Assembly (NCBI GenBank): GCA_036004405.1
Contig: DASYRM010000065.1
Coordinates: 5,674 to 69,673 of the forward strand
Direction: 5' to 3'
Length of the DNA stretch: 64,000 nucleotides
Source of the DNA: Vicinamibacterales bacterium
Lineage (GTDB): Bacteria; Acidobacteriota; Vicinamibacteria; Vicinamibacterales; UBA2999
This document shows positions 1-64,000 of the stretch, one piece after another; the stretch's first letter is position 1; every line of letters starts with the position of its first letter. Below the pieces are notes generated by a model. The model was given only the letters and a program-made list of their open reading frames with translations, did not search any database and was not told the origin of the DNA. Made by a program: the position numbers and the translations under genes.

Positions 1-304
1 CGAAGAACGACTTCACCCCTGTGGTCTGGTTGAGCTTGTAGGCCCGCCACTGATCAGCGTCGTAGCTGAAAAGCGTGACCACCCCCGCGGCAGTGGACTT
101 CTTCATCATGTTCTCGGGGGTGTACTCGAGCGCGACGCCGGGACCGGAGATCAGATTGCCGTTGGCGTCGTAGCCCATGTCGCCCGGAATGCCCGACGCA
201 GTCTTGAGATGAAACGGCTTCCCCGACCAATACGTGTAGGCTCCGGTGGCGGTCGTCTGACGGTTGCCGTGCGCGTCGTAGAGGAACGTCATCGAGTAGG
301 CCAT
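1..304 (-). CDS. RHS/YD-repeat protein fragment, partial (continues past window start); possibly an orphan or frameshifted copy
   Basis: Hand translation of the minus strand from ATG 304..302 gives MAYSMTFLYDAHGNRQTTATGAYTYWSGKPFHLKTASGIPGDMGYDANGNLISGPGVALEYTPENMMKKSTAAGVVTLFSYDADQWRAYKLNQTTGVKSFF with no stop before position 1. It is absent from the track because there is no in-window stop. The YDxxGN and YDxxxxRxxK spacing is the YD-repeat signature. Track ORF 54..356, in another frame, begins MGNETFTDDALDRLASANG, which is also YD-like. This implies a frame change near 298-310. Confidence 0.6.
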   Translation of the reverse strand, partial: MAYSMTFLYDAHGNRQTTATGAYTYWSGKPFHLKTASGIPGDMGYDANGNLISGPGVALEYTPENMMKKSTAAGVVTLFSYDADQWRAYKLNQTTGVKSFF

Positions 305-456
305 TCGCACTTGCAAGCCGATCGAGCGCGTCGTCCGTGAACGTCTCGTTTCCCATGTGCGGGTAGATGATGTTGGCACGATCCAGACGTTGCCGTAGCT
401 ATATGGAGTCATCGAACGGCGCCAAATCATAAGGAGTTGATACAAACCACCATCTG

Positions 457-1083
457 CTATCTGGAGATGGTGAGAGGGAGTCCGTTGCTGGTCGTGAACG
501 CACCGAGTTCATCTGATGATCGCTTGACGTTGACACGCACGAACACTTTCACCGCCATCTCCCCGCCTGGAGCAATCAGCCGACCTGCGCGGCCCTCGAG
601 CTGACAAAGCGTGGCTGCTCGAATGGTGACGCTCGCCCCAGGCGCTAAACGACGGAACGAGCCAGGCTCCCGTCGATCTCCGTAGAGTAACTCCCACGAT
701 CCAAGACGGCCTTCCAGGTTCTGGCCCACCGCGAGTGACAAACCCACGAATGGAAAGACTGTGGGCGATTCGTCCGCCTGTGGTGAGTCAGTCGGAAAGG
801 CGCTCCAAGGGAGAGCGATGGCCCGCTTTCCATCATTTCGTAACTCGACGTCGTACGTGACGAGGTCATCCCACGAGCATGAAGCTGGTTCCAGGCGAAC
901 CAATCGGACTGTTATTGGGCTCTCGTAGACAACTGGTCGTGACGTTTGCGTCGAGCGGGTTCCTGCATCCGCCGACGAAGGTCGAGGAATGAATCGCGTG
1001 TCCAGATCCGGCGCACCAGCCTGAGCGTAGGCGCCAATGGTAACGAGGGTCACGATTGACGCAGCAATCAAGTACCTAACCAT
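457..1083 (-). CDS. secreted hypothetical protein, 208 aa, no family recognised
   Basis: Derived from track ORF 457..1131. The preferred start is the internal ATG at 1083, preceded by AAGGAG (reverse complement of 1090-1095) with a 6-nt spacer. The N-terminus MVRYLIAASIVTLVTIGAYAQA looks like a signal peptide. The gene lies 19 nt downstream of the giant gene stop on the same strand. Confidence 0.6.
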   Translation of the reverse strand: MVRYLIAASIVTLVTIGAYAQAGAPDLDTRFIPRPSSADAGTRSTQTSRPVVYESPITVRLVRLEPASCSWDDLVTYDVELRNDGKRAIALPWSAFPTDSPQADESPTVFPFVGLSLAVGQNLEGRLGSWELLYGDRREPGSFRRLAPGASVTIRAATLCQLEGRAGRLIAPGGEMAVKVFVRVNVKRSSDELGAFTTSNGLPLTISR

Positions 1084-1102
1084 GGACAGCTCCTTCGTGT
1101 CC

Positions 1103-4100
1103 TTAGTGCTGACAGGCGGGGTACTGGGCAAAGTTTACGTATCCCTGGAACACTCCAGCCTCGTTCTGAACCCCGCCATAAGGTCGAATCCCGAGTAGCC
1201 CAGGGTCTGTTGGGCTCTGGTAATGCGCCTTTCTGGACTGAATGGTCGACAGCATTGTTTGGAAGTCTGCCGTAATGTCGGTCGTGAACGTGGGGAGTGA
1301 AGTATTCGGCCCCGTGACCTTCGCCTCCATCGCAGCGCCTGGATCTATCTCGGTGGCGGCGGCCTTGTAGAGCGCGTAGTGGCTCTCGACGTCCCCTGCT
1401 TCGTGCCGCCGAATATTGGTGCGTAGATTTGCCCCGCTAATCCATCCATTTTGGTTGGTGACTGGGTTATAGCTGCCGTCCTGTTGTCTCGAAAACGCGC
1501 AATCTAGGTCGTCGACGTCAGGATGGATCGTCCACCGATAAATCCATCGAAATGGGTTCTGCGGATTCGGTTGCACGACCCAATTGACCGCATGGTTTGG
1601 ACCGTTGTCATTGATCCTTCCAGTGTTGAAGCCGCCGGGATTCTCCAAGCACATCTTGCCCAGGGTTCCCTCCCCGCTTACAGCGGGAACCGGCATGCTC
1701 GGACTTTCTGTGCATCCCCACGTCGTGTTGATCCCGACGGGATCCCCAGCAGAGGGAATCGGAGGCGTAAAGTTTCGCGCGCTCACCGAGACTTGTGCCG
1801 AAGTCGTGCGAGTCTGGCCACTGCGACGCCACGTTACTGTGACGGCACCCGAGTCCACAAGCACGCCTTTCCACGTGGCGGAACTCGGGCTGCTTTGTCG
1901 TGTAATCTTGCCGATGTTGTCGCCTTGGAACTCCCAGCTCACCACGGTGCCCTGTCCTAGCCCGACGAGCCCGATCGAGACGTACTGACCGCGAACGGGA
2001 TTGACAGGTTGCACCATCAGAGCCGGGTTCTCCGCCGTCGGTGCCTGAGGCGGCGCAAACGGATTGAAACAAAAGTTCGTACTCACACACCGATTGCTAT
2101 CGATGCAGGGTGTCGGAAGGATTCGGCAACCAGGAAATAGCGAGAATCCAAGTGGCTGAGCCTGTGTACTCACCGGGCTGCTGTCGGGCGGCGTCAACGT
2201 ACCTCGATTGACATGGAAGCCAATCGGCAGGCTCCCCGTTCCCGTGCTCGTGTCGTACGTCACGAGCCCGTCCTGAGGCGTTATCGACCAGCTGCACCAT
2301 TCTGGAACGAGTAGATTCAAAACTCCATCGTCCGCTGAGGTCGTAGACACTGTGACAGAGAACGGACACTCGCTACTGGCCCCGTCCTGTCCTGCTTGCG
2401 ACACTATGAGAATAGCTCCTTGAACGCGGATCGTGCCGATCCGCGAGTCTGAGTCAGGATTCGGATCGACAGTAAAACTAAGCGTCCCTGACCCACTTCC
2501 ACTCGTCGCCCCGGTCAGGTGGATAAAGCTACTCTCGCTGATCGCAGACCATGCACAGCCGGCGGGAGCGGTGACGTTCGCAACACTGCCATCACCTGAT
2601 ACGGCGGCCAGAAAGCTCGTGGTCGCGGAGGTAGTCAGAACGGTGTAGTTGCATTCCCCACCGCCATCGTTTACGGCCCGCTGCGTTACGACGACTGTAT
2701 AACCCGCGACGGTCAACGACCCACTGCGTCGCACGGCGGCCGTATTGTTCTGGACAACAAACACCATAGTGGCCGAACCGGTGCCGCTACCCACTAGTGC
2801 CTGGACAAAGTTGCTAGCGCTCGAGGCCGCCCAAGGGCAGCCCTCCGGCGCCGTAACCCTGACACCGTAGACTCCATTTCCAGCTCCAACGACAAGAGAG
2901 GTCGAGCTGACGCTGAACGAGCATGATGCAGGTGGAGGCGCTGGGCTGGATGGCGCGACTCCGCTTTGTTCCACGGGCATCTCCGCATTTCCAACGAAGA
3001 TATTGCCGTGGCGAATCTCCTGCCCCGCGTTCTTGTCGACCGTGACGGTAAAGCTCCCTGGTCCTACGCGCAGCGATCCGCCGCTGATTTCGAGCCAGTC
3101 CCGATTCGACCCTACGGTCCACGAGCACCAGGGGTAACCCGGCGTTACCGTCACCGTCGCAGACCCGCCATCTGTTTGGAAGGCAACCGCCCCTGTCGAT
3201 ATGACGTAGTAGCAGGCCTGGCCCCCGGCGCCACTCTGCTGAATCATCACCAACTTGCCCGCGACGCTCGCGTAGGCGATCATCGCCTCGTTGGTCTGGT
3301 TGTAATTGACGTTGAATTGCACCGTCCCTGGACCCGTCACAGGACCGCCGCTGGTCATGGTGGCGTTTCCGGCGATCATCCTTGCGGTCCACGTGCAGCC
3401 CGTCGGTATCGTGACGTCGACCGTCGGATTGCCGTTGGCGCTTGTCATCTCAATGTACCATCGCGACAGCACGGCTTCACACACGGTGTTTGTCGACAAC
3501 GCCGGCGTGAACGTCTCGGTCGTGATCTTGAAGTTGTCGAATGTGGCCGACGGGTCTTGGTTGGCATTCCAGAACAGCCCGTGCCTGGTGAACGCTGAAT
3601 TGTCGTTGACGTCCACTTGGAACAGCGCGCGCCCATCCCAATACGCGCCGATCCCAGTGCCGTTCATCCGCGCTTCGAGGCGGTGGCTCGAGCTATCCAG
3701 CGGCACGACGCCAGCGCTGGTCATGACCGTGAATGTCCCATTCGCGCGCCGGAGCAATTCGACACGCGCACTGGCGAAGTCTCCCGCGTAGCGCAGTACG
3801 AGATAGTTGCTGGCGTCGGCAACGCGAAGTGCGAGGCCGCCGCGCGGGTTGGTATCGCTGGAGCGCAAGTCGACCGCCACGATGCCGTTTGCGGTGCCGC
3901 CATCGATCGTCGCCATCACGTAGGTGCCGCCGCCGGTCGCGGCAGCGACGCCGGCATCGACCGTCGGCGCTCCGCCCTCCCAGAGCACCCACGACGCCCC
4001 GGCGGGGCGCACGTCCGGTACGTGACCGGTCAGCGGTCCAATCGAGCCGTTCGAGGTGAAGCTGTCGAACACGCGGGCCAGGGGCGGCGGGGCCGGAGCG

Positions 4101-6769
4101 GGCGAGATGATGGTCCAGCGGAGCGACCGTGTCGCGGCGAAGACGCCGTCGAACACGCTGAGCGTCGCGTTGTACACCCCGACAGGGGCCGAGAGCGTGC
4201 CGGTGATCGCGCCACTGGAGGTGTTGAGTGATAGCCCGGCCGGCAGCCCGGACGCAGCGAAGGTCAGGGTGGCATTCTGAGGATTCGTCGCGGTGATCGG
4301 GACCGCCGCAATCGTGGTGCCCGTCACGTTCGTCTGGCTCAGCGGACCGGTTATCGTCGGGAACTCGCCCGGCACCCGCACTTCGAAGTTGTCGAAGGTG
4401 ACGGCCGGATCTTCGGAGTTGAACACGACGCCTTGCTTGGTGGCGGTCTGCTGGAACGTCGATGTCGTGGTCAGCGTGATGACGCCGTCCACGTAGGCGG
4501 CAATCTGTGTCCCGATCGCGCGCAGTTCGAGGTGGTACTTCTGACCGGTCACGAAGCCGATCGACGTCCGGGTCAGAATGGTGCGGGTGCCATTCTGCAC
4601 ACGGCCGAGAAGCAGATCCCAGCCATCAACGGACGCCTCCAGGTAGTTACCTCCGGGCGCTGCCCGCGCGATCAGGCCTCCGATGCGCAGGTCTCCGCCA
4701 ATGAAGTCTGCGCTGATCACGACGTCCGAGCGGCCGCTTTCGATGGCCCACGGTTGGTGACCGGTACCGGGCGTCGCCAACTCTGTCCGGTTGCCCTGGA
4801 TGCGAGCCGACGAGCTGCCGGTCCCGAAATACGCCCACGCCGCGCCCGAGGGCTTCAGCTCCACGGCATGGCTCTGAAGCATCGTGCCGTTGGCCGCCGT
4901 GAACGTGTCCCAGACGACGGCCCACGACAGCGCCGGCGTGACCGTCCACGTAAAGTCTTTGATCGTCGTCGAAATCCCGTCGAACACGCTGACCGACACG
5001 GGATAGGTGCCGAGCGCCCCTGCGGCAATCGTTCCGCTGATCAGGCCGGTACTCGAATTCAGGCTCAGGCCCGGAGGCAGCCCGGTCGCCGAATACGTCA
5101 AGGGCTGCCCCTCGACGTCGCTGGCCTGGACCTGCAGCGAAATCACGGAACCCACCGGGTGGGCCTGGTTGGAGATCGTCATAACCGTGGGCGCGTTGTT
5201 CGTCAGCGCCACAACCCAGTTGAACTGGCGCAGCGTCGACAAGGTCCCGTCCGAGACCGTCACGGTGACATTCCATCCGCCTGTCGCGCCGGTCAGCGTT
5301 CCGGAAATCACGCCTGTCGACGAGTTGACGCTCAAGCCAGGAGGCAAGCCGGTAGCCGAGTAAGTGAGCATTTGCGCCTCGGGATCAGTCGCCGTGACCG
5401 GCACTGACACCGTCGTGCTCACGAGGCTGAACTGATTGCTCGGGCCCGAGACCACGGGGGCTTGGTTTGGCCCAATCACGACGAAGTTGTCGAACTGGCG
5501 GGCGTAGTCGTCCGAATGAAACGCGATTCCGTGCTTCGTTGCGGTCTGCAGGTACGTGCTCGTGGTGGTGAGCTTCAGCAGCCCGTTGAGATAGGCGGTG
5601 ATTTGGCTCCCATTGGTACGTGCCTCGATTCGATAGGTCTGGCCATTGACGATGCCGGCAGACACCCGCGTCAAGACCGTTCGATCTCCGTTCACCCACT
5701 TGTCGATGATCAGGTCGAACCCGTCGACACTGAGGCCAAGGTAGTTGCCGCCAGACGTAGCGCGGAAGACAAGCCCGCCAATTCGACCGGATCCACCCAT
5801 GAAGTCGGCAGCAACGGTGACATCCGACTGTCCCGACTCAATCGCCCACGGCTGGTGGCCGTTCCCGGGGGTCGACAACTCGGCTCGGTTACCTTGCGTG
5901 CGCGCCCCTGAAGTGCCCAGCCCGATGTAGGTCCACGACGCGCCCGCGGGTTTGACCTCCGGGAGGTGCGAACCGATCGACGTCTGATTAATGCCAGTGA
6001 AGGTATCCCATACGACCGCGCCGGCCGGAGTCGGACGACGCGACACCACAAAGTTATCAAACTGGGTCGCGGGCGCGCTGCTATGCCACAGCAACCCGGA
6101 TCCACTCGCGGTGTCGTAGTCGGTAACCGTGGCCGAGAAGCGCACAATCCCGTCTAACACCGCGTCTATCGCGCTGCCAACGTATCGTGCCTCGATTCTG
6201 TGCACCGTATTCGGTGCGACGGGCGGAACGGAGACCGACAGGAGGGGCTGGTAGTTGCCAGCCACGCGGCGAAACAGGCCCAACTGCCCTGATGCCGCCG
6301 ACCCCCAGTAGACGAGCAGCAAGTGCGCATTCGCGTCCACAGCCCGAAACACGACGCCGCCGTACACGTCGGCCGTGGACGATACGAGATCCGCACTGGT
6401 AGATCCGTCAGCGAGACCGGACGCAATCGTTGCGAGCGTGAAGCCGTTCGTCGAATTTGTTGCGACACGGTTGCCCTCTAATGTTTCCGCACCACCCTCA
6501 CGATGCGCCCACGCAGCTCCAGTGGGTCCGACATCCGGAGCATGCGAGGTCAGGACCGCTCCATTCGGACCCGTGAACGTGTCCCACACCACGGCGCCGA
6601 TCGGCGCTTGCGCGTAGGCACCACCGGTGCCACCGAACAGAAGCAGCGCGACCCCACGAATCGCCAGACCGAAGGCCCTTCGGCTCTTGGAACAAAGTCT
6701 CCTGGATGGAGGCACTTCTTCTACCAACCTCGCGACTCCTCTGCTTTGCGAGCGTGACGACCGTACCAA
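1103..6769 (-). CDS. giant secreted multi-domain protein (1,888 aa): 4 LamG/ConA-like + 3 He_PIG Ig-like + 5 BACON-like modules + unknown C-terminal region
   Basis: Single uninterrupted ORF. The signal-like N-terminus is RRAFGLAIRGVALLLFGGTGGAYAQA. Four ~185-aa blocks start (A/W)(V/R)V(W/F)D(T/S)FT and end FDNF(V/E/K). Three blocks contain (Y/F)(S/A)A(T/S)GLP(P/A)GLS.N(S/T)S(T/S)G.I(S/T)GT. Five Cys-framed blocks contain C..(S/T)V...(G/W)C.W(T/A/S). The track start at 6769 is a TTG. Alternative starts are TTG 6727 (AGAGGAG 8 nt upstream) and GTG 6715. Confidence 0.85.
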   Translation of the reverse strand: MVRSSRSQSRGVARLVEEVPPSRRLCSKSRRAFGLAIRGVALLLFGGTGGAYAQAPIGAVVWDTFTGPNGAVLTSHAPDVGPTGAAWAHREGGAETLEGNRVATNSTNGFTLATIASGLADGSTSADLVSSTADVYGGVVFRAVDANAHLLLVYWGSAASGQLGLFRRVAGNYQPLLSVSVPPVAPNTVHRIEARYVGSAIDAVLDGIVRFSATVTDYDTASGSGLLWHSSAPATQFDNFVVSRRPTPAGAVVWDTFTGINQTSIGSHLPEVKPAGASWTYIGLGTSGARTQGNRAELSTPGNGHQPWAIESGQSDVTVAADFMGGSGRIGGLVFRATSGGNYLGLSVDGFDLIIDKWVNGDRTVLTRVSAGIVNGQTYRIEARTNGSQITAYLNGLLKLTTTSTYLQTATKHGIAFHSDDYARQFDNFVVIGPNQAPVVSGPSNQFSLVSTTVSVPVTATDPEAQMLTYSATGLPPGLSVNSSTGVISGTLTGATGGWNVTVTVSDGTLSTLRQFNWVVALTNNAPTVMTISNQAHPVGSVISLQVQASDVEGQPLTYSATGLPPGLSLNSSTGLISGTIAAGALGTYPVSVSVFDGISTTIKDFTWTVTPALSWAVVWDTFTAANGTMLQSHAVELKPSGAAWAYFGTGSSSARIQGNRTELATPGTGHQPWAIESGRSDVVISADFIGGDLRIGGLIARAAPGGNYLEASVDGWDLLLGRVQNGTRTILTRTSIGFVTGQKYHLELRAIGTQIAAYVDGVITLTTTSTFQQTATKQGVVFNSEDPAVTFDNFEVRVPGEFPTITGPLSQTNVTGTTIAAVPITATNPQNATLTFAASGLPAGLSLNTSSGAITGTLSAPVGVYNATLSVFDGVFAATRSLRWTIISPAPAPPPLARVFDSFTSNGSIGPLTGHVPDVRPAGASWVLWEGGAPTVDAGVAAATGGGTYVMATIDGGTANGIVAVDLRSSDTNPRGGLALRVADASNYLVLRYAGDFASARVELLRRANGTFTVMTSAGVVPLDSSSHRLEARMNGTGIGAYWDGRALFQVDVNDNSAFTRHGLFWNANQDPSATFDNFKITTETFTPALSTNTVCEAVLSRWYIEMTSANGNPTVDVTIPTGCTWTARMIAGNATMTSGGPVTGPGTVQFNVNYNQTNEAMIAYASVAGKLVMIQQSGAGGQACYYVISTGAVAFQTDGGSATVTVTPGYPWCSWTVGSNRDWLEISGGSLRVGPGSFTVTVDKNAGQEIRHGNIFVGNAEMPVEQSGVAPSSPAPPPASCSFSVSSTSLVVGAGNGVYGVRVTAPEGCPWAASSASNFVQALVGSGTGSATMVFVVQNNTAAVRRSGSLTVAGYTVVVTQRAVNDGGGECNYTVLTTSATTSFLAAVSGDGSVANVTAPAGCAWSAISESSFIHLTGATSGSGSGTLSFTVDPNPDSDSRIGTIRVQGAILIVSQAGQDGASSECPFSVTVSTTSADDGVLNLLVPEWCSWSITPQDGLVTYDTSTGTGSLPIGFHVNRGTLTPPDSSPVSTQAQPLGFSLFPGCRILPTPCIDSNRCVSTNFCFNPFAPPQAPTAENPALMVQPVNPVRGQYVSIGLVGLGQGTVVSWEFQGDNIGKITRQSSPSSATWKGVLVDSGAVTVTWRRSGQTRTTSAQVSVSARNFTPPIPSAGDPVGINTTWGCTESPSMPVPAVSGEGTLGKMCLENPGGFNTGRINDNGPNHAVNWVVQPNPQNPFRWIYRWTIHPDVDDLDCAFSRQQDGSYNPVTNQNGWISGANLRTNIRRHEAGDVESHYALYKAAATEIDPGAAMEAKVTGPNTSLPTFTTDITADFQTMLSTIQSRKAHYQSPTDPGLLGIRPYGGVQNEAGVFQGYVNFAQYPACQH

Positions 6770-7051
6770 CTCTGCTTAAAACGCCGGCTCGCGGTCAGGC
6801 GTACGCCATCGATACACGCGTCGTGCAATTTCTTGTCTTCTCGACGGTCGATCGCCCGGGGAAAGGCGAGACGAGTTGAGCAGAGCGCGTAGTCGTAAGA
6901 GTCACGTCACCTCGAATTCCTCGAGGGACTGCGGCATTTCTACTACCGGCGTGAAGTCAGCATTCTTCCGCCACTGATTCTCGTGACAGGGCGTCCCCCG
7001 TAGAAGCGGCACGACCATCGCCACGGTCTCGTCAGCGCGTTATCGGACGGA

Positions 7052-8329
7052 GTGTTATCCTCTGCCGCGATGTCGAGGCTCGTCCCCACGCTCCCCGGCC
7101 TGACGGCCGGAGGCCTCGGGCGTTTCAGGGTCTACATCGGGCTGATGCTGCTGTGGCTGCTGGCGCGAGAATCCCCGGTCGCCGTCCCCTTCGAACTTCA
7201 TCGCTCCTACAGTCCGCTCTCGGACAACGTGCCCATTCACTGGCTGGCCGCCAGCGCGGCGGCATGGCGCGGCGTGCAGGTCGCGGGGATGCTGGCGGCC
7301 TTGTGCTTCACCGTCGGCTGGTGGACTCGCACGGCGTACGTCGCGCTGGTCGCCGCTCTCTTGCTCACGCGCCTCGCATGGCTCCATTCGAGTGGGCAGC
7401 ACGACTGGGTCTGCCCGCTGGCGATTCTCGTGAGTCTCCTCATCGTCCCCTGGGGAGATGGGTTCAGCGTCGACCAGTGGCGTCACCCGACCGTGGATCC
7501 TGAGGCTCGGGACCCGCGATATGGCTTCGCGTTGTTCGCACCGGTGTTCGTGATGGGGCTCGCATTTGCCGCCGCCGCCTACGCGAAGCTCACCATCGGA
7601 GGCCTGGCATGGGTGACGACCGGAGCGGTGCGCTATCACTTCGTCGACGATGCGGAAACCGCCGCCACCACCTGGGGCCTGTGGATAGCGGCCCATCCGT
7701 CGGTCGCCGTGCTGGTTTCCGCCGGCGCGGTCGCCCTCGAAGCGACGTGGATCGCGACGGCGTGGTTGAGGAGCGCGCGGCTGCGGCTGCTGGCGGCTGC
7801 CGGCGCTCTGAGTCTGTTCCTGGGGTTCTACGCCTTCCAGGGTGCACTATGGGTTCCGTGGATGATGTGGCTGGCAGCCTGCTTGCCCTGGGACGGCTGG
7901 CGCTCGCTGCCGTCCACGCCGCTGCGTCGCGCGCCTGCGGTCATGGCGGGAGCGGCGATCGCGATTCAGGTGGTCGCGTCGCTGACGGCGATCGAAATCG
8001 AGCCCTTGATGTCGCCTTATCAGATGTATTCCGGTACTTACGCCTCGACTCAGGAGTTCGAGACCCGCCGGCGGCGCAAGCTTCAGAGGGTCGAGATGAA
8101 GACGGAAATCGGCACCATCGACGTGCACGGTGGCGCGGCCGACAGCCTGGCGGATGCCATCGATGGCGGCCCCTTGAACGACGACGCACGTGAAGCGCTC
8201 GACTCGGCCTGTGCGGCTGCGGCGGCAGCAACCGTCGATGTGCGGGTGGCGCGCGCGAAGATCGACTGGTCCGGAACGCACGTCACTCGCACGTGGACGC
8301 GGACGGATCGCTCGTTTGCCTGCCGCTGA
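7052..8329 (+). CDS. polytopic integral membrane protein (possibly HTTM-like), soluble C-terminal tail
   Basis: 425-aa ORF with many hydrophobic segments (GLMLLWLLA, VAGMLAALCFTVGWW, AYVALVAALLL, LAILVSLLIV, LFAPVFVMGLAFAAAAY and others). GTG start at 7052; an alternative ATG lies at 7070. The family assignment is a guess from topology only. Confidence 0.55.
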   Translation: MLSSAAMSRLVPTLPGLTAGGLGRFRVYIGLMLLWLLARESPVAVPFELHRSYSPLSDNVPIHWLAASAAAWRGVQVAGMLAALCFTVGWWTRTAYVALVAALLLTRLAWLHSSGQHDWVCPLAILVSLLIVPWGDGFSVDQWRHPTVDPEARDPRYGFALFAPVFVMGLAFAAAAYAKLTIGGLAWVTTGAVRYHFVDDAETAATTWGLWIAAHPSVAVLVSAGAVALEATWIATAWLRSARLRLLAAAGALSLFLGFYAFQGALWVPWMMWLAACLPWDGWRSLPSTPLRRAPAVMAGAAIAIQVVASLTAIEIEPLMSPYQMYSGTYASTQEFETRRRRKLQRVEMKTEIGTIDVHGGAADSLADAIDGGPLNDDAREALDSACAAAAAATVDVRVARAKIDWSGTHVTRTWTRTDRSFACR

Positions 8330-8356
8330 TCTGCAATACTTGCGCGGGTTTTCCGC

Positions 8357-10378
8357 GTGAGCGTCGCCACTCCAGCTTCTCGTCCCCAGCCGATCCGCTT
8401 CACGCAGATCGAGCACCTGCGGGCGGTGGCGGTGCTGGTGGTGATCGTTCACCACCTGGGCGGCATGCCGGGCGGCTTCATCGGCGTCGACATCTTCTTC
8501 GTCATCTCGGGCTTCGTCATCACGCACGCGCTGCTCGGATCCCGCGACCTGGGATTCCTCGCGGGTGTCCGGCACTTCTACTACCGGCGGATCGTGCGCA
8601 TCCTCCCGCCGCTCATCGTCGTGACGCTGGCGTCGTTCCTCTTCGGCTGGTGGCTGTTCTTCGACGACGACTTCACGCGGCTCCAGCAGGCGGTCGCCAG
8701 CCAGGCGTACTTCCTGCAGAATCTCCACTTCGCGCAGGATGTCGGCAACTACTTTCGTGGCATTCCCGCCACCGACGTGGCGCTGCACACCTGGTCGCTG
8801 GCGGTAGAAGAGCAGTTCTATCTGCTGTCACCGGTCCTCATCATTCTGCTCATCAGGATGCGCCGCCGCGCCCCACGCACCGCCGCGGCGACGGTGCTCG
8901 CAGTGGCGGTGACGGCGACGATTGCCGCCATCGCCTCGGAGACGCCGCTCACACATCTCACCGCCACAGCCGTCAACTGGTGGTCGCCGGCACGCATCGA
9001 TCCGGACGCGCTCCGGTTCTACTCCTTGCCCTTCAGGGCATGGGAGCTGCTCCTCGGCTGTTCGGCGATGGCGGTCCGTTCGCGCTGGGACCACCGTCTG
9101 TCCATGCTGTCGACGCGAGCGCAGCCATTCTTCTACATCGGCCTGGCGGCGCTGCTGGCGGCGGCGTACCTGGATCTGGAGCGGCGAACGTGGCCGAACC
9201 TCTACACGCTCGGCGTCTGCCTGTTGACGGCGGGCTGCCTTGTGCTGGTCGTCACACGCCCGGTGCCGGCGCAACCCGGAATCGGTGTCAGCCGGGCCCT
9301 CGCCGCGGTTGGCAGCACCAGCTACTCCGCGTACCTCTGGCACTGGCCGCTGCTCGGATATTTCACGTATACCAACTTCGACTTCGGCGTCGCCCGACTC
9401 GACTACGCGCTTTATTTTTTGGTGCTGGCCGCGCTGGTCGCGGCCACCTACCATACGGTGGAGAAACACCGGCTGCGCATCTCCGGCCCCGCGAGCGTCG
9501 TCGTGCTGCTCGCGTTCATCGTGGGGGGCCGGTACCTGGGCACCTCGCCTCGAGATCTCACGTGGTTCGACCAGGACAAACAGCGGATCCTCTCCACCGC
9601 CCGCTACGACCAGGCACGATGTGAGAACGACGTGGAGAAGGTCGCCGGCAAGTTCGTCGTGCTGTTCGGCGACAGCCACGCCGGGATGGTGACCGGGCAG
9701 TTCCAGCGGTCGGCCAGAGAGCACGGCTACAGCGTGCTGTGCATGGAGGGATCAAGGGCGAGACTTGGCAGCGATCGCCGCGCCACCGAAGCGCGTTTCG
9801 AGCGTGTCGCCCGCGCCGAGGGCTACCTGGGCACGCTCATGGTGCTGCGCTGGAACATGTACTCGACCGGCTTTCCACCCTATGAAGTCGAGGAGCGCGG
9901 CAACCGATTCTTGATGTTGGACGACCGCCGGCCGGCAAACGCCACCGAGGCCTTCGACTTCTTCGTGGCGAACATGACGGGCCTGGTGCGGTCGATCGCG
10001 AGGGCCCGACCGTCTGCTCCCATCGGAATACTCCTGCAGGTCCCGAACATGCCGTTCTACGCGGAGAAGGAATCGCTCATGGACTATCACGGGCTGCGCT
10101 TTCGTGCGCTGCCGCCGAAGTCAGCGGCGGAGCACCGAAGCGAGCAGATGCCCGTTCGACGCGTCTTCGATCGACTGCGCGCCGCCGAACCAGCAATCGA
10201 CCTTCTCGATCCCACATCGATCTTGTGCGGCGCGGACACCTGCGCCTACCGTCACGGGTGGAACGTCCTCTACAAGGACGACGATCACCTGTCGGTGTAC
10301 GGCGAGACGCTGCTGGCGCCGCTCTTCGAACGATGGCTCCGGCAGCTGCACGCTAGAGATGATGACGGTCGTTCTTGA
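8357..10378 (+). CDS. acyltransferase family 3 (OafA/YrhL-type) with C-terminal SGNH hydrolase-like domain
   Basis: The N-terminus RFTQIEHLRAVAVLVVIVHHLGG..GVDIFFVISGFVITHAL and about 10 TM segments match acyltransferase_3. The C-terminal domain carries GDSH (VVLFGDSHAG) and DDDH (YKDDDHLSVYG), the SGNH block I and V motifs. Confidence 0.9.
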   Translation: MSVATPASRPQPIRFTQIEHLRAVAVLVVIVHHLGGMPGGFIGVDIFFVISGFVITHALLGSRDLGFLAGVRHFYYRRIVRILPPLIVVTLASFLFGWWLFFDDDFTRLQQAVASQAYFLQNLHFAQDVGNYFRGIPATDVALHTWSLAVEEQFYLLSPVLIILLIRMRRRAPRTAAATVLAVAVTATIAAIASETPLTHLTATAVNWWSPARIDPDALRFYSLPFRAWELLLGCSAMAVRSRWDHRLSMLSTRAQPFFYIGLAALLAAAYLDLERRTWPNLYTLGVCLLTAGCLVLVVTRPVPAQPGIGVSRALAAVGSTSYSAYLWHWPLLGYFTYTNFDFGVARLDYALYFLVLAALVAATYHTVEKHRLRISGPASVVVLLAFIVGGRYLGTSPRDLTWFDQDKQRILSTARYDQARCENDVEKVAGKFVVLFGDSHAGMVTGQFQRSAREHGYSVLCMEGSRARLGSDRRATEARFERVARAEGYLGTLMVLRWNMYSTGFPPYEVEERGNRFLMLDDRRPANATEAFDFFVANMTGLVRSIARARPSAPIGILLQVPNMPFYAEKESLMDYHGLRFRALPPKSAAEHRSEQMPVRRVFDRLRAAEPAIDLLDPTSILCGADTCAYRHGWNVLYKDDDHLSVYGETLLAPLFERWLRQLHARDDDGRS

Positions 10379-11240
10379 TCGACACGTGACTCTGATACGC
10401 CCTGCGCCACAATCCCGGCGTCGTAATTTCCATGCCATGCGCGCTGCGGCCGCTGTTCACGAACGCGAGGAGGGCGTTACGCCGGAACGGCGCGCTGAAA
10501 GCCGGCGTGAGCTGGATCCCGGCTTCGTGGAAGTACACGGTCTTTCCAGTGGCGGCGATCGCCGTCTCGTTCAGAGCGCCGTCCGCGTGAAAGAGAGTTG
10601 TTCCCAGATCGGTGTCCTGGCGGTCGTCCGGAAAGTAGTACAGAGCTGTCGTCAGGTACGCCAAAGCGTCGGCGTGCGGCCGTAACCTGAATCCCAGCCC
10701 CCGCATCATCAGCCGACCCACGTTCATCTGCGGTCGGAATGGCGGGCGGTAGTAGTCCTTGCTCACCACGCCGTCGGACCACAGCCGCTCGATCAGGCCG
10801 AGCCGTTGCTCGATCTCCGGTCGGAACGTCTCGAGGAGCCACGGTCCGACGACGGCACGATTGATCTCGAGCAGGAAAAAATTCCAGACATCGCGCAGCG
10901 GCTCGGGCAGGTCGTCGTAGGTGGCGGCGCGGCTGTCCGACGGATCGGTGCCCGGGGGCCGGGGCACCATGTCGCGCCGATTCGCGCGCTCTTCGGCTGG
11001 AAAGAGCTCTGCCGACGGCCACGCCGCGTCGAGGAGCATGTAGAGATCGGGGCTGAGAACGTCTTCGACCCACACGAACGGGAACGGGTCGTCCCGCCGG
11101 GGCGTCGCCGCGAGACGGCGCCGGACGTACGCTTGCTGTCGCTCGCGGTCGAGCACGGTCGAGTATTCGGGAAACCGTGCGAGAAACGCACTCGCATCGC
11201 CATGAACGACGTGACTTTCCACGTGACTGTCTCCTGCCAC
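10353..11240 (-). CDS. hypothetical protein, 2OG-Fe(II) oxygenase-like (tentative)
   Basis: 295-aa ORF with good GC3 bias. DPFPFVWVEDVLSPDLYMLL resembles the N-terminal strand of 2OG-oxygenase-fold proteins. There is an HxD candidate (RPHADA) and a distal His (SAHGM). The GTG start at 11240 has an alternative GTG at 11222 after AGGAG. The 3' end overlaps the convergent acyltransferase by 26 nt. Confidence 0.5.
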   Translation of the reverse strand: MAGDSHVESHVVHGDASAFLARFPEYSTVLDRERQQAYVRRRLAATPRRDDPFPFVWVEDVLSPDLYMLLDAAWPSAELFPAEERANRRDMVPRPPGTDPSDSRAATYDDLPEPLRDVWNFFLLEINRAVVGPWLLETFRPEIEQRLGLIERLWSDGVVSKDYYRPPFRPQMNVGRLMMRGLGFRLRPHADALAYLTTALYYFPDDRQDTDLGTTLFHADGALNETAIAATGKTVYFHEAGIQLTPAFSAPFRRNALLAFVNSGRSAHGMEITTPGLWRRAYQSHVSIKNDRHHL

Positions 11241-11320
11241 AGTATCGCAGAGTCGTCCGTCCCGGTGAACCCACCGGCATCGCCTTGGAGCGCGGCCGCC
11301 CGGTCGATTAGAGTACCGCC

Positions 11321-12340
11321 GTGGAAACGCCAGCGCCCACCGGAACGGAGTACTGCCGATGCGACCTGTGTGGCAGCGACGCGCCGCTGCCGTTGCCTGA
11401 CTACATCACACGTCCGCATCGAGTGGTGGTGTGTCGCGGCTGCGGCCTGATCTACACCAACCCCCGCTCGACCCGCGATGCGATGGACGAGTTCTACACC
11501 AACCGGTTCCAGTCCGATCCCGGCGCCCTCAGGCGGCACGGCGAAGACGTGAACGAGAACACTTTCGAGAAGCACGTCAAGCAGATGACTCCCTTCGTCG
11601 AGTCGCTGATCGACAGCCTCGGCGATTTGAACGGCAAACGCTGGCTGGAAGTCCGGTGCCGGAGCGGGACGGTGGCCGAGATTCTGGGCCGGCACGGAAT
11701 CGAATGTCACGGCGTGGATCCGTTCGCGGCCAACGTGGACTTCGCCAGCAGGCGGTTCGGCCCCGGACGGTTCCACCAGTCGTCGGTTCACGACCTCGTC
11801 GGCCCGGCGCCTGGCGAGTTCGACGTGATCGGGATGCTGACCGTCCACGTCCTCGCGCACGCGTCCGCGCCTTCGAAGCTGTTGAAAGACTGTTACGACC
11901 GGCTGAAAGTCGGCGGTCGAATCGTCCTCGTCGACAAGGACGTGACGCAGCCACGGCCAGACAACCTCAAGTTCGCGCTGTCGGGGAGCTCCGCGATCGC
12001 GCACTGCCAGCATCTGACGTTGAACTCGCTGCGAGAGTTCGTCCGAAAGGCGGGATTCGAGGTCGAGCGCGCCGAGCACCTCGATCGCTGGTCGACGCTG
12101 CGTCACGCGATCGTCGTCGCGCGTAAACCGGAACGTCCGCGGGCCGCCGGAGAGATCAAGGCCGACGATCCGAGCACGCTTCACCACCAGATCGTGTCGC
12201 TCTACCGGTGGCACGTTGTCCGCGCTCCACTTCGCGCGATTCAGCGACGTGTCGGCAAGAAGCGGATCAAGATGATGCAGAGCAGAGCCCGTATGGCCCA
12301 TCATCGAACGATGAAGTGGTTCAAGCGTCGCTGGGCGTAA
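11321..12340 (+). CDS. class I SAM-dependent methyltransferase with N-terminal Cys4 zinc-ribbon
   Basis: CDLCGS...CRGCGLIYTNP forms a Zn ribbon. It is followed by WLEVRCRSGTVAEIL..GVDP and a motif-post-I/II-like segment FDVIGMLTVHVLAHA..LKVGGRIVLVD. Confidence 0.85.
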   Translation: METPAPTGTEYCRCDLCGSDAPLPLPDYITRPHRVVVCRGCGLIYTNPRSTRDAMDEFYTNRFQSDPGALRRHGEDVNENTFEKHVKQMTPFVESLIDSLGDLNGKRWLEVRCRSGTVAEILGRHGIECHGVDPFAANVDFASRRFGPGRFHQSSVHDLVGPAPGEFDVIGMLTVHVLAHASAPSKLLKDCYDRLKVGGRIVLVDKDVTQPRPDNLKFALSGSSAIAHCQHLTLNSLREFVRKAGFEVERAEHLDRWSTLRHAIVVARKPERPRAAGEIKADDPSTLHHQIVSLYRWHVVRAPLRAIQRRVGKKRIKMMQSRARMAHHRTMKWFKRRWA

Positions 12341-12448
12341 AGACGGCCCGCGGTTCGCGCCGCCGGGCTGAGCCAGTCACCGTTCGAAATCCAGTCGCCG
12401 GCCCTATCGGCCTTTTCCACGAGTAGCCGCTCTCACCGCCGCGAGACG

Positions 12449-12826
12449 CTATTCCACCGCGCGACCACCCAGCTTGCGGCCGTCCGGCAGCGTGAGCGAC
12501 ACGAAGATGCCGCCAAACTCGCCGCTCTTCAGCGGATTGACCACGACGGTGACCATGTCCCCGGGCTTGATGATGTTCGAGCGCCAGCCGTTCCTCGCCA
12601 TCGACTGAGGACTCCCCAGCTCGACGCCCCAGCGATCGACGCCCCCGTTCTCCTTCGGCACGTCGAGCTGAATCGCGGAGTGAGGGTTCGTCCAGGTGAA
12701 CCTGACGACGGTGCCGACGAGCGTTTTCGACACCGTGCGGTCGAACATCACCGGCGAGTGGTGCGCGCCGGTGGTCGCGGCAAGCGCCACGACGAGTGCG
12801 AGGGATGCGAGAGCTGTGCGTAGCAT
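12449..12826 (-). CDS. small periplasmic protein, DUF6152-like
   Basis: The internal ATG at 12826 gives MLRTALASLALVVALAATTGAHHSPVMFD..VGTVVRFTWTNPHS, that is a signal peptide plus an HHS.xxFD N-terminus typical of this small family. The start overlaps the upstream stop as ATGA. Confidence 0.7.
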   Translation of the reverse strand: MLRTALASLALVVALAATTGAHHSPVMFDRTVSKTLVGTVVRFTWTNPHSAIQLDVPKENGGVDRWGVELGSPQSMARNGWRSNIIKPGDMVTVVVNPLKSGEFGGIFVSLTLPDGRKLGGRAVE

Positions 12827-13641
12827 CACTTCACCAGGTTCTTCGATTTCGTCGCCGGCAGCGAGTCGTTCAGGTCGGGCAGGCACTGCACTTCGCTGAT
12901 GTCGGCCGTCTCGCGGCGGCTGAACGTCTTGGTCATCTTCCACTCACCCACCCAGTTCTGCGGGTCGGTCATCTCGTATTCGATGTCCATCCGTCCGTCG
13001 GGCCGCATCTTGAATCGTTCGATGAAGTGCGCGTCCTCACTGATCGGGACCGAGGCACCGCCCTGATCCATCCAGTGATGGTGGCCGGGGAAATACTTCG
13101 TATCGACGACCAGCGTGTCGCCTTCCCAGCGCCCGATCGACTCGCCGTTGAACGTGCGCACGACGATGTCGGGATCGGTGTGCGCGCGACCGTCGAGGTA
13201 GATGATCCGCACGCTGTTCTCGAAGTGGCTGATCATGTAGATCACCGTCGGCAGCTGCACCATCGCGATCGGCCACACCCGCGTCATGATGAGCGGCATC
13301 CCCGCCGGCCAGCATTGCCCGATGTCGTCGCGGTAGACGCCGCCTTCCTTGAGCGCCTTGAGGCCGGCCTCGTAATGGACCTGGGCCGCCGGCGTCAGCG
13401 TGAACTTCTCCGGAACGAACTGCCAGCGATTGGCGCGCCCGTCGTGCTGCCACATGCCGGTGAGATCGAACGGCGGCTTGGGGCGCGGCTTGGCCAGGTT
13501 CTCCACGGACAGCGCCGAGAGCTGCGGCGGCGGGGCCGGCGGCAGTTTCTGCCCCTGTGCCGCAACCGTGGTGGCCGCGGCCAGCAGGCACACCGCGATC
13601 GCCAGGCGGGAGGGTTGGTGGCGAGTCTGCGTCGTCTTCAT
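12826..13641 (-). CDS. secreted conserved hypothetical protein (271 aa), partner of the DUF6152-like gene
   Basis: The internal ATG at 13641 gives MKTTQTRHQPSRLAIAVCLLAAATTVAAQGQ (signal peptide). The upstream 94 codons of track ORF 12826..13923 are Ala/Arg-rich and were judged non-coding. A 4-nt ATGA overlap couples it to the downstream gene. Confidence 0.7.
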   Translation of the reverse strand: MKTTQTRHQPSRLAIAVCLLAAATTVAAQGQKLPPAPPPQLSALSVENLAKPRPKPPFDLTGMWQHDGRANRWQFVPEKFTLTPAAQVHYEAGLKALKEGGVYRDDIGQCWPAGMPLIMTRVWPIAMVQLPTVIYMISHFENSVRIIYLDGRAHTDPDIVVRTFNGESIGRWEGDTLVVDTKYFPGHHHWMDQGGASVPISEDAHFIERFKMRPDGRMDIEYEMTDPQNWVGEWKMTKTFSRRETADISEVQCLPDLNDSLPATKSKNLVK

Positions 13642-13795
13642 GAGAAGGTCCTCTTCCACCTTTTTCGGACAGCGCAGATTAGCACGCGCTTGGATCCCCC
13701 CCCGATCGCATCTCTTGATCGCCATTGATAACAGGAGTAGCTTGGCGCGGCCCGCACAGAACGCGGACCGCGGTCCACCAGGACGTGAGGTGACT

Positions 13796-16700
13796 ATGCG
13801 TCGTGCCGTCTGGTCCCTGGCTGTCTCGATCTGCTTCGCGCTGCTTCCCACCGCCGCCGCTGCCCAAGCCGTCATTGCCGGCACTGTCAGAGACGCGTCG
13901 GGGGCCATCCTCCCCGGCGTCACCGTCGAAGCGAGCAGTCAGGCGCTCATCGAAAAGGTGCGCACCGCCATCAGCGACGGCACCGGCCAATACCGCATCG
14001 AGGATCTCAGGCCGGGCACCTACACGGTCAACTTCACGCTCACCGGCTTCAGCGCCTATCGGCGCGAGGGCGTGGAGCTGACGGGATCGTTCACCGCGAC
14101 GATCAATGCCGAAATGAAACTCGGCACGCTGGAGGAGACGGTCACCGTCACGGGTGAGAGCCCGATCGTCGACGTGCAGAGCGCACGGCGGCAGACCGTG
14201 TTGAGCAACGACGTCCTCAAGGCGATTCCGACGGTCCGCAGCTACAACGCGATGGTCGTCGTCGTCCCTGGCGTAGTGACCAACACGAACGACGTGCAGA
14301 CTGGAACCTCGACCACTCAATTCCCCATCCACGGCGGCCGCAACAACGAAGGGCGCATGACGGTCGACGGGCTCAACGTCGGCAACCCTCCCGGAGGCAA
14401 TCAGCCACCCGGCTATTCAGTGGACGTGGGGAACTCCGAGGAGATCTCGTTTACCACGTCGGGAGGACTTGGTGAATCGGAAACCGGCGGCGTCGTGATG
14501 AACATCGTGCCGAAGACGGGGGGGAACCAGATGCACGGCTCCTTCCTGTACAGCGGCACGGGTAAGAGGCTGCAGTCGGACAACTCGGCGGGCACGGGTC
14601 TCACGACGCCGACGCCGTTGAGCAAGGTCTACGACCTGAATGCCGCGTTCGGCGGGCCGATCAAGAAAGACCGCTTGTGGTACTTCGTCACCGCGCGGAC
14701 GCAGGGCAGCACGCGCGTAAATGCGAACCAGTACTACAACGCCAACGCCGGCGACGCGACGAAATGGCAGTACGCACCAGTGCTCGACAAGCCGGGATTC
14801 TCCGACCGGACCTGGGAGAACATCAGCGGACGCATCACGTGGCAGGCCACGCCGCGCAACAAGATCGGCGGCTTCTGGGACGAGCAGTGGGTGTGTCGAA
14901 AGTGCGCGGGCAATACCATCGGCATCACGACGCCCCCGGTGGTCTCGCCCGAGGCCAACGGCCCCAATCCGACGCAGCCTCTTCGAGTTCCCCAGGCCAC
15001 GTGGACATCGCCGGTCACCAACCGCCTGCTGCTGGACGCCGGCTTCGGCGGCACCTACTACGGGTGGGGCAACTTCGAGCGCGACCCGAACCCGACGCAC
15101 GATCTGATCAAGGTCACCGAGCAGTGCTCGACCGGCTGCGCGGCCAACGGCAACCGGCCGGGCATCGTGTACCGATCTCAGGACTGGGGCCAGAACCTTA
15201 CCGGCTCGTACATCTGGAAAGCCAACCTGGCGTACGTCACCGGCCGTCACAGCTTCAAGGTCGGCTATCAGCACACGTTGATGACCGACGATCGCACGTG
15301 GTCCACCAACAGCACCGACCTGTGGTACCGCTTCAACAACGGCGTCCCGAATCAGCTGACCCAGACCATTTCGCCGTGGATCAACAACGCCCGCGCGGGA
15401 TGGGACGCCGTCTTCGCGCAGGAACAGTGGACGATGGGCCGCTTGACGCTGCAGGGCGCAGTGCGCTTCGACAGCGCCGGCAGCTGGTTTCCCGAGCAGA
15501 ACATCGGGCCCGACCGGTTCCTGCCGGTGGCCTATCACTTTCCGGCATCGAAGGGCATCGACAAATACCGGGACATCACGCCGCGATTGGGGATGGCCTA
15601 TGACGTGTTCGGCGACGGCCGGACCGCGGTCAAAGTGAACTTCGGGAAGTATCTCGAAGGCGTCGGGGTGCAGCTGAATTACGCCAACACGAATCCGACC
15701 ACTCGCATTCCGACGTCAACCGGTCCTTTTGGCGTACCGGGAGTGACGAGAACCTGGATCGATGCCGACTCGAACTTCGTGCCGGACTGCGATCTGTCCA
15801 ACCCGCTTGCCAACGGGAATCCCGCCGCCACGCCCGGCGGCGGCGGTCCCGACTTCTGCGGCCAGATCTCGAACCTGCGGTTCGGTCAGCCGGTGCTCAC
15901 CGGCAACTACGATCCCGACCTGCTGAGCGGCTGGGGCGTGCGCGCCGCGGACTGGAGTCTCGGTGTCTCGGTGCAGCAGCAGCTGATGAAGCGGATGTCG
16001 ATCGAGGTCGGGTACTACCGGCGCTCGTTCGACGGCTTCACCTTGAACGACAACCTCCTGATCTCGCCGGGCGATCTGACACCGTACAGCATCACGGCGC
16101 CGTCCGACCCGCGCCTGCCGAATGGCGGCGGCTATACGATCTCGGGCCTCTACGACGTGAATCCGGCGAAGTCAGGGCAGGTGGACAACCTTGCCACGCT
16201 CGCCAACAAGTACGGCAAGGAGTACCAGCATTTCAACGGGTTCGACTTCACGCTCAGTCTGCGAGCCAGCGGCTTCACCTTCCAGGGAGGAACGAGCACC
16301 GGTCAGAACGTCGCCGACGCCTGCGACGTCCGCGCGAACCTGCCCGAGGTGAGCGTCGGCATCGGCGCCGGACTGGTGGGATCGACCGTCAGCATGACGA
16401 GTCCGTACTGCCACGTCGCCTACGGCTGGCTGACGCAGCTGCGCGGCCTCGCGGCCTACACCATTCCCAAGATCGATGTACAGGTAAGCACGGTGTTTCA
16501 GAGCAAGCCGGGCGCGCTGCTCGCCGCGAACTACGCGATGCCGGCCGCGCAGGTCGCGACGTTCCTGGGCCGCGCACCCTCGGGCAACGTGCCGAACGTC
16601 ACGTTCAACCTGATCGAGCCCGGCTCGCTCTACGGCGATCGGATCAACCAGCTCGACTTCCGCTTCGCGAAGAACTTCCGCTTCGGCGGCAAGCGAGCCC

Positions 16701-16842
16701 AGGTGTCGATGGATCTGTTCAACGCGCTCAACCGGAACCCGATCATCACCTACAACAACAGCTTCACGCCGAACGGGCCGTGGCTGCAGCCGAACGCGAT
16801 CCTCACCGGACGCGGCGTGCGATTCAGCGCGGAGTGGACGTT

Positions 16843-16846
<4 letters not shown>
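13796..16846 (+). CDS. TonB-dependent receptor with N-terminal carboxypeptidase-regulatory-like domain
   Basis: ATG 13796 follows GAGG. The protein starts MRRAVWSLAVSICFALLPTAAAAQA (signal), then AGTVRDASGAILPGVTVEA...TGQYRIEDLRPGTYTV (CarboxypepD_reg-like). A long beta-barrel-type sequence ends in ...VRFSAEWTF with a terminal aromatic residue. Confidence 0.9.
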
Positions 16847-18003
<1,157 letters not shown>

Positions 18004-18004
18004 C

Positions 18005-19186
18005 TTATGTGATCGGGGCGACCGCTTCTTCTCTGACGCGCGGCACGAATACCTTCACCAGTGCCTTCGTGATCATGCCCTTCCGCATGTTGTGCATGCG
18101 CTCCACCATGCCGGCCGTCAGCTCGAGGCCGCGCGCCGCCAGCATCGCGCCACCGTCGATGTGCACGTCCTCGGCGACGATCATGCCCACTTTCAGACCC
18201 GCAAACGGCACCTCGCGAGGCTCGTGCGTGCTGCCGGGCCCGAGCAGTGCCGGCAGGGCGGCCAGCACCGAGGCGTCATAATCGCCGCCCCGGGCCTGCA
18301 GCGCGTCAATGGCCGCAACGCTCGATCGGTGCGCTGTTTCGAGGGCGTCGAAGTCGATGGCCATCTTGAGCACGTGCCCGGCCCGGGCGAGCCGCGCGTC
18401 GCGCTCCTCCTCGATGGCCTCGAAGTAGAGGTACGGTTTCGACGACGCCTCCAGGATGCCGCGGACGTCCTCCATCCGCGGAATGTTCGCCAGCAACTGA
18501 TCGGTGATCTCGGGCACGCGGGCCACCATACGGTGCTCAGCCTCCGACAGCGGCTGCCCGTGATAGACGCGCTCGGCGGTGTCCGGGGCCAGCACGATGC
18601 TGCCGAGGTGCGACAGCATGGCCGCCACTTCCACCTGCCAGCGATCGGGCAGCTCGAGCGCGGCCGCCAGCCTGGAGACCTTGGCCTTGATTCGCGACGC
18701 GCGACCGAACGACACCGGGTTGGTCAGCGCCAGCACGTCGGTGAGTGCTTTGATGACGCCGCGCAGGGTCTGCTCGAGCAGGACGCGTTCCGCGGTGATC
18801 AGCCGGTGCTGTTCGACGGCGTGGTACATCGACGAGAGCAGCGTCATCGTCGGGCAGGGCTTCGTGAGGAAGCGAAAGATCTGGCCCTGGTTCACGGCCG
18901 CAATCGCCGCGTCGATCTCCGAATAGCCGGTCAGCAGCATGCGCACGACGTCTGGCGCCGCGTCCTTGGCCTTGGCGAGAAGGGCGGCGCCGTCCATGCC
19001 CGGCATGCGCATGTCCGACATCACGACTGCCGTATCGGGCCTGGCGGCGAGGACGTCAAGAGCCTCGGGGCCGCTCGTGGCGATCAGCACCTCGTAGCGG
19101 CGCCGCAGGCTCACCGACAGGCCGGCCAGAACCTGCGGCTCGTCATCCACACACAACACGACCGGAAGGGGGGCGTTGGCCATCAT
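18005..19186 (-). CDS. response regulator: REC domain + degenerate HD/HD-GYP-like output domain
   Basis: The true start is MMANAPLPVVLCVDDEP at 19186, in an ATGA overlap with the upstream stop. REC motifs are VMSDMRMPGMDG and TKPC. The output domain aligns to HD-type domains but reads AAMLSHLGSIVL where HD is expected, and no GYP motif is present. Track ORF 18005..20521 is an over-extension. Confidence 0.85.
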   Translation of the reverse strand: MMANAPLPVVLCVDDEPQVLAGLSVSLRRRYEVLIATSGPEALDVLAARPDTAVVMSDMRMPGMDGAALLAKAKDAAPDVVRMLLTGYSEIDAAIAAVNQGQIFRFLTKPCPTMTLLSSMYHAVEQHRLITAERVLLEQTLRGVIKALTDVLALTNPVSFGRASRIKAKVSRLAAALELPDRWQVEVAAMLSHLGSIVLAPDTAERVYHGQPLSEAEHRMVARVPEITDQLLANIPRMEDVRGILEASSKPYLYFEAIEEERDARLARAGHVLKMAIDFDALETAHRSSVAAIDALQARGGDYDASVLAALPALLGPGSTHEPREVPFAGLKVGMIVAEDVHIDGGAMLAARGLELTAGMVERMHNMRKGMITKALVKVFVPRVREEAVAPIT

Positions 19187-20400
19187 GACTTTGCTCCGTG
19201 GGCAACACTGCCCTTCACTTCTTCCCTGGCCCATTGAATCCACCGCCCCAGATCGGGGGCGATACCGCAGCCGTCGAGAAACCCGACGTCGAGGCGATGC
19301 TCGGCGCCCGGGGACGCCGCGTCGGGATCGGCCGCACTGACGAGGGCGTCGGCCAGATGCACGGCGGCGAGGAGGCGCCGTTCTCCGGCCTGCACCAGCC
19401 GCGGCGAGTGGTGGTAGGCCGCCGCCTCGACGATCGGAAACGGCAGCCCCCACATACCGAGCAGGTAGGCGCCGATGCCGGCGTGGCTGGCGCCGAAGGT
19501 CTCCTGCTCCACCTCGTGGTAGGCACGGCGCTCGGCACGCGCGCGGCGACGCACCTCGGCGAACTGCTCGCGCTGGCCGGCGGCCAGCACGATCTGGCCG
19601 ACGTCGTGCACGATTGCGGCGGTGAAGACGTCGGCGAGGTCCGCCTGACCGGCCACCAGCCGGCGCGCCAGCCGCGCCGTCTGCAGCGAATGCTGCTGGA
19701 GCCCCTCGAGCGAGAAACCCTCGAACGGCTTGATCTGCGCCGTACCGAACACCTGGCCGCCCAGTGCGAGGCCCTTGAGGATGTCGGCGCCCAGGTACTG
19801 CACGGCCTCGCGAATCGACGACAGCTCGCGCCGCAGGCCGAAGTAGGCCGAGTTGACGACCTGCAGCACCTTGGCGACGAGCGCCGGGTCCCGTTCGACG
19901 ATCTCGCTGATGTCGTCGAGCGTGGAGTTGGGCTCGGCCGCCGCGCGGGTGATGGCCAGGTACACGTGCGGGACGCTCGGCAGCCGGTTGAGGCCGGCAA
20001 TCATGCCGCGCAGGACGGGATCGTCCAGGTGGGCGTGCAGGCTGGTGGTGCGGTGGATGACCGCAATGAGCTGATCGGCCTCGAAGGGCTTGCTGAGGTA
20101 CTGGTGCGCCACCGGCAGCGCCCGCACGATGGCATCGCGCTCGGCGTGCCCGGACAGCACGATGCGGGCTGTCCCCGGGTAGAGGTCCCGCACCTGTTCG
20201 AGCAGGGCCGCGCCATCCATCCCCGGCATGCACATGTCGGACACGACCACGTCGGCGGCCTGGCGCGCGAGCTCGTCGAGCGCCGCCTCGGCGCCGACGG
20301 CAAACGCCATATCCCAGTCGTGGCGCTGGCGCCGCAGCACGTTGCGGAGCCCATCCAGAATGCTGGGTTCGTCGTCCACGAACAGAACCCGGGTCTTCAT
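19183..20400 (-). CDS. response regulator: REC + HDOD domain
   Basis: Starts MKTRVLFVDDEPSILDG at 20400, in an ATGA overlap with the kinase stop. REC motifs are VVSDMCMPGMDG and SKPF. The HDOD-like part reads ..VNSAYFGL..IREAVQYLG..HSL..AIVHDVGQIVL. Confidence 0.9.
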   Translation of the reverse strand: MKTRVLFVDDEPSILDGLRNVLRRQRHDWDMAFAVGAEAALDELARQAADVVVSDMCMPGMDGAALLEQVRDLYPGTARIVLSGHAERDAIVRALPVAHQYLSKPFEADQLIAVIHRTTSLHAHLDDPVLRGMIAGLNRLPSVPHVYLAITRAAAEPNSTLDDISEIVERDPALVAKVLQVVNSAYFGLRRELSSIREAVQYLGADILKGLALGGQVFGTAQIKPFEGFSLEGLQQHSLQTARLARRLVAGQADLADVFTAAIVHDVGQIVLAAGQREQFAEVRRRARAERRAYHEVEQETFGASHAGIGAYLLGMWGLPFPIVEAAAYHHSPRLVQAGERRLLAAVHLADALVSAADPDAASPGAEHRLDVGFLDGCGIAPDLGRWIQWAREEVKGSVAHGAKS

Positions 20401-23237
20401 GCCGCCGCCTCGCTTCGCGGCCCCTTGATGGGCAGCTTGATGGTGAAGGTCGTGCCGTGTCCGGGCTCGGTCTCGAACGAGACCTGCCCGTGGTGGCGAT
20501 CCGCCACGATGGTGCGGGCAATCGCCAGCCCCTGGCCAGTGCCCTTGCCGACGCCCTTGGTGGTGAAGAACGGATCGAAGACGTGGCCGCGGATCGCTTC
20601 CGGGATGCCGCCGCCGGTGTCGCTGATGCGAATCACCGCCCAGTCGCCTTCGCGGCAGGTCTCGATGCCGATTCGGCCCCGATAGCTCGTCCCGGCCACC
20701 ACGTCGCCGATGGCGTGGGCGGCGTTGACGATGATGTTCAGGACCACCTGGTTGATGTCGCCGCCGTGGCAGATCACCGGCGGCAACTCGCCGTAGTGCG
20801 CCTCGACGGCGGCCACGTACTTGTATTCGTTCTTCGCGATGATGAGAGTGCTGCGGATCCCCTGGTTCAGGTCCACCGCCACCATCTCCTTGCGATCGGG
20901 ATGCGCGAAGTCCTTCATCGACTTCACGATGGCTGTCACTCTGCCCAGCCCGTCGATGGAGCGGTCGATTGCGCCCGGCACGTGGTCGATGAGGTACTCG
21001 AGATCGGCTTCGCGTTCCGCCTCCGACACCTCGGCGGCCTTCTCGAGCACCGGTCCGCCGCTCAGCACGGTCCGGTGCAGGTCGCGGTATCTGGCGACCA
21101 GCACGAAGAGATCGCTCAACCCTTCCTTGAGGAACTGCACGCTGTCGGACACGAACTGCGCCGGCGTGTTGATCTCGTGCGCGACGCCGGCGGCCAGGCG
21201 GCCCACCGACTCGAGTTTCTGCGCCTGTTGCAGCTCCATCTCGAGCTGCTTGCGATCGCGGATGTCGATGGCGATGTGAATGGCGCCGACGCGGGCGGGC
21301 GCCTGGGTGGCGAGTTGGGCCGACGACAAGAGCACCGGCACGCGCTCGCCGGACGCGGTCAGCAGCGTGCCCTCGCCGCGCACGATGGGCGATTCGCCGT
21401 CGTCCACGTGCTGCCACGCAAACACGGCCCCGAGCGGCGAACCGGTCAACTCCGACACGGGACGGCCGACGAGCGTTGAGGCCGCCTCGTTACAGAGATG
21501 GATCTGCCCCTGGCCGTCGGACACGAAGAGCGCGCCGGGCAGAGCCGCGAGCACGTTCTCGAGGAACTGCGTCGTGGTGGTGAGTTCAGAGGTGCGCTGC
21601 TCGACCTTCTCTTCGAGCATCTCGGTGAGCTGCTCCAGATTGTGGTTGGCCCCCTCGCCGTCGGCCAGCGCCCGCTCGAGTTGCGCGTACGATTCGCGCA
21701 GGCGGTGCTGCATGCCGTTGACGTCGCGCGTGAGGGCGACGATTTCGGCGGGCGCCTGCGCCGGCAGCGGCAGGGTCTCGGCAGTACCGAGCGACAGGTG
21801 CCGCATAAAGCCCACGAGTTCCTCGAGCGGCGCCGTCACGGTGGCCGCAAACAGGCGGGCGCCCACCGCGGACGCGAGGAGCGCGACAAAGACCAGCGCC
21901 AGCGTGATCAGGAAGTAGACCGGGACGTCGGAGGCGACCACAACCTCGGGCTGCTGCACGTACACCGTCCACCCTGTCGTCGCCATGACGGCGCGGGCAC
22001 CCAGCTGCACCGTCCGCTCGCCGTCGCCGTCCGGATCGTAGGAGTAGGCGTGATCCATCGTGGCGCCTGCGGCCTGGCGCACCATCGGCGACTCGGACAG
22101 GTCGTCGCCGTTGCGGTGGCCGAGGCCCGGGCTGGTGTAGATGACGCGGTTCGTACGGTCGAGCATCACCACCGTGCTGTTCGGGAGGGTCAGATACGAC
22201 TCGACGAAGTATTGGAAGGCCGTCAGCCGCAACGAGGCGTGGGCCACGCCCGTCAGGCGACCGTCGGAGGTCAGGATGGCGGCGCCCAGGAACACCAGCG
22301 GCGCTCCGGTGAGCGGCGACGGCGTCACATCTGAAATGGCGACCTGCGGCCGTCGGTTGACTGCGTCGCTGAAGAACGGCCGATCGCCCACCGACAGGCC
22401 GGGCCGCCGGAACGAGAGCGGCTGAATGTGCTGCACGACGCCGCTGGCATCGGCAATGGCCACGGCGCTGAAGTCTGGATAGATCCGGGCTTGTCGCTCG
22501 AGTACCAGCTCCAGTTGCGACGGGACCGTGCCCATGTCGAGCGACGCCGCCAGCGCCGCGATGCCGGATACGTGCGCGTCGACGTAGGAGTTGACGCGTT
22601 CGGCGAGCGACACGGCGGTGTCGTTCAACCGCGCGTCGGCTTCCTCGTGCTGCCGCGCCGAGAAGAACTCGCCACTCACCGTGCTGACGATGAGGATCGG
22701 AAGCACCGCCGCCAGCACGAACGCATGGCGGATGAGCGCGCGCAGCGGCCGGGGGCCGGGGTCGCGCGACAGGTCGGGCCTCAGGCGGACGACCGCGGCC
22801 ACGACGAGATCCGACAGCACGGGCGCTACCAGCAGCACGAGCACGCGCTCGAACGCCACGGGAATCGTGCGCCACGTCAGTGCGTCGAGCCCGTGGATGC
22901 CGGGAAACGCCACCACCGATGCCGCCAGGAGGAGCGCAACGAGCAGGCGCGCCACGAGGGGCGTCCGCAGGCGCGCGGTCGCGACCCCGAGCACCAAGGC
23001 CTCGATAACGAAGAGCGCCATCAGGCCCGGATGCGAATGCGTCGCCGGCCATGCCGACACCGCCGCCGCGAGCGCGCCAAGCCAGGGCCCGAACAGGACG
23101 GCCACCGGCAGCGTCACGGCGCGACCCGGCCACGCGCGCACCAGGCTTTCGATGTAGCCGGAATTGAGCGCGAACCCGAGAGCGGCGACGGCGACGGTAA
23201 GTGCCGCGTGCAGCGAGAACTGGCGTCGGTAGACCAT
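20397..23237 (-). CDS. sensor histidine kinase (multi-TM N-terminus, Cache-like periplasmic domain, HAMP, PAS, HisKA, HATPase_c)
   Basis: 946 aa. The N-terminal ~180 aa are hydrophobic, followed by an extracytoplasmic segment, a second TM (YFLITLALVFVALLASAV) and a coiled coil. The H-box is AAGVAHEINTP. ATPase motifs are DTGGGIPE and GKGTGQGLAIA. Confidence 0.9.
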   Translation of the reverse strand: MVYRRQFSLHAALTVAVAALGFALNSGYIESLVRAWPGRAVTLPVAVLFGPWLGALAAAVSAWPATHSHPGLMALFVIEALVLGVATARLRTPLVARLLVALLLAASVVAFPGIHGLDALTWRTIPVAFERVLVLLVAPVLSDLVVAAVVRLRPDLSRDPGPRPLRALIRHAFVLAAVLPILIVSTVSGEFFSARQHEEADARLNDTAVSLAERVNSYVDAHVSGIAALAASLDMGTVPSQLELVLERQARIYPDFSAVAIADASGVVQHIQPLSFRRPGLSVGDRPFFSDAVNRRPQVAISDVTPSPLTGAPLVFLGAAILTSDGRLTGVAHASLRLTAFQYFVESYLTLPNSTVVMLDRTNRVIYTSPGLGHRNGDDLSESPMVRQAAGATMDHAYSYDPDGDGERTVQLGARAVMATTGWTVYVQQPEVVVASDVPVYFLITLALVFVALLASAVGARLFAATVTAPLEELVGFMRHLSLGTAETLPLPAQAPAEIVALTRDVNGMQHRLRESYAQLERALADGEGANHNLEQLTEMLEEKVEQRTSELTTTTQFLENVLAALPGALFVSDGQGQIHLCNEAASTLVGRPVSELTGSPLGAVFAWQHVDDGESPIVRGEGTLLTASGERVPVLLSSAQLATQAPARVGAIHIAIDIRDRKQLEMELQQAQKLESVGRLAAGVAHEINTPAQFVSDSVQFLKEGLSDLFVLVARYRDLHRTVLSGGPVLEKAAEVSEAEREADLEYLIDHVPGAIDRSIDGLGRVTAIVKSMKDFAHPDRKEMVAVDLNQGIRSTLIIAKNEYKYVAAVEAHYGELPPVICHGGDINQVVLNIIVNAAHAIGDVVAGTSYRGRIGIETCREGDWAVIRISDTGGGIPEAIRGHVFDPFFTTKGVGKGTGQGLAIARTIVADRHHGQVSFETEPGHGTTFTIKLPIKGPRSEAAA

Positions 23238-23316
23238 CGATTTCTGACAGCGGAGCGCGGGGGCGTCCGCTCCGGAAATCGGCAGGGTAGAAACGAATCT
23301 TGAGCTGAATTGGTCA

Positions 23317-23334
23317 GCGGGGCTGAAGCCCCGC
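23317..23334. repeat. GC hairpin GCGGGGC-TGAA-GCCCCGC, loose member of the REP-like family; possible terminator of the GT2 gene
   Basis: 7-bp perfect stem with a 4-nt loop, read directly from the sequence. It lies 58 nt downstream of the stop of the minus-strand GT2 gene. No clear U-tract follows. Confidence 0.4.
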
Positions 23335-23391
23335 CGCTACTTAACCGGACCGGTCTACGGTTGAGTCAGGACCGGAAAAGCGGGCCCTGCC

Positions 23392-24888
23392 CTACTCGCC
23401 TTCAGTGGCGGGGGTCAGTTCGACGGCGTCGTCGCCTGCGTACTGCTGGATGATCGACAGCAGGCCCGTGTAGAGGAACCCGATCTGGAAGAGCACGAGG
23501 AACGGCACGGTGCCGAAGATGCCGTTGGCGAGCGCGTAGAACACCGTGGCCGTGAAGTAGAGACCGAGCGCCAGCTCGATGATCGGCTGCACGACGAAGT
23601 TCTGGCGGTACTTCTTGCCGATCCACTCGTCGGTACCCGCCTCGATGCGGTACTTCGGCGTGCGCGCGAACTCGGTCTGCTTGTTGAAGAGCGCCTCGAA
23701 GACCGCCTTCGTGTTGTTCACCGTCAACCCGATGCCGATCGACATCAGGAAGGGGAGATACTTCAGCCGGGTCATCCAGTCGTGGTGCAGCTCGCGCTGG
23801 CAGACCATGTAGAAGTTGGCCACCGACGCGGTGGCCGCGAAAAACAGCGGCACGTCGATCAGCAGCATCTCGTACCAGCCCATGTTGTAGCGGATCACCA
23901 TCGACGGGGCCATCAGCACCGACAGCACGCACATGAGCGGGTAGTTGAAGTTGGCCGTGAGGTGGAAGAACGCTTCGGCCTTCTCCCTGAACGAGATGTT
24001 CGAGCGGAGGATCTGCGGCAACAGCTTGCGGCAGGTCTGGATCGACCCCTTCGCCCAGCGGTGCTGCTGCGACTTGAACGAGTTCATCTCGACCGGCAGC
24101 TCGGCCGGCGCGATCAGATTCGGCAGGAAGACGAAGTGCCAGCCGCGCAGCTGGGCGCGGTAGCTGAGATCGAGGTCCTCGGTCAGCGTGTCGTGCTGCC
24201 ACCCGCCCGCGTCGGCAATCGCGTCGCGGCGCCAGATGCCGGCGGTGCCGTTGAAGTTGAAAAAGAGGCCCGCGCGGTTGCGCCCACCGTGCTCGAGCAC
24301 GAAGTGCGCGTCGAGCAGGATCGACTGGATCTTCGTGAGCAGCGAGTAATCCTGGTTGATGTGGCCCCAGCGCGCCTGCACCATCGCCACCTTCGGATCG
24401 ACGAAGAACGGCACGGTCCGCATGAGGAAGTCTTCGGTGGGGATGAAGTCGGCGTCGAAGATGGCGATGAACTCGCCCTTGGCCGCCCTCATGCCCGCCT
24501 CGAGCGCGCCCGCCTTGTAGCCGGTGCGGTCGGTGCGGTGCAGGTACTTGATGTCTACGCCCTTGGCGGCGTTGCGGCGCACGGCCTGCTCGGCCACGCT
24601 GCGGGTCTCGTCCGTGGAGTCGTCCAGGACCTGGATTTCGAGCAAATCACTCGGGTATTCGATCTTGCAGACCGCGTCGATCAGCCGGTCTGCCACGTAC
24701 ATCTCGTTGTAGATCGGGAGCTGGATCGTGACGACCGGCAGCGCCGTCATCGGGCCGGCTGGCACCGGCATCTTGTCCTTGTTCTTCATGTACAGGTACA
24801 CCAGGTAGTAGCGGTGCCACCCGTACACGGCAAGAATGACCAGCACGAAGAAATACGTCGCGAGTGTGAGAGTCTCTGATGGGGTCAT
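23392..24888 (-). CDS. processive family-2 glycosyltransferase (cellulose-synthase-like / CslA-like beta-glycan synthase)
   Basis: The internal ATG at 24888 gives MTPSETLTLATYFFVLVILAVYGW (TM). GT2 motifs are QLPIYNE, QVLDDSTD, FDADF and QQHRWAKG (QxxRW), followed by C-terminal TM helices. Confidence 0.9.
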   Translation of the reverse strand: MTPSETLTLATYFFVLVILAVYGWHRYYLVYLYMKNKDKMPVPAGPMTALPVVTIQLPIYNEMYVADRLIDAVCKIEYPSDLLEIQVLDDSTDETRSVAEQAVRRNAAKGVDIKYLHRTDRTGYKAGALEAGMRAAKGEFIAIFDADFIPTEDFLMRTVPFFVDPKVAMVQARWGHINQDYSLLTKIQSILLDAHFVLEHGGRNRAGLFFNFNGTAGIWRRDAIADAGGWQHDTLTEDLDLSYRAQLRGWHFVFLPNLIAPAELPVEMNSFKSQQHRWAKGSIQTCRKLLPQILRSNISFREKAEAFFHLTANFNYPLMCVLSVLMAPSMVIRYNMGWYEMLLIDVPLFFAATASVANFYMVCQRELHHDWMTRLKYLPFLMSIGIGLTVNNTKAVFEALFNKQTEFARTPKYRIEAGTDEWIGKKYRQNFVVQPIIELALGLYFTATVFYALANGIFGTVPFLVLFQIGFLYTGLLSIIQQYAGDDAVELTPATEGE

Positions 24889-24962
24889 TCCAGGCTCAGA
24901 CAAACGATGAACACGACGACCGATTATATGGCAAGCGCTCCCCGCCTTCGCTTTTTGCTCGC

Positions 24963-25721
24963 ATGACCGCACAAGAGCTCCACGCGCTTCTTGAAGAGGT
25001 TCGCGCCGGGAAAACCGACCCGGCCGATGCCGCCCGGCGTGTGACCGACGCCATGTGCGCGGCGCCCTTCGACGATCTGGGCTTTGCGCGCGTGGACACG
25101 CACCGTCATGTGCGTCAGGGCTTTCCCGAAGTGATCCTGGGCACCGGCAAGACGCCGGCGCAGATTGCGGCCATCGCCGCTCGCATCGACACGCAGGGGC
25201 ACAGCCTGCTGGTCACGCGCGCCACGCGGGAGGCCTACGACGCCGTGCGCGCGGTGGTGCCCGATGCGGAGTTTCGCGAAGAGGCGCGGGCCATCGTGGC
25301 GCAGCGCGGAGACATTGCCGCCGGCACCGGCACGGTGCTGGTGTTGTGCGCGGGCACCTCCGACCTGCCGGTCGCCGAAGAAGCAGCCGTCACCGCCGAG
25401 GTGATGGGCAACACGGTGGAGCGGCTCTACGACGTCGGCGTCGCCGGACTGCACCGGCTGCTCGGCGAGTACGAACGTCTGCGGGCTGCGCGCGTGCTGA
25501 TCGTCGTCGCGGGCATGGAGGGCGCGCTGCCGAGCGTGGTCGCGGGGCTGGTGCAGGCGCCGGTGGTTGCCGTGCCCACGAGCGTCGGCTACGGCGCAAG
25601 CTTCGGAGGCGTTGCCGCGCTCCTGGCCATGCTGAACAGCTGCGCCAACGGCGTCTCGGTGGTGAACATCGACAACGGCTTCGGCGCCGCCTGCGTCGCG
25701 TCAGCAATCACGCATGGCTGA
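24963..25721 (+). CDS. larB: LarB-like (AIR-carboxylase/PurE-related) nickel-pincer cofactor biosynthesis protein
   Basis: ATG 24963. Contains ARVDTHRHVRQGFPEVILGTGKT, LCAGTSDLPVAEEA and VVAGMEGALPSVVAGL, which match the LarB / NCAIR-mutase-related family pattern. Confidence 0.8.
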   Translation: MTAQELHALLEEVRAGKTDPADAARRVTDAMCAAPFDDLGFARVDTHRHVRQGFPEVILGTGKTPAQIAAIAARIDTQGHSLLVTRATREAYDAVRAVVPDAEFREEARAIVAQRGDIAAGTGTVLVLCAGTSDLPVAEEAAVTAEVMGNTVERLYDVGVAGLHRLLGEYERLRAARVLIVVAGMEGALPSVVAGLVQAPVVAVPTSVGYGASFGGVAALLAMLNSCANGVSVVNIDNGFGAACVASAITHG

Positions 25722-28122
25722 GATTTCTGCGGTCACGCTGCGCGCCATCGAGTTCGACCGCATCGTGTCGATCGTCGCGGGCCTCGCGGTCACGCCGAGT
25801 GGACGCGAGCGGCTCGAGGCGATGGCACCGATGACGGAGCCGTCGCGCGTGGCCGCGGCACAGGCGGCTACGAGCGAGGGCGTGCGCTTCCTGGCGGTGT
25901 CGCCCGGCTTTCCGCTGCGCGCGCCGTCGGAGCTCGAGGCGATCCTGGACGGCCTGCAGATCGAAGGACGCGCGCTGGAACCGCTCGGCCTGCTGGGTCT
26001 CGCCGACTATCTCGAGTCGATCGAAGCCACGCGCCGCGTCGTCGCCTCGGCCACCGAGCCGTATCCGATCCTGAAGCGGCTGGTTGAAGCGATCGCGTCG
26101 TTCGGCGGCGAAATCGCCGCGGTGCGGCGCAAGATCGAACCCTCCGGCGAAGTGGCCGACAACGCCAGCCCGGCGCTCGCGAGCATTCGCGACCGCCTGC
26201 GCCGGCAGAAGTCGAAGCTGCGATCGACGCTCGAATCGTTCCTGCGCGAGCGCGACACCGCGAAGTACCTGCAGGAGCAGGTCGTCACCGACCGCAACGG
26301 GCGCTACGTGCTGATGGTGCGCGCCGAGCACCGCGGGTCGATTCCCGGCATCGTACACGGCGCCTCGGCCAGCGGCCAGAGCCTGTTCCTGGAACCGCTC
26401 GGCACCGTGGAGATCAACAACGACGTCGTCGAGCTCGAGGAAAAGGAAGCCGTCGAAGTACGGCGCATCCTGCTCGAGCTCACCGACACCTTCCGGGCCC
26501 GTCCCGAGGATCTCGAGCGGACCTTCGAGATGGCCACCGAGCTCGACACCATCCAGGCGCGGGCGCGATTCTCGCAGACGACCGGCGGCGTCGAGCCGCT
26601 GATCGTCCCCGACGGCGCGTTCGAGCTGCGCGCGGCGCGGCATCCGCTCCTGACCTCGAAAGCCGTGCCGGTGGACGTGCTGATGACGCCGCCCACCCGC
26701 GTGTTGATCATCGCGGGGCCGAACACCGGCGGCAAGACCGTGGCGCTCAAAACCGCGGGCCTCTTTGCGGCGATGGCGCAGGCGGGCCTGCACCTCCCCG
26801 CCGACAAGGGCACGAAGCTGCCGGTCTTCAAGAGCCTGTTCGCCGACATCGGCGACGAGCAGTCGATCTCCGCCAGCCTCAGCACCTTCTCCGCGCACAT
26901 CACCAACGTCGTCTCGATGGACCGCGGCCTGGCGCTGCCGGCGCTCGTGCTCCTCGACGAGGTGGGCGCGGGCACCGACCCGGCCGAGGGCGGGGCGCTC
27001 GGCACGGCGGTCATCGACCACTTCCGGAAGCGCGGCGCGCACCTGGTGGCGACCACCCACTTCGACGTGCTCAAGACGTACGCGTCCACCACCGAGGGGG
27101 TCGAGAGCGCCGCCTTCGGCTTCGACCCTTCCACGTTCGCGCCCACCTACCGCCTCGTGTACGGCTCGCCCGGCCGCAGCCTCGCCATCGAGATCGCGTC
27201 GCGCCTGGGGATGCCGGCCAGCGTCGTCGCCGCCGCGCGCGGCAACCTGTCGGAGCGCGAGTCGCAGCTGCAGGCCCATCTCGACCGGGTGGACAGCGAG
27301 CTGCACGGGCTCGAAGCCGAACGCCGCGCCGTCACCCAGGAACGCGCGGCGCTGGCGGAGAACGAACGCAAACTGCGGTCGCGCGAGGCGGCGGTGAAGG
27401 ATCGCGAGCTCGCGGCCCGCCGGCGGCTCGAGGCAAAGCTCGACGATCAGGTGCGCCAGGCCCGCAAGGAGATCGACGCCATCATCGAAGGGCTGAAGGC
27501 CAAGGCGACCGTGCTGCGCGACAAGACCGGGCAGCGCTCGGCCCCCGCCATCAGCACGGGCGTGGCCGGTGCGGCGCGGGCCGAAGCGCGCGACGCGCTC
27601 GACGCCGCGCTGGCCAGGGTGAAGGATGGCGCCGGCGAGCTGCCCGCGCCGGAGCCGGCGGAGCCGGCGAAGCCGGGCGAGCTCCAGGTCGGCTCGCGAG
27701 TGGAGGTCGCTCCGTTCGGGCTCACGGGGGTGGTGCTCGAACTCCACGGCAAGCACGCGGACATCGACATGAACGGCAAGCGGCTGCGAGCTACGGTGGC
27801 CGACTTGCGCGTGATCAGCGGGCCGGCCGCCAGGGCGGCCGTGCGCGTGAACGTGGAGCTGCAGCCGCGCTCGGGTTCGCTGTCCGAACTGAACCTGATC
27901 GGCTGCACCGTGGACGAAGCGCTCGAGCGGGCAGGGCGGTTCCTGGACGAGACGATGTTCACCGATCAACGATCGGTACGCGTGGTGCACGGCTACGGCA
28001 CCGGGCAGCTGCGCCGCGCGATCGCCGGCTTCCTCAAGCATCATCCGCTCGTCGCCCACTTCGAGGAAGCGCCCCCGGGCCAGGGCGGCGGCGGCGTGAC
28101 CGTGGTCGAGCTCAAGGAGTAG
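25714..28122 (+). CDS. mutS2: endonuclease MutS2 (MutS domain V ATPase + C-terminal Smr)
   Basis: Walker A is IIAGPNTGGKTVALKT. Also LLDEVGAGTDPAEG, and the C-terminal Smr segment VRVVHGYGTGQLRRAI. An 8-nt overlap joins it to larB. Confidence 0.95.
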   Translation: MAEISAVTLRAIEFDRIVSIVAGLAVTPSGRERLEAMAPMTEPSRVAAAQAATSEGVRFLAVSPGFPLRAPSELEAILDGLQIEGRALEPLGLLGLADYLESIEATRRVVASATEPYPILKRLVEAIASFGGEIAAVRRKIEPSGEVADNASPALASIRDRLRRQKSKLRSTLESFLRERDTAKYLQEQVVTDRNGRYVLMVRAEHRGSIPGIVHGASASGQSLFLEPLGTVEINNDVVELEEKEAVEVRRILLELTDTFRARPEDLERTFEMATELDTIQARARFSQTTGGVEPLIVPDGAFELRAARHPLLTSKAVPVDVLMTPPTRVLIIAGPNTGGKTVALKTAGLFAAMAQAGLHLPADKGTKLPVFKSLFADIGDEQSISASLSTFSAHITNVVSMDRGLALPALVLLDEVGAGTDPAEGGALGTAVIDHFRKRGAHLVATTHFDVLKTYASTTEGVESAAFGFDPSTFAPTYRLVYGSPGRSLAIEIASRLGMPASVVAAARGNLSERESQLQAHLDRVDSELHGLEAERRAVTQERAALAENERKLRSREAAVKDRELAARRRLEAKLDDQVRQARKEIDAIIEGLKAKATVLRDKTGQRSAPAISTGVAGAARAEARDALDAALARVKDGAGELPAPEPAEPAKPGELQVGSRVEVAPFGLTGVVLELHGKHADIDMNGKRLRATVADLRVISGPAARAAVRVNVELQPRSGSLSELNLIGCTVDEALERAGRFLDETMFTDQRSVRVVHGYGTGQLRRAIAGFLKHHPLVAHFEEAPPGQGGGGVTVVELKE

Positions 28123-28134
28123 AGTTCCCTTCCC

Positions 28135-29910
28135 TTGCCGCTGTTCCCCCAGCAATTCGTCGACGACCTGAAGCACCACGCCGACATCGTGGTGGTGATC
28201 GGCGACTACGTGTCGCTGAAGAAGAGTGGCGCCACCTACAAGGGGCTCTGCCCGTTCCACGGCGAGAAGACGCCGTCCTTTCACGTCAACCGCGACAAGG
28301 GCTTCTTCCACTGCTTCGGCTGCGGCGTGGGCGGCGACGTGTTCAAGTTCCTCGAGCTGCACGACAAGGTGGGCTTTGCCGACGCCGTGAAGCAGCTGGC
28401 CGGGCGATTCGGCATGGCGCTGCCCGAGCTCGAACAGAGCGACGAGCAGCGGGCCAGCTCCGCGGAGCGCGAGACGCTGCTCAAGATTCACGAGTCGGCC
28501 GCCGCCTGGTTCCGGCAGCAGCTGGGCACGCCGGCCGCGTCGCGCGCCCAGGCATTGGTGGATTCGCGCGGGGTGACCGCCGCCACCAGCGAAAAGCTCA
28601 ACCTCGGCTTTGCACCGCCCGGTCGGGACCAGCTCAAGCGGGCGCTCCTCGAGCAGGGCTATTCGCAGGCACTCCTCGTCCGGTCCGGTCTGGTGGTGCA
28701 GCGCGATGACGGAACCGTGATCGACCGGTTCCGGAACCGGCTGATGATCCCCATCTGCCGCGATACCGGCGCCGTGATCGCCTTCGGAGGGCGGGCGCTC
28801 GAAGCCGACCAGCAGCCGAAATATTTGAACTCACCTGAAACCCCCATCTATTCCAAGAGTCGAACCTTGTACGGGCTGAACCTGGCCAAGGCGGCCATCC
28901 GCCAGAGCCAGTTCACCGTGATGGTGGAGGGCTACTTCGACTTCGCCCAGGTGTTCCAGGCAGGCGTCCAGAACGTCGTGGCCTCGTGCGGGACGGCGTT
29001 GACGCCTCAGCAGGCGCAATATCTGGCCAGGTTCGCCAAGAAAGTGGTGCTCAGCTTCGACCCGGACGCGGCCGGCCAGGGCGCCACCTTCAAGTCGTGC
29101 GAAATGCTTGTCGAGGAAGGCTTTGAGGTGAACGTGGCGACGCTTCCGGCGAAGCAGGACCCCGACACGTTCATTCAGCGCCAAGGCGGCCACGCCTACG
29201 GTGAACGTTTGAAGGGGTCACAGCCGTATCTTGAGTACCTGCTGGAGCAGGTGGCCGGCCGCCACGACCTGAAGAACGACGAAGGCCGGGTCAAGTTTCT
29301 CGGGGAAATGCTGACCATCGCCGCCCGGATCCCGGATGTCACCATGCGGGATCGTTTTGCGGATCGCCTGGCATTCAAAGCCCAGGTGACCGACGGGGTG
29401 GTGCGCGACGAAATCAGGAAGGCCGCCGTCCAGCGCCAGACCACGATTACCAAACGGGTATTTCCCGGTCTGGCCGCCGCGAGCCTCGGGAACGCGACCA
29501 AGGCCGAGAAAGGCCTCATCTGGCTGCTCGTGCACGACCCAGGGAAAGCCCTGGCTGCACTCGACGAGCTCGAGCCGGCCGACCTGAAGGGGCTGGCGTC
29601 CAGCTCTGTGCTGGATCTCGCGAAGAAACTGAAGGAAAATAGTAAGTTCTCGCCCACACTTTTCCTCGACCACAGCTTGTCTGAGGCGCCGTACATCACC
29701 GGCATCGCGAGCGAGAGCGAACCGCACGTCCATGACGCGACGGAGTGCGTAAGAGAGTTGAAGCGTCGCCGCTACAGCCGCGAGGTGGCAGCGGTGCAAC
29801 AGGAGATCGATCGGCTGCAGCAGAGTGGGGTGCCCGAGACGCCCGGCCAGCTGGACGCGCTCCTGTGGAAGAAGCACGAACTGATTCAGAAGATGCAGGC
29901 GCTGGCCTAG
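28135..29910 (+). CDS. dnaG: DNA primase
   Basis: Zinc finger CPFHGEKTPSFHVNRDKGFFHCFGCGVGGD and a TOPRIM region (VMVEGYFD..SFDPDAAG). TTG start at 28135. Confidence 0.95.
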   Translation: MPLFPQQFVDDLKHHADIVVVIGDYVSLKKSGATYKGLCPFHGEKTPSFHVNRDKGFFHCFGCGVGGDVFKFLELHDKVGFADAVKQLAGRFGMALPELEQSDEQRASSAERETLLKIHESAAAWFRQQLGTPAASRAQALVDSRGVTAATSEKLNLGFAPPGRDQLKRALLEQGYSQALLVRSGLVVQRDDGTVIDRFRNRLMIPICRDTGAVIAFGGRALEADQQPKYLNSPETPIYSKSRTLYGLNLAKAAIRQSQFTVMVEGYFDFAQVFQAGVQNVVASCGTALTPQQAQYLARFAKKVVLSFDPDAAGQGATFKSCEMLVEEGFEVNVATLPAKQDPDTFIQRQGGHAYGERLKGSQPYLEYLLEQVAGRHDLKNDEGRVKFLGEMLTIAARIPDVTMRDRFADRLAFKAQVTDGVVRDEIRKAAVQRQTTITKRVFPGLAAASLGNATKAEKGLIWLLVHDPGKALAALDELEPADLKGLASSSVLDLAKKLKENSKFSPTLFLDHSLSEAPYITGIASESEPHVHDATECVRELKRRRYSREVAAVQQEIDRLQQSGVPETPGQLDALLWKKHELIQKMQALA

Positions 29911-29934
29911 ACGCCGGCGCCAAGGAGCACGCCC

Positions 29935-31635
<1,701 letters not shown>

Positions 31636-31696
31636 CGTACGTGGGGCCACCTTCAGGTGACCCGTCTGCGTAGGAGCCGCCTTCAGGCGGCCCGTC
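31636..31696. repeat. two tandem REP-like hairpin units immediately after the rpoD stop
   Basis: The units are cgtacgtGGGGCCACCttcaGGTGACCCgtct and tgcgtaggaGCCGCCttcaGGCGGCccgtc. The second differs by 1 nt from the reverse complement of the 38.3-kb units over 28 nt. Confidence 0.75.
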
Positions 31697-31714
31697 TTCT
31701 GTACAATCCCTCCG

Positions 31715-31790
31715 GGGCCCGTAGCTCAGTGGTTAGAGCGGCCGGCTCATAATCGGTTGGTCCCTGGTTCGAATCCAGGCGGGCCCACCA
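31715..31790 (+). tRNA. tRNA-Met (anticodon CAU), elongator type; tRNA-Ile2 (lysidine) cannot be excluded
   Basis: Manual cloverleaf: acceptor GGGCCCG/CGGGCCC, D arm GCTC-AGTGGTTA-GAGC, anticodon arm GCCGG-CTCATAA-TCGGT, T arm CCTGG-TTCGAAT-CCAGG, discriminator A, encoded CCA. The G1-C72 pair argues against an initiator tRNA. Confidence 0.9.
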
Positions 31791-31869
31791 ACCTGCACCA
31801 GCACACGGAGGTTTGCCATCAGTTTCATCTGGCAAACCCTCGGTGTGCTCTGATGTTGGTGGGCCCGCC
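31778..31869. repeat. 91-nt imperfect palindrome that includes the 3' acceptor strand and CCA of the tRNA
   Basis: ggcgggcccaccaac (31778-31792) is the exact reverse complement of gttggtgggcccgcc (31855-31869). The inner stem pairs agcacacggaggtttgcca with tggcaaaccctcggtgtgct (18 bp, one mismatch, one bulge) around an 11-nt loop. Confidence 0.8.
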
Positions 31870-31890
31870 ACGGCGGGCTCTATTCCTTTT
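31863..31890 (+). terminator. candidate intrinsic terminator downstream of the tRNA
   Basis: GCCCGC-cacg-GCGGGC is followed by tctattcctttt, a T-rich tract. Confidence 0.5.
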
Positions 31891-31937
31891 GCGCCGTTGG
31901 CTCCGCCAACGACGCGGGCCCGCAGGCGGGACGCTAT

Positions 31938-32780
31938 TTATCTTGCACGGACGAAGGTCATGTCCGTGGTATTTCCGTGCGCCTGGCTGTCCACCGGAAC
32001 CAGACCGCTGCGTTTCAGCGTCTCCAGGATCCGTCGACCGCTCGAGGAGCTGTCACGCGCCTCGATATGGATCTCGCGGAGCTCGGGCCTCTGCAGGGTC
32101 CGGGCAGCCCCGGCAAGGATATCCTCCGAGAGTCCGGGCACATCGATCTTGATGTAGCGCGGACACGGCAAGCCGTGTTCTTCGACGAGTTGGTCCATCG
32201 AGAAGATCAGCGCCGCCTGTCTGCCGCGGTAGCCACGGTGTTCCTTGTTCCGGAAGCCGAAGGAGTCCGCAGGAGCGAACTGCGACACCTCGAGGGTGGC
32301 CAGCGAGTTGTGATGGCCAAGACCTGCCAGCAGACACTGCACCCGGTCGTCGAAGCCGTTGGCCTCGCAGTTTGCCGTGAGCAGAAAGTAGTTCACGGCG
32401 GCGGGCTCGAACGCGACCACCCTGGTATCGCCGCGAAGCGCGGCATACAGCGTGTACACGCCAACGTTCGCGCCGACGTCCCAGAACACGCTGCCAGGTT
32501 CGAACCGGTCGATCCAGTCGATGGTCAACGGCTGCTTGGTCAGCATCGTCATGCCGCGGCCGGCGCCGCTCCGGCCCAGCGTGACGAACGACAGCTTCCC
32601 TTGCGGCGTCTCCATCGTCACCGTCGTCGAGAGGAGCACTTGCGTGAGATGGCCCTGCAGGCGGGCGCGCACGGAATCCGGCAGGAGCTGCAGCCGGTAG
32701 AGCAACAGCTTGAACTGTTTCTTGATGTAGGTGACCTCTGGATCCTCGGGCTCTTCCTGTTCGTCTGCGCGTTTGACCAT
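31938..32780 (-). CDS. FkbM-family methyltransferase
   Basis: FWDVGANVGVYTLYAA..VVAFEP and KIDVPGLSEDIL are FkbM-type motifs. The start was chosen at ATG 32780 (MVKRADEQ). The 12 codons above it, up to ATG 32816, use AT-ending codons atypical of this genome. Track ORF 31938..33566 is a chimeric over-extension. Confidence 0.8.
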   Translation of the reverse strand: MVKRADEQEEPEDPEVTYIKKQFKLLLYRLQLLPDSVRARLQGHLTQVLLSTTVTMETPQGKLSFVTLGRSGAGRGMTMLTKQPLTIDWIDRFEPGSVFWDVGANVGVYTLYAALRGDTRVVAFEPAAVNYFLLTANCEANGFDDRVQCLLAGLGHHNSLATLEVSQFAPADSFGFRNKEHRGYRGRQAALIFSMDQLVEEHGLPCPRYIKIDVPGLSEDILAGAARTLQRPELREIHIEARDSSSSGRRILETLKRSGLVPVDSQAHGNTTDMTFVRAR

Positions 32781-32897
32781 CAGAGGAGTACTACAATAGC
32801 GGGCCGACCGGGTCATGTCGAACTCGACCGGGTCGGTGGATGTGTCTCTGGTAATTCCTGTCCTCCCTCGGCACCAAGGCGGATAAACTGAAAAGCG

Positions 32898-33644
32898 ATG
32901 TCGCCCGAGCTCGAACGACTGATCCAGCTGCAACACCTCGAATCCGCCATGGCCGAGGCCCGTGCGCGGATTGCGGCCCACCCGCAACTCCTGGCCGAGG
33001 CCGATGCCAGGCTCGCCGAAGCCGACCGCGTCGTGCAGGAGGCGACGCAGCACCTCAAGGACGCCCAGGACGCGCGGCGCGACAGTGAGAAAGACGCCGC
33101 CGTCTACCAGGGCCGCCTCACCAAGTTCAAGGACCAGCTCTCCGCCGTCAAAACCAACCGCGAATACCAGGCCATGCAGCACGAAATCGAGACCGCGCAG
33201 AAAGATCTGAGCGCGGCCGAGGAGAAGGTGCTCGAGCGCATGATGGAGATCGACCAGCTGACGGCCGACGTCAAGCAGGCCGAGACGACCAGAGCGGCGC
33301 AGAAGAAGACGGTGGACGCCGACAAGGCGGTGCTGACCACGGAGCTGGCCGCGGAAGAAAAGCGCCTGGCCGAGAAGACGGCGGAGCGGACGGCGCTCGT
33401 GGGGTCGCTCGAGCCGCGGTTGATGGCGCTCTTCGAGCAGGTCGCCAAGGTGCGCAAAGGCGTCGCGCTCTCGATGGCCACTCGAGACGGTCTCTGCTCG
33501 GCCTGCCACGTGCGCATGCGTCCGCAGGTGTTCCAGCAGGTGCGGCAGAACGACAGCGTCCTGCAATGCGACAGCTGCCAGCGGATCCTCTACTGGGTGC
33601 CCCCGCCCGCACCGAGCCCGCCGCCCGTCACCATCGGATCATGA
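32898..33644 (+). CDS. coiled-coil protein with C-terminal C4 zinc ribbon (DUF164/COG1579-like)
   Basis: A long heptad-like N-terminal region is followed by CSACHVRMRPQ...CDSCQRILY. Confidence 0.8.
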   Translation: MSPELERLIQLQHLESAMAEARARIAAHPQLLAEADARLAEADRVVQEATQHLKDAQDARRDSEKDAAVYQGRLTKFKDQLSAVKTNREYQAMQHEIETAQKDLSAAEEKVLERMMEIDQLTADVKQAETTRAAQKKTVDADKAVLTTELAAEEKRLAEKTAERTALVGSLEPRLMALFEQVAKVRKGVALSMATRDGLCSACHVRMRPQVFQQVRQNDSVLQCDSCQRILYWVPPPAPSPPPVTIGS

Positions 33645-33654
33645 ACGGCGTCTC

Positions 33655-34062
33655 GTGAGCTCCGCCACCGCCCACGTGGACGGCGGCTCGCGCGGCAATC
33701 CCGGTCCCGCAGGCTACGGCGTGCACATCACGCGCGACGACGGCTCCATCGTCGATCTCAAGCAGTCGATCGGTGTGGCCACCAACAACATCGCCGAATA
33801 CAACGGCCTCGTCGCGGCGCTCCGCTGGGCCGTAGAGCAGGGTGTGCGCGTGCTGCACGTCAAGGCGGACTCGGAGCTGATGATCAAGCAGATGCGCGGG
33901 GAGTACCGCGTGAAGAACCCCGGACTGCAACCGCTGTACGAAGAGGCCCGCCGGCTCGCCAGACAACTCGAGCGAGTGAGATTCGAGCACGTGCGGCGCG
34001 AATTCAACCAGGACGCCGACCGGCTGGCCAACGAAGCGATGGACGAGGCCTCGCCGTCCTGA
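33655..34062 (+). CDS. rnhA: ribonuclease HI family protein
   Basis: Contains HVDGGSRGNPGPAGYG, NNIAEYNGL and NQDADRLAN, covering the DEDD catalytic positions. GTG start at 33655. Confidence 0.9.
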   Translation: MSSATAHVDGGSRGNPGPAGYGVHITRDDGSIVDLKQSIGVATNNIAEYNGLVAALRWAVEQGVRVLHVKADSELMIKQMRGEYRVKNPGLQPLYEEARRLARQLERVRFEHVRREFNQDADRLANEAMDEASPS

Positions 34063-34207
34063 TCCCCTGTTCGGGGCCCCCAGTTCCCTCTGGCCACCAC
34101 GCTCACGGCCACCGGACTTTTCGCCGGCCAGACCGTCACGTTCCCGTTCGACGAGCTCGCCAGGCCCGCGCGCCAGGCGCTGTCCGGCTGCTTCCGCTGA
34201 CGTGGCA

Positions 34208-34225
34208 GCGGGCCCTCAGGCCCGC
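34208..34225. repeat. GC hairpin GCGGGCC-CTCA-GGCCCGC, with the pgeF stop codon in its loop
   Basis: 7-bp perfect stem read directly from the sequence. The TGA of pgeF (34218..34216, minus strand) lies in the loop. Confidence 0.5.
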
Positions 34226-35004
34226 CCGCACCGGATCGCGGCCACCAGCCGCCCTGCCTGCTCCTTCTCAGCGCGGTACGACGTCAGCACGTCGAGGTGC
34301 ATGGCGGTGCAGAGGCCGGACAGGTGCACCTGTTCCTCGGGAACGCCGGCCAGCATCAGCTGATCGCGGTTGGCGCCCGCCACGTCGAGGCGCAGCGGAT
34401 TCCGCGCCCGCGATCCGCGCGGCGGCGGCGTGGACGTGAACCAGCGATCGATCAGGTGGCGCGCGTAGCCGGCGGACGCGAAGGCGTCCACCAGCTCGGG
34501 TCCCACCTCGTAACAGCAGACGCCGATGCTCGGCCCGATCGCCGCCACCAGGTCTTCGGGCCGCGCTCCGAACTCCTCCCCCAGCGCGCCGACGGCAGCC
34601 CCGGCGGCGCCGGCGCAGGTGCCGCGCCAGCCAGCGTGCACGGCCGCCACCGCGCCCGTCTCCCGATCGGCAATCAGAATCGGCACGCAGTCGGCGGCGC
34701 GCACCGCGACCGCTACCTCGGGGGCATTCGACACCAGGATGTCAGCCTCGGGCCGATCGCCGGCCGCAAGGGGGTCGCCGCCCCTCACCGCCACATGGGC
34801 CCGGCCGTGCACCTGATTCACCTGCACGAGGCGCCGCGCGCCGAGCGAGGCCGTCAGCGCGGCGGCCTGCGTGTCCGACGACAACTCCAGTTGACGGGTG
34901 GAGAACAGGTGCGGCGCGACGCCGTCGAGCGCGCGGCAGCGCAGCGCATGTCCCCACGGCGCGTCGATCCAATAGAAGGGCTCGGGAACGGCGGGAAGCG
35001 TCAT
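34216..35004 (-). CDS. pgeF: peptidoglycan editing factor PgeF / YfiH (laccase-domain) family
   Basis: Contains NQVHG, ADCVPIL, AVHAGWRG and CCYEVG. The start was set at ATG 35004 (MTLPAVPEPFYW) so that the gene does not overlap the divergent acpS. Confidence 0.88.
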   Translation of the reverse strand: MTLPAVPEPFYWIDAPWGHALRCRALDGVAPHLFSTRQLELSSDTQAAALTASLGARRLVQVNQVHGRAHVAVRGGDPLAAGDRPEADILVSNAPEVAVAVRAADCVPILIADRETGAVAAVHAGWRGTCAGAAGAAVGALGEEFGARPEDLVAAIGPSIGVCCYEVGPELVDAFASAGYARHLIDRWFTSTPPPRGSRARNPLRLDVAGANRDQLMLAGVPEEQVHLSGLCTAMHLDVLTSYRAEKEQAGRLVAAIRCGRA

Positions 35005-35023
35005 GTAGGATCGGGGCGAGCCC

Positions 35024-35404
35024 ATGGACATTATAGGGAGCGGCATGGACGCCATGGAGATCCAGCGGATTGCCGACAGCCTCGAGCGCTACGGCGACCG
35101 CTTCCTCCGCCACGTTTTCACCGAAGGCGAAATTGCCTATTGCCGCCGCAAGCGCGACTTCGCCTCGTCGTTTGCGGCCCGCTTTGCCGCCAAGGAAGCG
35201 GCGATGAAGGCGCTCGGCACCGGCTTCTCGCGCGGCGTCTACTGGAGCGGCATCGAGGTCGTGCGGCGTCACGGGCCGCCGCAACTGCAGTTTCACGCCG
35301 GCGCGCTCGAACGCTTCCAGGCGCTGGGCGCCACCAGCTCGCTGCTGACGCTCACGCACTCCCGCGAGTTGTCGATCGCTCACGTGCTGCTGATGCGCGA
35401 TTGA
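35024..35404 (+). CDS. acpS: holo-[acyl-carrier-protein] synthase
   Basis: Contains GMDAMEIQRI, FTEGEIAYC, FAAKEAAMKALG and LTLTHSRELS, in the usual AcpS order. Confidence 0.9.
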   Translation: MDIIGSGMDAMEIQRIADSLERYGDRFLRHVFTEGEIAYCRRKRDFASSFAARFAAKEAAMKALGTGFSRGVYWSGIEVVRRHGPPQLQFHAGALERFQALGATSSLLTLTHSRELSIAHVLLMRD

Positions 35405-35513
35405 GCGCGCGGCACCAAAGCCCCTTCCTGCCGCCACTTGTGGCAACAGTCTCGACACGCCGCGGCCGGAGCGCGGCTTGCGTTCCCCTGGGCGACAACC
35501 CGCGGAGGACGCC

Positions 35514-35825
35514 ATGGACATCACGATCATTCCGAACGAGAACACGAATGCGCCGGCCGGCAAGCTGGCCGACGCCGAGCTGCACTTCACCGACGGCGCC
35601 CTCGAGGGCTTGAAGCTGATCGGCTTTGGCGTGTGGGAAGGCCGGGGAGGCGGCAACGGACGGCTCAACGTCACGTTTCCGTCCCGCCAGTACACGGTCA
35701 ACGGCGAGCGGCGCAACTTCGCGCTCCTTCGCGCCGTCACCGACGGCGCCGCGCAGGACCGCCTGCGACAGCTCATCCTGCAGGCATACGCGGACCATCA
35801 GCAGCGCATGGCACTCGCAAGCTGA
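35514..35825 (+). CDS. small hypothetical protein, SpoVG-like pattern (tentative)
   Basis: ATG 35514 follows GGAGGA. The pattern GKL.A.AELHF..G.L.GLKLIGFGVWEG...G.LNVTFPSRQ...GERR resembles the SpoVG layout. The assignment is by eye only. Confidence 0.5.
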   Translation: MDITIIPNENTNAPAGKLADAELHFTDGALEGLKLIGFGVWEGRGGGNGRLNVTFPSRQYTVNGERRNFALLRAVTDGAAQDRLRQLILQAYADHQQRMALAS

Positions 35826-35847
35826 CCGGAGCGCCTAAAATGAGCGC

Positions 35848-37728
35848 ATGACATTCCGTGTCCGCACGTTCTGGACCGCCGTCTGCGTCGCCGTCCTCTC
35901 GCTCGCCGCGGTCGCGCAGGAGCGCGACCGCGCGAAAATTCCCGAGAAGTTCAGGTGGGACCTCGGCGACATCTATCGCAACGAGGCCGCCTGGCGCGCC
36001 GCCAAGGACAAGCTGGCCGCCGACATCCCGGCACTCGGCTCCTTCAGGAGCAAGCTGACGGGCTCGCCGGCCGCCCTGGCCGACGCGCTCGACCGGATCT
36101 ACGGCGCGAGCCAGGAGCTGGGGCGACTCTACTCGTATGCGAGCCTGGTGGCCGATCAGAACACGCGGATCAGCGCCAACCAGGGGATGCGCCAGGAGAT
36201 GGTGCAGGTGGCCGCCGCGTTCAGCGCCGCCACGTCGTACGTCGACCCCGAAATCCTCAAAGCCGGCAAAGCGACGATCGAGCAGTACGTCGCCACCGAA
36301 CCGCGGCTCAAGCCGTACCGGATGCGCCTCGACAACGTCCTCCGCCGCGCGGCCCACACGTTGAGCGAGAGCGAGGAGCGGCTGCTGGCCGATGCCCAGC
36401 CGATGGCGGGCAGCGCCGGCAACGTGTTCGGGATCCTCGCCAACGCCGACTTCCCGTATCCGACCGTGACGCTCTCGGACGGGAAGCAGGTGCGGCTCGA
36501 CGCCTCGGGATATCAGAGCACCCGAGCCCTGCCCAACCGCGCCGACCGCGAGAAGGTGATGTCGGCGTACTTCAAGGCCGTGGGCGGCTTCAGCGGGACG
36601 TTCGGCTCCACCATGAACGCCGAGGCGCAGAAGGTCCTTTTCTACGCCAAGGCGCGGCGCTACCCCACCGCGCTCGAAAGCGAGCTCGACGGGCCGAACA
36701 TCCCAGTGTCGGTCTATTCGCGTCTGGTCGAAGGCGTCAACCGCAACCTGGCGTCGTTCCACCGCTACTTGGCTCTCCGCAAGCGGATGATGGGGGTCTC
36801 CGAGCTGCACTACTACGACCTCTACGCACCGCTGGTGGCGTCGGTCAAGCTCGAATACACGCCGGAGGACGCGCAGAAGATCGTGCTCGCCGCCGTCGCG
36901 CCGCTCGGCCCCGATTACGTGGCGACGATCCGCCGCGCGTTCGACGACCGGTGGATCGACCTCCTGCCAAACGACGGCAAGCGCTCGGGCGCCTACTCGA
37001 ACGACGTGTTCGGCGTGCACCCGTACATGCTGATCAACTACACCGGGCAGTACAACGACGTCAGCACGCTGGCGCACGAGCTCGGTCACACGATGCAGAG
37101 CTATCTCTCGGACAAGGCGCAGCCCTATCCCACCGCGGACTACCCGATCTTCGTCGCCGAGGTGGCGTCCACCTTCAACGAAGCGCTGCTCAATGACTAC
37201 CTGCTGAAACAGATCAAGGACGACGACGCGCGGCTGTCGATCCTGGGTGGCTACCTCGAGAACATCAAGGGCACGGTGTTCCGCCAGACGCAGTTCGCCG
37301 AGTTCGAACTGCGCCTCCACCAGATGGCGCAGAACGGGCAGTCGATCACCGGCGAGGCGCTGGCGAAGTTGTATCTCGACATCACGCGACGCTACTACGG
37401 CCACGACAAGGGCGTCGCGGTGGTGGACGACTACATCGCCCACGAGTGGAGCGTGGTCCCGCACTTCTACAGCGACTTCTACGTGTTCCAGTACGCCACG
37501 TCCTTCACCGCGTCCGAGGCGCTCGCGGCCAAGGTCAAGTCGGGCGACGCCGCGGCCACCAGGCGCTACCTCTCGTTCCTCGGCGCCGGCGGATCGAAAT
37601 ACCCGATCGACCTCCTCAAGGACGCCGGCGTGGACATGACCACCGACGAGCCGCTCAACCTCACGATCCAGTCGATGAACCGCGTGATGGACGAGATGGA
37701 GAAGATCCTGGCCGCCAAGGGCCGTTGA
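35848..37728 (+). CDS. pepF: M3B family oligoendopeptidase F, secreted
   Basis: Signal peptide MTFRVRTFWTAVCVAVLSLAAVAQE. Zinc motif HELGHTMQS with a downstream E (FVAEVAST). Confidence 0.9.
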   Translation: MTFRVRTFWTAVCVAVLSLAAVAQERDRAKIPEKFRWDLGDIYRNEAAWRAAKDKLAADIPALGSFRSKLTGSPAALADALDRIYGASQELGRLYSYASLVADQNTRISANQGMRQEMVQVAAAFSAATSYVDPEILKAGKATIEQYVATEPRLKPYRMRLDNVLRRAAHTLSESEERLLADAQPMAGSAGNVFGILANADFPYPTVTLSDGKQVRLDASGYQSTRALPNRADREKVMSAYFKAVGGFSGTFGSTMNAEAQKVLFYAKARRYPTALESELDGPNIPVSVYSRLVEGVNRNLASFHRYLALRKRMMGVSELHYYDLYAPLVASVKLEYTPEDAQKIVLAAVAPLGPDYVATIRRAFDDRWIDLLPNDGKRSGAYSNDVFGVHPYMLINYTGQYNDVSTLAHELGHTMQSYLSDKAQPYPTADYPIFVAEVASTFNEALLNDYLLKQIKDDDARLSILGGYLENIKGTVFRQTQFAEFELRLHQMAQNGQSITGEALAKLYLDITRRYYGHDKGVAVVDDYIAHEWSVVPHFYSDFYVFQYATSFTASEALAAKVKSGDAAATRRYLSFLGAGGSKYPIDLLKDAGVDMTTDEPLNLTIQSMNRVMDEMEKILAAKGR

Positions 37729-37769
37729 TTCGTACGTGGCTGCCGGTCTCTAACGCTCCGTTTCTGCCT

Positions 37770-37927
37770 CACGGACGGCAAGAGAGTTCTGTGCGGCCTC
37801 CGGCTCGACGCCGCGGAAGAACTCCTCGCGCGCAGCCTCCGGGGAAGGCTGCGCCTCGTCGTTCTTCATCTGTCGCTGGCGCTCGCGGCGCTCGCAGTCG
37901 GCCTACAGAACTCTCTCGCCGTCCGTG
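37770..37927. repeat. 158-bp imperfect palindrome (MITE-like or long hairpin)
   Basis: The terminal arms are cacggacggcaagagagttctgt (37770-37792) and acagaactctctcgccgtccgtg (37905-37927), 22/23 complementary. Inner complementary blocks are gaagaac/gttcttc and gcgcagcc/ggctgcgc (37830-37854). Confidence 0.75.
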
Positions 37928-38311
37928 AATCGCCCAGTCGCGTTTGGACCGCTGCCAGGGCAAAACGACGCTACTCACGCCGAGGCGCTGGTGTGCCCGG
38001 TGCCGTATTTCAGGGACACCGGCGACCTGAAACCGATCTCGGTGCGGGTCGTGGTGAACGATCGCCACCATCTGTCCGGCATCGCGGCGTATCTGTGCGG
38101 CCGGGACTCGACCGGGCCGAAGATCTGCGACAGCGCCGACAACTTTCCCACGGTCTTCGGCACCTCGACGATCGAGCTGACGATTCAGCCCGTTGCCGCC
38201 ACACGGTTGGTCTGGATTGAAGTCGTCATTCCCGACAATGACGACGACGGCAACGCGTTCACCGACAACGACACCAGCGGCATGCTCGGTTATCGCGTGC
38301 TGCGGCCGTAG
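37925..38311 (+). CDS. hypothetical small protein (128 aa) with an Asp-rich DNDDDGNAFTDNDTSG segment
   Basis: There is strong GC3 bias over the whole ORF. The GTG start lies inside the right arm of the palindrome. No signal peptide or known family was recognised. Confidence 0.45.
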   Translation: MNRPVAFGPLPGQNDATHAEALVCPVPYFRDTGDLKPISVRVVVNDRHHLSGIAAYLCGRDSTGPKICDSADNFPTVFGTSTIELTIQPVAATRLVWIEVVIPDNDDDGNAFTDNDTSGMLGYRVLRP

Positions 38312-38331
38312 AAGACCGCCGACGACGAATA

Positions 38332-38403
38332 GGGACGGGCCGCCTGAAGGCGGCCCCTACGACAGAAGGGACGGGCCGCCTGAAGGCGGCCCCTACGACA
38401 GAA
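38332..38403. repeat. perfect tandem duplication of a 36-bp REP-like unit (2 copies)
   Basis: gggacgggccgcctgaaggcggcccctacgacagaa occurs at 38332-38367 and identically at 38368-38403. Each copy holds an 8-bp hairpin GGGCCGCC-tgaa-GGCGGCCC. The second copy contains the TAG and last 3 codons of the radical-SAM gene. Confidence 0.9.
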
Positions 38404-40138
38404 CGGTGAGAAGGCGGGCGTTGTCCTTCTGTCGCTTGGGAGGCAGCGTCCACTCTTCACGCCGCGCCTTGTCCATCTCGGCGCGGAAGAAGCTGTCCTT
38501 CATGCCGCCGTCGATGATGTCCCACGGCAGCACCGGGTCGGCGGAACGGTCGCGGAACACGTAGAAGTCGGCGTCCACTCCGGCTTCTTTCACCGCCGCC
38601 CGCCAGTTGCCGCCGTTGCGCTCGGCCGCCTCGATCGCGGGCGCCACGCGGCGATCGCCCAGCGACATCAGCGCCTGATAGAACGAGTGGCGCTCGGACT
38701 TGATGTTGAAGTAGACGTTCTCGATGTCGGCGGTGAGGCTGCGCAGCCGCTTGATCTTGCGGTCGATCGAGGCGTCGTCCTCCATCGGCAGCCACTGGTA
38801 GGCGGTGCCGGGCTTGGGGACGAGCGGGTTGACGCTGCCGACGATGCGGCCAACGTGGCCGCGCCCCTTGGCGTGCCGCATCATGATGTCGCGCATCGCC
38901 AGCGTCTGGTCGCGGATTGCCACCAGATCCTCGTCGGTCTCGGTCGGGAGGCCGATCATGTAATAGAGCTTCAGATTCTCCATCCCCGACGCGAAGATCA
39001 TCTCGGCGGCGGCGAGAATCTCGTCGTTGGTGATAGTCTTGTTCACCACGCGCCGCAGCCGGTCGGATCCGACCTCCGGCGCGATCGTGACCGTGCGCTC
39101 GCCGCTGGCGCGCAGCAGGTTGAGAATCTGCGGCGTGAGATCGTCGAGACGCAGCGACGCCGGGCTGATGCTGTAGCCCATCTCGGTCAGGCGCGTGAGA
39201 ATCTCCTCGATGTCGGGGTGGTCGCAGAGCGCAATCGACACCAGGCCGGCGCGATTCGAATAGGGTTTGGCGGCCGCGGCCAGCTGCAGGATGCGCTCGG
39301 TGGGAAACGCCCGCACCGGCAGGTAGTTGTAGCCCGCCCAGCAGAAGCGGCACAGGTTGGCGCAGCCGCGCACGACTTCGACGAGAAACCGCGACCCGAA
39401 CTCGGTGTCGGGCGTGAAGATCGACGTCACTGGCGGATCAACCGCCTCGGTCGTCTTGAGCGCCGCCTTGCGCACGACCGCAGGTGCGCCGGTGCCGTCC
39501 TTGGGCGCGAAGCGCTCGATCGAACCGGACTCCCGGTAGTGGACGTCGTAGAACGACGGCACGTAGTAGCCTCGCGACTGCGCCAGCCGCTTCAGCAGAT
39601 CGTCGCGATCCGACGCCTCGCGGAAAGCCGCGAGCAGCGGCGGGATGAGCGCCTCGCCCTCGCCGGCGGCAATCACGTCGGCGAAGAGTGCCAGCGGCTC
39701 GGGGTTCACGAACGTGACCGCGCCCCCGATGAGCACCATCGGGTCGTGATGGGTGCGCTGCTCGGCGCGGGCAGGAATGCCCGCCAGCCGCAGCATGGTC
39801 AGCACGTTGGTGTAGTCCCACTCGAACGACACCGAGAACGCCAGGATGTCGAAGTCGCGCACGAGCGTCTGAGACTCGAGCGTAACGAGCGACGCCCCGG
39901 AGGTCTTCAGCGCCGAAATCTCGCTCTTCGGCGGCAGGAAGACGCGCTCGCACACGATGCCGTCCTCGGCGTTGAACAGACGGTAGACCGTCTGGAAGCC
40001 GAGGTTGGACATCCCGACGAAGTAGGTGTTGGGAAACGCCAGCGCGACGCGCAGGCGGCCGGCGTGCGGTTTCCGCACGTAGCCGACCTCCTTGGCCAGG
40101 AGGGCCTTGGCCTGTTCACGCTGTTCCCACTGCCCCAT
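38393..40138 (-). CDS. B12-binding-domain radical SAM protein (TIGR03960-like)
   Basis: CxxxCxxC cluster in VVRGCANLCRFCWAG. The N-terminal Rossmann-like region is LRVALAFPNTYFVGMSNLGFQ. Length 581 aa. Confidence 0.88.
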   Translation of the reverse strand: MGQWEQREQAKALLAKEVGYVRKPHAGRLRVALAFPNTYFVGMSNLGFQTVYRLFNAEDGIVCERVFLPPKSEISALKTSGASLVTLESQTLVRDFDILAFSVSFEWDYTNVLTMLRLAGIPARAEQRTHHDPMVLIGGAVTFVNPEPLALFADVIAAGEGEALIPPLLAAFREASDRDDLLKRLAQSRGYYVPSFYDVHYRESGSIERFAPKDGTGAPAVVRKAALKTTEAVDPPVTSIFTPDTEFGSRFLVEVVRGCANLCRFCWAGYNYLPVRAFPTERILQLAAAAKPYSNRAGLVSIALCDHPDIEEILTRLTEMGYSISPASLRLDDLTPQILNLLRASGERTVTIAPEVGSDRLRRVVNKTITNDEILAAAEMIFASGMENLKLYYMIGLPTETDEDLVAIRDQTLAMRDIMMRHAKGRGHVGRIVGSVNPLVPKPGTAYQWLPMEDDASIDRKIKRLRSLTADIENVYFNIKSERHSFYQALMSLGDRRVAPAIEAAERNGGNWRAAVKEAGVDADFYVFRDRSADPVLPWDIIDGGMKDSFFRAEMDKARREEWTLPPKRQKDNARLLTVLS

Positions 40139-40166
40139 CGATCGAGTGTACTCGGTCGGGGAGGGC

Positions 40167-40233
40167 GTACGTAGAGGCGCACCTTCAGGTGCGCCTGCGC
40201 AGGCGGACCTCTTCGAGGTCCGCCTCTACGTAC
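40167..40233. repeat. composite REP-like element: two hairpins plus a 13-bp outer inverted repeat, overlapping the ftsZ stop
   Basis: Hairpin A is GGCGCACC-ttca-GGTGCGCC (40176-40195). Hairpin B is GGCGGACCT-cttcg-AGGTCCGCC (40202-40224). The outer arms are gtacgtagaggcg (40167-40179) and cgcctctacgtac (40221-40233). The ftsZ TAG is at 40228..40226. Confidence 0.8.
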
Positions 40234-41497
40234 GTCTCAGAAAGGCGGGGACGTCGAAATGCGAGGCCTGGTCCACCCCATCGGCGTTGCCGCCGGAGGC
40301 GCCGGCCCGCACCGCCCTGGCACCCGCGTCCACGTTCCGCAGCGGCACTTCAATCGTCGGCCGGCGTGAAATCGGCTGCGGCGGCGCTTCCGCCGGCTCG
40401 AGCGGCACCGGGCCGTTGCCCGCCGCGGCCATCACCCGCTGCGCGTATTCCTGGTAGCGCGTCATGTCCACCGGCGTCTGCGAGGCCCCCGACGCCGCCA
40501 CGCGGCTCGTCTTGCGATCGAACCCGGTGGCGATAACGGTGATCTTCACCTTGCCCACCAGCTGGGGATCGACCACGGCGCCGAAGATGATGTTGGCGTC
40601 CTCGTGCGCCGCCTCCTGGATGACGCAGGAGGCTTCGTTCACTTCGATCAGCGACAGGTCGGGACCGCCGGTGACGTTGATGATCACGCCGCGGGCGCCG
40701 TTCACCGTGCTGTCCTCGAGCAGCGGGCTGGCAATCGCCTTCTGCGCCGCCTGCATCGCGCGGTTTTCGCCCTCGGCGATCCCGGTGCCCATCATCGCCA
40801 CGCCCATGCCCGACATGATGGTCTTCACGTCGGCGAAGTCGAGATTGATCAAGCCCGGCACCAGAATCAGATCCGAGATGCCCTGAATCGCCTGCCGCAG
40901 CACGTCGTCGGCCAGCGTGAAGGCGTCGTTCATCGTCGTCCGGCGGTCGATGATCGAGAGCAGCCGCTCGTTGGGGATGGTGATGACGGTGTCCACGCAC
41001 TCGCGCAGCGCCTCGAGCCCCGCCTCGGCCTGCAGCGCGCGCTTCTTGCCCTCGAAGCGGAACGGCTTGGTCACGACGGCGATCGTCAGCGCCCCGAGCT
41101 CGCTGGCCAGGCTGGCGATCACCGGCGCAGCGCCCGTGCCCGTGCCGCCGCCCAGGCCGGTGGTGACGAAGATCATGTCGGCGCCCGACAGCGTTTGAAT
41201 GATGTTGTCGGTGTCTTCGAGCGCCGCCTGGCGCCCGATGTTGGGGTCGGCTCCGGCGCCAAGCCCCTTGGTGAGCTTGTGGCCGATCTGCAGCTTCACC
41301 GCCGACTTCGCGTGGTCGAGTGCCTGCAGATCGGTGTTGGCGACGATGAACTCGACGCCCTCCAGCCCCACTTCGACCATGCGGTTGACGGCGTTGCTCC
41401 CGCCGCCGCCCACGCCGATCACCTTGATCTTCGCGCCCCGTCGCGCGTCAGACGCCAGCGTCATACGCAGATCCGACTGTTCGCGGTCACGTGCCAT
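40226..41497 (-). CDS. ftsZ: cell division GTPase FtsZ
   Basis: Contains [13 protein letters not shown] and [15 protein letters not shown], with the C-terminal peptide [11 protein letters not shown] 41497 follows AAGGGGG; the track start at 41503 is a TTG two codons upstream. Confidence 0.97.
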
Positions 41498-41509
41498 ACC
41501 CAACCCCCT

Positions 41510-42742
41510 TCAGAAGAACTCTTTGAAAATGCCCCAGATGCGGCCGGTCATCCGGCTGAACGCGCCGGCGCCGCCCTTGGCCAGCACCGGCGGCCGGTTG
41601 CGGTGCGCGTACAACGCCAGCCCCACCGGCGTCGCGAACACGGGGCTCGTCACGTGATCGGCCAGCCCGCCAACACCCGCGGGGTGCCCGCGGCGGATCG
41701 GCAGATCGAAGATCTGCTCGGCGATCTCCGGCATGCCCTCGAGGATCGCTGCCCCTCCGGTGAGGACGATCCCCGAGTTGAGCGACTTCTCGTAGCCCGC
41801 GCGGCGGATCTCGTCCCACACCAGGTGGAAGATCTCCTCGGCGCGGGGTTGCAGGATCTCGGAGAGGATGCGGCGTGCCATCAGCCGCGGCTTGCGGCCG
41901 CCCACGCTCGCCACCTCGATGGTGTCCTTCTCGTCCACCATCGCCGACAGTGCACAGCCGCTCTTGCGCTTCAGCTTTTCCGCATCGGGGATGGGCGTGC
42001 GCAGGCCGACGGCGATGTCGTTGGTGAAGTGCTCGCCGCCGACGGCCACGACGCCGGTATGCCACAGGCTGCCACGCTCGAAGATCGCCAGGTCGGCGGT
42101 GCCGCCACCGATGTCCACGAGCGCCACGCCGAGCTCCTTTTCGTCGGGCGTCAGCACCGCTTCGGCCGCCGCGAGCTGCTCGATCACCGTGTCCACCACC
42201 GTGACGCCGGCGCGGTTCACGCAGGAGACGATGTTCTGCGTAGACGAAGCGGCGCCGGTCACGATGTGCACGTTCACCTCGAGCCGCGTGCCCATCATCC
42301 CGATCGGCGCGCCGATGCCGTCCTGCTCGTCCACCACGAAATCCTGCGGCAGCACGTGCAGGATCTCGCGGCCGTTGGGCAGCGTCACCGCCTTGGCGGC
42401 GTCGATGGCCCGGCGCACGTCGTCACGGGTGATCTCGCGGTTCTTCCCGGCCACGGCAATGACCCCGCGGCTGTTGAAGCCCTTGACGTGCGGGCCCGAC
42501 AGCGCCAGGTGCACCGAGTCGATCTCGACCCCCGCCATCAGCTCGGCCTCCTCGATCGCCTTCTTGATCGAGTCCACGGCCGCCTCGAGGTTCACGACGA
42601 CGCCGCGCTTGATGCCGCGCGACTCCGCCACCCCGATGCCCACGATGTCGCAGCGGCCGTCGTCGAAGGTCTCGGCCACCACGCAACTCACCGTCGAGGT
42701 GCCCACGTCGAGCCCGACGACGTATCGCTCTTTACGCGCCAC
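41510..42742 (-). CDS. ftsA: cell division protein FtsA
   Basis: GTG 42742 follows GGAGGA and gives (M)ARKERYVVGLDVGTSTVSCVVAE. Also contains VDIGGGTADLAIF. The track ORF reaching 43621 is an over-extension. Confidence 0.93.
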   Translation of the reverse strand: MARKERYVVGLDVGTSTVSCVVAETFDDGRCDIVGIGVAESRGIKRGVVVNLEAAVDSIKKAIEEAELMAGVEIDSVHLALSGPHVKGFNSRGVIAVAGKNREITRDDVRRAIDAAKAVTLPNGREILHVLPQDFVVDEQDGIGAPIGMMGTRLEVNVHIVTGAASSTQNIVSCVNRAGVTVVDTVIEQLAAAEAVLTPDEKELGVALVDIGGGTADLAIFERGSLWHTGVVAVGGEHFTNDIAVGLRTPIPDAEKLKRKSGCALSAMVDEKDTIEVASVGGRKPRLMARRILSEILQPRAEEIFHLVWDEIRRAGYEKSLNSGIVLTGGAAILEGMPEIAEQIFDLPIRRGHPAGVGGLADHVTSPVFATPVGLALYAHRNRPPVLAKGGAGAFSRMTGRIWGIFKEFF

Positions 42743-43566
42743 TAGTCCTCCCCACGTGATTTCCGTTCCCGGGGCCGCACGTAGATCCGCTTGTCGAACC
42801 GCAGATCCACATAGTCGATGCCGTCCACTCGCTCGCGCAGCGCCGGCGCCAGCTCCAGGTACGCCTGCAGCCGCTCGGCGAACTTCTCGTGGCCGACCTT
42901 CAGTACGGCGGTGTCGTTCTTGAGCAGAACGGCCGCGTCGCGCACGTCGCTGACGTCGATCTGCGACACCATCCGCGCCAGATCGGGCTGCTGCTGCAGG
43001 CCCGCGATCAGGCGGCTGGCGAGGATGGCGCGTTCGCCGTCCACCAGCGTGGGGCCTCCGGCGGCCAGTCCGTCGATGATCGGCAGGTCGAGCGTCGCGT
43101 AGTTGGGGCCGAACTCGTCGATGATCGTGCCCTCGGGATCGACGAGCATGAGCCGATCGTTGAGACGCCCGATGCCCATCGGCTCGCGCTCGGCAATCAC
43201 CACCATGATGGTGCGAGGGAACACGCGGCGCAGCGTGGCATCGGCCACCCACGGGGCACCGCGCAGCTTCTCCCGCCACGACTCGAGGTCCACGGTGAGC
43301 ATGTGCGTGCCCTCGAGCCCCTCGAGTCGCGACAGCACCTCGCCGCGCGACATCCGCTGGTTGCCGTCGACGGTAATGCGCGCCACCTTGAGCGCCCCGG
43401 TGGTGAACATGAACGCCACCGACTCGTAGACGCAGAACACGCCCACCAGCACCGCCACGGCCACGCGGATGAGCGTGCCGCGCGACAGGCGCAACGCGCG
43501 CCTGCGGGCGGGCGACACGTGCGCGCGGCGGAACCGCTTGTCGCTCGGGGCGGCGACGGTTTTCAT
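42742..43566 (-). CDS. ftsQ: cell division protein FtsQ (POTRA + FtsQ domain)
   Basis: ATG 43566 is in an ATGA overlap with the murC stop. The protein starts [14 protein letters not shown], has a TM segment ([16 protein letters not shown]), then [18 protein letters not shown] (POTRA-like). Confidence 0.85.
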
Positions 43567-44975
43567 GCCCGCTTCTCCCGCTCCTGCAGCGCGAGGAGAA
43601 GCCGCCTGGGCACCGCCGCAATCGACCCCGCGCCGAGCGTCAGCACGGCGTCGCCGGGGCGCGCCGCGGCGGCCAGCTCCGCGGCCAGACGGTCGATCGC
43701 CTTCACGATGCGCACCGGCCGGCCGGTCGCGCGCGCCACCGACTCGGCCAGCGCTTCGACGGTGACGCCCGCGATCGGCTCTTCGCTGGCGGCATAGATG
43801 TCGGTGAGCACCACTTCGTCGGCTTCGGCGAACGCCGGTCCGAACTCCTGCATCAGCCGCTCGGTGCGGGTGTAGCGGTGCGGCTGAAACGCCACCAGCA
43901 GGCGGCGGCCCAGCGTCACCCTGGCAGCCGACAGCACGGCGGCGATTTCGGTCGGATGGTGACCGTAGTCGTCCACCACCAGGACGCCGTCGGCTTCGCC
44001 CACACGTTCGAACCGGCGCTCGGCGCCGTGGAACTCGCGCAGGGTGGCGGCAACGCCGGGAAAGTCGACGCCCAGCTCGGACGCCACCGCCACCGCGGCC
44101 AACGCGTTCTGCAGGTTGTGGCGCCCCGGCACCGACAGCTCCAGCGTGCCGAGTCGCGCCTCGTCGCGGCCGCTGCGACGATACACGGTGCACCGCCCGC
44201 CGAACGCCCCCAGCTGCACGTCACGGGCGCCGATGGCCGGTGGATCCGCAGGCGGCTCGGCGAGCCCGTAGGTCACCACCCGCCGCGTGATCGACGGACA
44301 CACCGCGCGCACGTGCGGATCGTCCACGCACGCCACCACCGAGCCGTAGAACGGCACCTTGTTCGCGAAGTCCACGAACGCGCGCTGCAGCTCGTCGAAG
44401 CTGCCGTAGGTGTCCATGTGCTCGTGATCGATGTTCGTCATCACCGCAATCGACGGCAGCAGCATGAGAAACGACCGGTCGCTCTCGTCCGCTTCCGCCA
44501 CCATGTAATTCCCTTGCCCCAGCCGCGCGTTGCTGCCAAAGGCGCTCAACCGCCCGCCGATCACCGCCGTGGGATCGAGCCCGGCGCGCTCGAGCACCAG
44601 CGCGATCATCGAGGTGGTCGTCGTCTTGCCGTGCGACCCCGCCACCGCGATCGAAAACCGCAGGCGCATCAGCTCCGCGAGCATCTCGGCCCGCGGAATC
44701 ACCGGAATCCCCCGCCGCGCCGCCTCGGCGATCTCCGGGTTCGTGCGCTTCACGGCCGAGGAGTAGACGACCACGTCGGCGTCGCCCACGTTGCCCGCCG
44801 CGTGCCCCTCGAACACGGTGACGCCGCACGCCGATTCGAGCCGCGCCGTCACCTCGGACCGTCTTGCGTCAGACCCGCTCACCACGTAGCCCAGGTTGGC
44901 GAGCAGTTCGGCAATCCCGCTCATGCCGATCCCGCCGATCCCGACGAAGTGCACCCGTCGCGTCCTACCGAGCAA
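43563..44975 (-). CDS. murC: UDP-N-acetylmuramate--L-alanine ligase
   Basis: Contains [17 protein letters not shown] and [12 protein letters not shown]. The TTG start at 44975 overlaps the murG end by 11 nt; an alternative GTG lies at 44954. Confidence 0.93.
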
Positions 44976-46044
44976 GCTCCAGCACCTTGTCCACGATCAC
45001 GCGCGCTGCATCCGGCCGCGCCATCCCGCGGGCAGCCGCGGCCATCCGCTGGCGCGTTCCGCCTTCGCGCGCCAGGCCGAGGATTTCGTCCGCCAGGCGC
45101 GCGCCGGTCAGCTCGCGCTGATCGATCACGCGCGCCGCGCCCTGGCGCACCAGCGCATCGGCATTGCGGCGCTGATGGTCGTCGGTCGCGGTGGGCAGCG
45201 GGATCAGGATCGCGGGCCGCCCCGCGGCCGTCAGCTCCGCCAGCGTCGTAGCGCCGGCGCGGCACACGATCACGTCCGCGGCGCGCATCTCCCGATCCAT
45301 CTCGTAGAGAAACGGCTCGACGCGCGCCGTCAGCCCCGCCGCCGCATACGCCTCACGCGCCATCGTCAGATCCCGTTCGCCCGTCTGGTGTGTGACCTCG
45401 ACTCCCGGCGTCGCCGCCGCCAGCGCCGCCGCGGCGGCGGCCATCGCCAGGTTGATGGCGTGCGCGCCCTGCGATCCGCCGAACACCAGCACCCGCGTGC
45501 GCCCGCCGGCCGCCGGCTCGCTGGCCGCGGGTGCAAAGAACTCCGGCCGCACGGGATTCCCCGCCACGAACGCCTTGTCCCCGAACGTCGCCAGGCTCTC
45601 CTCGTAGGTCACGGCCGCGGTCCGCACCAGCCGCGACAACAGGCGGTTGGTCAGCCCTGGCGTGGCGTTCTGCTCCATCAGGAGCGTTGGCACTCCGCGC
45701 AACGCCGCCAGCGCCACCACCGGACCCGAGCTGTAGCCGCCCACGCCAATCACCACCGACGGACGCCGGCGCGAAATCACCCGCCACGCGTCGAGCGCGC
45801 TCAGCGGCAGCAGCAGCAGCCCGCGCAGCAGCGCGAGCGGCGACTTGCCCTTCAGGCCGGCGCTCCGGATCGTGTCGAGCGTCAGCCCTTCGCGCGGAAT
45901 CACCCGCGCTTCGATCCCTGCCGCCGTCCCGACGAACGTCACCACCGCGCCCGGCACTCTGGCCATCAGCTCGCGAGCCACGGCCACGCCCGGGAACAGA
46001 TGGCCCCCGGTGCCACCGCCGGCCACGAGCAACGACACGCTCAC
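44965..46044 (-). CDS. murG: UDP-GlcNAc--lipid I N-acetylglucosamine transferase
   Basis: Starts (M)[18 protein letters not shown] from a GTG. The C-terminal half carries [19 protein letters not shown]. Confidence 0.93.
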
Positions 46045-46085
46045 TCAACGTGCCCTCTGTGTGTGTGCCCGCCCTCGGGACCGGG

Positions 46086-47183
46086 TCATTCCGGCGCCTC
46101 GTGCTGCGAGATGTTGAGCAGAATGCCCATGCCAAGCAGGTTGATCAGCAGCGACGATCCGCCGGCGCTCACGAGCGGCAGCGGAATCCCCTTGGTCGGC
46201 ATCAGGCCGAGCACGACGCTCATGTTCACGAGCGCCTGGACGCCGATCATCGTGGTGATGCCGAGGGCGAGGAAGGCACCGAAGGCGTCCTGCGCCCGCG
46301 ACGCGATGCGAAGGCCGCGCCACGCGATCACGCAGAAGCAGACGAGGATGCAGGTCGCGCCCACGAGCCCGAGCTCCTCGCCGATCACCGCGTAGATGAA
46401 ATCGGTGTGCGGCTCGGGCAGGTAGTACAGCTTCTGCACTCCGGACATGAGCCCGCGGCCGAACACACCGCCCGAGCCGACCGCGAGCAGCGACTGAATG
46501 ATCTGGAAGCCGTCGCCCTGCGGGTCCGCCCACGGATCCCAGAACGCGAACAGGCGGCGGCGCCGGTAGTCGGCGCTCATCAGCACCACATAGATCGCCG
46601 GCGCCATCGCCAGCACGGTGCCGACGAGATAGCGATAGTTGAGCCCGGCGGCAAACACCATCGCCGCGACGATCAACAGCAGCGACATGGCGGTGCCGAA
46701 GTCCGGCTGCAGCAGAATCAGCCCCGCGAGCGCGCCGACGACGATCGCGATCGGCAGCATCGAGTAGCGCAGATCGTCGATCCGGTGCATCCGGCGTTCG
46801 AGGACGAGCGCGGTGAAGAGCACCGCCGCCAGCTTGGCCAGCTCGGAGGGCTGGATGCCCAGGCCGCCGATGCCGAACCACCGCCGCGTGCCGTTGACCG
46901 GCGCACTGAAGAGGACGGCGATGAGCATGAGGGTGACGAACGCCAGCCCGCTCCAGATGAAGGTGTCGTTGCGGTAGGCGCGGTAGTCCACCCGCATGGC
47001 CACGGCGAGCACCGCCAGGCCGAGCGCCGTCCAGAGCGCCTGCTTGGTGAGGAACAGGTTCGGCTGGTCGAACCTCTGAAGCGCCACCAGCGCCGAGGCG
47101 CTGTAGACCATGACGATGCTCACGCACACCAGCAGGAAGGTGGCCGTGAACAGCACGCGATCCGATTTGAGCTTTCTCGCCAT
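46086..47183 (-). CDS. ftsW: SEDS-family lipid II flippase / peptidoglycan polymerase FtsW
   Basis: About 10 TM segments. Contains HTDFIYAVIGEELG and GIPLPLVSAGGSSLL, which are SEDS signatures. Confidence 0.9.
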   Translation of the reverse strand: MARKLKSDRVLFTATFLLVCVSIVMVYSASALVALQRFDQPNLFLTKQALWTALGLAVLAVAMRVDYRAYRNDTFIWSGLAFVTLMLIAVLFSAPVNGTRRWFGIGGLGIQPSELAKLAAVLFTALVLERRMHRIDDLRYSMLPIAIVVGALAGLILLQPDFGTAMSLLLIVAAMVFAAGLNYRYLVGTVLAMAPAIYVVLMSADYRRRRLFAFWDPWADPQGDGFQIIQSLLAVGSGGVFGRGLMSGVQKLYYLPEPHTDFIYAVIGEELGLVGATCILVCFCVIAWRGLRIASRAQDAFGAFLALGITTMIGVQALVNMSVVLGLMPTKGIPLPLVSAGGSSLLINLLGMGILLNISQHEAPE

Positions 47184-47387
47184 AATTCAGCCCTAAAGTC
47201 CTTGCACGCTCGTACCGAAAGATGCACAGCCGGATCGGGTAAGATCCCGATCCCGCGTGAGCAGTCAGCAGTCATCAGCCGGCTCGTGGGACAGGCCACC
47301 CACCTCGCAGACTGGGGTTAGTCTGCGTTCCCAGCGGTAGGCTCCCGCCCGCGCCAAACCGACTGACGACTGCTCACGGCTCACGTT
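47184..47387 (-). other. structured 204-nt intergenic spacer between murD and ftsW
   Basis: Contains perfect 8-bp hairpins ggatcggg/cccgatcc (47232-47253) and cgcagact/agtctgcg (47306-47327). A 17-nt inverted repeat, gtgagcagtcagcagtc (47257-47273) and gactgacgactgctcac (47361-47377), matches 15/17. Confidence 0.7.
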
Positions 47388-48755
47388 TCAGACCAGCCTC
47401 GCCCTCAGTTTCTCCACCTCCTCCTTGAAGCTGCGCCCGCGGTCGGCGTAGTCGCGGAACCAGTCGAAGCTCGCGCACGCCGGCGCCAGCAGCACGACCC
47501 CCTCGTGACCCACGAGGTCGTAGGCGCGCGCCACCGCCTCGGCCATCGAGCCGGCGCGCACCACCGGCGGCCCACCCGCCATGGCGGCTTCCACCTGCGA
47601 CGCCGCGTCGCCGATCGCCACTACGCCGCGGCCGCGTCCGGCCAGCGCCTCCTTGAGCTCGCTCAGGTTTCCGCCCTTGTAGCGGCCGCCGATGATCGCC
47701 ACGACGCCGGCCTCGAAGCTCTCGATCGACTTCCGCGCGGCGCCGACGTTGGTGGCCTTCGAATCGTTCACGAAGCGCACCTTGCCGATGGTGGCCACGT
47801 GCTCCATGACGTGCTCGAGCCCGGTGAACCCGCGCACCGCCTGCTCGATGGAGCCCGCGCCGGCACCGGCCAGGTTGGCGGCCGCGGTGGCGGCCACGAT
47901 GTTGCCCAGCATGTGTTGGCCGGGCACCCGCACGGCGGTCACGGGCGCCAGGCGCTCGAACGTCGACCGGGTCTTGCGGCCGATCCATCCGTCGCTCACG
48001 GTGTAGCCATCGGGGATGTTGGGCGCCAGCGAGAACCACACGCGAGTCGCAAAACTCTGGGCGCTGTAGCGGACAACCGCAGGGTCGTCGGCGTTCACCA
48101 CCGCAAAGTCGCTCGGCACCTGGTTGGCGAAGATCCGCGCCTTGGCGTCGCCGTATTCCTGCAGGCTCGCGTGCCGATCGAGATGGTCGTCGGTGAGGTT
48201 GAGCCACACGGCCATCCACGGACGGAACGACGTGGTGGTCGCGAGCTGGAAGCTGCTCACTTCCACCACGTGCACGGTACGGTCGGTGGACGCCTCCACC
48301 TGCGCGCTGACCGGCACCCCGATGTTTCCACCGACCAGCACGTGCCGCCCGGCCGCGTCGAGCATGCGGCCGATGAGCGTCGTCGTCGTGGACTTGCCCT
48401 TGGTGCCGGTGATCGCGATCACCGGCCCCTTGAGCCACCGCCACGCCAGCTCCAGCTCGCCGATGATCTCGACGCCGCGGTCGCGCGCGGCGGCAAACAC
48501 CGGTTGCTCGAGCGGCACGCCGGGGCTCACCACCACGAGGTCTGCCTGGGCGAGCGTGCCCGGCTGATGACCGCCGGTCTCGATCTGGATCCCGGACGCC
48601 GCCAGGGCGCCGGCCTCGTCGAACGACGCGCGGCTCTCGCTGAGCGTCACGTGCGCCCCTCGCTTGCGCAGCAGTTCGGCCGCGGCAAGCCCGCTGCGTG
48701 CAGCCCCCACCACGACCACCTGGCGTCCCTCCACGGAGAAGTCATGCTGGGCCAT
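47388..48755 (-). CDS. murD: UDP-N-acetylmuramoylalanine--D-glutamate ligase
   Basis: Contains VVVVGAARSGLAAAELL and AITGTKGKSTTTTLI. Confidence 0.93.
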   Translation of the reverse strand: MAQHDFSVEGRQVVVVGAARSGLAAAELLRKRGAHVTLSESRASFDEAGALAASGIQIETGGHQPGTLAQADLVVVSPGVPLEQPVFAAARDRGVEIIGELELAWRWLKGPVIAITGTKGKSTTTTLIGRMLDAAGRHVLVGGNIGVPVSAQVEASTDRTVHVVEVSSFQLATTTSFRPWMAVWLNLTDDHLDRHASLQEYGDAKARIFANQVPSDFAVVNADDPAVVRYSAQSFATRVWFSLAPNIPDGYTVSDGWIGRKTRSTFERLAPVTAVRVPGQHMLGNIVAATAAANLAGAGAGSIEQAVRGFTGLEHVMEHVATIGKVRFVNDSKATNVGAARKSIESFEAGVVAIIGGRYKGGNLSELKEALAGRGRGVVAIGDAASQVEAAMAGGPPVVRAGSMAEAVARAYDLVGHEGVVLLAPACASFDWFRDYADRGRSFKEEVEKLRARLV

Positions 48756-48759
48756 GTGG

Positions 48760-49856
<1,097 letters not shown>

Positions 49857-49857
<1 letters not shown>

Positions 49858-51257
49858 CAGCCCCGCTCCTGCACGATGCGATCGGCCACGACGTCGCAGC
49901 GCGTGCCGCGCGAGCCCTTCACCAGCACCAGGTCGCCCGAGCGCAGCGCGGCGGTCACCGCCGGCGCCGCCTCGGCGCTCGAGGCGAAATAGGCGACGCC
50001 GTCGCGCGGCATGCCTGCGGCCACCGCCGCTTCGGCCAGCGACCGGGCCGGCGCGCCGCCGACGGCCACGATCAGCCGCAGGCCGGCCTCGGCCGCCGCG
50101 CGACCGCACGACTCGTGGAGCGCTGTGGCGTGATCGCCCAGCTCCAGCATCTCGCCGAGCACCGCCACCCGCCCGGCGGCCCGCGTTTCCCGCGCCATCA
50201 CCTCCAGCGCCCGCCGCAGCGCCGACGGGCTCGAGTTGTACGAGTCGTCGATGAGCGTGACGCCGTCCCGCAGGTGCTGCACGACGCCGCGGCGATCGGC
50301 GGGCCGCAGCGTGGCCGCGGTATCGCGGATGACCGGGAGGGCCACGCCGCACTCGAGTGCCACGGCGGTAGCGGCGAGCACGTTGGCCAGGTTGCCGCGG
50401 CCCAGCAGCGGCGTCGTCAGATCCATCGCCCCGGCCGGCGTCTCCACGCGGGCGCGCATCCCATCCCAGCCGAGGTCACGGATGTCGTGGGCCCGCACGT
50501 CGGCGTTCGCCGACTCGCCAAACGTGATCCGCCGCCCGGCAAAGCGCGGCGCGCGCGCCATCACGCGGGCGTCGTCGGCCGCGCACACGAGCACGTCGTC
50601 CGGGCGCGCCTCTTCCAGCACCTCGGCCTTGGCGTCGGCAATCGCGTCCACCGACGCGAAGAAGCCCACGTGGGCATCGCCCACGTTGGTCCACACGCGG
50701 ACATCGGGCTCGGCAATGCGCACGAGCGCGCGGATCTCTCCGGCGTGATTCATTCCCAATTCCATCACCGCCACATCCGGCCCGCTCGTCAGCTGCATGA
50801 GCGAGAGCGGCAGTCCGATGTGGTTGTTCAAGTTCCCCTTGTTCTTCACGACCCGGAACCGCGTGGCGAGCATCGCCGCAATCGATTCCTTCGTCGTCGT
50901 CTTGCCGGCGCTGCCGGTGATCGCCACCACCTTCGCGCCCGAGGCGACGCGTACCGCATGCGCCGCATCCTGCAGCGCCTGCAGCGTGTCGCCGACACCG
51001 ATGACGCCCTCGCCCGCGTCGGCGTGGGCGTCGGCCCACTCCCGCTCCACCACCACGCCCGCGGCACCGCGCGCCAGCGCCTCGGCCGCGAACGTGTGGC
51101 CGTCGAACCGCGGCCCGCGTAGCGCCACGAACAGGTCGCCAGCCGCCATCGCCCGGCTGTCGGTCACGACGCTGCGGACCGGCGTGTCGCCCCGCCCGAC
51201 CAAGGTGCCGGCCACCGCGCCGGCAATCCAGCCCAGCGTCAGCGGAACCGCACTCAC
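49857..51257 (-). CDS. murF: UDP-MurNAc-tripeptide--D-alanyl-D-alanine ligase
   Basis: GTG 51257 is in a GTGA overlap with the murE stop. Contains [14 protein letters not shown] and [12 protein letters not shown]. The track ORF reaching 52349 is over-extended. Confidence 0.9.
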
Positions 51258-52765
51258 CCGACCCCCGACGTCTGCCGCCGCGTACCGAGCGCGTCGCGCG
51301 CGACGGCCACGTCGTCGAAGGGATGGGTCGTGCCGCCGATCACCTGGTACTTCTCGTGCCCCTTGCCCGCGATGAGCACGACGTCGCCCGCGGCGGCTTC
51401 CGACACCGCCCGGCGGATGGCCTCGCCGCGATCGACCACCGTCACGACACGGGCGTTGCTCTGGCGCGTCTCCGGCTCGGCGCCGCGCATCACCTCTTCG
51501 ATGATCTGCGCCGGGTCCTCTCCGCGCGGGTTGTCCGAGGTGATGATCACGACGTCGCTGAGCCGCGCCGCCACCATGCCCATGAGCGGACGCTTGGTGC
51601 GATCGCGCTGGCCGCCGGCGCCGAACACCGTGATCAGCCGCCGGGTCGCCATCGGCCGGGCGGTCTCGAGCAGGTTGCGCAGCGCGTCGTCGGTGTGCGC
51701 GTAGTCCACGATCACCGTGATGTCGTCCTTCGGTCGCGACACCACCTCGAACCGTCCGGGCACGCCCTTGAGCCCCGCCATCCCCTTCTCGATCGCGTCG
51801 AGCGGGATGCCGATCGCGGCGGTCACGGCGGCGGCAGCGAGGATGTTGTAGACGTTTGGCTTGCCGACCAGCGTGGACTTGACGTGCACGACACCCTGCG
51901 GCATCCGCACGTCGAAGGCGAGGCCGTGAAGCGAGTACGACAGCGGGCCCGGCGTGACGTCGGCCGCCTTGCCGATGGCATAGGTGACGGGCGTCTCTGA
52001 GGCGTCCACCAGCGCGGCGCCGCGCGGATCGTCGAGGTTCACGACCGCCGGCGCCGACGGCGGCAGCAGCTCGAAGAGCCGGCGCTTGGCCGTGAAATAG
52101 CTCTCCATGTTGCCGTGGAAGTCGAGGTGATCGCGAGTGAGGTTCGTGAAGACGCCCGCCGCGAACTGCAGGCCGTCCACCCGGCGGAGCGCCAGCGCGT
52201 GCGACGACACTTCCATCACGCAGGCGCCGCAGGCTTCGTCGACCATCTCGCGCAGCAAGCCCTGCACCTCCGGCGCCTCGGGCGTCGTGCGTGCGGCCTC
52301 GATCTCGCGGTCGCCGATGCAGTAGGCCACCGTCCCCATCAGGCCGCATTTGATGCCGGCGGCCTCGAGGATGGCGCGCACCAGATAGGCGGTCGTGGTC
52401 TTGCCGTTAGTGCCGGTGACACCCACGACGCGCATGGAGCGGCTCGGATGGCCGTTGAACTCGGCGGCAAGCAGCGCCAGCGCCAGGCGCGGCTCGCTGA
52501 CCGGCAGCCACGCGACGCCGACCGCCGGAGCCACACCCTCGGAAGCGACGACGGCCGCGGCGCCCGCCGCCACCGCTTGCGGCACGAACGCCGCCCCGTC
52601 GGCGCGCAGCCCCTGCAGGGCGACGAACACGGAACCGGGGGTGACCGAGCGCGAGTCGTAGACGACGCCCGTGCAGGGCGCGTCGAGGCCGGGCGCGTCG
52701 AGCGCCGACCGCGCCTCGACAGGCACGAGCGCGGCAACCGACCGGAGGACGTCACGGACCGTCAT
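51254..52765 (-). CDS. murE: UDP-MurNAc-L-Ala-D-Glu--2,6-diaminopimelate ligase
   Basis: ATG 52765 is in an ATGA overlap with the ftsI stop. Contains VTGTNGKTTTAYL and TSDNPRGEDP. Confidence 0.92.
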   Translation of the reverse strand: MTVRDVLRSVAALVPVEARSALDAPGLDAPCTGVVYDSRSVTPGSVFVALQGLRADGAAFVPQAVAAGAAAVVASEGVAPAVGVAWLPVSEPRLALALLAAEFNGHPSRSMRVVGVTGTNGKTTTAYLVRAILEAAGIKCGLMGTVAYCIGDREIEAARTTPEAPEVQGLLREMVDEACGACVMEVSSHALALRRVDGLQFAAGVFTNLTRDHLDFHGNMESYFTAKRRLFELLPPSAPAVVNLDDPRGAALVDASETPVTYAIGKAADVTPGPLSYSLHGLAFDVRMPQGVVHVKSTLVGKPNVYNILAAAAVTAAIGIPLDAIEKGMAGLKGVPGRFEVVSRPKDDITVIVDYAHTDDALRNLLETARPMATRRLITVFGAGGQRDRTKRPLMGMVAARLSDVVIITSDNPRGEDPAQIIEEVMRGAEPETRQSNARVVTVVDRGEAIRRAVSEAAAGDVVLIAGKGHEKYQVIGGTTHPFDDVAVARDALGTRRQTSGVG

Positions 52766-54822
52766 TGACCGAACGCTTTCGGCACCGCCTCGGGCGTTCG
52801 CCGATCGAGCCACACACGCGCCGACACCGCGGCCACGATCGGCGTCCCCGGCAGCGGGCGTTGATCGGTGACGAGGCCGTGCCCGACGATCTGCACCGGC
52901 AGGCCAAGCGTCGCCAGCGTCCGCACCGCCTCGCGTCCGCTCATGCCTGTCAGATCGGGCACGACCGGATCCGAAGAGGTAGTGCCACCCGCCGGCAGCA
53001 CGCTCGGCGGCTCGGTGGGCCCGGATGCCGGCGTCGGCGCGTCGGGCTGCCCGCGATCGACGATGAGCGGCGGCGGCGCGTTGATGGTGCGCTGCACGCC
53101 GTAGTGCCGCAGCGCCTGTTCGGCAATGCGCTGGAAGATAGGGGCGGCCACGGTGCCGCCGTACGCGGGCACGCCGTGCGGCGAGTCCACCACGACGATG
53201 ATCGCGAACTTCGGCTTGCGCGACGGCGCAAAGCCGACGAACGACACGTTGTAGTTCGAGTGCCCCTTGTAGCTGCCGTTGACGACCTTCTTGGCCGTCC
53301 CGGTCTTGCCGGCAATCGTGTAGTCGGCGACCGCTGCCTGTTTACCGGTGCCCTCGGTGACGACGCCTTCGAGCATTGGCGTCAACCGGGCGGCCGTGTC
53401 CTTGCTGATGGCGCGCCCGAGCACCTTGCGCGGCACGGGGAGCCGCACGCCGTCCTTGACCACCGCGCGCACGATGCGCGGCTGGATCAGCTCGCCGCCG
53501 TTGGCCACCGCGCTCACGGCCGTCACCATCTGCAGCGGCGTCACGCCGACCTGGTAGCCGATGAGTGTCGTCGCGAACGCGCTGTCGGTCATCGCCGACC
53601 AGTCCCACAGGATGCCCGCGTTCTCGCCCCGGAAGTCCGGCGAGAGCATGCGCCCGAAGCCGAACCGTTTGACGTAACCGCCGAAGCGCTCCGAGCCGAG
53701 CCGCAGCCCCACCTTGATAGTGCCGACGTTGCTCGACTTTTCGACCACCTGCTGGAACGTGAGGACACCGTAGTGGTGGTCGTCGCGGATGACGCGCGTG
53801 CCGAAGTTGATCGTGCCGGAGCTCACGTCCACCAGATCGGTCGGCTTGACGACGTGCTCCTCGAGCGCCGCGCTGGCGGTGATGATCTTGAACGTCGATC
53901 CCGGCTCGTAGAGGTCCTGCACCGGGCGGTTGCGCCGCTCGTTGTCCTTGGCCTCGCGGTAGACGTTGGGATTGAACGTCGGGTAGCTCGCCATCGCGAG
54001 CACCTCGCCGGTGGCCGGATCCATCACGATGGCCGACCCGCCGGCGGCGTTGGCCCATTCGACGCCCGCCTTGAGCTCACGTTCGACGACGTGCTGGATG
54101 TTCTGATCGATCGTCAGCTCGAGCGTCGCGCCCATCGTCGGCGGCCGCTCCACCCGCAGGAACGCCTGCGTGCGCGCGTCCACCTGCACCAGCACTTTCC
54201 CCTGCTGGCCGCGGATGAGCGAGTCGTAGACGCCCTCGATGCCGGCCAGCCCGGCGTTGTCGATGCCGACGTAGCCGAGCAGGTGGGCCGCCAGCGCGCG
54301 ATTGGGGTAGAAGCGCCGGCTCTCTTTCAGGAACCCGATGCCGTCGAGACCGAGCGCCGCGACACGGCGCGCCTGCTCGGGCGAGGCCTGCCGGCGCACG
54401 TACGCGAAGGCCTTGCCGTTCTGCATCCGCTCGGCCAGCGCCTGCTGATCCTTGGCGCTGCAGTCGTCGAGCGCGCGGCAGAGCGCGCGCGCCGCGGCGC
54501 CCGGATCGCCGATGTCGGTGGGCACCGCGTAGATCGTGTCGGCGTCCACGCTGGTGGCGAGCACGTGGCCGTTGCGATCGACGATCTCGGCGCGCTTGGC
54601 CGGCGCCTCGATGGTGCGCAGCTGCTGTCGATCGGCCCTGGCGGCAAGATCTTTGTGCCGGATGACCTGCAGGTAGAACAGCCGGCTCTCGATCGCCACC
54701 GCCCAGAGGGCGATGACCGCCGCCGCCACCCACACGCGCTTCCGCAGCGTGGGCCGCCAGCGCGGCACGTCGTGGTCGCCGCGGGACGTGTCGGGGGAGA
54801 TGACCTCGTCCATGGCGGTCAC
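52762..54822 (-). CDS. ftsI: class B penicillin-binding protein (FtsI-type transpeptidase) with C-terminal PASTA-like domain
   Basis: An N-terminal TM segment is followed by SxxK (GSTFKI), SxN (KSSNVG) and KTG (GKTGTA). The C-terminal segment VPDLTGMSGREAVRTLATLGLPVQIVGHGLVTDQRPLPGTPI fits the PASTA pattern. Confidence 0.92.
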   Translation of the reverse strand: MTAMDEVISPDTSRGDHDVPRWRPTLRKRVWVAAAVIALWAVAIESRLFYLQVIRHKDLAARADRQQLRTIEAPAKRAEIVDRNGHVLATSVDADTIYAVPTDIGDPGAAARALCRALDDCSAKDQQALAERMQNGKAFAYVRRQASPEQARRVAALGLDGIGFLKESRRFYPNRALAAHLLGYVGIDNAGLAGIEGVYDSLIRGQQGKVLVQVDARTQAFLRVERPPTMGATLELTIDQNIQHVVERELKAGVEWANAAGGSAIVMDPATGEVLAMASYPTFNPNVYREAKDNERRNRPVQDLYEPGSTFKIITASAALEEHVVKPTDLVDVSSGTINFGTRVIRDDHHYGVLTFQQVVEKSSNVGTIKVGLRLGSERFGGYVKRFGFGRMLSPDFRGENAGILWDWSAMTDSAFATTLIGYQVGVTPLQMVTAVSAVANGGELIQPRIVRAVVKDGVRLPVPRKVLGRAISKDTAARLTPMLEGVVTEGTGKQAAVADYTIAGKTGTAKKVVNGSYKGHSNYNVSFVGFAPSRKPKFAIIVVVDSPHGVPAYGGTVAAPIFQRIAEQALRHYGVQRTINAPPPLIVDRGQPDAPTPASGPTEPPSVLPAGGTTSSDPVVPDLTGMSGREAVRTLATLGLPVQIVGHGLVTDQRPLPGTPIVAAVSARVWLDRRTPEAVPKAFGQ

Positions 54823-55211
54823 CGGCGGGCTACGACCGACCGTGGGGGAGGCGGCGTCTCGACGACGCGCTCGATCACCGACGAGTCCTCGGCACGCGGC
54901 GTCACCATGTGGAGCCGGCCGAGCGCGAGGCGTTCGATCCGTTCGGGCGCCTGCAGCGTCTGCGCCTCGAGCCGCAGGTGACGGTTCACCTCGGCCTCGG
55001 CGGCACGCTCCTGCTGCATCTGCTCGAGGCGGTAGCCGTTGCGGCGCAGCTCGAACTGCTGCCAGGCCCAGAAGAGCAGCACCGCGACGAGGAACACTCC
55101 GATCGCCACCGCGCGGACCATCTCGCGGTTCCGCTCCCGGTCGATCTCGCGCACGATCGGGTTGTTGCGGACGTCTTTCTTGATCGCGTATTCGAAGGTT
55201 TCGGCGGTCAT
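54819..55211 (-). CDS. ftsL: cell division protein FtsL
   Basis: 130 aa with a single TM (AVAIGVFLVAVLLFWAW) followed by a coiled coil. Position between rsmH and ftsI, with ATGA overlaps on both sides. Confidence 0.8.
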   Translation of the reverse strand: MTAETFEYAIKKDVRNNPIVREIDRERNREMVRAVAIGVFLVAVLLFWAWQQFELRRNGYRLEQMQQERAAEAEVNRHLRLEAQTLQAPERIERLALGRLHMVTPRAEDSSVIERVVETPPPPRSVVARR

Positions 55212-56089
55212 GGGGACACCTCCGCGGCGCGCAGCTTGGCGCTGCGTGCCCGGGGATTGCGTTCGATCTCCGCGTCAGCCGGTATCAGCGGCCGCTTGGT
55301 GAGCACGCGGAGGCCGCACTCGCCCGCCGCCTGCATCGAGCGCAGGACGTGCTTCACGATGCGGTCCTCCAGCGAGTGGAACGTGATGACGACCAGTCTC
55401 CCTCCGGGGCCCAGCCGGGCCGCGACGGCATGGAGACAGTCGCCCAGCCCTTCGAGCTCACGGTTGATCCAGATGCGCACCGCCTGGAATGTGCGCGTGG
55501 CGGGATCGATGCGCGTATAGCCGCGCTTCGGCACCGCGCGCCGCACGATCTCGGCCAGACGCCCCGTTGTCTCGATCGGCGCGACGGTCCTCGCCGCCAC
55601 GATCGCCCGCGCGATCCGCCGCGCGTGGCGGTCTTCTCCCAGTTCGTAAATCACGTCCGCCAGCGTCTTCTCGTCGGCCCCGGCCAGCGCCTCCGCGGCG
55701 GTCGGGCCGGCCGACGTGTCCATTCGCATGTCCAGCGGCTCGTCCCGCCGGAAGCTGAATCCGCGTCCCGGCTCGTCGAGCTGCATCGACGACACGCCCA
55801 GGTCGAGCAGGATCCCGTCCACCGCGCTCAGCCCTTCACCGTCGAGAATGGCCGGCAGCTGCCGGTAATCCCCATGCACCACCCGCGCCCGATCGCCGAA
55901 GTCGCGCAGCCGCTCGCGCGCCAGCTCCACCGCGGCGGGATCGCGATCGACGCCGAGGAGGCGCGACGCGCCCGCCTCGAGCACCGCCCGCGCATGGCCG
56001 CCGAGCCCGACCGTGCCGTCGACGAACACCCCGCCGCGCGACGGCTGGAGGTGCTCGAGCACTTCCGCGACCATGACCGGCTCGTGCAC
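55208..56089 (-). CDS. rsmH: 16S rRNA (cytosine1402-N4)-methyltransferase
   Basis: Contains HEPVMVAEVLEHL, DGTVGLGGHA, DLGVSSMQLD and ITFHSLEDR. Confidence 0.95.
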   Translation of the reverse strand: MHEPVMVAEVLEHLQPSRGGVFVDGTVGLGGHARAVLEAGASRLLGVDRDPAAVELARERLRDFGDRARVVHGDYRQLPAILDGEGLSAVDGILLDLGVSSMQLDEPGRGFSFRRDEPLDMRMDTSAGPTAAEALAGADEKTLADVIYELGEDRHARRIARAIVAARTVAPIETTGRLAEIVRRAVPKRGYTRIDPATRTFQAVRIWINRELEGLGDCLHAVAARLGPGGRLVVITFHSLEDRIVKHVLRSMQAAGECGLRVLTKRPLIPADAEIERNPRARSAKLRAAEVSP

Positions 56090-56125
56090 GTCACATCCGA
56101 TCCACGAGATCCAGGCGGCGTTACA

Positions 56126-56593
56126 CTAAATGCCGTGCTGGGACAGCAGCAGCCCGTCGTCGTCGGTCCACGGCTCACGGGCAAGCTTGTCCACGAACCG
56201 TTCCTCGTTCCACACCTCGAGGTAGTTGATGCGTCCCAGCACACGCACTTCACCCACGATCGCGGCGCGCTGCCGCAGATTCGGCGGAATCACCACACGC
56301 CCCTGCGGATCGAGCTCGCCCGGCTGGCCGAAGTAGCTGACGCGGTCGAGGAACTTTGCGAGCGCCGGGTGCTCCTTCGGCGCCTTGAGCACCCGCTCCT
56401 CCAGCTCAGCCCACACCTGCATCGGGTAGATCCGCACCGAATCGCCCTTGACGCTGGTCACGTACACATCCGCCCCGCTTCGCGCCTGCACCAGGCCGCG
56501 AAAAAGCGTGGGGATCTTGAGTCGACCCTTGTCATCGATGCGGGTCGACGCGCTTCCCCTGAAAACAGCGAGACCGAGACCACCAGGCTCCAT
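56126..56593 (-). CDS. mraZ: transcriptional regulator MraZ
   Basis: Contains two SpoVT/AbrB-like halves, FRGSASTRIDDKGRLKIP and LDPQGRVVIP. ATG 56593 was chosen; the track start at 56656 adds a non-homologous extension. Confidence 0.88.
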   Translation of the reverse strand: MEPGGLGLAVFRGSASTRIDDKGRLKIPTLFRGLVQARSGADVYVTSVKGDSVRIYPMQVWAELEERVLKAPKEHPALAKFLDRVSYFGQPGELDPQGRVVIPPNLRQRAAIVGEVRVLGRINYLEVWNEERFVDKLAREPWTDDDGLLLSQHGI

Positions 56594-56616
56594 AAAAAGC
56601 CACTTACGGCCACCGA

Positions 56617-56646
56617 ATGGTAAAGGTGCGGAAGTTGGGTTGTCAA
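56617..56646 (-). promoter_or_regulatory. candidate sigma-70 promoter for the dcw operon
   Basis: The minus strand reads TTGACA (56646..56641), an 18-nt spacer, then TACCAT (56622..56617), 23 nt before the mraZ ATG. This is a pattern match only. Confidence 0.3.
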
Positions 56647-56811
56647 TTGCAAACAACTGATCCGAAAGAGTTTCGTTCGTCTCTGGGCCTCCCTAGGTTC
56701 GTCTGATTTTCGCTTTCTCGTATCTTCGCCACAACCTGTCGCAGCCTCCCCTCCCGACCACCCGAGCCCTTGGTCAGCCGCACCCAGCCCACGTGCTAGG
56801 CTGAAACGCTC

Positions 56812-57903
56812 ATGCTTCGTGCCGCGTTGATCGGGTTCCCCTCCAGCGGAAAGTCCACCCTCTTTCAGCTCATGACCAGCGCCCGGGACGGATCGGGCGG
56901 CAAGGGCGACGTGCGGATCGGCATCTCGAAGGTGCCCGACGATCGTCTCGACGTGCTCACCGGCATGTACAACCCGAAGAAGCGCGTGCCCGCGACCGTC
57001 GAGTTCACCGACATCGTGGTCGCGGCAAAGGCCGGCGGCGCGCAGGCGCTCGTCGACGTCGCGAACTACAAGAACGCCGACGCGCTCGTGCACGTGGTGC
57101 GCGCGTTTCGCGACGAGACGGTGCCGCATCCGTCGGGCTCCGTCGATCCCGCGCGCGACGCGCAGGCGATGGAAGACGAGTTGATCCTCGCGGACCTCGG
57201 GGTGGCCGAGCGGCGTCTCGAACGGATCGAACGCGATCTCAAGAAGGGACGATCCGCCGAGCTCGAGCGGGAGCGCGACGTCGTGCAGCAGTGCAGGACC
57301 GCGCTCGAAGAGGGGCGCCCGCTGCGCACGCTCTCTCTCGCCGGCGACGATTTGAAGCGGCTGCGCGGCTTTCAGTTCCTGTCGGCGAAGCCGCTCCTGC
57401 TCGTCATCAATCTCGACGAGGCCGACGTGGCGGAGGTGGGCGCCGACGTCGAGCGCGCGGCGGCCAGGACCGGCCTCACCGGCTTCCTGTCGCACGCGGC
57501 CACGCGCGCCGTCGCGCTCTGCGGCAAGATCGAGCTCGAGATCTCACAGCTCGAACCGGCGGACGCCAAGGCGTTTCTCGCCGATCTTGGCCTCGCCGAA
57601 TCGGGGCTCGATCGCGTGATCCGCGCCAGCTACGACCTGCTCGGGTACATGTCGTTCTTCACGGTTGGCGAGGATGAGTGCCGCGCGTGGTCGATCTCCC
57701 GCGGCACGCCGGCGCAGCTGGCGGCGGGCGAAATCCACACCGACATCCAGCGCGGCTTCATCCGCGCCGAAGTCGTGGCCTACGGCGCGCTCACGGGGCG
57801 CGGCAGCATGACCGCGTGCCGCGAGCACGGCGAGGTCCGGCTCGAAGGCAAGGAGTACGTCGTCCAGGACGGGGATATCATCAACTTCCGCCACGCCACG
57901 TGA
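56812..57903 (+). CDS. ychF: redox-regulated ribosome-binding ATPase YchF
   Basis: The G1 motif is IGFPSSGKSTLFQ. The C-terminal TGS-like end is EGKEYVVQDGDIINFRH. Confidence 0.93.
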   Translation: MLRAALIGFPSSGKSTLFQLMTSARDGSGGKGDVRIGISKVPDDRLDVLTGMYNPKKRVPATVEFTDIVVAAKAGGAQALVDVANYKNADALVHVVRAFRDETVPHPSGSVDPARDAQAMEDELILADLGVAERRLERIERDLKKGRSAELERERDVVQQCRTALEEGRPLRTLSLAGDDLKRLRGFQFLSAKPLLLVINLDEADVAEVGADVERAAARTGLTGFLSHAATRAVALCGKIELEISQLEPADAKAFLADLGLAESGLDRVIRASYDLLGYMSFFTVGEDECRAWSISRGTPAQLAAGEIHTDIQRGFIRAEVVAYGALTGRGSMTACREHGEVRLEGKEYVVQDGDIINFRHAT

Positions 57904-57913
57904 TTCGCTGATC

Positions 57914-58990
57914 GTGAGTGCTGCCAAAACTCGAGTTCTGGTGCTCGAGAGCCAGACGCCGTTCGTGCACGGCGGGGCCGAGATTCTGTCGCGCGAGCTC
58001 TTGAGCGCTCTCCGGGGTCACGGCTACGAGGCCGAGCTCGTCTCGATTCCGTTTCGCGACGCACCGCGCGACGAGCTGCTGGCCCACGCGGCGGCGTGGC
58101 GCCTGATCGACGTGACGCGCGCGCTCGACCGCCCGATCGACGCGGTCGTGGCCACCAAGTTCCCCACCTATTTCGTCCGCCATCCGGCCAAGGTGGCGTG
58201 GCTGGTACACCAGCATCGCGCCGCCTACGAGCTGTGCGGGACGCCGTTCAGCGACTTCGAGCACACCGAGCGCGATGTCGGCCTGCGGAAGCGCCTGCTC
58301 GAGCTCGACACGCAGATGCTGCGCGAGTGCCGTGGGCTCTTCAGCATCGCGCGCACGGTGTCGGCGCGGCTGCAGAAGTACAACCAGCTCACCGCCGCCC
58401 CGCTCTACCATCCGCCGCGGCTCGCCGGCTCGATCCGCTCCGGCGCCTACGGCGACTACGTGCTGACGGTGTCGCGGCTCGAGAAGGTGAAGCGCGTCGA
58501 CCTGGCCATCGACGCCATCGCGCGGGTGCGCGGCGCCGCGCGGCTGATCGTCGCTGGCGACGGCAGCGAGCGGGCGGCCCTGGCGGCGCGAATCGCCGCG
58601 CTCGGGCTCGGCGATCGCGTGCGGCTGGCCGGCCGCGTCGAAGACGCCGAGCTGATCGAACTGCTGGCCGGCGCCCGCGCCCTGCTCTTCACGCCATTCG
58701 AAGAGGACTACGGCTACGTCACCCTCGAGGCGTTCCTCGCCCGCAAGCCGGTCATCACCACCAGCGACGCCGGCGGGCCGCTCGAGTTCGTCGAGGACGG
58801 CGTGAACGGGCTCGTCGCCGCCCCGTCGCCCGACGCGGTGGCCGACGCGATCGCGCGGCTCGCCACCGATGGCGCCGAGGCCGCGCGGCTCGGCGAGGCA
58901 GGCTACGCGCGTGCGCGCCTCATCTCCTGGGACGGCGTGGTCGAGCAGCTGATGTCGGCTGCGCGCGAAGGAGTGCCGTCTGGCCAGTAG
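57914..58990 (+). CDS. glycosyltransferase family 4 (GT-B, group 1)
   Basis: Contains FVHGGAEILSRELLSAL. The C-terminal segment EDYGYVTLEAFLARKPVITT..GGPLEFVEDGVNG is an E-x7-E type motif. Confidence 0.88.
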   Translation: MSAAKTRVLVLESQTPFVHGGAEILSRELLSALRGHGYEAELVSIPFRDAPRDELLAHAAAWRLIDVTRALDRPIDAVVATKFPTYFVRHPAKVAWLVHQHRAAYELCGTPFSDFEHTERDVGLRKRLLELDTQMLRECRGLFSIARTVSARLQKYNQLTAAPLYHPPRLAGSIRSGAYGDYVLTVSRLEKVKRVDLAIDAIARVRGAARLIVAGDGSERAALAARIAALGLGDRVRLAGRVEDAELIELLAGARALLFTPFEEDYGYVTLEAFLARKPVITTSDAGGPLEFVEDGVNGLVAAPSPDAVADAIARLATDGAEAARLGEAGYARARLISWDGVVEQLMSAAREGVPSGQ

Positions 58991-59021
58991 CGACAGGCCA
59001 GGCGATGGCGTCCTGGTCATC

Positions 59022-59702
59022 GTGCCTACGTTCAACGAGCGCGAGAACATCACGGCGCTGGTCCCGCGGCTGCTGGCGATCGAGGGGCTGCGCGTGCTGA
59101 TCGTCGACGACGCCTCGCCCGACGGCACCGGCGCCGTGGCCGACCGGCTCGCGGCCGAGAGCCGCGGCCAGCTCACCGTGATGCACCGCACCGGCGCGCG
59201 GGGGCTGGGACGGTCGTACGCGGACGGCATGCAGGCCGCCGTCCTCACCAACGCCCGCTTCATCTGCCAGATGGACGCGGACCTTTCGCACGATCCGATC
59301 GATCTCGTGCGGCTGATCGTCGCCGGGGCGTCGGCCGATCTGGTGATCGGATCGCGCTACGTGCCGGGCGGCACGCTGCACAACTGGCCCCGCCGGCGCG
59401 TGTGGCTCAGCGCGGTCGCGAACTGGTACGTGCGCGCCGTAACGGGCCTGCGCGTCCGCGACTGCACGAGCGGCTTCCGGTGCTGGAACCGCGACCTCCT
59501 TGCGCGCCTGCCGCTCGCCGCGATCGCCTCCGACGGCTACGCGTTCCAGGTGGAGATGGCCTTCGAAGCCAGGCGCGCGGGCGCCACCATCGTCGAAGCG
59601 CCCATTACGTTCGTGGAGCGGCGCCAGGGCTCGTCCAAGCTGTCCTGGAGCGTCATCGCGGAGTCGATCTGGATGCCCTGGCGTCTGGTCTCGCGGCGCT
59701 GA
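59022..59702 (+). CDS. family-2 glycosyltransferase, polyprenyl-phosphate sugar synthase-like (Dpm1/Ppm1/ArnC-like)
   Basis: Contains PTFNERENI, IVDDASPDGT and QMDADLSHDP. The in-frame sequence upstream of the GTG at 59022 reads GDGVLVIV, the expected first beta-strand, so the real start is probably further 5' (see findings). Confidence 0.85.
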   Translation: MPTFNERENITALVPRLLAIEGLRVLIVDDASPDGTGAVADRLAAESRGQLTVMHRTGARGLGRSYADGMQAAVLTNARFICQMDADLSHDPIDLVRLIVAGASADLVIGSRYVPGGTLHNWPRRRVWLSAVANWYVRAVTGLRVRDCTSGFRCWNRDLLARLPLAAIASDGYAFQVEMAFEARRAGATIVEAPITFVERRQGSSKLSWSVIAESIWMPWRLVSRR

Positions 59703-60473
59703 TTGGTATACCCTCCCCGTCCCATGCCAGCACCCGCGGGCCCGCGGCCGTCGATCTCCGCGTTTTTCCCCTGCTACAACGACGAGAGCACCATCGCCGG
59801 CCTGGTCCGTGAGGCCGACGCGCAGCTGCGGTGTGCCACCGACGACTACGAGATCATCGTCGTCAACGACGGCTCGGGCGACGGCAGTGCCGCGGTGCTG
59901 GCGGCTCTGGCGCGGGAAATGCCGCGGCTGACGGTGGTCACCCACGACGTGAATCGCGGATACGGCGGCGCGCTGCGCTCCGGGTTCGCCGCGGCAAAGA
60001 AAGATCTGGTCTTCTACACCGACGGCGACGGGCAGTACGACGTCCGGGAAATCCCGATCATGCTCGCCCTTCTCGTCGACGACACCGACTTCGTCAACGG
60101 CATGAAGATGGCGCGCAGCGACCCCGCGTATCGGGTGTTCGTCGGCAACCTCCACAAGTTCGTCACGCGGTGGGCGTTCTGGCTGCCGATCGACGACGTG
60201 GACTGCGACTATCGCCTGATCCGCCGCAGCGTGCTCGACCGCCTCGAGCTGCACAGCAACAGCGGATCGATCTGCGTGGAGCTGGTGAAAAACGCGCAGC
60301 GGGCCGGCGCGCGCTTCCGGCAGGTGTCGGTGCGACATTACTCGCGGCAGTTCGGCAGCTCGCAGTTCTTTCGTCCCGGACGCATCCTGCGCACCTACGC
60401 CGACCTGGCGCTCATGTGGCTCCGGCTGATGGTGCTGCGCCGGGGCAGCCCGGCTGATAGAATCCGCGCGTGA
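59703..60473 (+). CDS. family-2 glycosyltransferase
   Basis: Contains SAFFPCYNDES, IVVNDGSGDGS and FYTDGDGQYD. TTG start at 59703; an alternative ATG lies at 59724. Confidence 0.85.
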   Translation: MVYPPRPMPAPAGPRPSISAFFPCYNDESTIAGLVREADAQLRCATDDYEIIVVNDGSGDGSAAVLAALAREMPRLTVVTHDVNRGYGGALRSGFAAAKKDLVFYTDGDGQYDVREIPIMLALLVDDTDFVNGMKMARSDPAYRVFVGNLHKFVTRWAFWLPIDDVDCDYRLIRRSVLDRLELHSNSGSICVELVKNAQRAGARFRQVSVRHYSRQFGSSQFFRPGRILRTYADLALMWLRLMVLRRGSPADRIRA

Positions 60474-61513
60474 ACCGGCCGCCGGACGCGTCGGTACCGT
60501 ACCGGGCTTTCTACGCTGGCCGGCGCATCCTCGTCACCGGCGGGCTCGGGTTCATCGGCAGCAACCTGTCGCGCGAGCTGGTCGCGCTTGGCGCACAGGT
60601 GACGATCGTCGATGCGCTGATCCCCGAATACGGTGGCAACCGCTTCAACATCGACGGCATCGCGGATCGCGTTCGCGTCGAAGTCGCCGACGTGCGCGAC
60701 ACGGCGGCGGTGGCCGCCGCCGTACACGGGCAGGACGTCATCTTCAACCTCGCGGGTCAGGTGAGCCACATCGACAGCATGCGCGACCCGCACACCGATC
60801 TCGAAATCAACTGCCGCGCGCAGTTGTCGCTGCTCGAGGCGTGCCGGGCGCGCAACCCCGGCGTGAAGGTGGTGTTCGCGGGCACCCGCCAGGTCTACGG
60901 CCGGCCGTCGAGCCTGCCTGTCACCGAGGATCACCTCGTCAAGCCGACCGACGTCAACGGGATCAACAAGGCGGCCGGCGAGTACTACCACCTGGTCTAC
61001 AACAACGTCTTCGGGCTCCGCGCCTGCTCGCTGCGCCTCACCAACGTGTTCGGGCCGCGGCAGCTGCTGAAGCACAGCCGCCAGGGATTCATCGGCTGGT
61101 TCATCCGGCTCGCCATCGAAGACCAGGAGATCCAGATCTACGGCGACGGGTCGCAGGTGCGCGACCTGGTGTTCGTGGACGACGCGGCGGACGCCTTCCT
61201 GCGCGCCGGCGCCAGCGACGAGGCCAACGGCCGCGTGTTCAACGTGGGCGGCGAGGAGCCGATCACGCACCGCGCACTGGTCGAGCGGCTGATCGACGTG
61301 TGCGGAACCGGGCGTTACCGCTGCGTGGACTGGCCGCCCGAGAAGCGCGCGATCGATATCGGCAGCTTCTACGCCGACTCGTCGCTCATCGCGCGCACGC
61401 TCGGCTGGCGGCCGACCGTGGGGCTGCGCGACGGGCTGCAGCGCACGGTGGCCTTCTACCGCGCCCACCTGTCGCAGTACGTGACCGCCGCCTCGCGGGT
61501 CGGCGCACCGTGA
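60470..61513 (+). CDS. extended SDR (NAD-dependent epimerase/dehydratase family) with an atypical active-site motif
   Basis: Contains VTGGLGFIGSNL and FAGTRQVYG. The position of the YxxxK motif reads NGINK (N163, K167). GTGA overlap with the upstream gene. Confidence 0.85.
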   Translation: MNRPPDASVPYRAFYAGRRILVTGGLGFIGSNLSRELVALGAQVTIVDALIPEYGGNRFNIDGIADRVRVEVADVRDTAAVAAAVHGQDVIFNLAGQVSHIDSMRDPHTDLEINCRAQLSLLEACRARNPGVKVVFAGTRQVYGRPSSLPVTEDHLVKPTDVNGINKAAGEYYHLVYNNVFGLRACSLRLTNVFGPRQLLKHSRQGFIGWFIRLAIEDQEIQIYGDGSQVRDLVFVDDAADAFLRAGASDEANGRVFNVGGEEPITHRALVERLIDVCGTGRYRCVDWPPEKRAIDIGSFYADSSLIARTLGWRPTVGLRDGLQRTVAFYRAHLSQYVTAASRVGAP

Positions 61514-62625
61514 GCGCCGACGACGACGAGCGTCTGCCCTTCATCGATCTGAGTCCGGGATCCGACGCCGCCGAGATCCGCGAAGCCATCGAGCGGGTGC
61601 TCACCCGCGGCTGGTTCATCCTCGGTCCGGAAGTCGAGGCTTTCGAAGTGGAGTTCGCAGCCGCGTCCGGCGCCAAGCACGGCATCGGCGTCGGCAACGG
61701 GACCGATGCGATTGCGCTGGCCCTGCGCGCCGCCGGCGTGAACCCGGGCGACGAGGTGATTGTGCCGGCCATGACCGCCGCCTTCACCGGCCTGGCGGTG
61801 GTGGCCGCGGGAGCGGTGCCGGTGATCGCCGACGTCGATCCGCGCACGCTGACGCTCGACGCGCGCGCCTGCGCCGACGCCATCACGCCGCGCACGCGCG
61901 CCATCGTGCCGGTGCACCTGTACGGACAGGCGGCGGACATGCTGGAGATCATGGTGGTGGCCGACCGTCATCGTCTCGTCGTGATCGAGGACTGTTGCCA
62001 GGCGCACCTGGCCACCTGCAATGGGCTGCCGGTCGGAACGATCGGCGCGGCCGGGGCCTTCAGCTTCTACCCCACCAAGAACCTGGGCGCCTGCGGGGAC
62101 GGCGGCGCCGTCATCACCAGCGACGGCGCTCTGGCCGACCGCGTCCGCCTGCTCCGGAACGGCGGCCAGACCAATCGCAACCTGCACGCCGTGCCGGGCG
62201 TGAACAGCCGCCTCGACGAACTGCAGGCGGCCATCCTCCGCGTCCGGCTGCCGAATCTCCTGCCCGAGACCGCCCTGCGCCGTCTGCACGCGGCGTTCTA
62301 CCGCGATGCCCTGACCGGCGACGTGGCTCCGGTGGCCGAGCGCGATCCGGGCCACGTCTACCACCTGTTTCCTGTACGATCGGCCAGGCGCGAGGCGTTG
62401 CAGGCCCACCTGGCGCGCGCCGGCGTTGAAACCTTGATCCACTATCCCATTCCGCTGCACGAGCAGCCGGCCTTCGCGCACCTGGCCTCGCGCGACTGTC
62501 CCGTCGCCACCAGAGCCGCCGCGGAGCTGCTGTCGCTGCCGCTGCACGCGCGTCTGCACGCGCGGCAGGCGGCCAGGGTTGCCGAGGCCATCCAAGTGTT
62601 CGAGAAAGGATCGATCGACGAGTGA
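61510..62625 (+). CDS. DegT/DnrJ/EryC1/StrS-family PLP-dependent sugar aminotransferase
   Basis: GTG 61510 is in a GTGA overlap. Contains GNGTDAIALAL, and FSFYPTKNLGACGDGGAV carries the PLP lysine. This is the 3' half of track ORF 60841..62625. Confidence 0.9.
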   Translation: MSADDDERLPFIDLSPGSDAAEIREAIERVLTRGWFILGPEVEAFEVEFAAASGAKHGIGVGNGTDAIALALRAAGVNPGDEVIVPAMTAAFTGLAVVAAGAVPVIADVDPRTLTLDARACADAITPRTRAIVPVHLYGQAADMLEIMVVADRHRLVVIEDCCQAHLATCNGLPVGTIGAAGAFSFYPTKNLGACGDGGAVITSDGALADRVRLLRNGGQTNRNLHAVPGVNSRLDELQAAILRVRLPNLLPETALRRLHAAFYRDALTGDVAPVAERDPGHVYHLFPVRSARREALQAHLARAGVETLIHYPIPLHEQPAFAHLASRDCPVATRAAAELLSLPLHARLHARQAARVAEAIQVFEKGSIDE

Positions 62626-63584
62626 AAGCCCTTTTGACCGGCGGCGCCGGGTTCATCGGATCGCACCTGGCAGAGCGGCTGCTCGAGCTGGGTCACGAGG
62701 TGCACGTCCTCGACAACCTCTCGACCGGCTCGATCGACAACATCGCGCACCTCAAAGGCCGGCCGGGGTTCTCGTATGTCATCGACACGGTGACCAACGA
62801 GCCGCTGCTCGCCGAGATGATCGACCAGTGCGACGTGGTCTTCCACCTCGCCGCGGCGGTCGGCGTGAAGCTGATCGTCGAGCAGCCGGTGCACACCATC
62901 GAGACCAACGTGCACGGCACCGAGGTCGTGCTCAAGCACGCCAACAAGAAGAAGAAGCTGGTCGTCATCGCCTCCACATCGGAGGTCTACGGCAAGAGCG
63001 CAGACGTGCCGTTCCGCGAGGGCGCCGACCTGGTGCTGGGCGCCACGGTCAAGCACCGGTGGGCATACGCGTGCAGCAAGCTGATCGACGAGTTCCTCGC
63101 GCTGGCGTACTGGAAGGAGAAAAAGCTGCCGATCGTGATCGTGCGGCTCTTCAACACCGTGGGCCCGCGGCAGACCGGTCAGTACGGCATGGTGCTGCCG
63201 ACCTTCGTGCGGCAGGCGCTCGCCGGGCAGCCGATCACGGTGTTCGGCGACGGAACCCAGTCGCGCAGCTTCACCTACGTGGCTGATGTGGTGGACGCCC
63301 TCATCAAGCTGGCGCAGGAGCCGCGCGCCGTGGGCGAGGTGTTCAACATCGGCAACACCGAGGAAGTGACCATTCGCGAGCTGGCCGAGCGGGTGAAGCG
63401 GCTCACCAGCAGCGGTTCACCTGTGCAGCTCATCCCCTATGACGAAGCGTACGAGGCCGGCTTCGAGGACATGCCGCGGCGGGTCCCGGACATCTCCAAG
63501 GTCCACAACCTGGTCGGCTACGCGCCCCGCCTGACGCTGGACGAAATCGTCTGCCGGGTGGTCGAGAGCTTCCAAAAGGCCTAG
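62622..63584 (+). CDS. extended SDR, UDP-glucuronate decarboxylase / ArnA-C-terminal-domain-like
   Basis: Contains LTGGAGFIGSHL, STSEVYG, RWAYACSKLIDE (YxxxK) and RLFNTVGPRQ. GTGA overlap with the aminotransferase. Confidence 0.85.
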   Translation: MKALLTGGAGFIGSHLAERLLELGHEVHVLDNLSTGSIDNIAHLKGRPGFSYVIDTVTNEPLLAEMIDQCDVVFHLAAAVGVKLIVEQPVHTIETNVHGTEVVLKHANKKKKLVVIASTSEVYGKSADVPFREGADLVLGATVKHRWAYACSKLIDEFLALAYWKEKKLPIVIVRLFNTVGPRQTGQYGMVLPTFVRQALAGQPITVFGDGTQSRSFTYVADVVDALIKLAQEPRAVGEVFNIGNTEEVTIRELAERVKRLTSSGSPVQLIPYDEAYEAGFEDMPRRVPDISKVHNLVGYAPRLTLDEIVCRVVESFQKA

Positions 63585-63673
63585 TGCAGTAAGGCCGAGG
63601 TCGGCCCTGGGCCGTCACCCTCGGGGGACCGATAGTAGAGGTCGTATACTCCCCTTACTAGGAGAGTCGCCTC

Positions 63674-64000
63674 ATGAAGGCTCACATCCTTCTTGCCAGC
63701 GTGCTCGTGATGCTCGCGGCCCTGCCGGCGGCGGGGCAATCGGTCAAACTGTCGTTCCACGGCGGCAAGGTCGATCTGAGCGCCGAGAACGCGTCGGTCC
63801 GCGCCATTCTCACCGAGTGGGCGCGTGTCGGCGGCACCAGCGTCGTCAACGCCGAGCGCATCGTCGGGCCTCCCGTCACCGTCGAGTTCAAGGATGCCTA
63901 CGAGCAGCAGGCGCTCGAGTCGCTGCTGCGCGGTGTGAGCGGCTACATCGTCGGACCACGCCTCGCGCCCGGCACGCCGACGTCGTCGGGTTTCGATCGC
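63674..64000 (+). CDS. secreted hypothetical protein, partial (continues past window end)
   Basis: ATG 63674 follows AGGAGAG. Hand translation gives MKAHILLASVLVMLAALPAAGQSVKLSFHGGKVDLSAENASVRAILTEWARVGG..., open to position 64000 (109 codons). It is absent from the track because there is no in-window stop. Confidence 0.6.
   Translation, partial: MKAHILLASVLVMLAALPAAGQSVKLSFHGGKVDLSAENASVRAILTEWARVGGTSVVNAERIVGPPVTVEFKDAYEQQALESLLRGVSGYIVGPRLAPGTPTSSGFDR

Follow-up and report, generated by a model that had tools for sequence, protein, structure and literature searches.

In current structural models of Rhs proteins, the toxin is folded inside a cocoon that belongs to the same polypeptide, or inside that of a TcB-TcC fusion. 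Enterobacteria (E. coli, Salmonella, Dickeya) also carry orphan rhs-CT modules, which retain the core's 3′ end (PxxxxDPxGL), the toxin tip and the immunity gene, and which can be re-activated by recombination. Effectors acting outside the cytoplasm are classically paired with periplasmic immunity proteins, as in the T6SS pairs Tse1/Tsi1 and Tse3/Tsi3, and the immunity proteins of cell-envelope-targeting effectors include Tsi1, Tsi3 and Tli. The canonical cocoon proteins are RhsA, Tse5 and TcB-TcC (PMC8765631, PMC8636562), and polymorphic toxin systems combine a conserved trunk and a swappable C-terminal domain with downstream immunity genes (Zhang et al. 2012, PMC3482391).

The left end of the window (the whole stretch of 64,000 nucleotides that was analysed) carries, all on the minus strand, the gene for a giant secreted trunk protein, a gene for a 208-aa exported protein and a fragment of YD repeats. 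Our main reading, to which we give a probability of about 70%, is that the YD segment is the 3′-terminal relic of a native YD shell gene that was cut by a foreign block made of the giant's tail and the 208-aa gene. The remnant resembles the orphan rhs-CT modules of Enterobacteria in being a 5′-truncated YD piece beside a large secreted gene after recombination, with decay by small indels, but it lacks core, tip and immunity gene alike and comes from a shell-only gene. With canonical Rhs proteins it shares the repeat type, and its final strand (...DYIYAGxRLxA) is the equivalent of the one preceding the YYHxDxxGS core, as seen in L015 and L018. In the remnant's family, however, the shell stops before the core, and core and toxin are found in a separate gene or fused to a trunk. 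This division lies at the shell/core boundary, whereas the TcB/TcC shell is split mid-way.

The giant gene (1103..6769) encodes 1888 aa from TTG 6769 (1874 aa according to gene callers) and ends with TAA at 1105-1103. Its product contains LamG-like/DUF1080-like modules, He_PIG Ig domains (2.4e-31) and BACON domains (4.2e-10), a domain architecture also found in the trunk protein of the related locus L048 at 28-36% identity. The similarity between both proteins stops at the last BACON domain, around residue 1494, where L048 carries an Rhs core. In the giant, the C-terminal ~300 aa (residues 1584-1888, window 1106..2020) form a module composed of an Ig-like domain of ~80 aa and a Cys-containing domain of ~225 aa, the latter with a conserved RRHEAGxVxSHYA motif. 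This module had no sequence match in Pfam, NCBIfam or the PDB, and its sole homologue corresponds to residues 174-466 of P0159 (46% identical). AF2 prediction was confident for the Ig part alone, with a pLDDT of 38 for the ~225-aa domain, in which no toxin fold was recognisable.

The downstream gene (457..1083, stop TAG 459-457) starts at ATG 1083, 19 nt past the stop of the giant gene, and the sequence AAGGAG at 1090..1095, six nt before the ATG, reads as its Shine-Dalgarno. Residues 1-20 of its product (window 1083-1024) constitute a signal peptide with cleavage at AYA|QA, and the order of elements at the N-terminus (MVR, a hydrophobic stretch, AYA|QA) suggests a Sec-type n/h/c layout. A disordered linker then leads to a ~150-aa beta-sandwich domain with two conserved Cys residues; the AF2 model showed a helix at residues 7-17, the disordered linker and an all-beta core with pLDDT ~75-90. 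The coordinates given in the initial annotation all hold, and the description of this product as a protein of no recognisable family was borne out by searches of Pfam and NCBIfam. Fold comparison retrieved generic Fn3/Ig-like matches alone, and six homologues (37-67% identity) bring the family to 7 members including the window copy.

Conserved Cys residues are present in both the giant C-terminal module and the 208-aa protein, which fits the expectation for exported proteins. Module and downstream small gene occur together in the window and in L005/L006, where they are again adjacent (46% and 58% aa identity, spacer ~24 nt), a linkage that comprises two independent lineages only. The module sits on two trunks, the 1888-aa giant and the 468-aa P0159. 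In L004 the P0159-type trunk recurs at 68-79% identity with another C-terminus after a poly-Pro linker and with a 208-family gene 2 kb downstream, and a trunk of the giant type carries an Rhs core-tip in L048. The module swap that characterizes polymorphic toxins was thus found in both directions, as a shared module on different trunks and as a shared trunk with different C-termini; as read from the sequences, a conserved trunk with differing C-termini is the logic of a polymorphic effector. The window also shares with polymorphic toxins a conserved trunk (LamG-like/He_PIG/BACON or P0159) followed by a variable module after a Pro-rich linker, a small gene immediately after it, and stand-alone homologues of that gene elsewhere (208 homologues are found without the module in L004 and L070). 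It differs from them in that the module matches no described toxin family, the partner is Sec-exported, and the pair is present in two lineages only. These data indicate that the cassette-like unit is formed by the last ~300 aa of the giant and the 208-aa gene, and not by the YD piece. The proposal of a polymorphic-toxin-like locus is accordingly retained for the trunk and its C-terminal module and abandoned for the RHS piece, which is not a displaced toxin cassette.

Exported and disulfide-containing, the 208-aa protein has a beta-sandwich fold and travels with the C-terminal module of the giant; from this linkage it most plausibly binds the module as a periplasmic immunity protein, inhibitor or accessory partner. 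It had been argued that a secreted partner does not fit a classic cytoplasmic immunity protein; this is no real objection, as extracytoplasmic effectors have periplasmic immunity proteins. Like Tsi1, Tsi3 and Tli, the 208-aa protein is small, signal-peptide-bearing, mostly beta and encoded right after the putative effector domain, although no sequence or specific fold relationship with them was found and no T6SS is present. It is possible, if rather unlikely, that it is instead an independent small periplasmic or surface protein, functionally untied to the giant and adjacent to it through co-transfer only. The homologue P0003 (34 member sequences; L070) indeed follows an unrelated housekeeping gene, the end of a pgeF/YfiH-like gene, the homologue in L004 lies two genes off from a trunk protein with a different C-terminus, and the fold is a generic beta-sandwich. 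Against such independence speak a 19-24-nt spacing after the same rare module kept across two lineages diverged to 46-58% aa, and the fact that both proteins are exported and contain Cys; moreover, stand-alone copies are expected of immunity-type genes. The survey of 208-aa homologue neighbourhoods, intended to reveal a conserved neighbour, linked the gene to the giant's C-terminal module in one other lineage and to YD genes in no locus besides the window.

The YD remnant begins beyond a spacer (407..456) that separates the stop of the 208-aa gene from the start of YD homology and in which the foreign/native junction is placed. It spans ~540 nt or ~178 codons, 143 of them in frame. A first stub (376..406) reads YSYGNVWIV, with YGYDNVGNV in the intact homologue, and ends in a 1-nt deletion at ~375 (372-378). 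A second stub (300..374) continues in another frame as NIIYPHMGNETFTDDALDRLASANG, includes ATG 356 and ends at a 2-nt deletion at 299-301; in it YD motifs are degraded (TFTYD to TFTDD). From ATG 356 the sequence reads MGNETFTDDALDRLASANG, in a frame open after TAG 401-399, and from ATG 304 it reads (M)AYSMTFLYDAHGNRQTT..., open to the window edge. This open part (1..304) belongs to a 145-aa ORF whose stop lies 133 nt past the window edge (L001 11217); it is P0008, a hypothetical protein of a Vicinamibacterales MAG according to NCBI. The initial annotation had proposed a 1-nt frame change near 298-310. Nucleotide alignment with the intact homologue confirmed a real shift there, produced by the 2-nt deletion (equivalent to the proposed +1), and revealed the 1-nt deletion at ~375 besides. 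Analysed on its own, the remnant scored just under the cut-offs for RHS repeats (Pfam PF05593 RHS_repeat, 21.9 bits vs 22; TIGR01643, 15.5 vs 15.8 bits). The similarity nonetheless greatly exceeds chance (tblastn against L037, E = 3e-57; 107 profile-search matches at E <= 1e-30), and since it shares 87% identity with the L037 tail and its homologues match RHS_repeat at 1e-27 to 1e-43, the remnant is YD sequence by homology.

The nearest relatives of the YD tail are the C-termini of long YD ORFs in L037 (87% aa) and L038 (65%), and the 145-aa ORF corresponds to the last ~143 residues of YD shell proteins of ~1,150 aa. The end point of the tail is identical in L037, L038, L039, L041 and L048, with a shared ending (...RDY[IV]YAGxR[LV]xxV, 7-9 aa and the stop) that the window remnant also has. 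The intact proteins in L039, L041 and L048 measure 1151-1168 aa; an exhaustive profile search placed the module usually at ~950-1160 in proteins of ~1,100-1,170 aa, and >20 representative clusters of 1,090-1,175 aa carry it at the C-terminus. These shell proteins are Sec-exported, with a signal peptide, RHS_repeat and DUF6531, and no TIGR03696 Rhs core was found in intact members of the family. The remnant thus shares the end point of this family of short, core-less YD shells (~1,100-1,170 aa, from soil Acidobacteriota) and is without their N-terminal part. Alignment to L037 by blastn (82% identity, 526 nt) extends from ~window 399 to the stop codon with exactly two gaps (-1, -2). Both deletions are derived in the window lineage, because L038 has neither. 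Homology to the intact L037/L038 begins abruptly at ~window 399-408, with nothing upstream; signal peptide and DUF6531 region are missing, and the 208-aa gene is found in their place. A closed shell takes a long repeat array and an N-terminal plug, neither of which is present in ~178 codons. These alignments bear out the view of an N-terminally naked, frame-broken and decayed YD fragment. L037 shares no downstream flank with the window and may for this reason be a paralogue and not the orthologous locus.

The open 145-codon part shows no relaxation, and the tail may still be selected. Its dN/dS against L037 is 0.10 at dS 0.76, and window-specific replacements affect 4/142 codons in the ORF vs 7/34 in the two stubs (Fisher p = 0.001), a comparison of small counts in which the ORF/stub partition was chosen after the indels were seen; the L037 branch shows no such contrast. 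These values could indicate that the ORF is alive as a selected mini YD-tail protein after truncation, with only the ~100-nt upstream stub decaying, a reading that we consider unlikely. Its GC3 of 0.84 is native-like, and short forms recur in P0009, P0010, P0011/L010, P0013, P0031, P0053, P0062 and P0083, with in-frame upstream stops or non-YD N-termini; Met-initiated short YD forms of like length occur in other metagenomes, and P0131 has a TIG domain fused straight to the YD tail. Many short database entries may, however, be contig-edge or frameshift artefacts, DNA having been compared for one only, and low dN/dS may be the legacy of a recent truncation. In addition, no Shine-Dalgarno or other start signal precedes ATG 304, nor a Shine-Dalgarno any other candidate YD start, whereas both neighbouring genes carry one; ~6 YD hairpins cannot make a cocoon, and there is no core-tip gene within 64 kb. 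As a mini-protein, the surviving ORF might assist Rhs core-tip proteins encoded by other genes, for example in docking or as a chaperone.

The reading of the segment as a relic of a native gene agrees with base composition. GC3 was 0.60 for the 208-aa gene and 0.66 for the giant C-terminal module, against 0.84 for the YD tail, 0.93 for the downstream gp19 gene and ~0.90 for the native LepA, SPase and MFS genes, and this contrast places the foreign/native junction at window 406-457. The parent gene would have encoded a Sec-exported, core-less YD-repeat shell protein of ~1,150 aa whose 5′ ~2.9 kb were lost, most likely by recombination of a compositionally foreign block into the locus. This block would comprise, as a minimum, the 3′ portion of the giant LamG/He_PIG/BACON trunk gene, with the Ig plus ~225-aa module, and the tightly coupled 208-aa gene, and would have its right-hand junction in that same interval. 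The 1-nt and 2-nt deletions have broken the frame early in the remnant, within ~100 nt of its start. Among intact relatives, a short YD shell gene immediately follows a trunk ending in an Rhs core and toxin tip. Because of this order, the window resembles a locus of this type that would have exchanged its core-tip and the greater part of its shell for a C-terminal module of non-Rhs kind with the accompanying partner gene. As no strain was found that still has the arrangement before the insertion, the replacement scenario draws on composition and on the synteny of distant relatives. The locus records the junction of a rearrangement, of which both partners can be identified, in a class of very large secreted proteins from uncultured soil Acidobacteriota; it also nominates a new C-terminal module and its exported partner as a candidate effector/immunity pair.

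Of the 12 informative related loci, 11 have a YD cocoon gene that lacks a core. In one arrangement, the Rhs core and a nuclease-type toxin tip form a separate protein of ~300 aa with its own Sec signal peptide, encoded 19-63 nt after the shell gene in 6/7 loci (832 nt in L011); in the other, core and tip form part of a BACON/He_PIG/TIG trunk protein by fusion, and the trunk gene closely precedes that of the shell. The relatives of the remnant therefore expose loci in which Rhs shell and core-toxin are separate, individually exported products. If shell and core are split in this way, one would have to ask how encapsulation proceeds after export, or whether it takes place at all. A more far-reaching and quite improbable interpretation is that the window represents a cassette replacement in a "split Rhs" system of soil Acidobacteriota that had not been described before. 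The 145-aa tail, retained and by its substitution pattern perhaps still under constraint, would then function in docking or persist as a conserved arm for recombination, and the giant module and 208-aa protein would be a new extracytoplasmic effector/immunity pair displacing core-tip and shell.

It had been proposed that the YD piece is a displaced or orphan RHS toxin module situated downstream of a large secreted toxin, the 208-aa protein being its immunity-like partner. The layout does resemble rhs loci with orphan fragments, and the fragment is 5′-truncated and decayed, but orphan modules keep the core end, toxin tip and immunity gene, whereas this ORF stops before the core. Leftward extension of the contig (L001/L007), expected to reveal a C-terminal tip, showed the ORF terminating at ...DYIYAGGRLVAVQTASNMPAR and the stop codon, with no toxin tip or immunity gene after the shell end and a tube-protein gene next. 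The ORF end examined for an Rhs core was ...GRLVAVQTASNMPAR and stop; a custom core HMM detected none in the 64-kb window or the 20-kb locus L007 (best E = 6.7), and neither TIGR03696 nor a DPxG motif was found in the 64 kb, the NCBIfam search likewise giving no match. Intact homologues are also without tips, and the 208-aa gene precedes the fragment. The orphan RHS toxin cassette was rejected as highly improbable, because intact members of the ~1,150-aa core-less YD family end at the same residue, without Rhs core or toxin, and this is their natural C-terminus. The YD piece alone is an ordinary gene relic, and the term orphan toxin cassette should be dropped.

The chance that an ordinary full-length RHS gene was obscured by a misplaced start and spurious indels is practically negligible: the only point in its favour is the general prior likelihood of homopolymer errors, the DNA upstream of ~406 codes for the conserved 208-aa gene and not for YD repeats, and window 1-1200 is identical in five independent assemblies from different samples (three Logan, two JGI), so the frame breaks are not read or assembly artefacts.

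The gene located 22 nt after the YD stop encodes a 146-aa Phage_T4_gp19 protein (PF06841, 1.7e-40). Neither sheath, baseplate nor spike genes were present within 10 kb downstream of it, nor a second gp19/tube gene in the 64-kb window or related loci; convergent housekeeping genes (AlkZ-related, MFS, LepA, signal peptidase) lie beyond. Along its entire length the protein matches contractile-injection inner-tube proteins (phmmer against the PDB, 1.9e-23 to 7b5h), including those of All3324 tCIS, AlgoCIS, Pvc1 and Afp1, although its gene, unlike theirs, stands alone and outside any CIS cluster.

The features described at the left edge of the window in the initial annotation were all found in the sequence, on the minus strand: the TAA stop of the giant gene (1103..6769) at 1105-1103, a Shine-Dalgarno sequence AAGGAG at 1095-1090, six nt ahead of ATG 1083, the TAG stop of the 208-aa ORF at 459-457, and two frames with YD-repeat sequence. 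The first of these frames reads MGNETFTDDALDRLASANG from ATG 356 on and is opened past a TAG at 401-399, and the second, beginning at ATG 304 and still open at the window edge, reads MAYSMTFLYDAHGNRQTT.... An exact-protein look-up led to three Logan contigs, and a look-up by the YD ORF to two JGI contigs, one of them Ga0376077_0000139 (221,896 bp). Window 1-1200 was identical in every one of these assemblies wherever they overlapped, indicating that the frame breaks are genuine. Leftward extension of the contig, as the annotation had proposed, reached the stop of the YD ORF 133 nt outside the window, at the sequence ...RDYIYAGGRLVAVQTASNMPAR. Depending on the start codon, this ORF encodes 145 aa (ATG 304), 181 aa (ATG 412) or 192 aa (TTG 445); no Shine-Dalgarno sequence precedes any of the three, and promoter and terminator scans from the giant gene to a Phage_T4_gp19 tube gene beyond the YD stop detected nothing. 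The NCBI entry for the YD protein names it a hypothetical protein, from a MAG of Vicinamibacterales.

GTDB genome scans, JGI metagenome scans and an exhaustive profile search revealed that the nearest relatives of the YD segment are the C-termini of long ORFs ending at identical residues. Amino acid identity was 87% for locus L037 and 65% for L038, whose contig-truncated ORFs have at least 731 and at least 1118 aa, respectively, and 43-48% for L039, L041 and L048, with ORFs of 1151, 1159 and 1168 aa. In the profile search (107 matches at E <= 1e-30) the module usually spanned residues ~950-1160 in proteins ~1,100-1,170 aa long, and in proteins of 1,450-2,500 aa it was followed by PPC-like C-terminal extensions. 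In intact members of this family of YD shells RHS_repeat matched strongly, and a signal peptide and DUF6531 were present, but Rhs_assc_core was not found. When the window locus was compared with L037 at the DNA level, 526 nt aligned at 82% identity, from about window 399 through the stop codon, and the only two gaps were deletions of 1 nt near window 375 and of 2 nt at 299-301; both are derived in the window lineage, since L038 has neither. The frame change implied by the initial annotation is thus borne out by the agreement of the assemblies and by these gaps. An upstream frame junction between YSYGNV and LDRAN had also been considered, and was dropped because the nucleotide alignment places the junction at about window 375. 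Comparison with L037 and L038 showed no YD homology upstream of about window 406. From the shared end points, the two gaps and this loss of homology, the YD segment is recognized at the sequence level as a relic of a shell gene, comprising the last ~178 codons of a gene of ~1,150 codons, 5′-truncated and with its frame broken twice. No further YD genes were present in the window, and a custom Rhs-core HMM had no match in the 64 kb or in L007, a contig extending it leftwards. The feature as a whole combines a gene relic, situated at a probable recombination junction, with a putative effector-like/partner pair.

Evidence on whether the remnant is dead is mixed. In comparison with L037, dN/dS was 0.10 (dS 0.76) for the open 143 codons and 0.16 for the 24 codons between the indels. 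With L038 as outgroup, private replacements in the window lineage were fewer in the open part (4/142) than in the frame-broken stub (7/34; Fisher p = 0.001), where they include lost YD-motif residues; the L037 lineage showed no such contrast. Short forms whose N-termini are non-YD or bounded by a stop also recur elsewhere, as in locus L010 and in protein P0131 (174 aa), in which IPT/TIG-like sequence is directly followed by the final ~120 residues of a YD tail otherwise identical to that of P0107 (196 aa) in the representative search. P0131 looks like an independent deletion joining a trunk gene to a shell 3′ end, analogous to the rearrangement in the window. The low dN/dS, the few replacements in the open part and the recurrence of short forms would all suit a selected YD-tail mini-protein, but the remnant is without translation signals, and we regard this reading as unlikely. 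Whether dead or selected, the remnant originated as a truncated shell gene. A family of mini-YD proteins from the outset had been suggested by the word-indexed search, which returned only short homologues (154-170 aa) sharing the C-terminus of the remnant; this candidate lost weight when the closer relatives turned out to be long and to end alike, and is retained only as a rival. The displaced RHS cassette envisaged in the initial annotation is unsupported, as the ORF stops without a core and its intact relatives lack Rhs_assc_core.

The 208-aa gene is real. In its six homologues (37-67% identity) the signal peptide, the PDLDTRF motif and the disordered linker are conserved, as is a ~150-aa domain with two invariant Cys. 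The AF2 model is an all-beta sandwich (core pLDDT ~75-90), and the predicted fold had only generic Fn3/Ig-like matches. Pfam and NCBIfam scans assigned the protein to no family, and an alignment search against PDB sequences gave nothing meaningful (Lactadherin at E = 0.45). The same scans identified He_PIG and BACON domains in the giant protein. Besides paired He_PIG domains, this protein has at least five CxW modules of BACON-like type and four modules resembling LamG/DUF1080 (VVWDTFT...FDNF). Its C-terminal module pairs an Ig-like domain with one of ~225 aa, in which four Cys are conserved and the motif RRHEAGxVxSHYA occurs. The module has no Pfam or NCBIfam family and no PDB sequence match; the AF2 model, from a 2-sequence alignment, was unconfident (pLDDT 38.5). 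Among 5.8 billion proteins the sole homologue of this module was P0159 (46% identity to giant residues 1584-1886), and in L005/L006, from one ENA sample, a 208-family homologue lies ~24 nt past the P0159 gene. The N-terminal trunk of P0159 recurs in L004 at 68-79% identity, followed after a poly-Pro linker by an unrelated C-terminus (L004 6974-8883 vs L005 8350-9756); past small signal-peptide and HEAT-repeat genes, L004 carries a 208-family gene at 37% identity. The L004 trunk gene appears as two ORFs, possibly through a long-read frameshift. In L070 the 208-family homologue comes after an unrelated gene. The succession of trunk, variable C-terminal module and small downstream gene in the window, L005 and L004 resembles the pattern of polymorphic toxin systems (PMC3482391), on thin sampling. 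The polymorphic-toxin reading of the initial annotation would accordingly hold for the giant C-terminal module and its 208-aa partner, a putative effector-like pair, and not for the YD segment; the proposed tie of the 208-aa protein to YD genes was seen at no other locus. A ~150-aa secreted protein, 58% identical between L041 and L048, follows the shell gene in these two loci; its membership in the 208-aa family was rejected (hhalign probability 0.05).

The gene upstream of the intact short YD shell in L048, L039, L040 and L049 encodes a He_PIG/BACON/TIG trunk protein whose C-terminus carries an Rhs core plus a tip of ~200 aa. The TIGR03696 core scored above cut-off in L048, L039 and L040 and was detected by tblastn only in L049, whose arrangement is more distant, with ~2.4 kb between the core and the shell gene downstream. 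These trunk-core-tip genes (L048 3-2684, L039 27-2690, L040 3-1250) are without YD repeats, and the ~1,150-aa shell is the next gene. The window giant has the same architecture as the L048 trunk (28-36% identity), and the similarity ends at the last BACON domain, at about residue 1494, exactly at the start of the L048 core. Codon composition tells the pieces of the locus apart, GC3 being about 0.90 in the LepA, signal-peptidase, MFS and AlkZ-related genes, 0.93 in gp19, 0.84 in the YD tail, 0.60 in the 208-aa gene, 0.66 in the giant C-terminal module, 0.64 in the giant linker and 0.70-0.85 in the rest of the giant. From N- to C-terminus the giant is a GC3 mosaic (0.72, 0.85, 0.70, 0.64, 0.66), notably over window 2021-6769, beside housekeeping genes of ~0.90. 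The simplest reading would be that a foreign block ending with the giant C-terminal module and the 208-aa gene recombined into a native trunk-core-tip/shell locus. With its arrival the core-tip and the initial ~970 codons of the shell would have been lost, and the right junction of the block would lie at window 406-457. No pre-insertion relative was found, so this replacement of core-tip and shell is an inference.

Seven further loci encode a long YD shell without a core and, in a separate gene downstream of it, a product of 297-335 aa (L011 5994-6998, L012 10015-10995, L013 5884-6837, L043 7795-8688, L045 7754-8644, L046 2559-3539 and L047 8119-9120). This downstream gene begins 19-63 nt past the shell stop (832 nt in L011) with its own Shine-Dalgarno sequence, and its product has a Sec signal peptide followed by YYHTDAIGSVRM..., an Rhs core above cut-off (TIGR03696) and the motif NNPLRxVDPxG, and carries a variable toxin tip; among the tips are Tox-REase-7, HNH and DUF6765. 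Canonical Rhs proteins, in contrast, run on into the core at the point where these shells end, the strand preceding the core. A limited literature search for the shell/core split and the phrases "split Rhs" and "bipartite Rhs" met no description, which is not proof of novelty. This split Rhs, the more novel lead, sits mainly in related loci rather than in the window.

The gp19 gene (L001 11240-11680 = L007 10461-10901, 155-595 nt outside the left edge of the window) is on the same strand as the YD remnant, 22 nt past its stop, and is complete (146 aa; Pfam Phage_T4_gp19, 1.7e-40). The nearest solved relatives of its product are the CIS inner tubes All3324, AlgoCIS, Pvc1 and Afp1. The gene as the start of an eCIS cluster outside the window was rejected, since it is followed on the 221-kb contig by convergent AlkZ-related, MFS, LepA and signal-peptidase genes; no sheath, baseplate or spike genes lie near it, and no gp19 was found adjoining the related YD loci. 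It stands as a lone gene of native composition between the YD remnant and the convergent housekeeping genes. Just past gp19, a pair of perfect GC-rich hairpins, GGGCACATCTAAAGATGTGCCC and GGGCCGCCTGAAGGCGGCCC (L007 10903-10960), separates it from the convergent AlkZ-related gene. The independent Logan contigs L001 and L003 both end right after these hairpins, a possible sign of a repeated element or of reduced coverage there.
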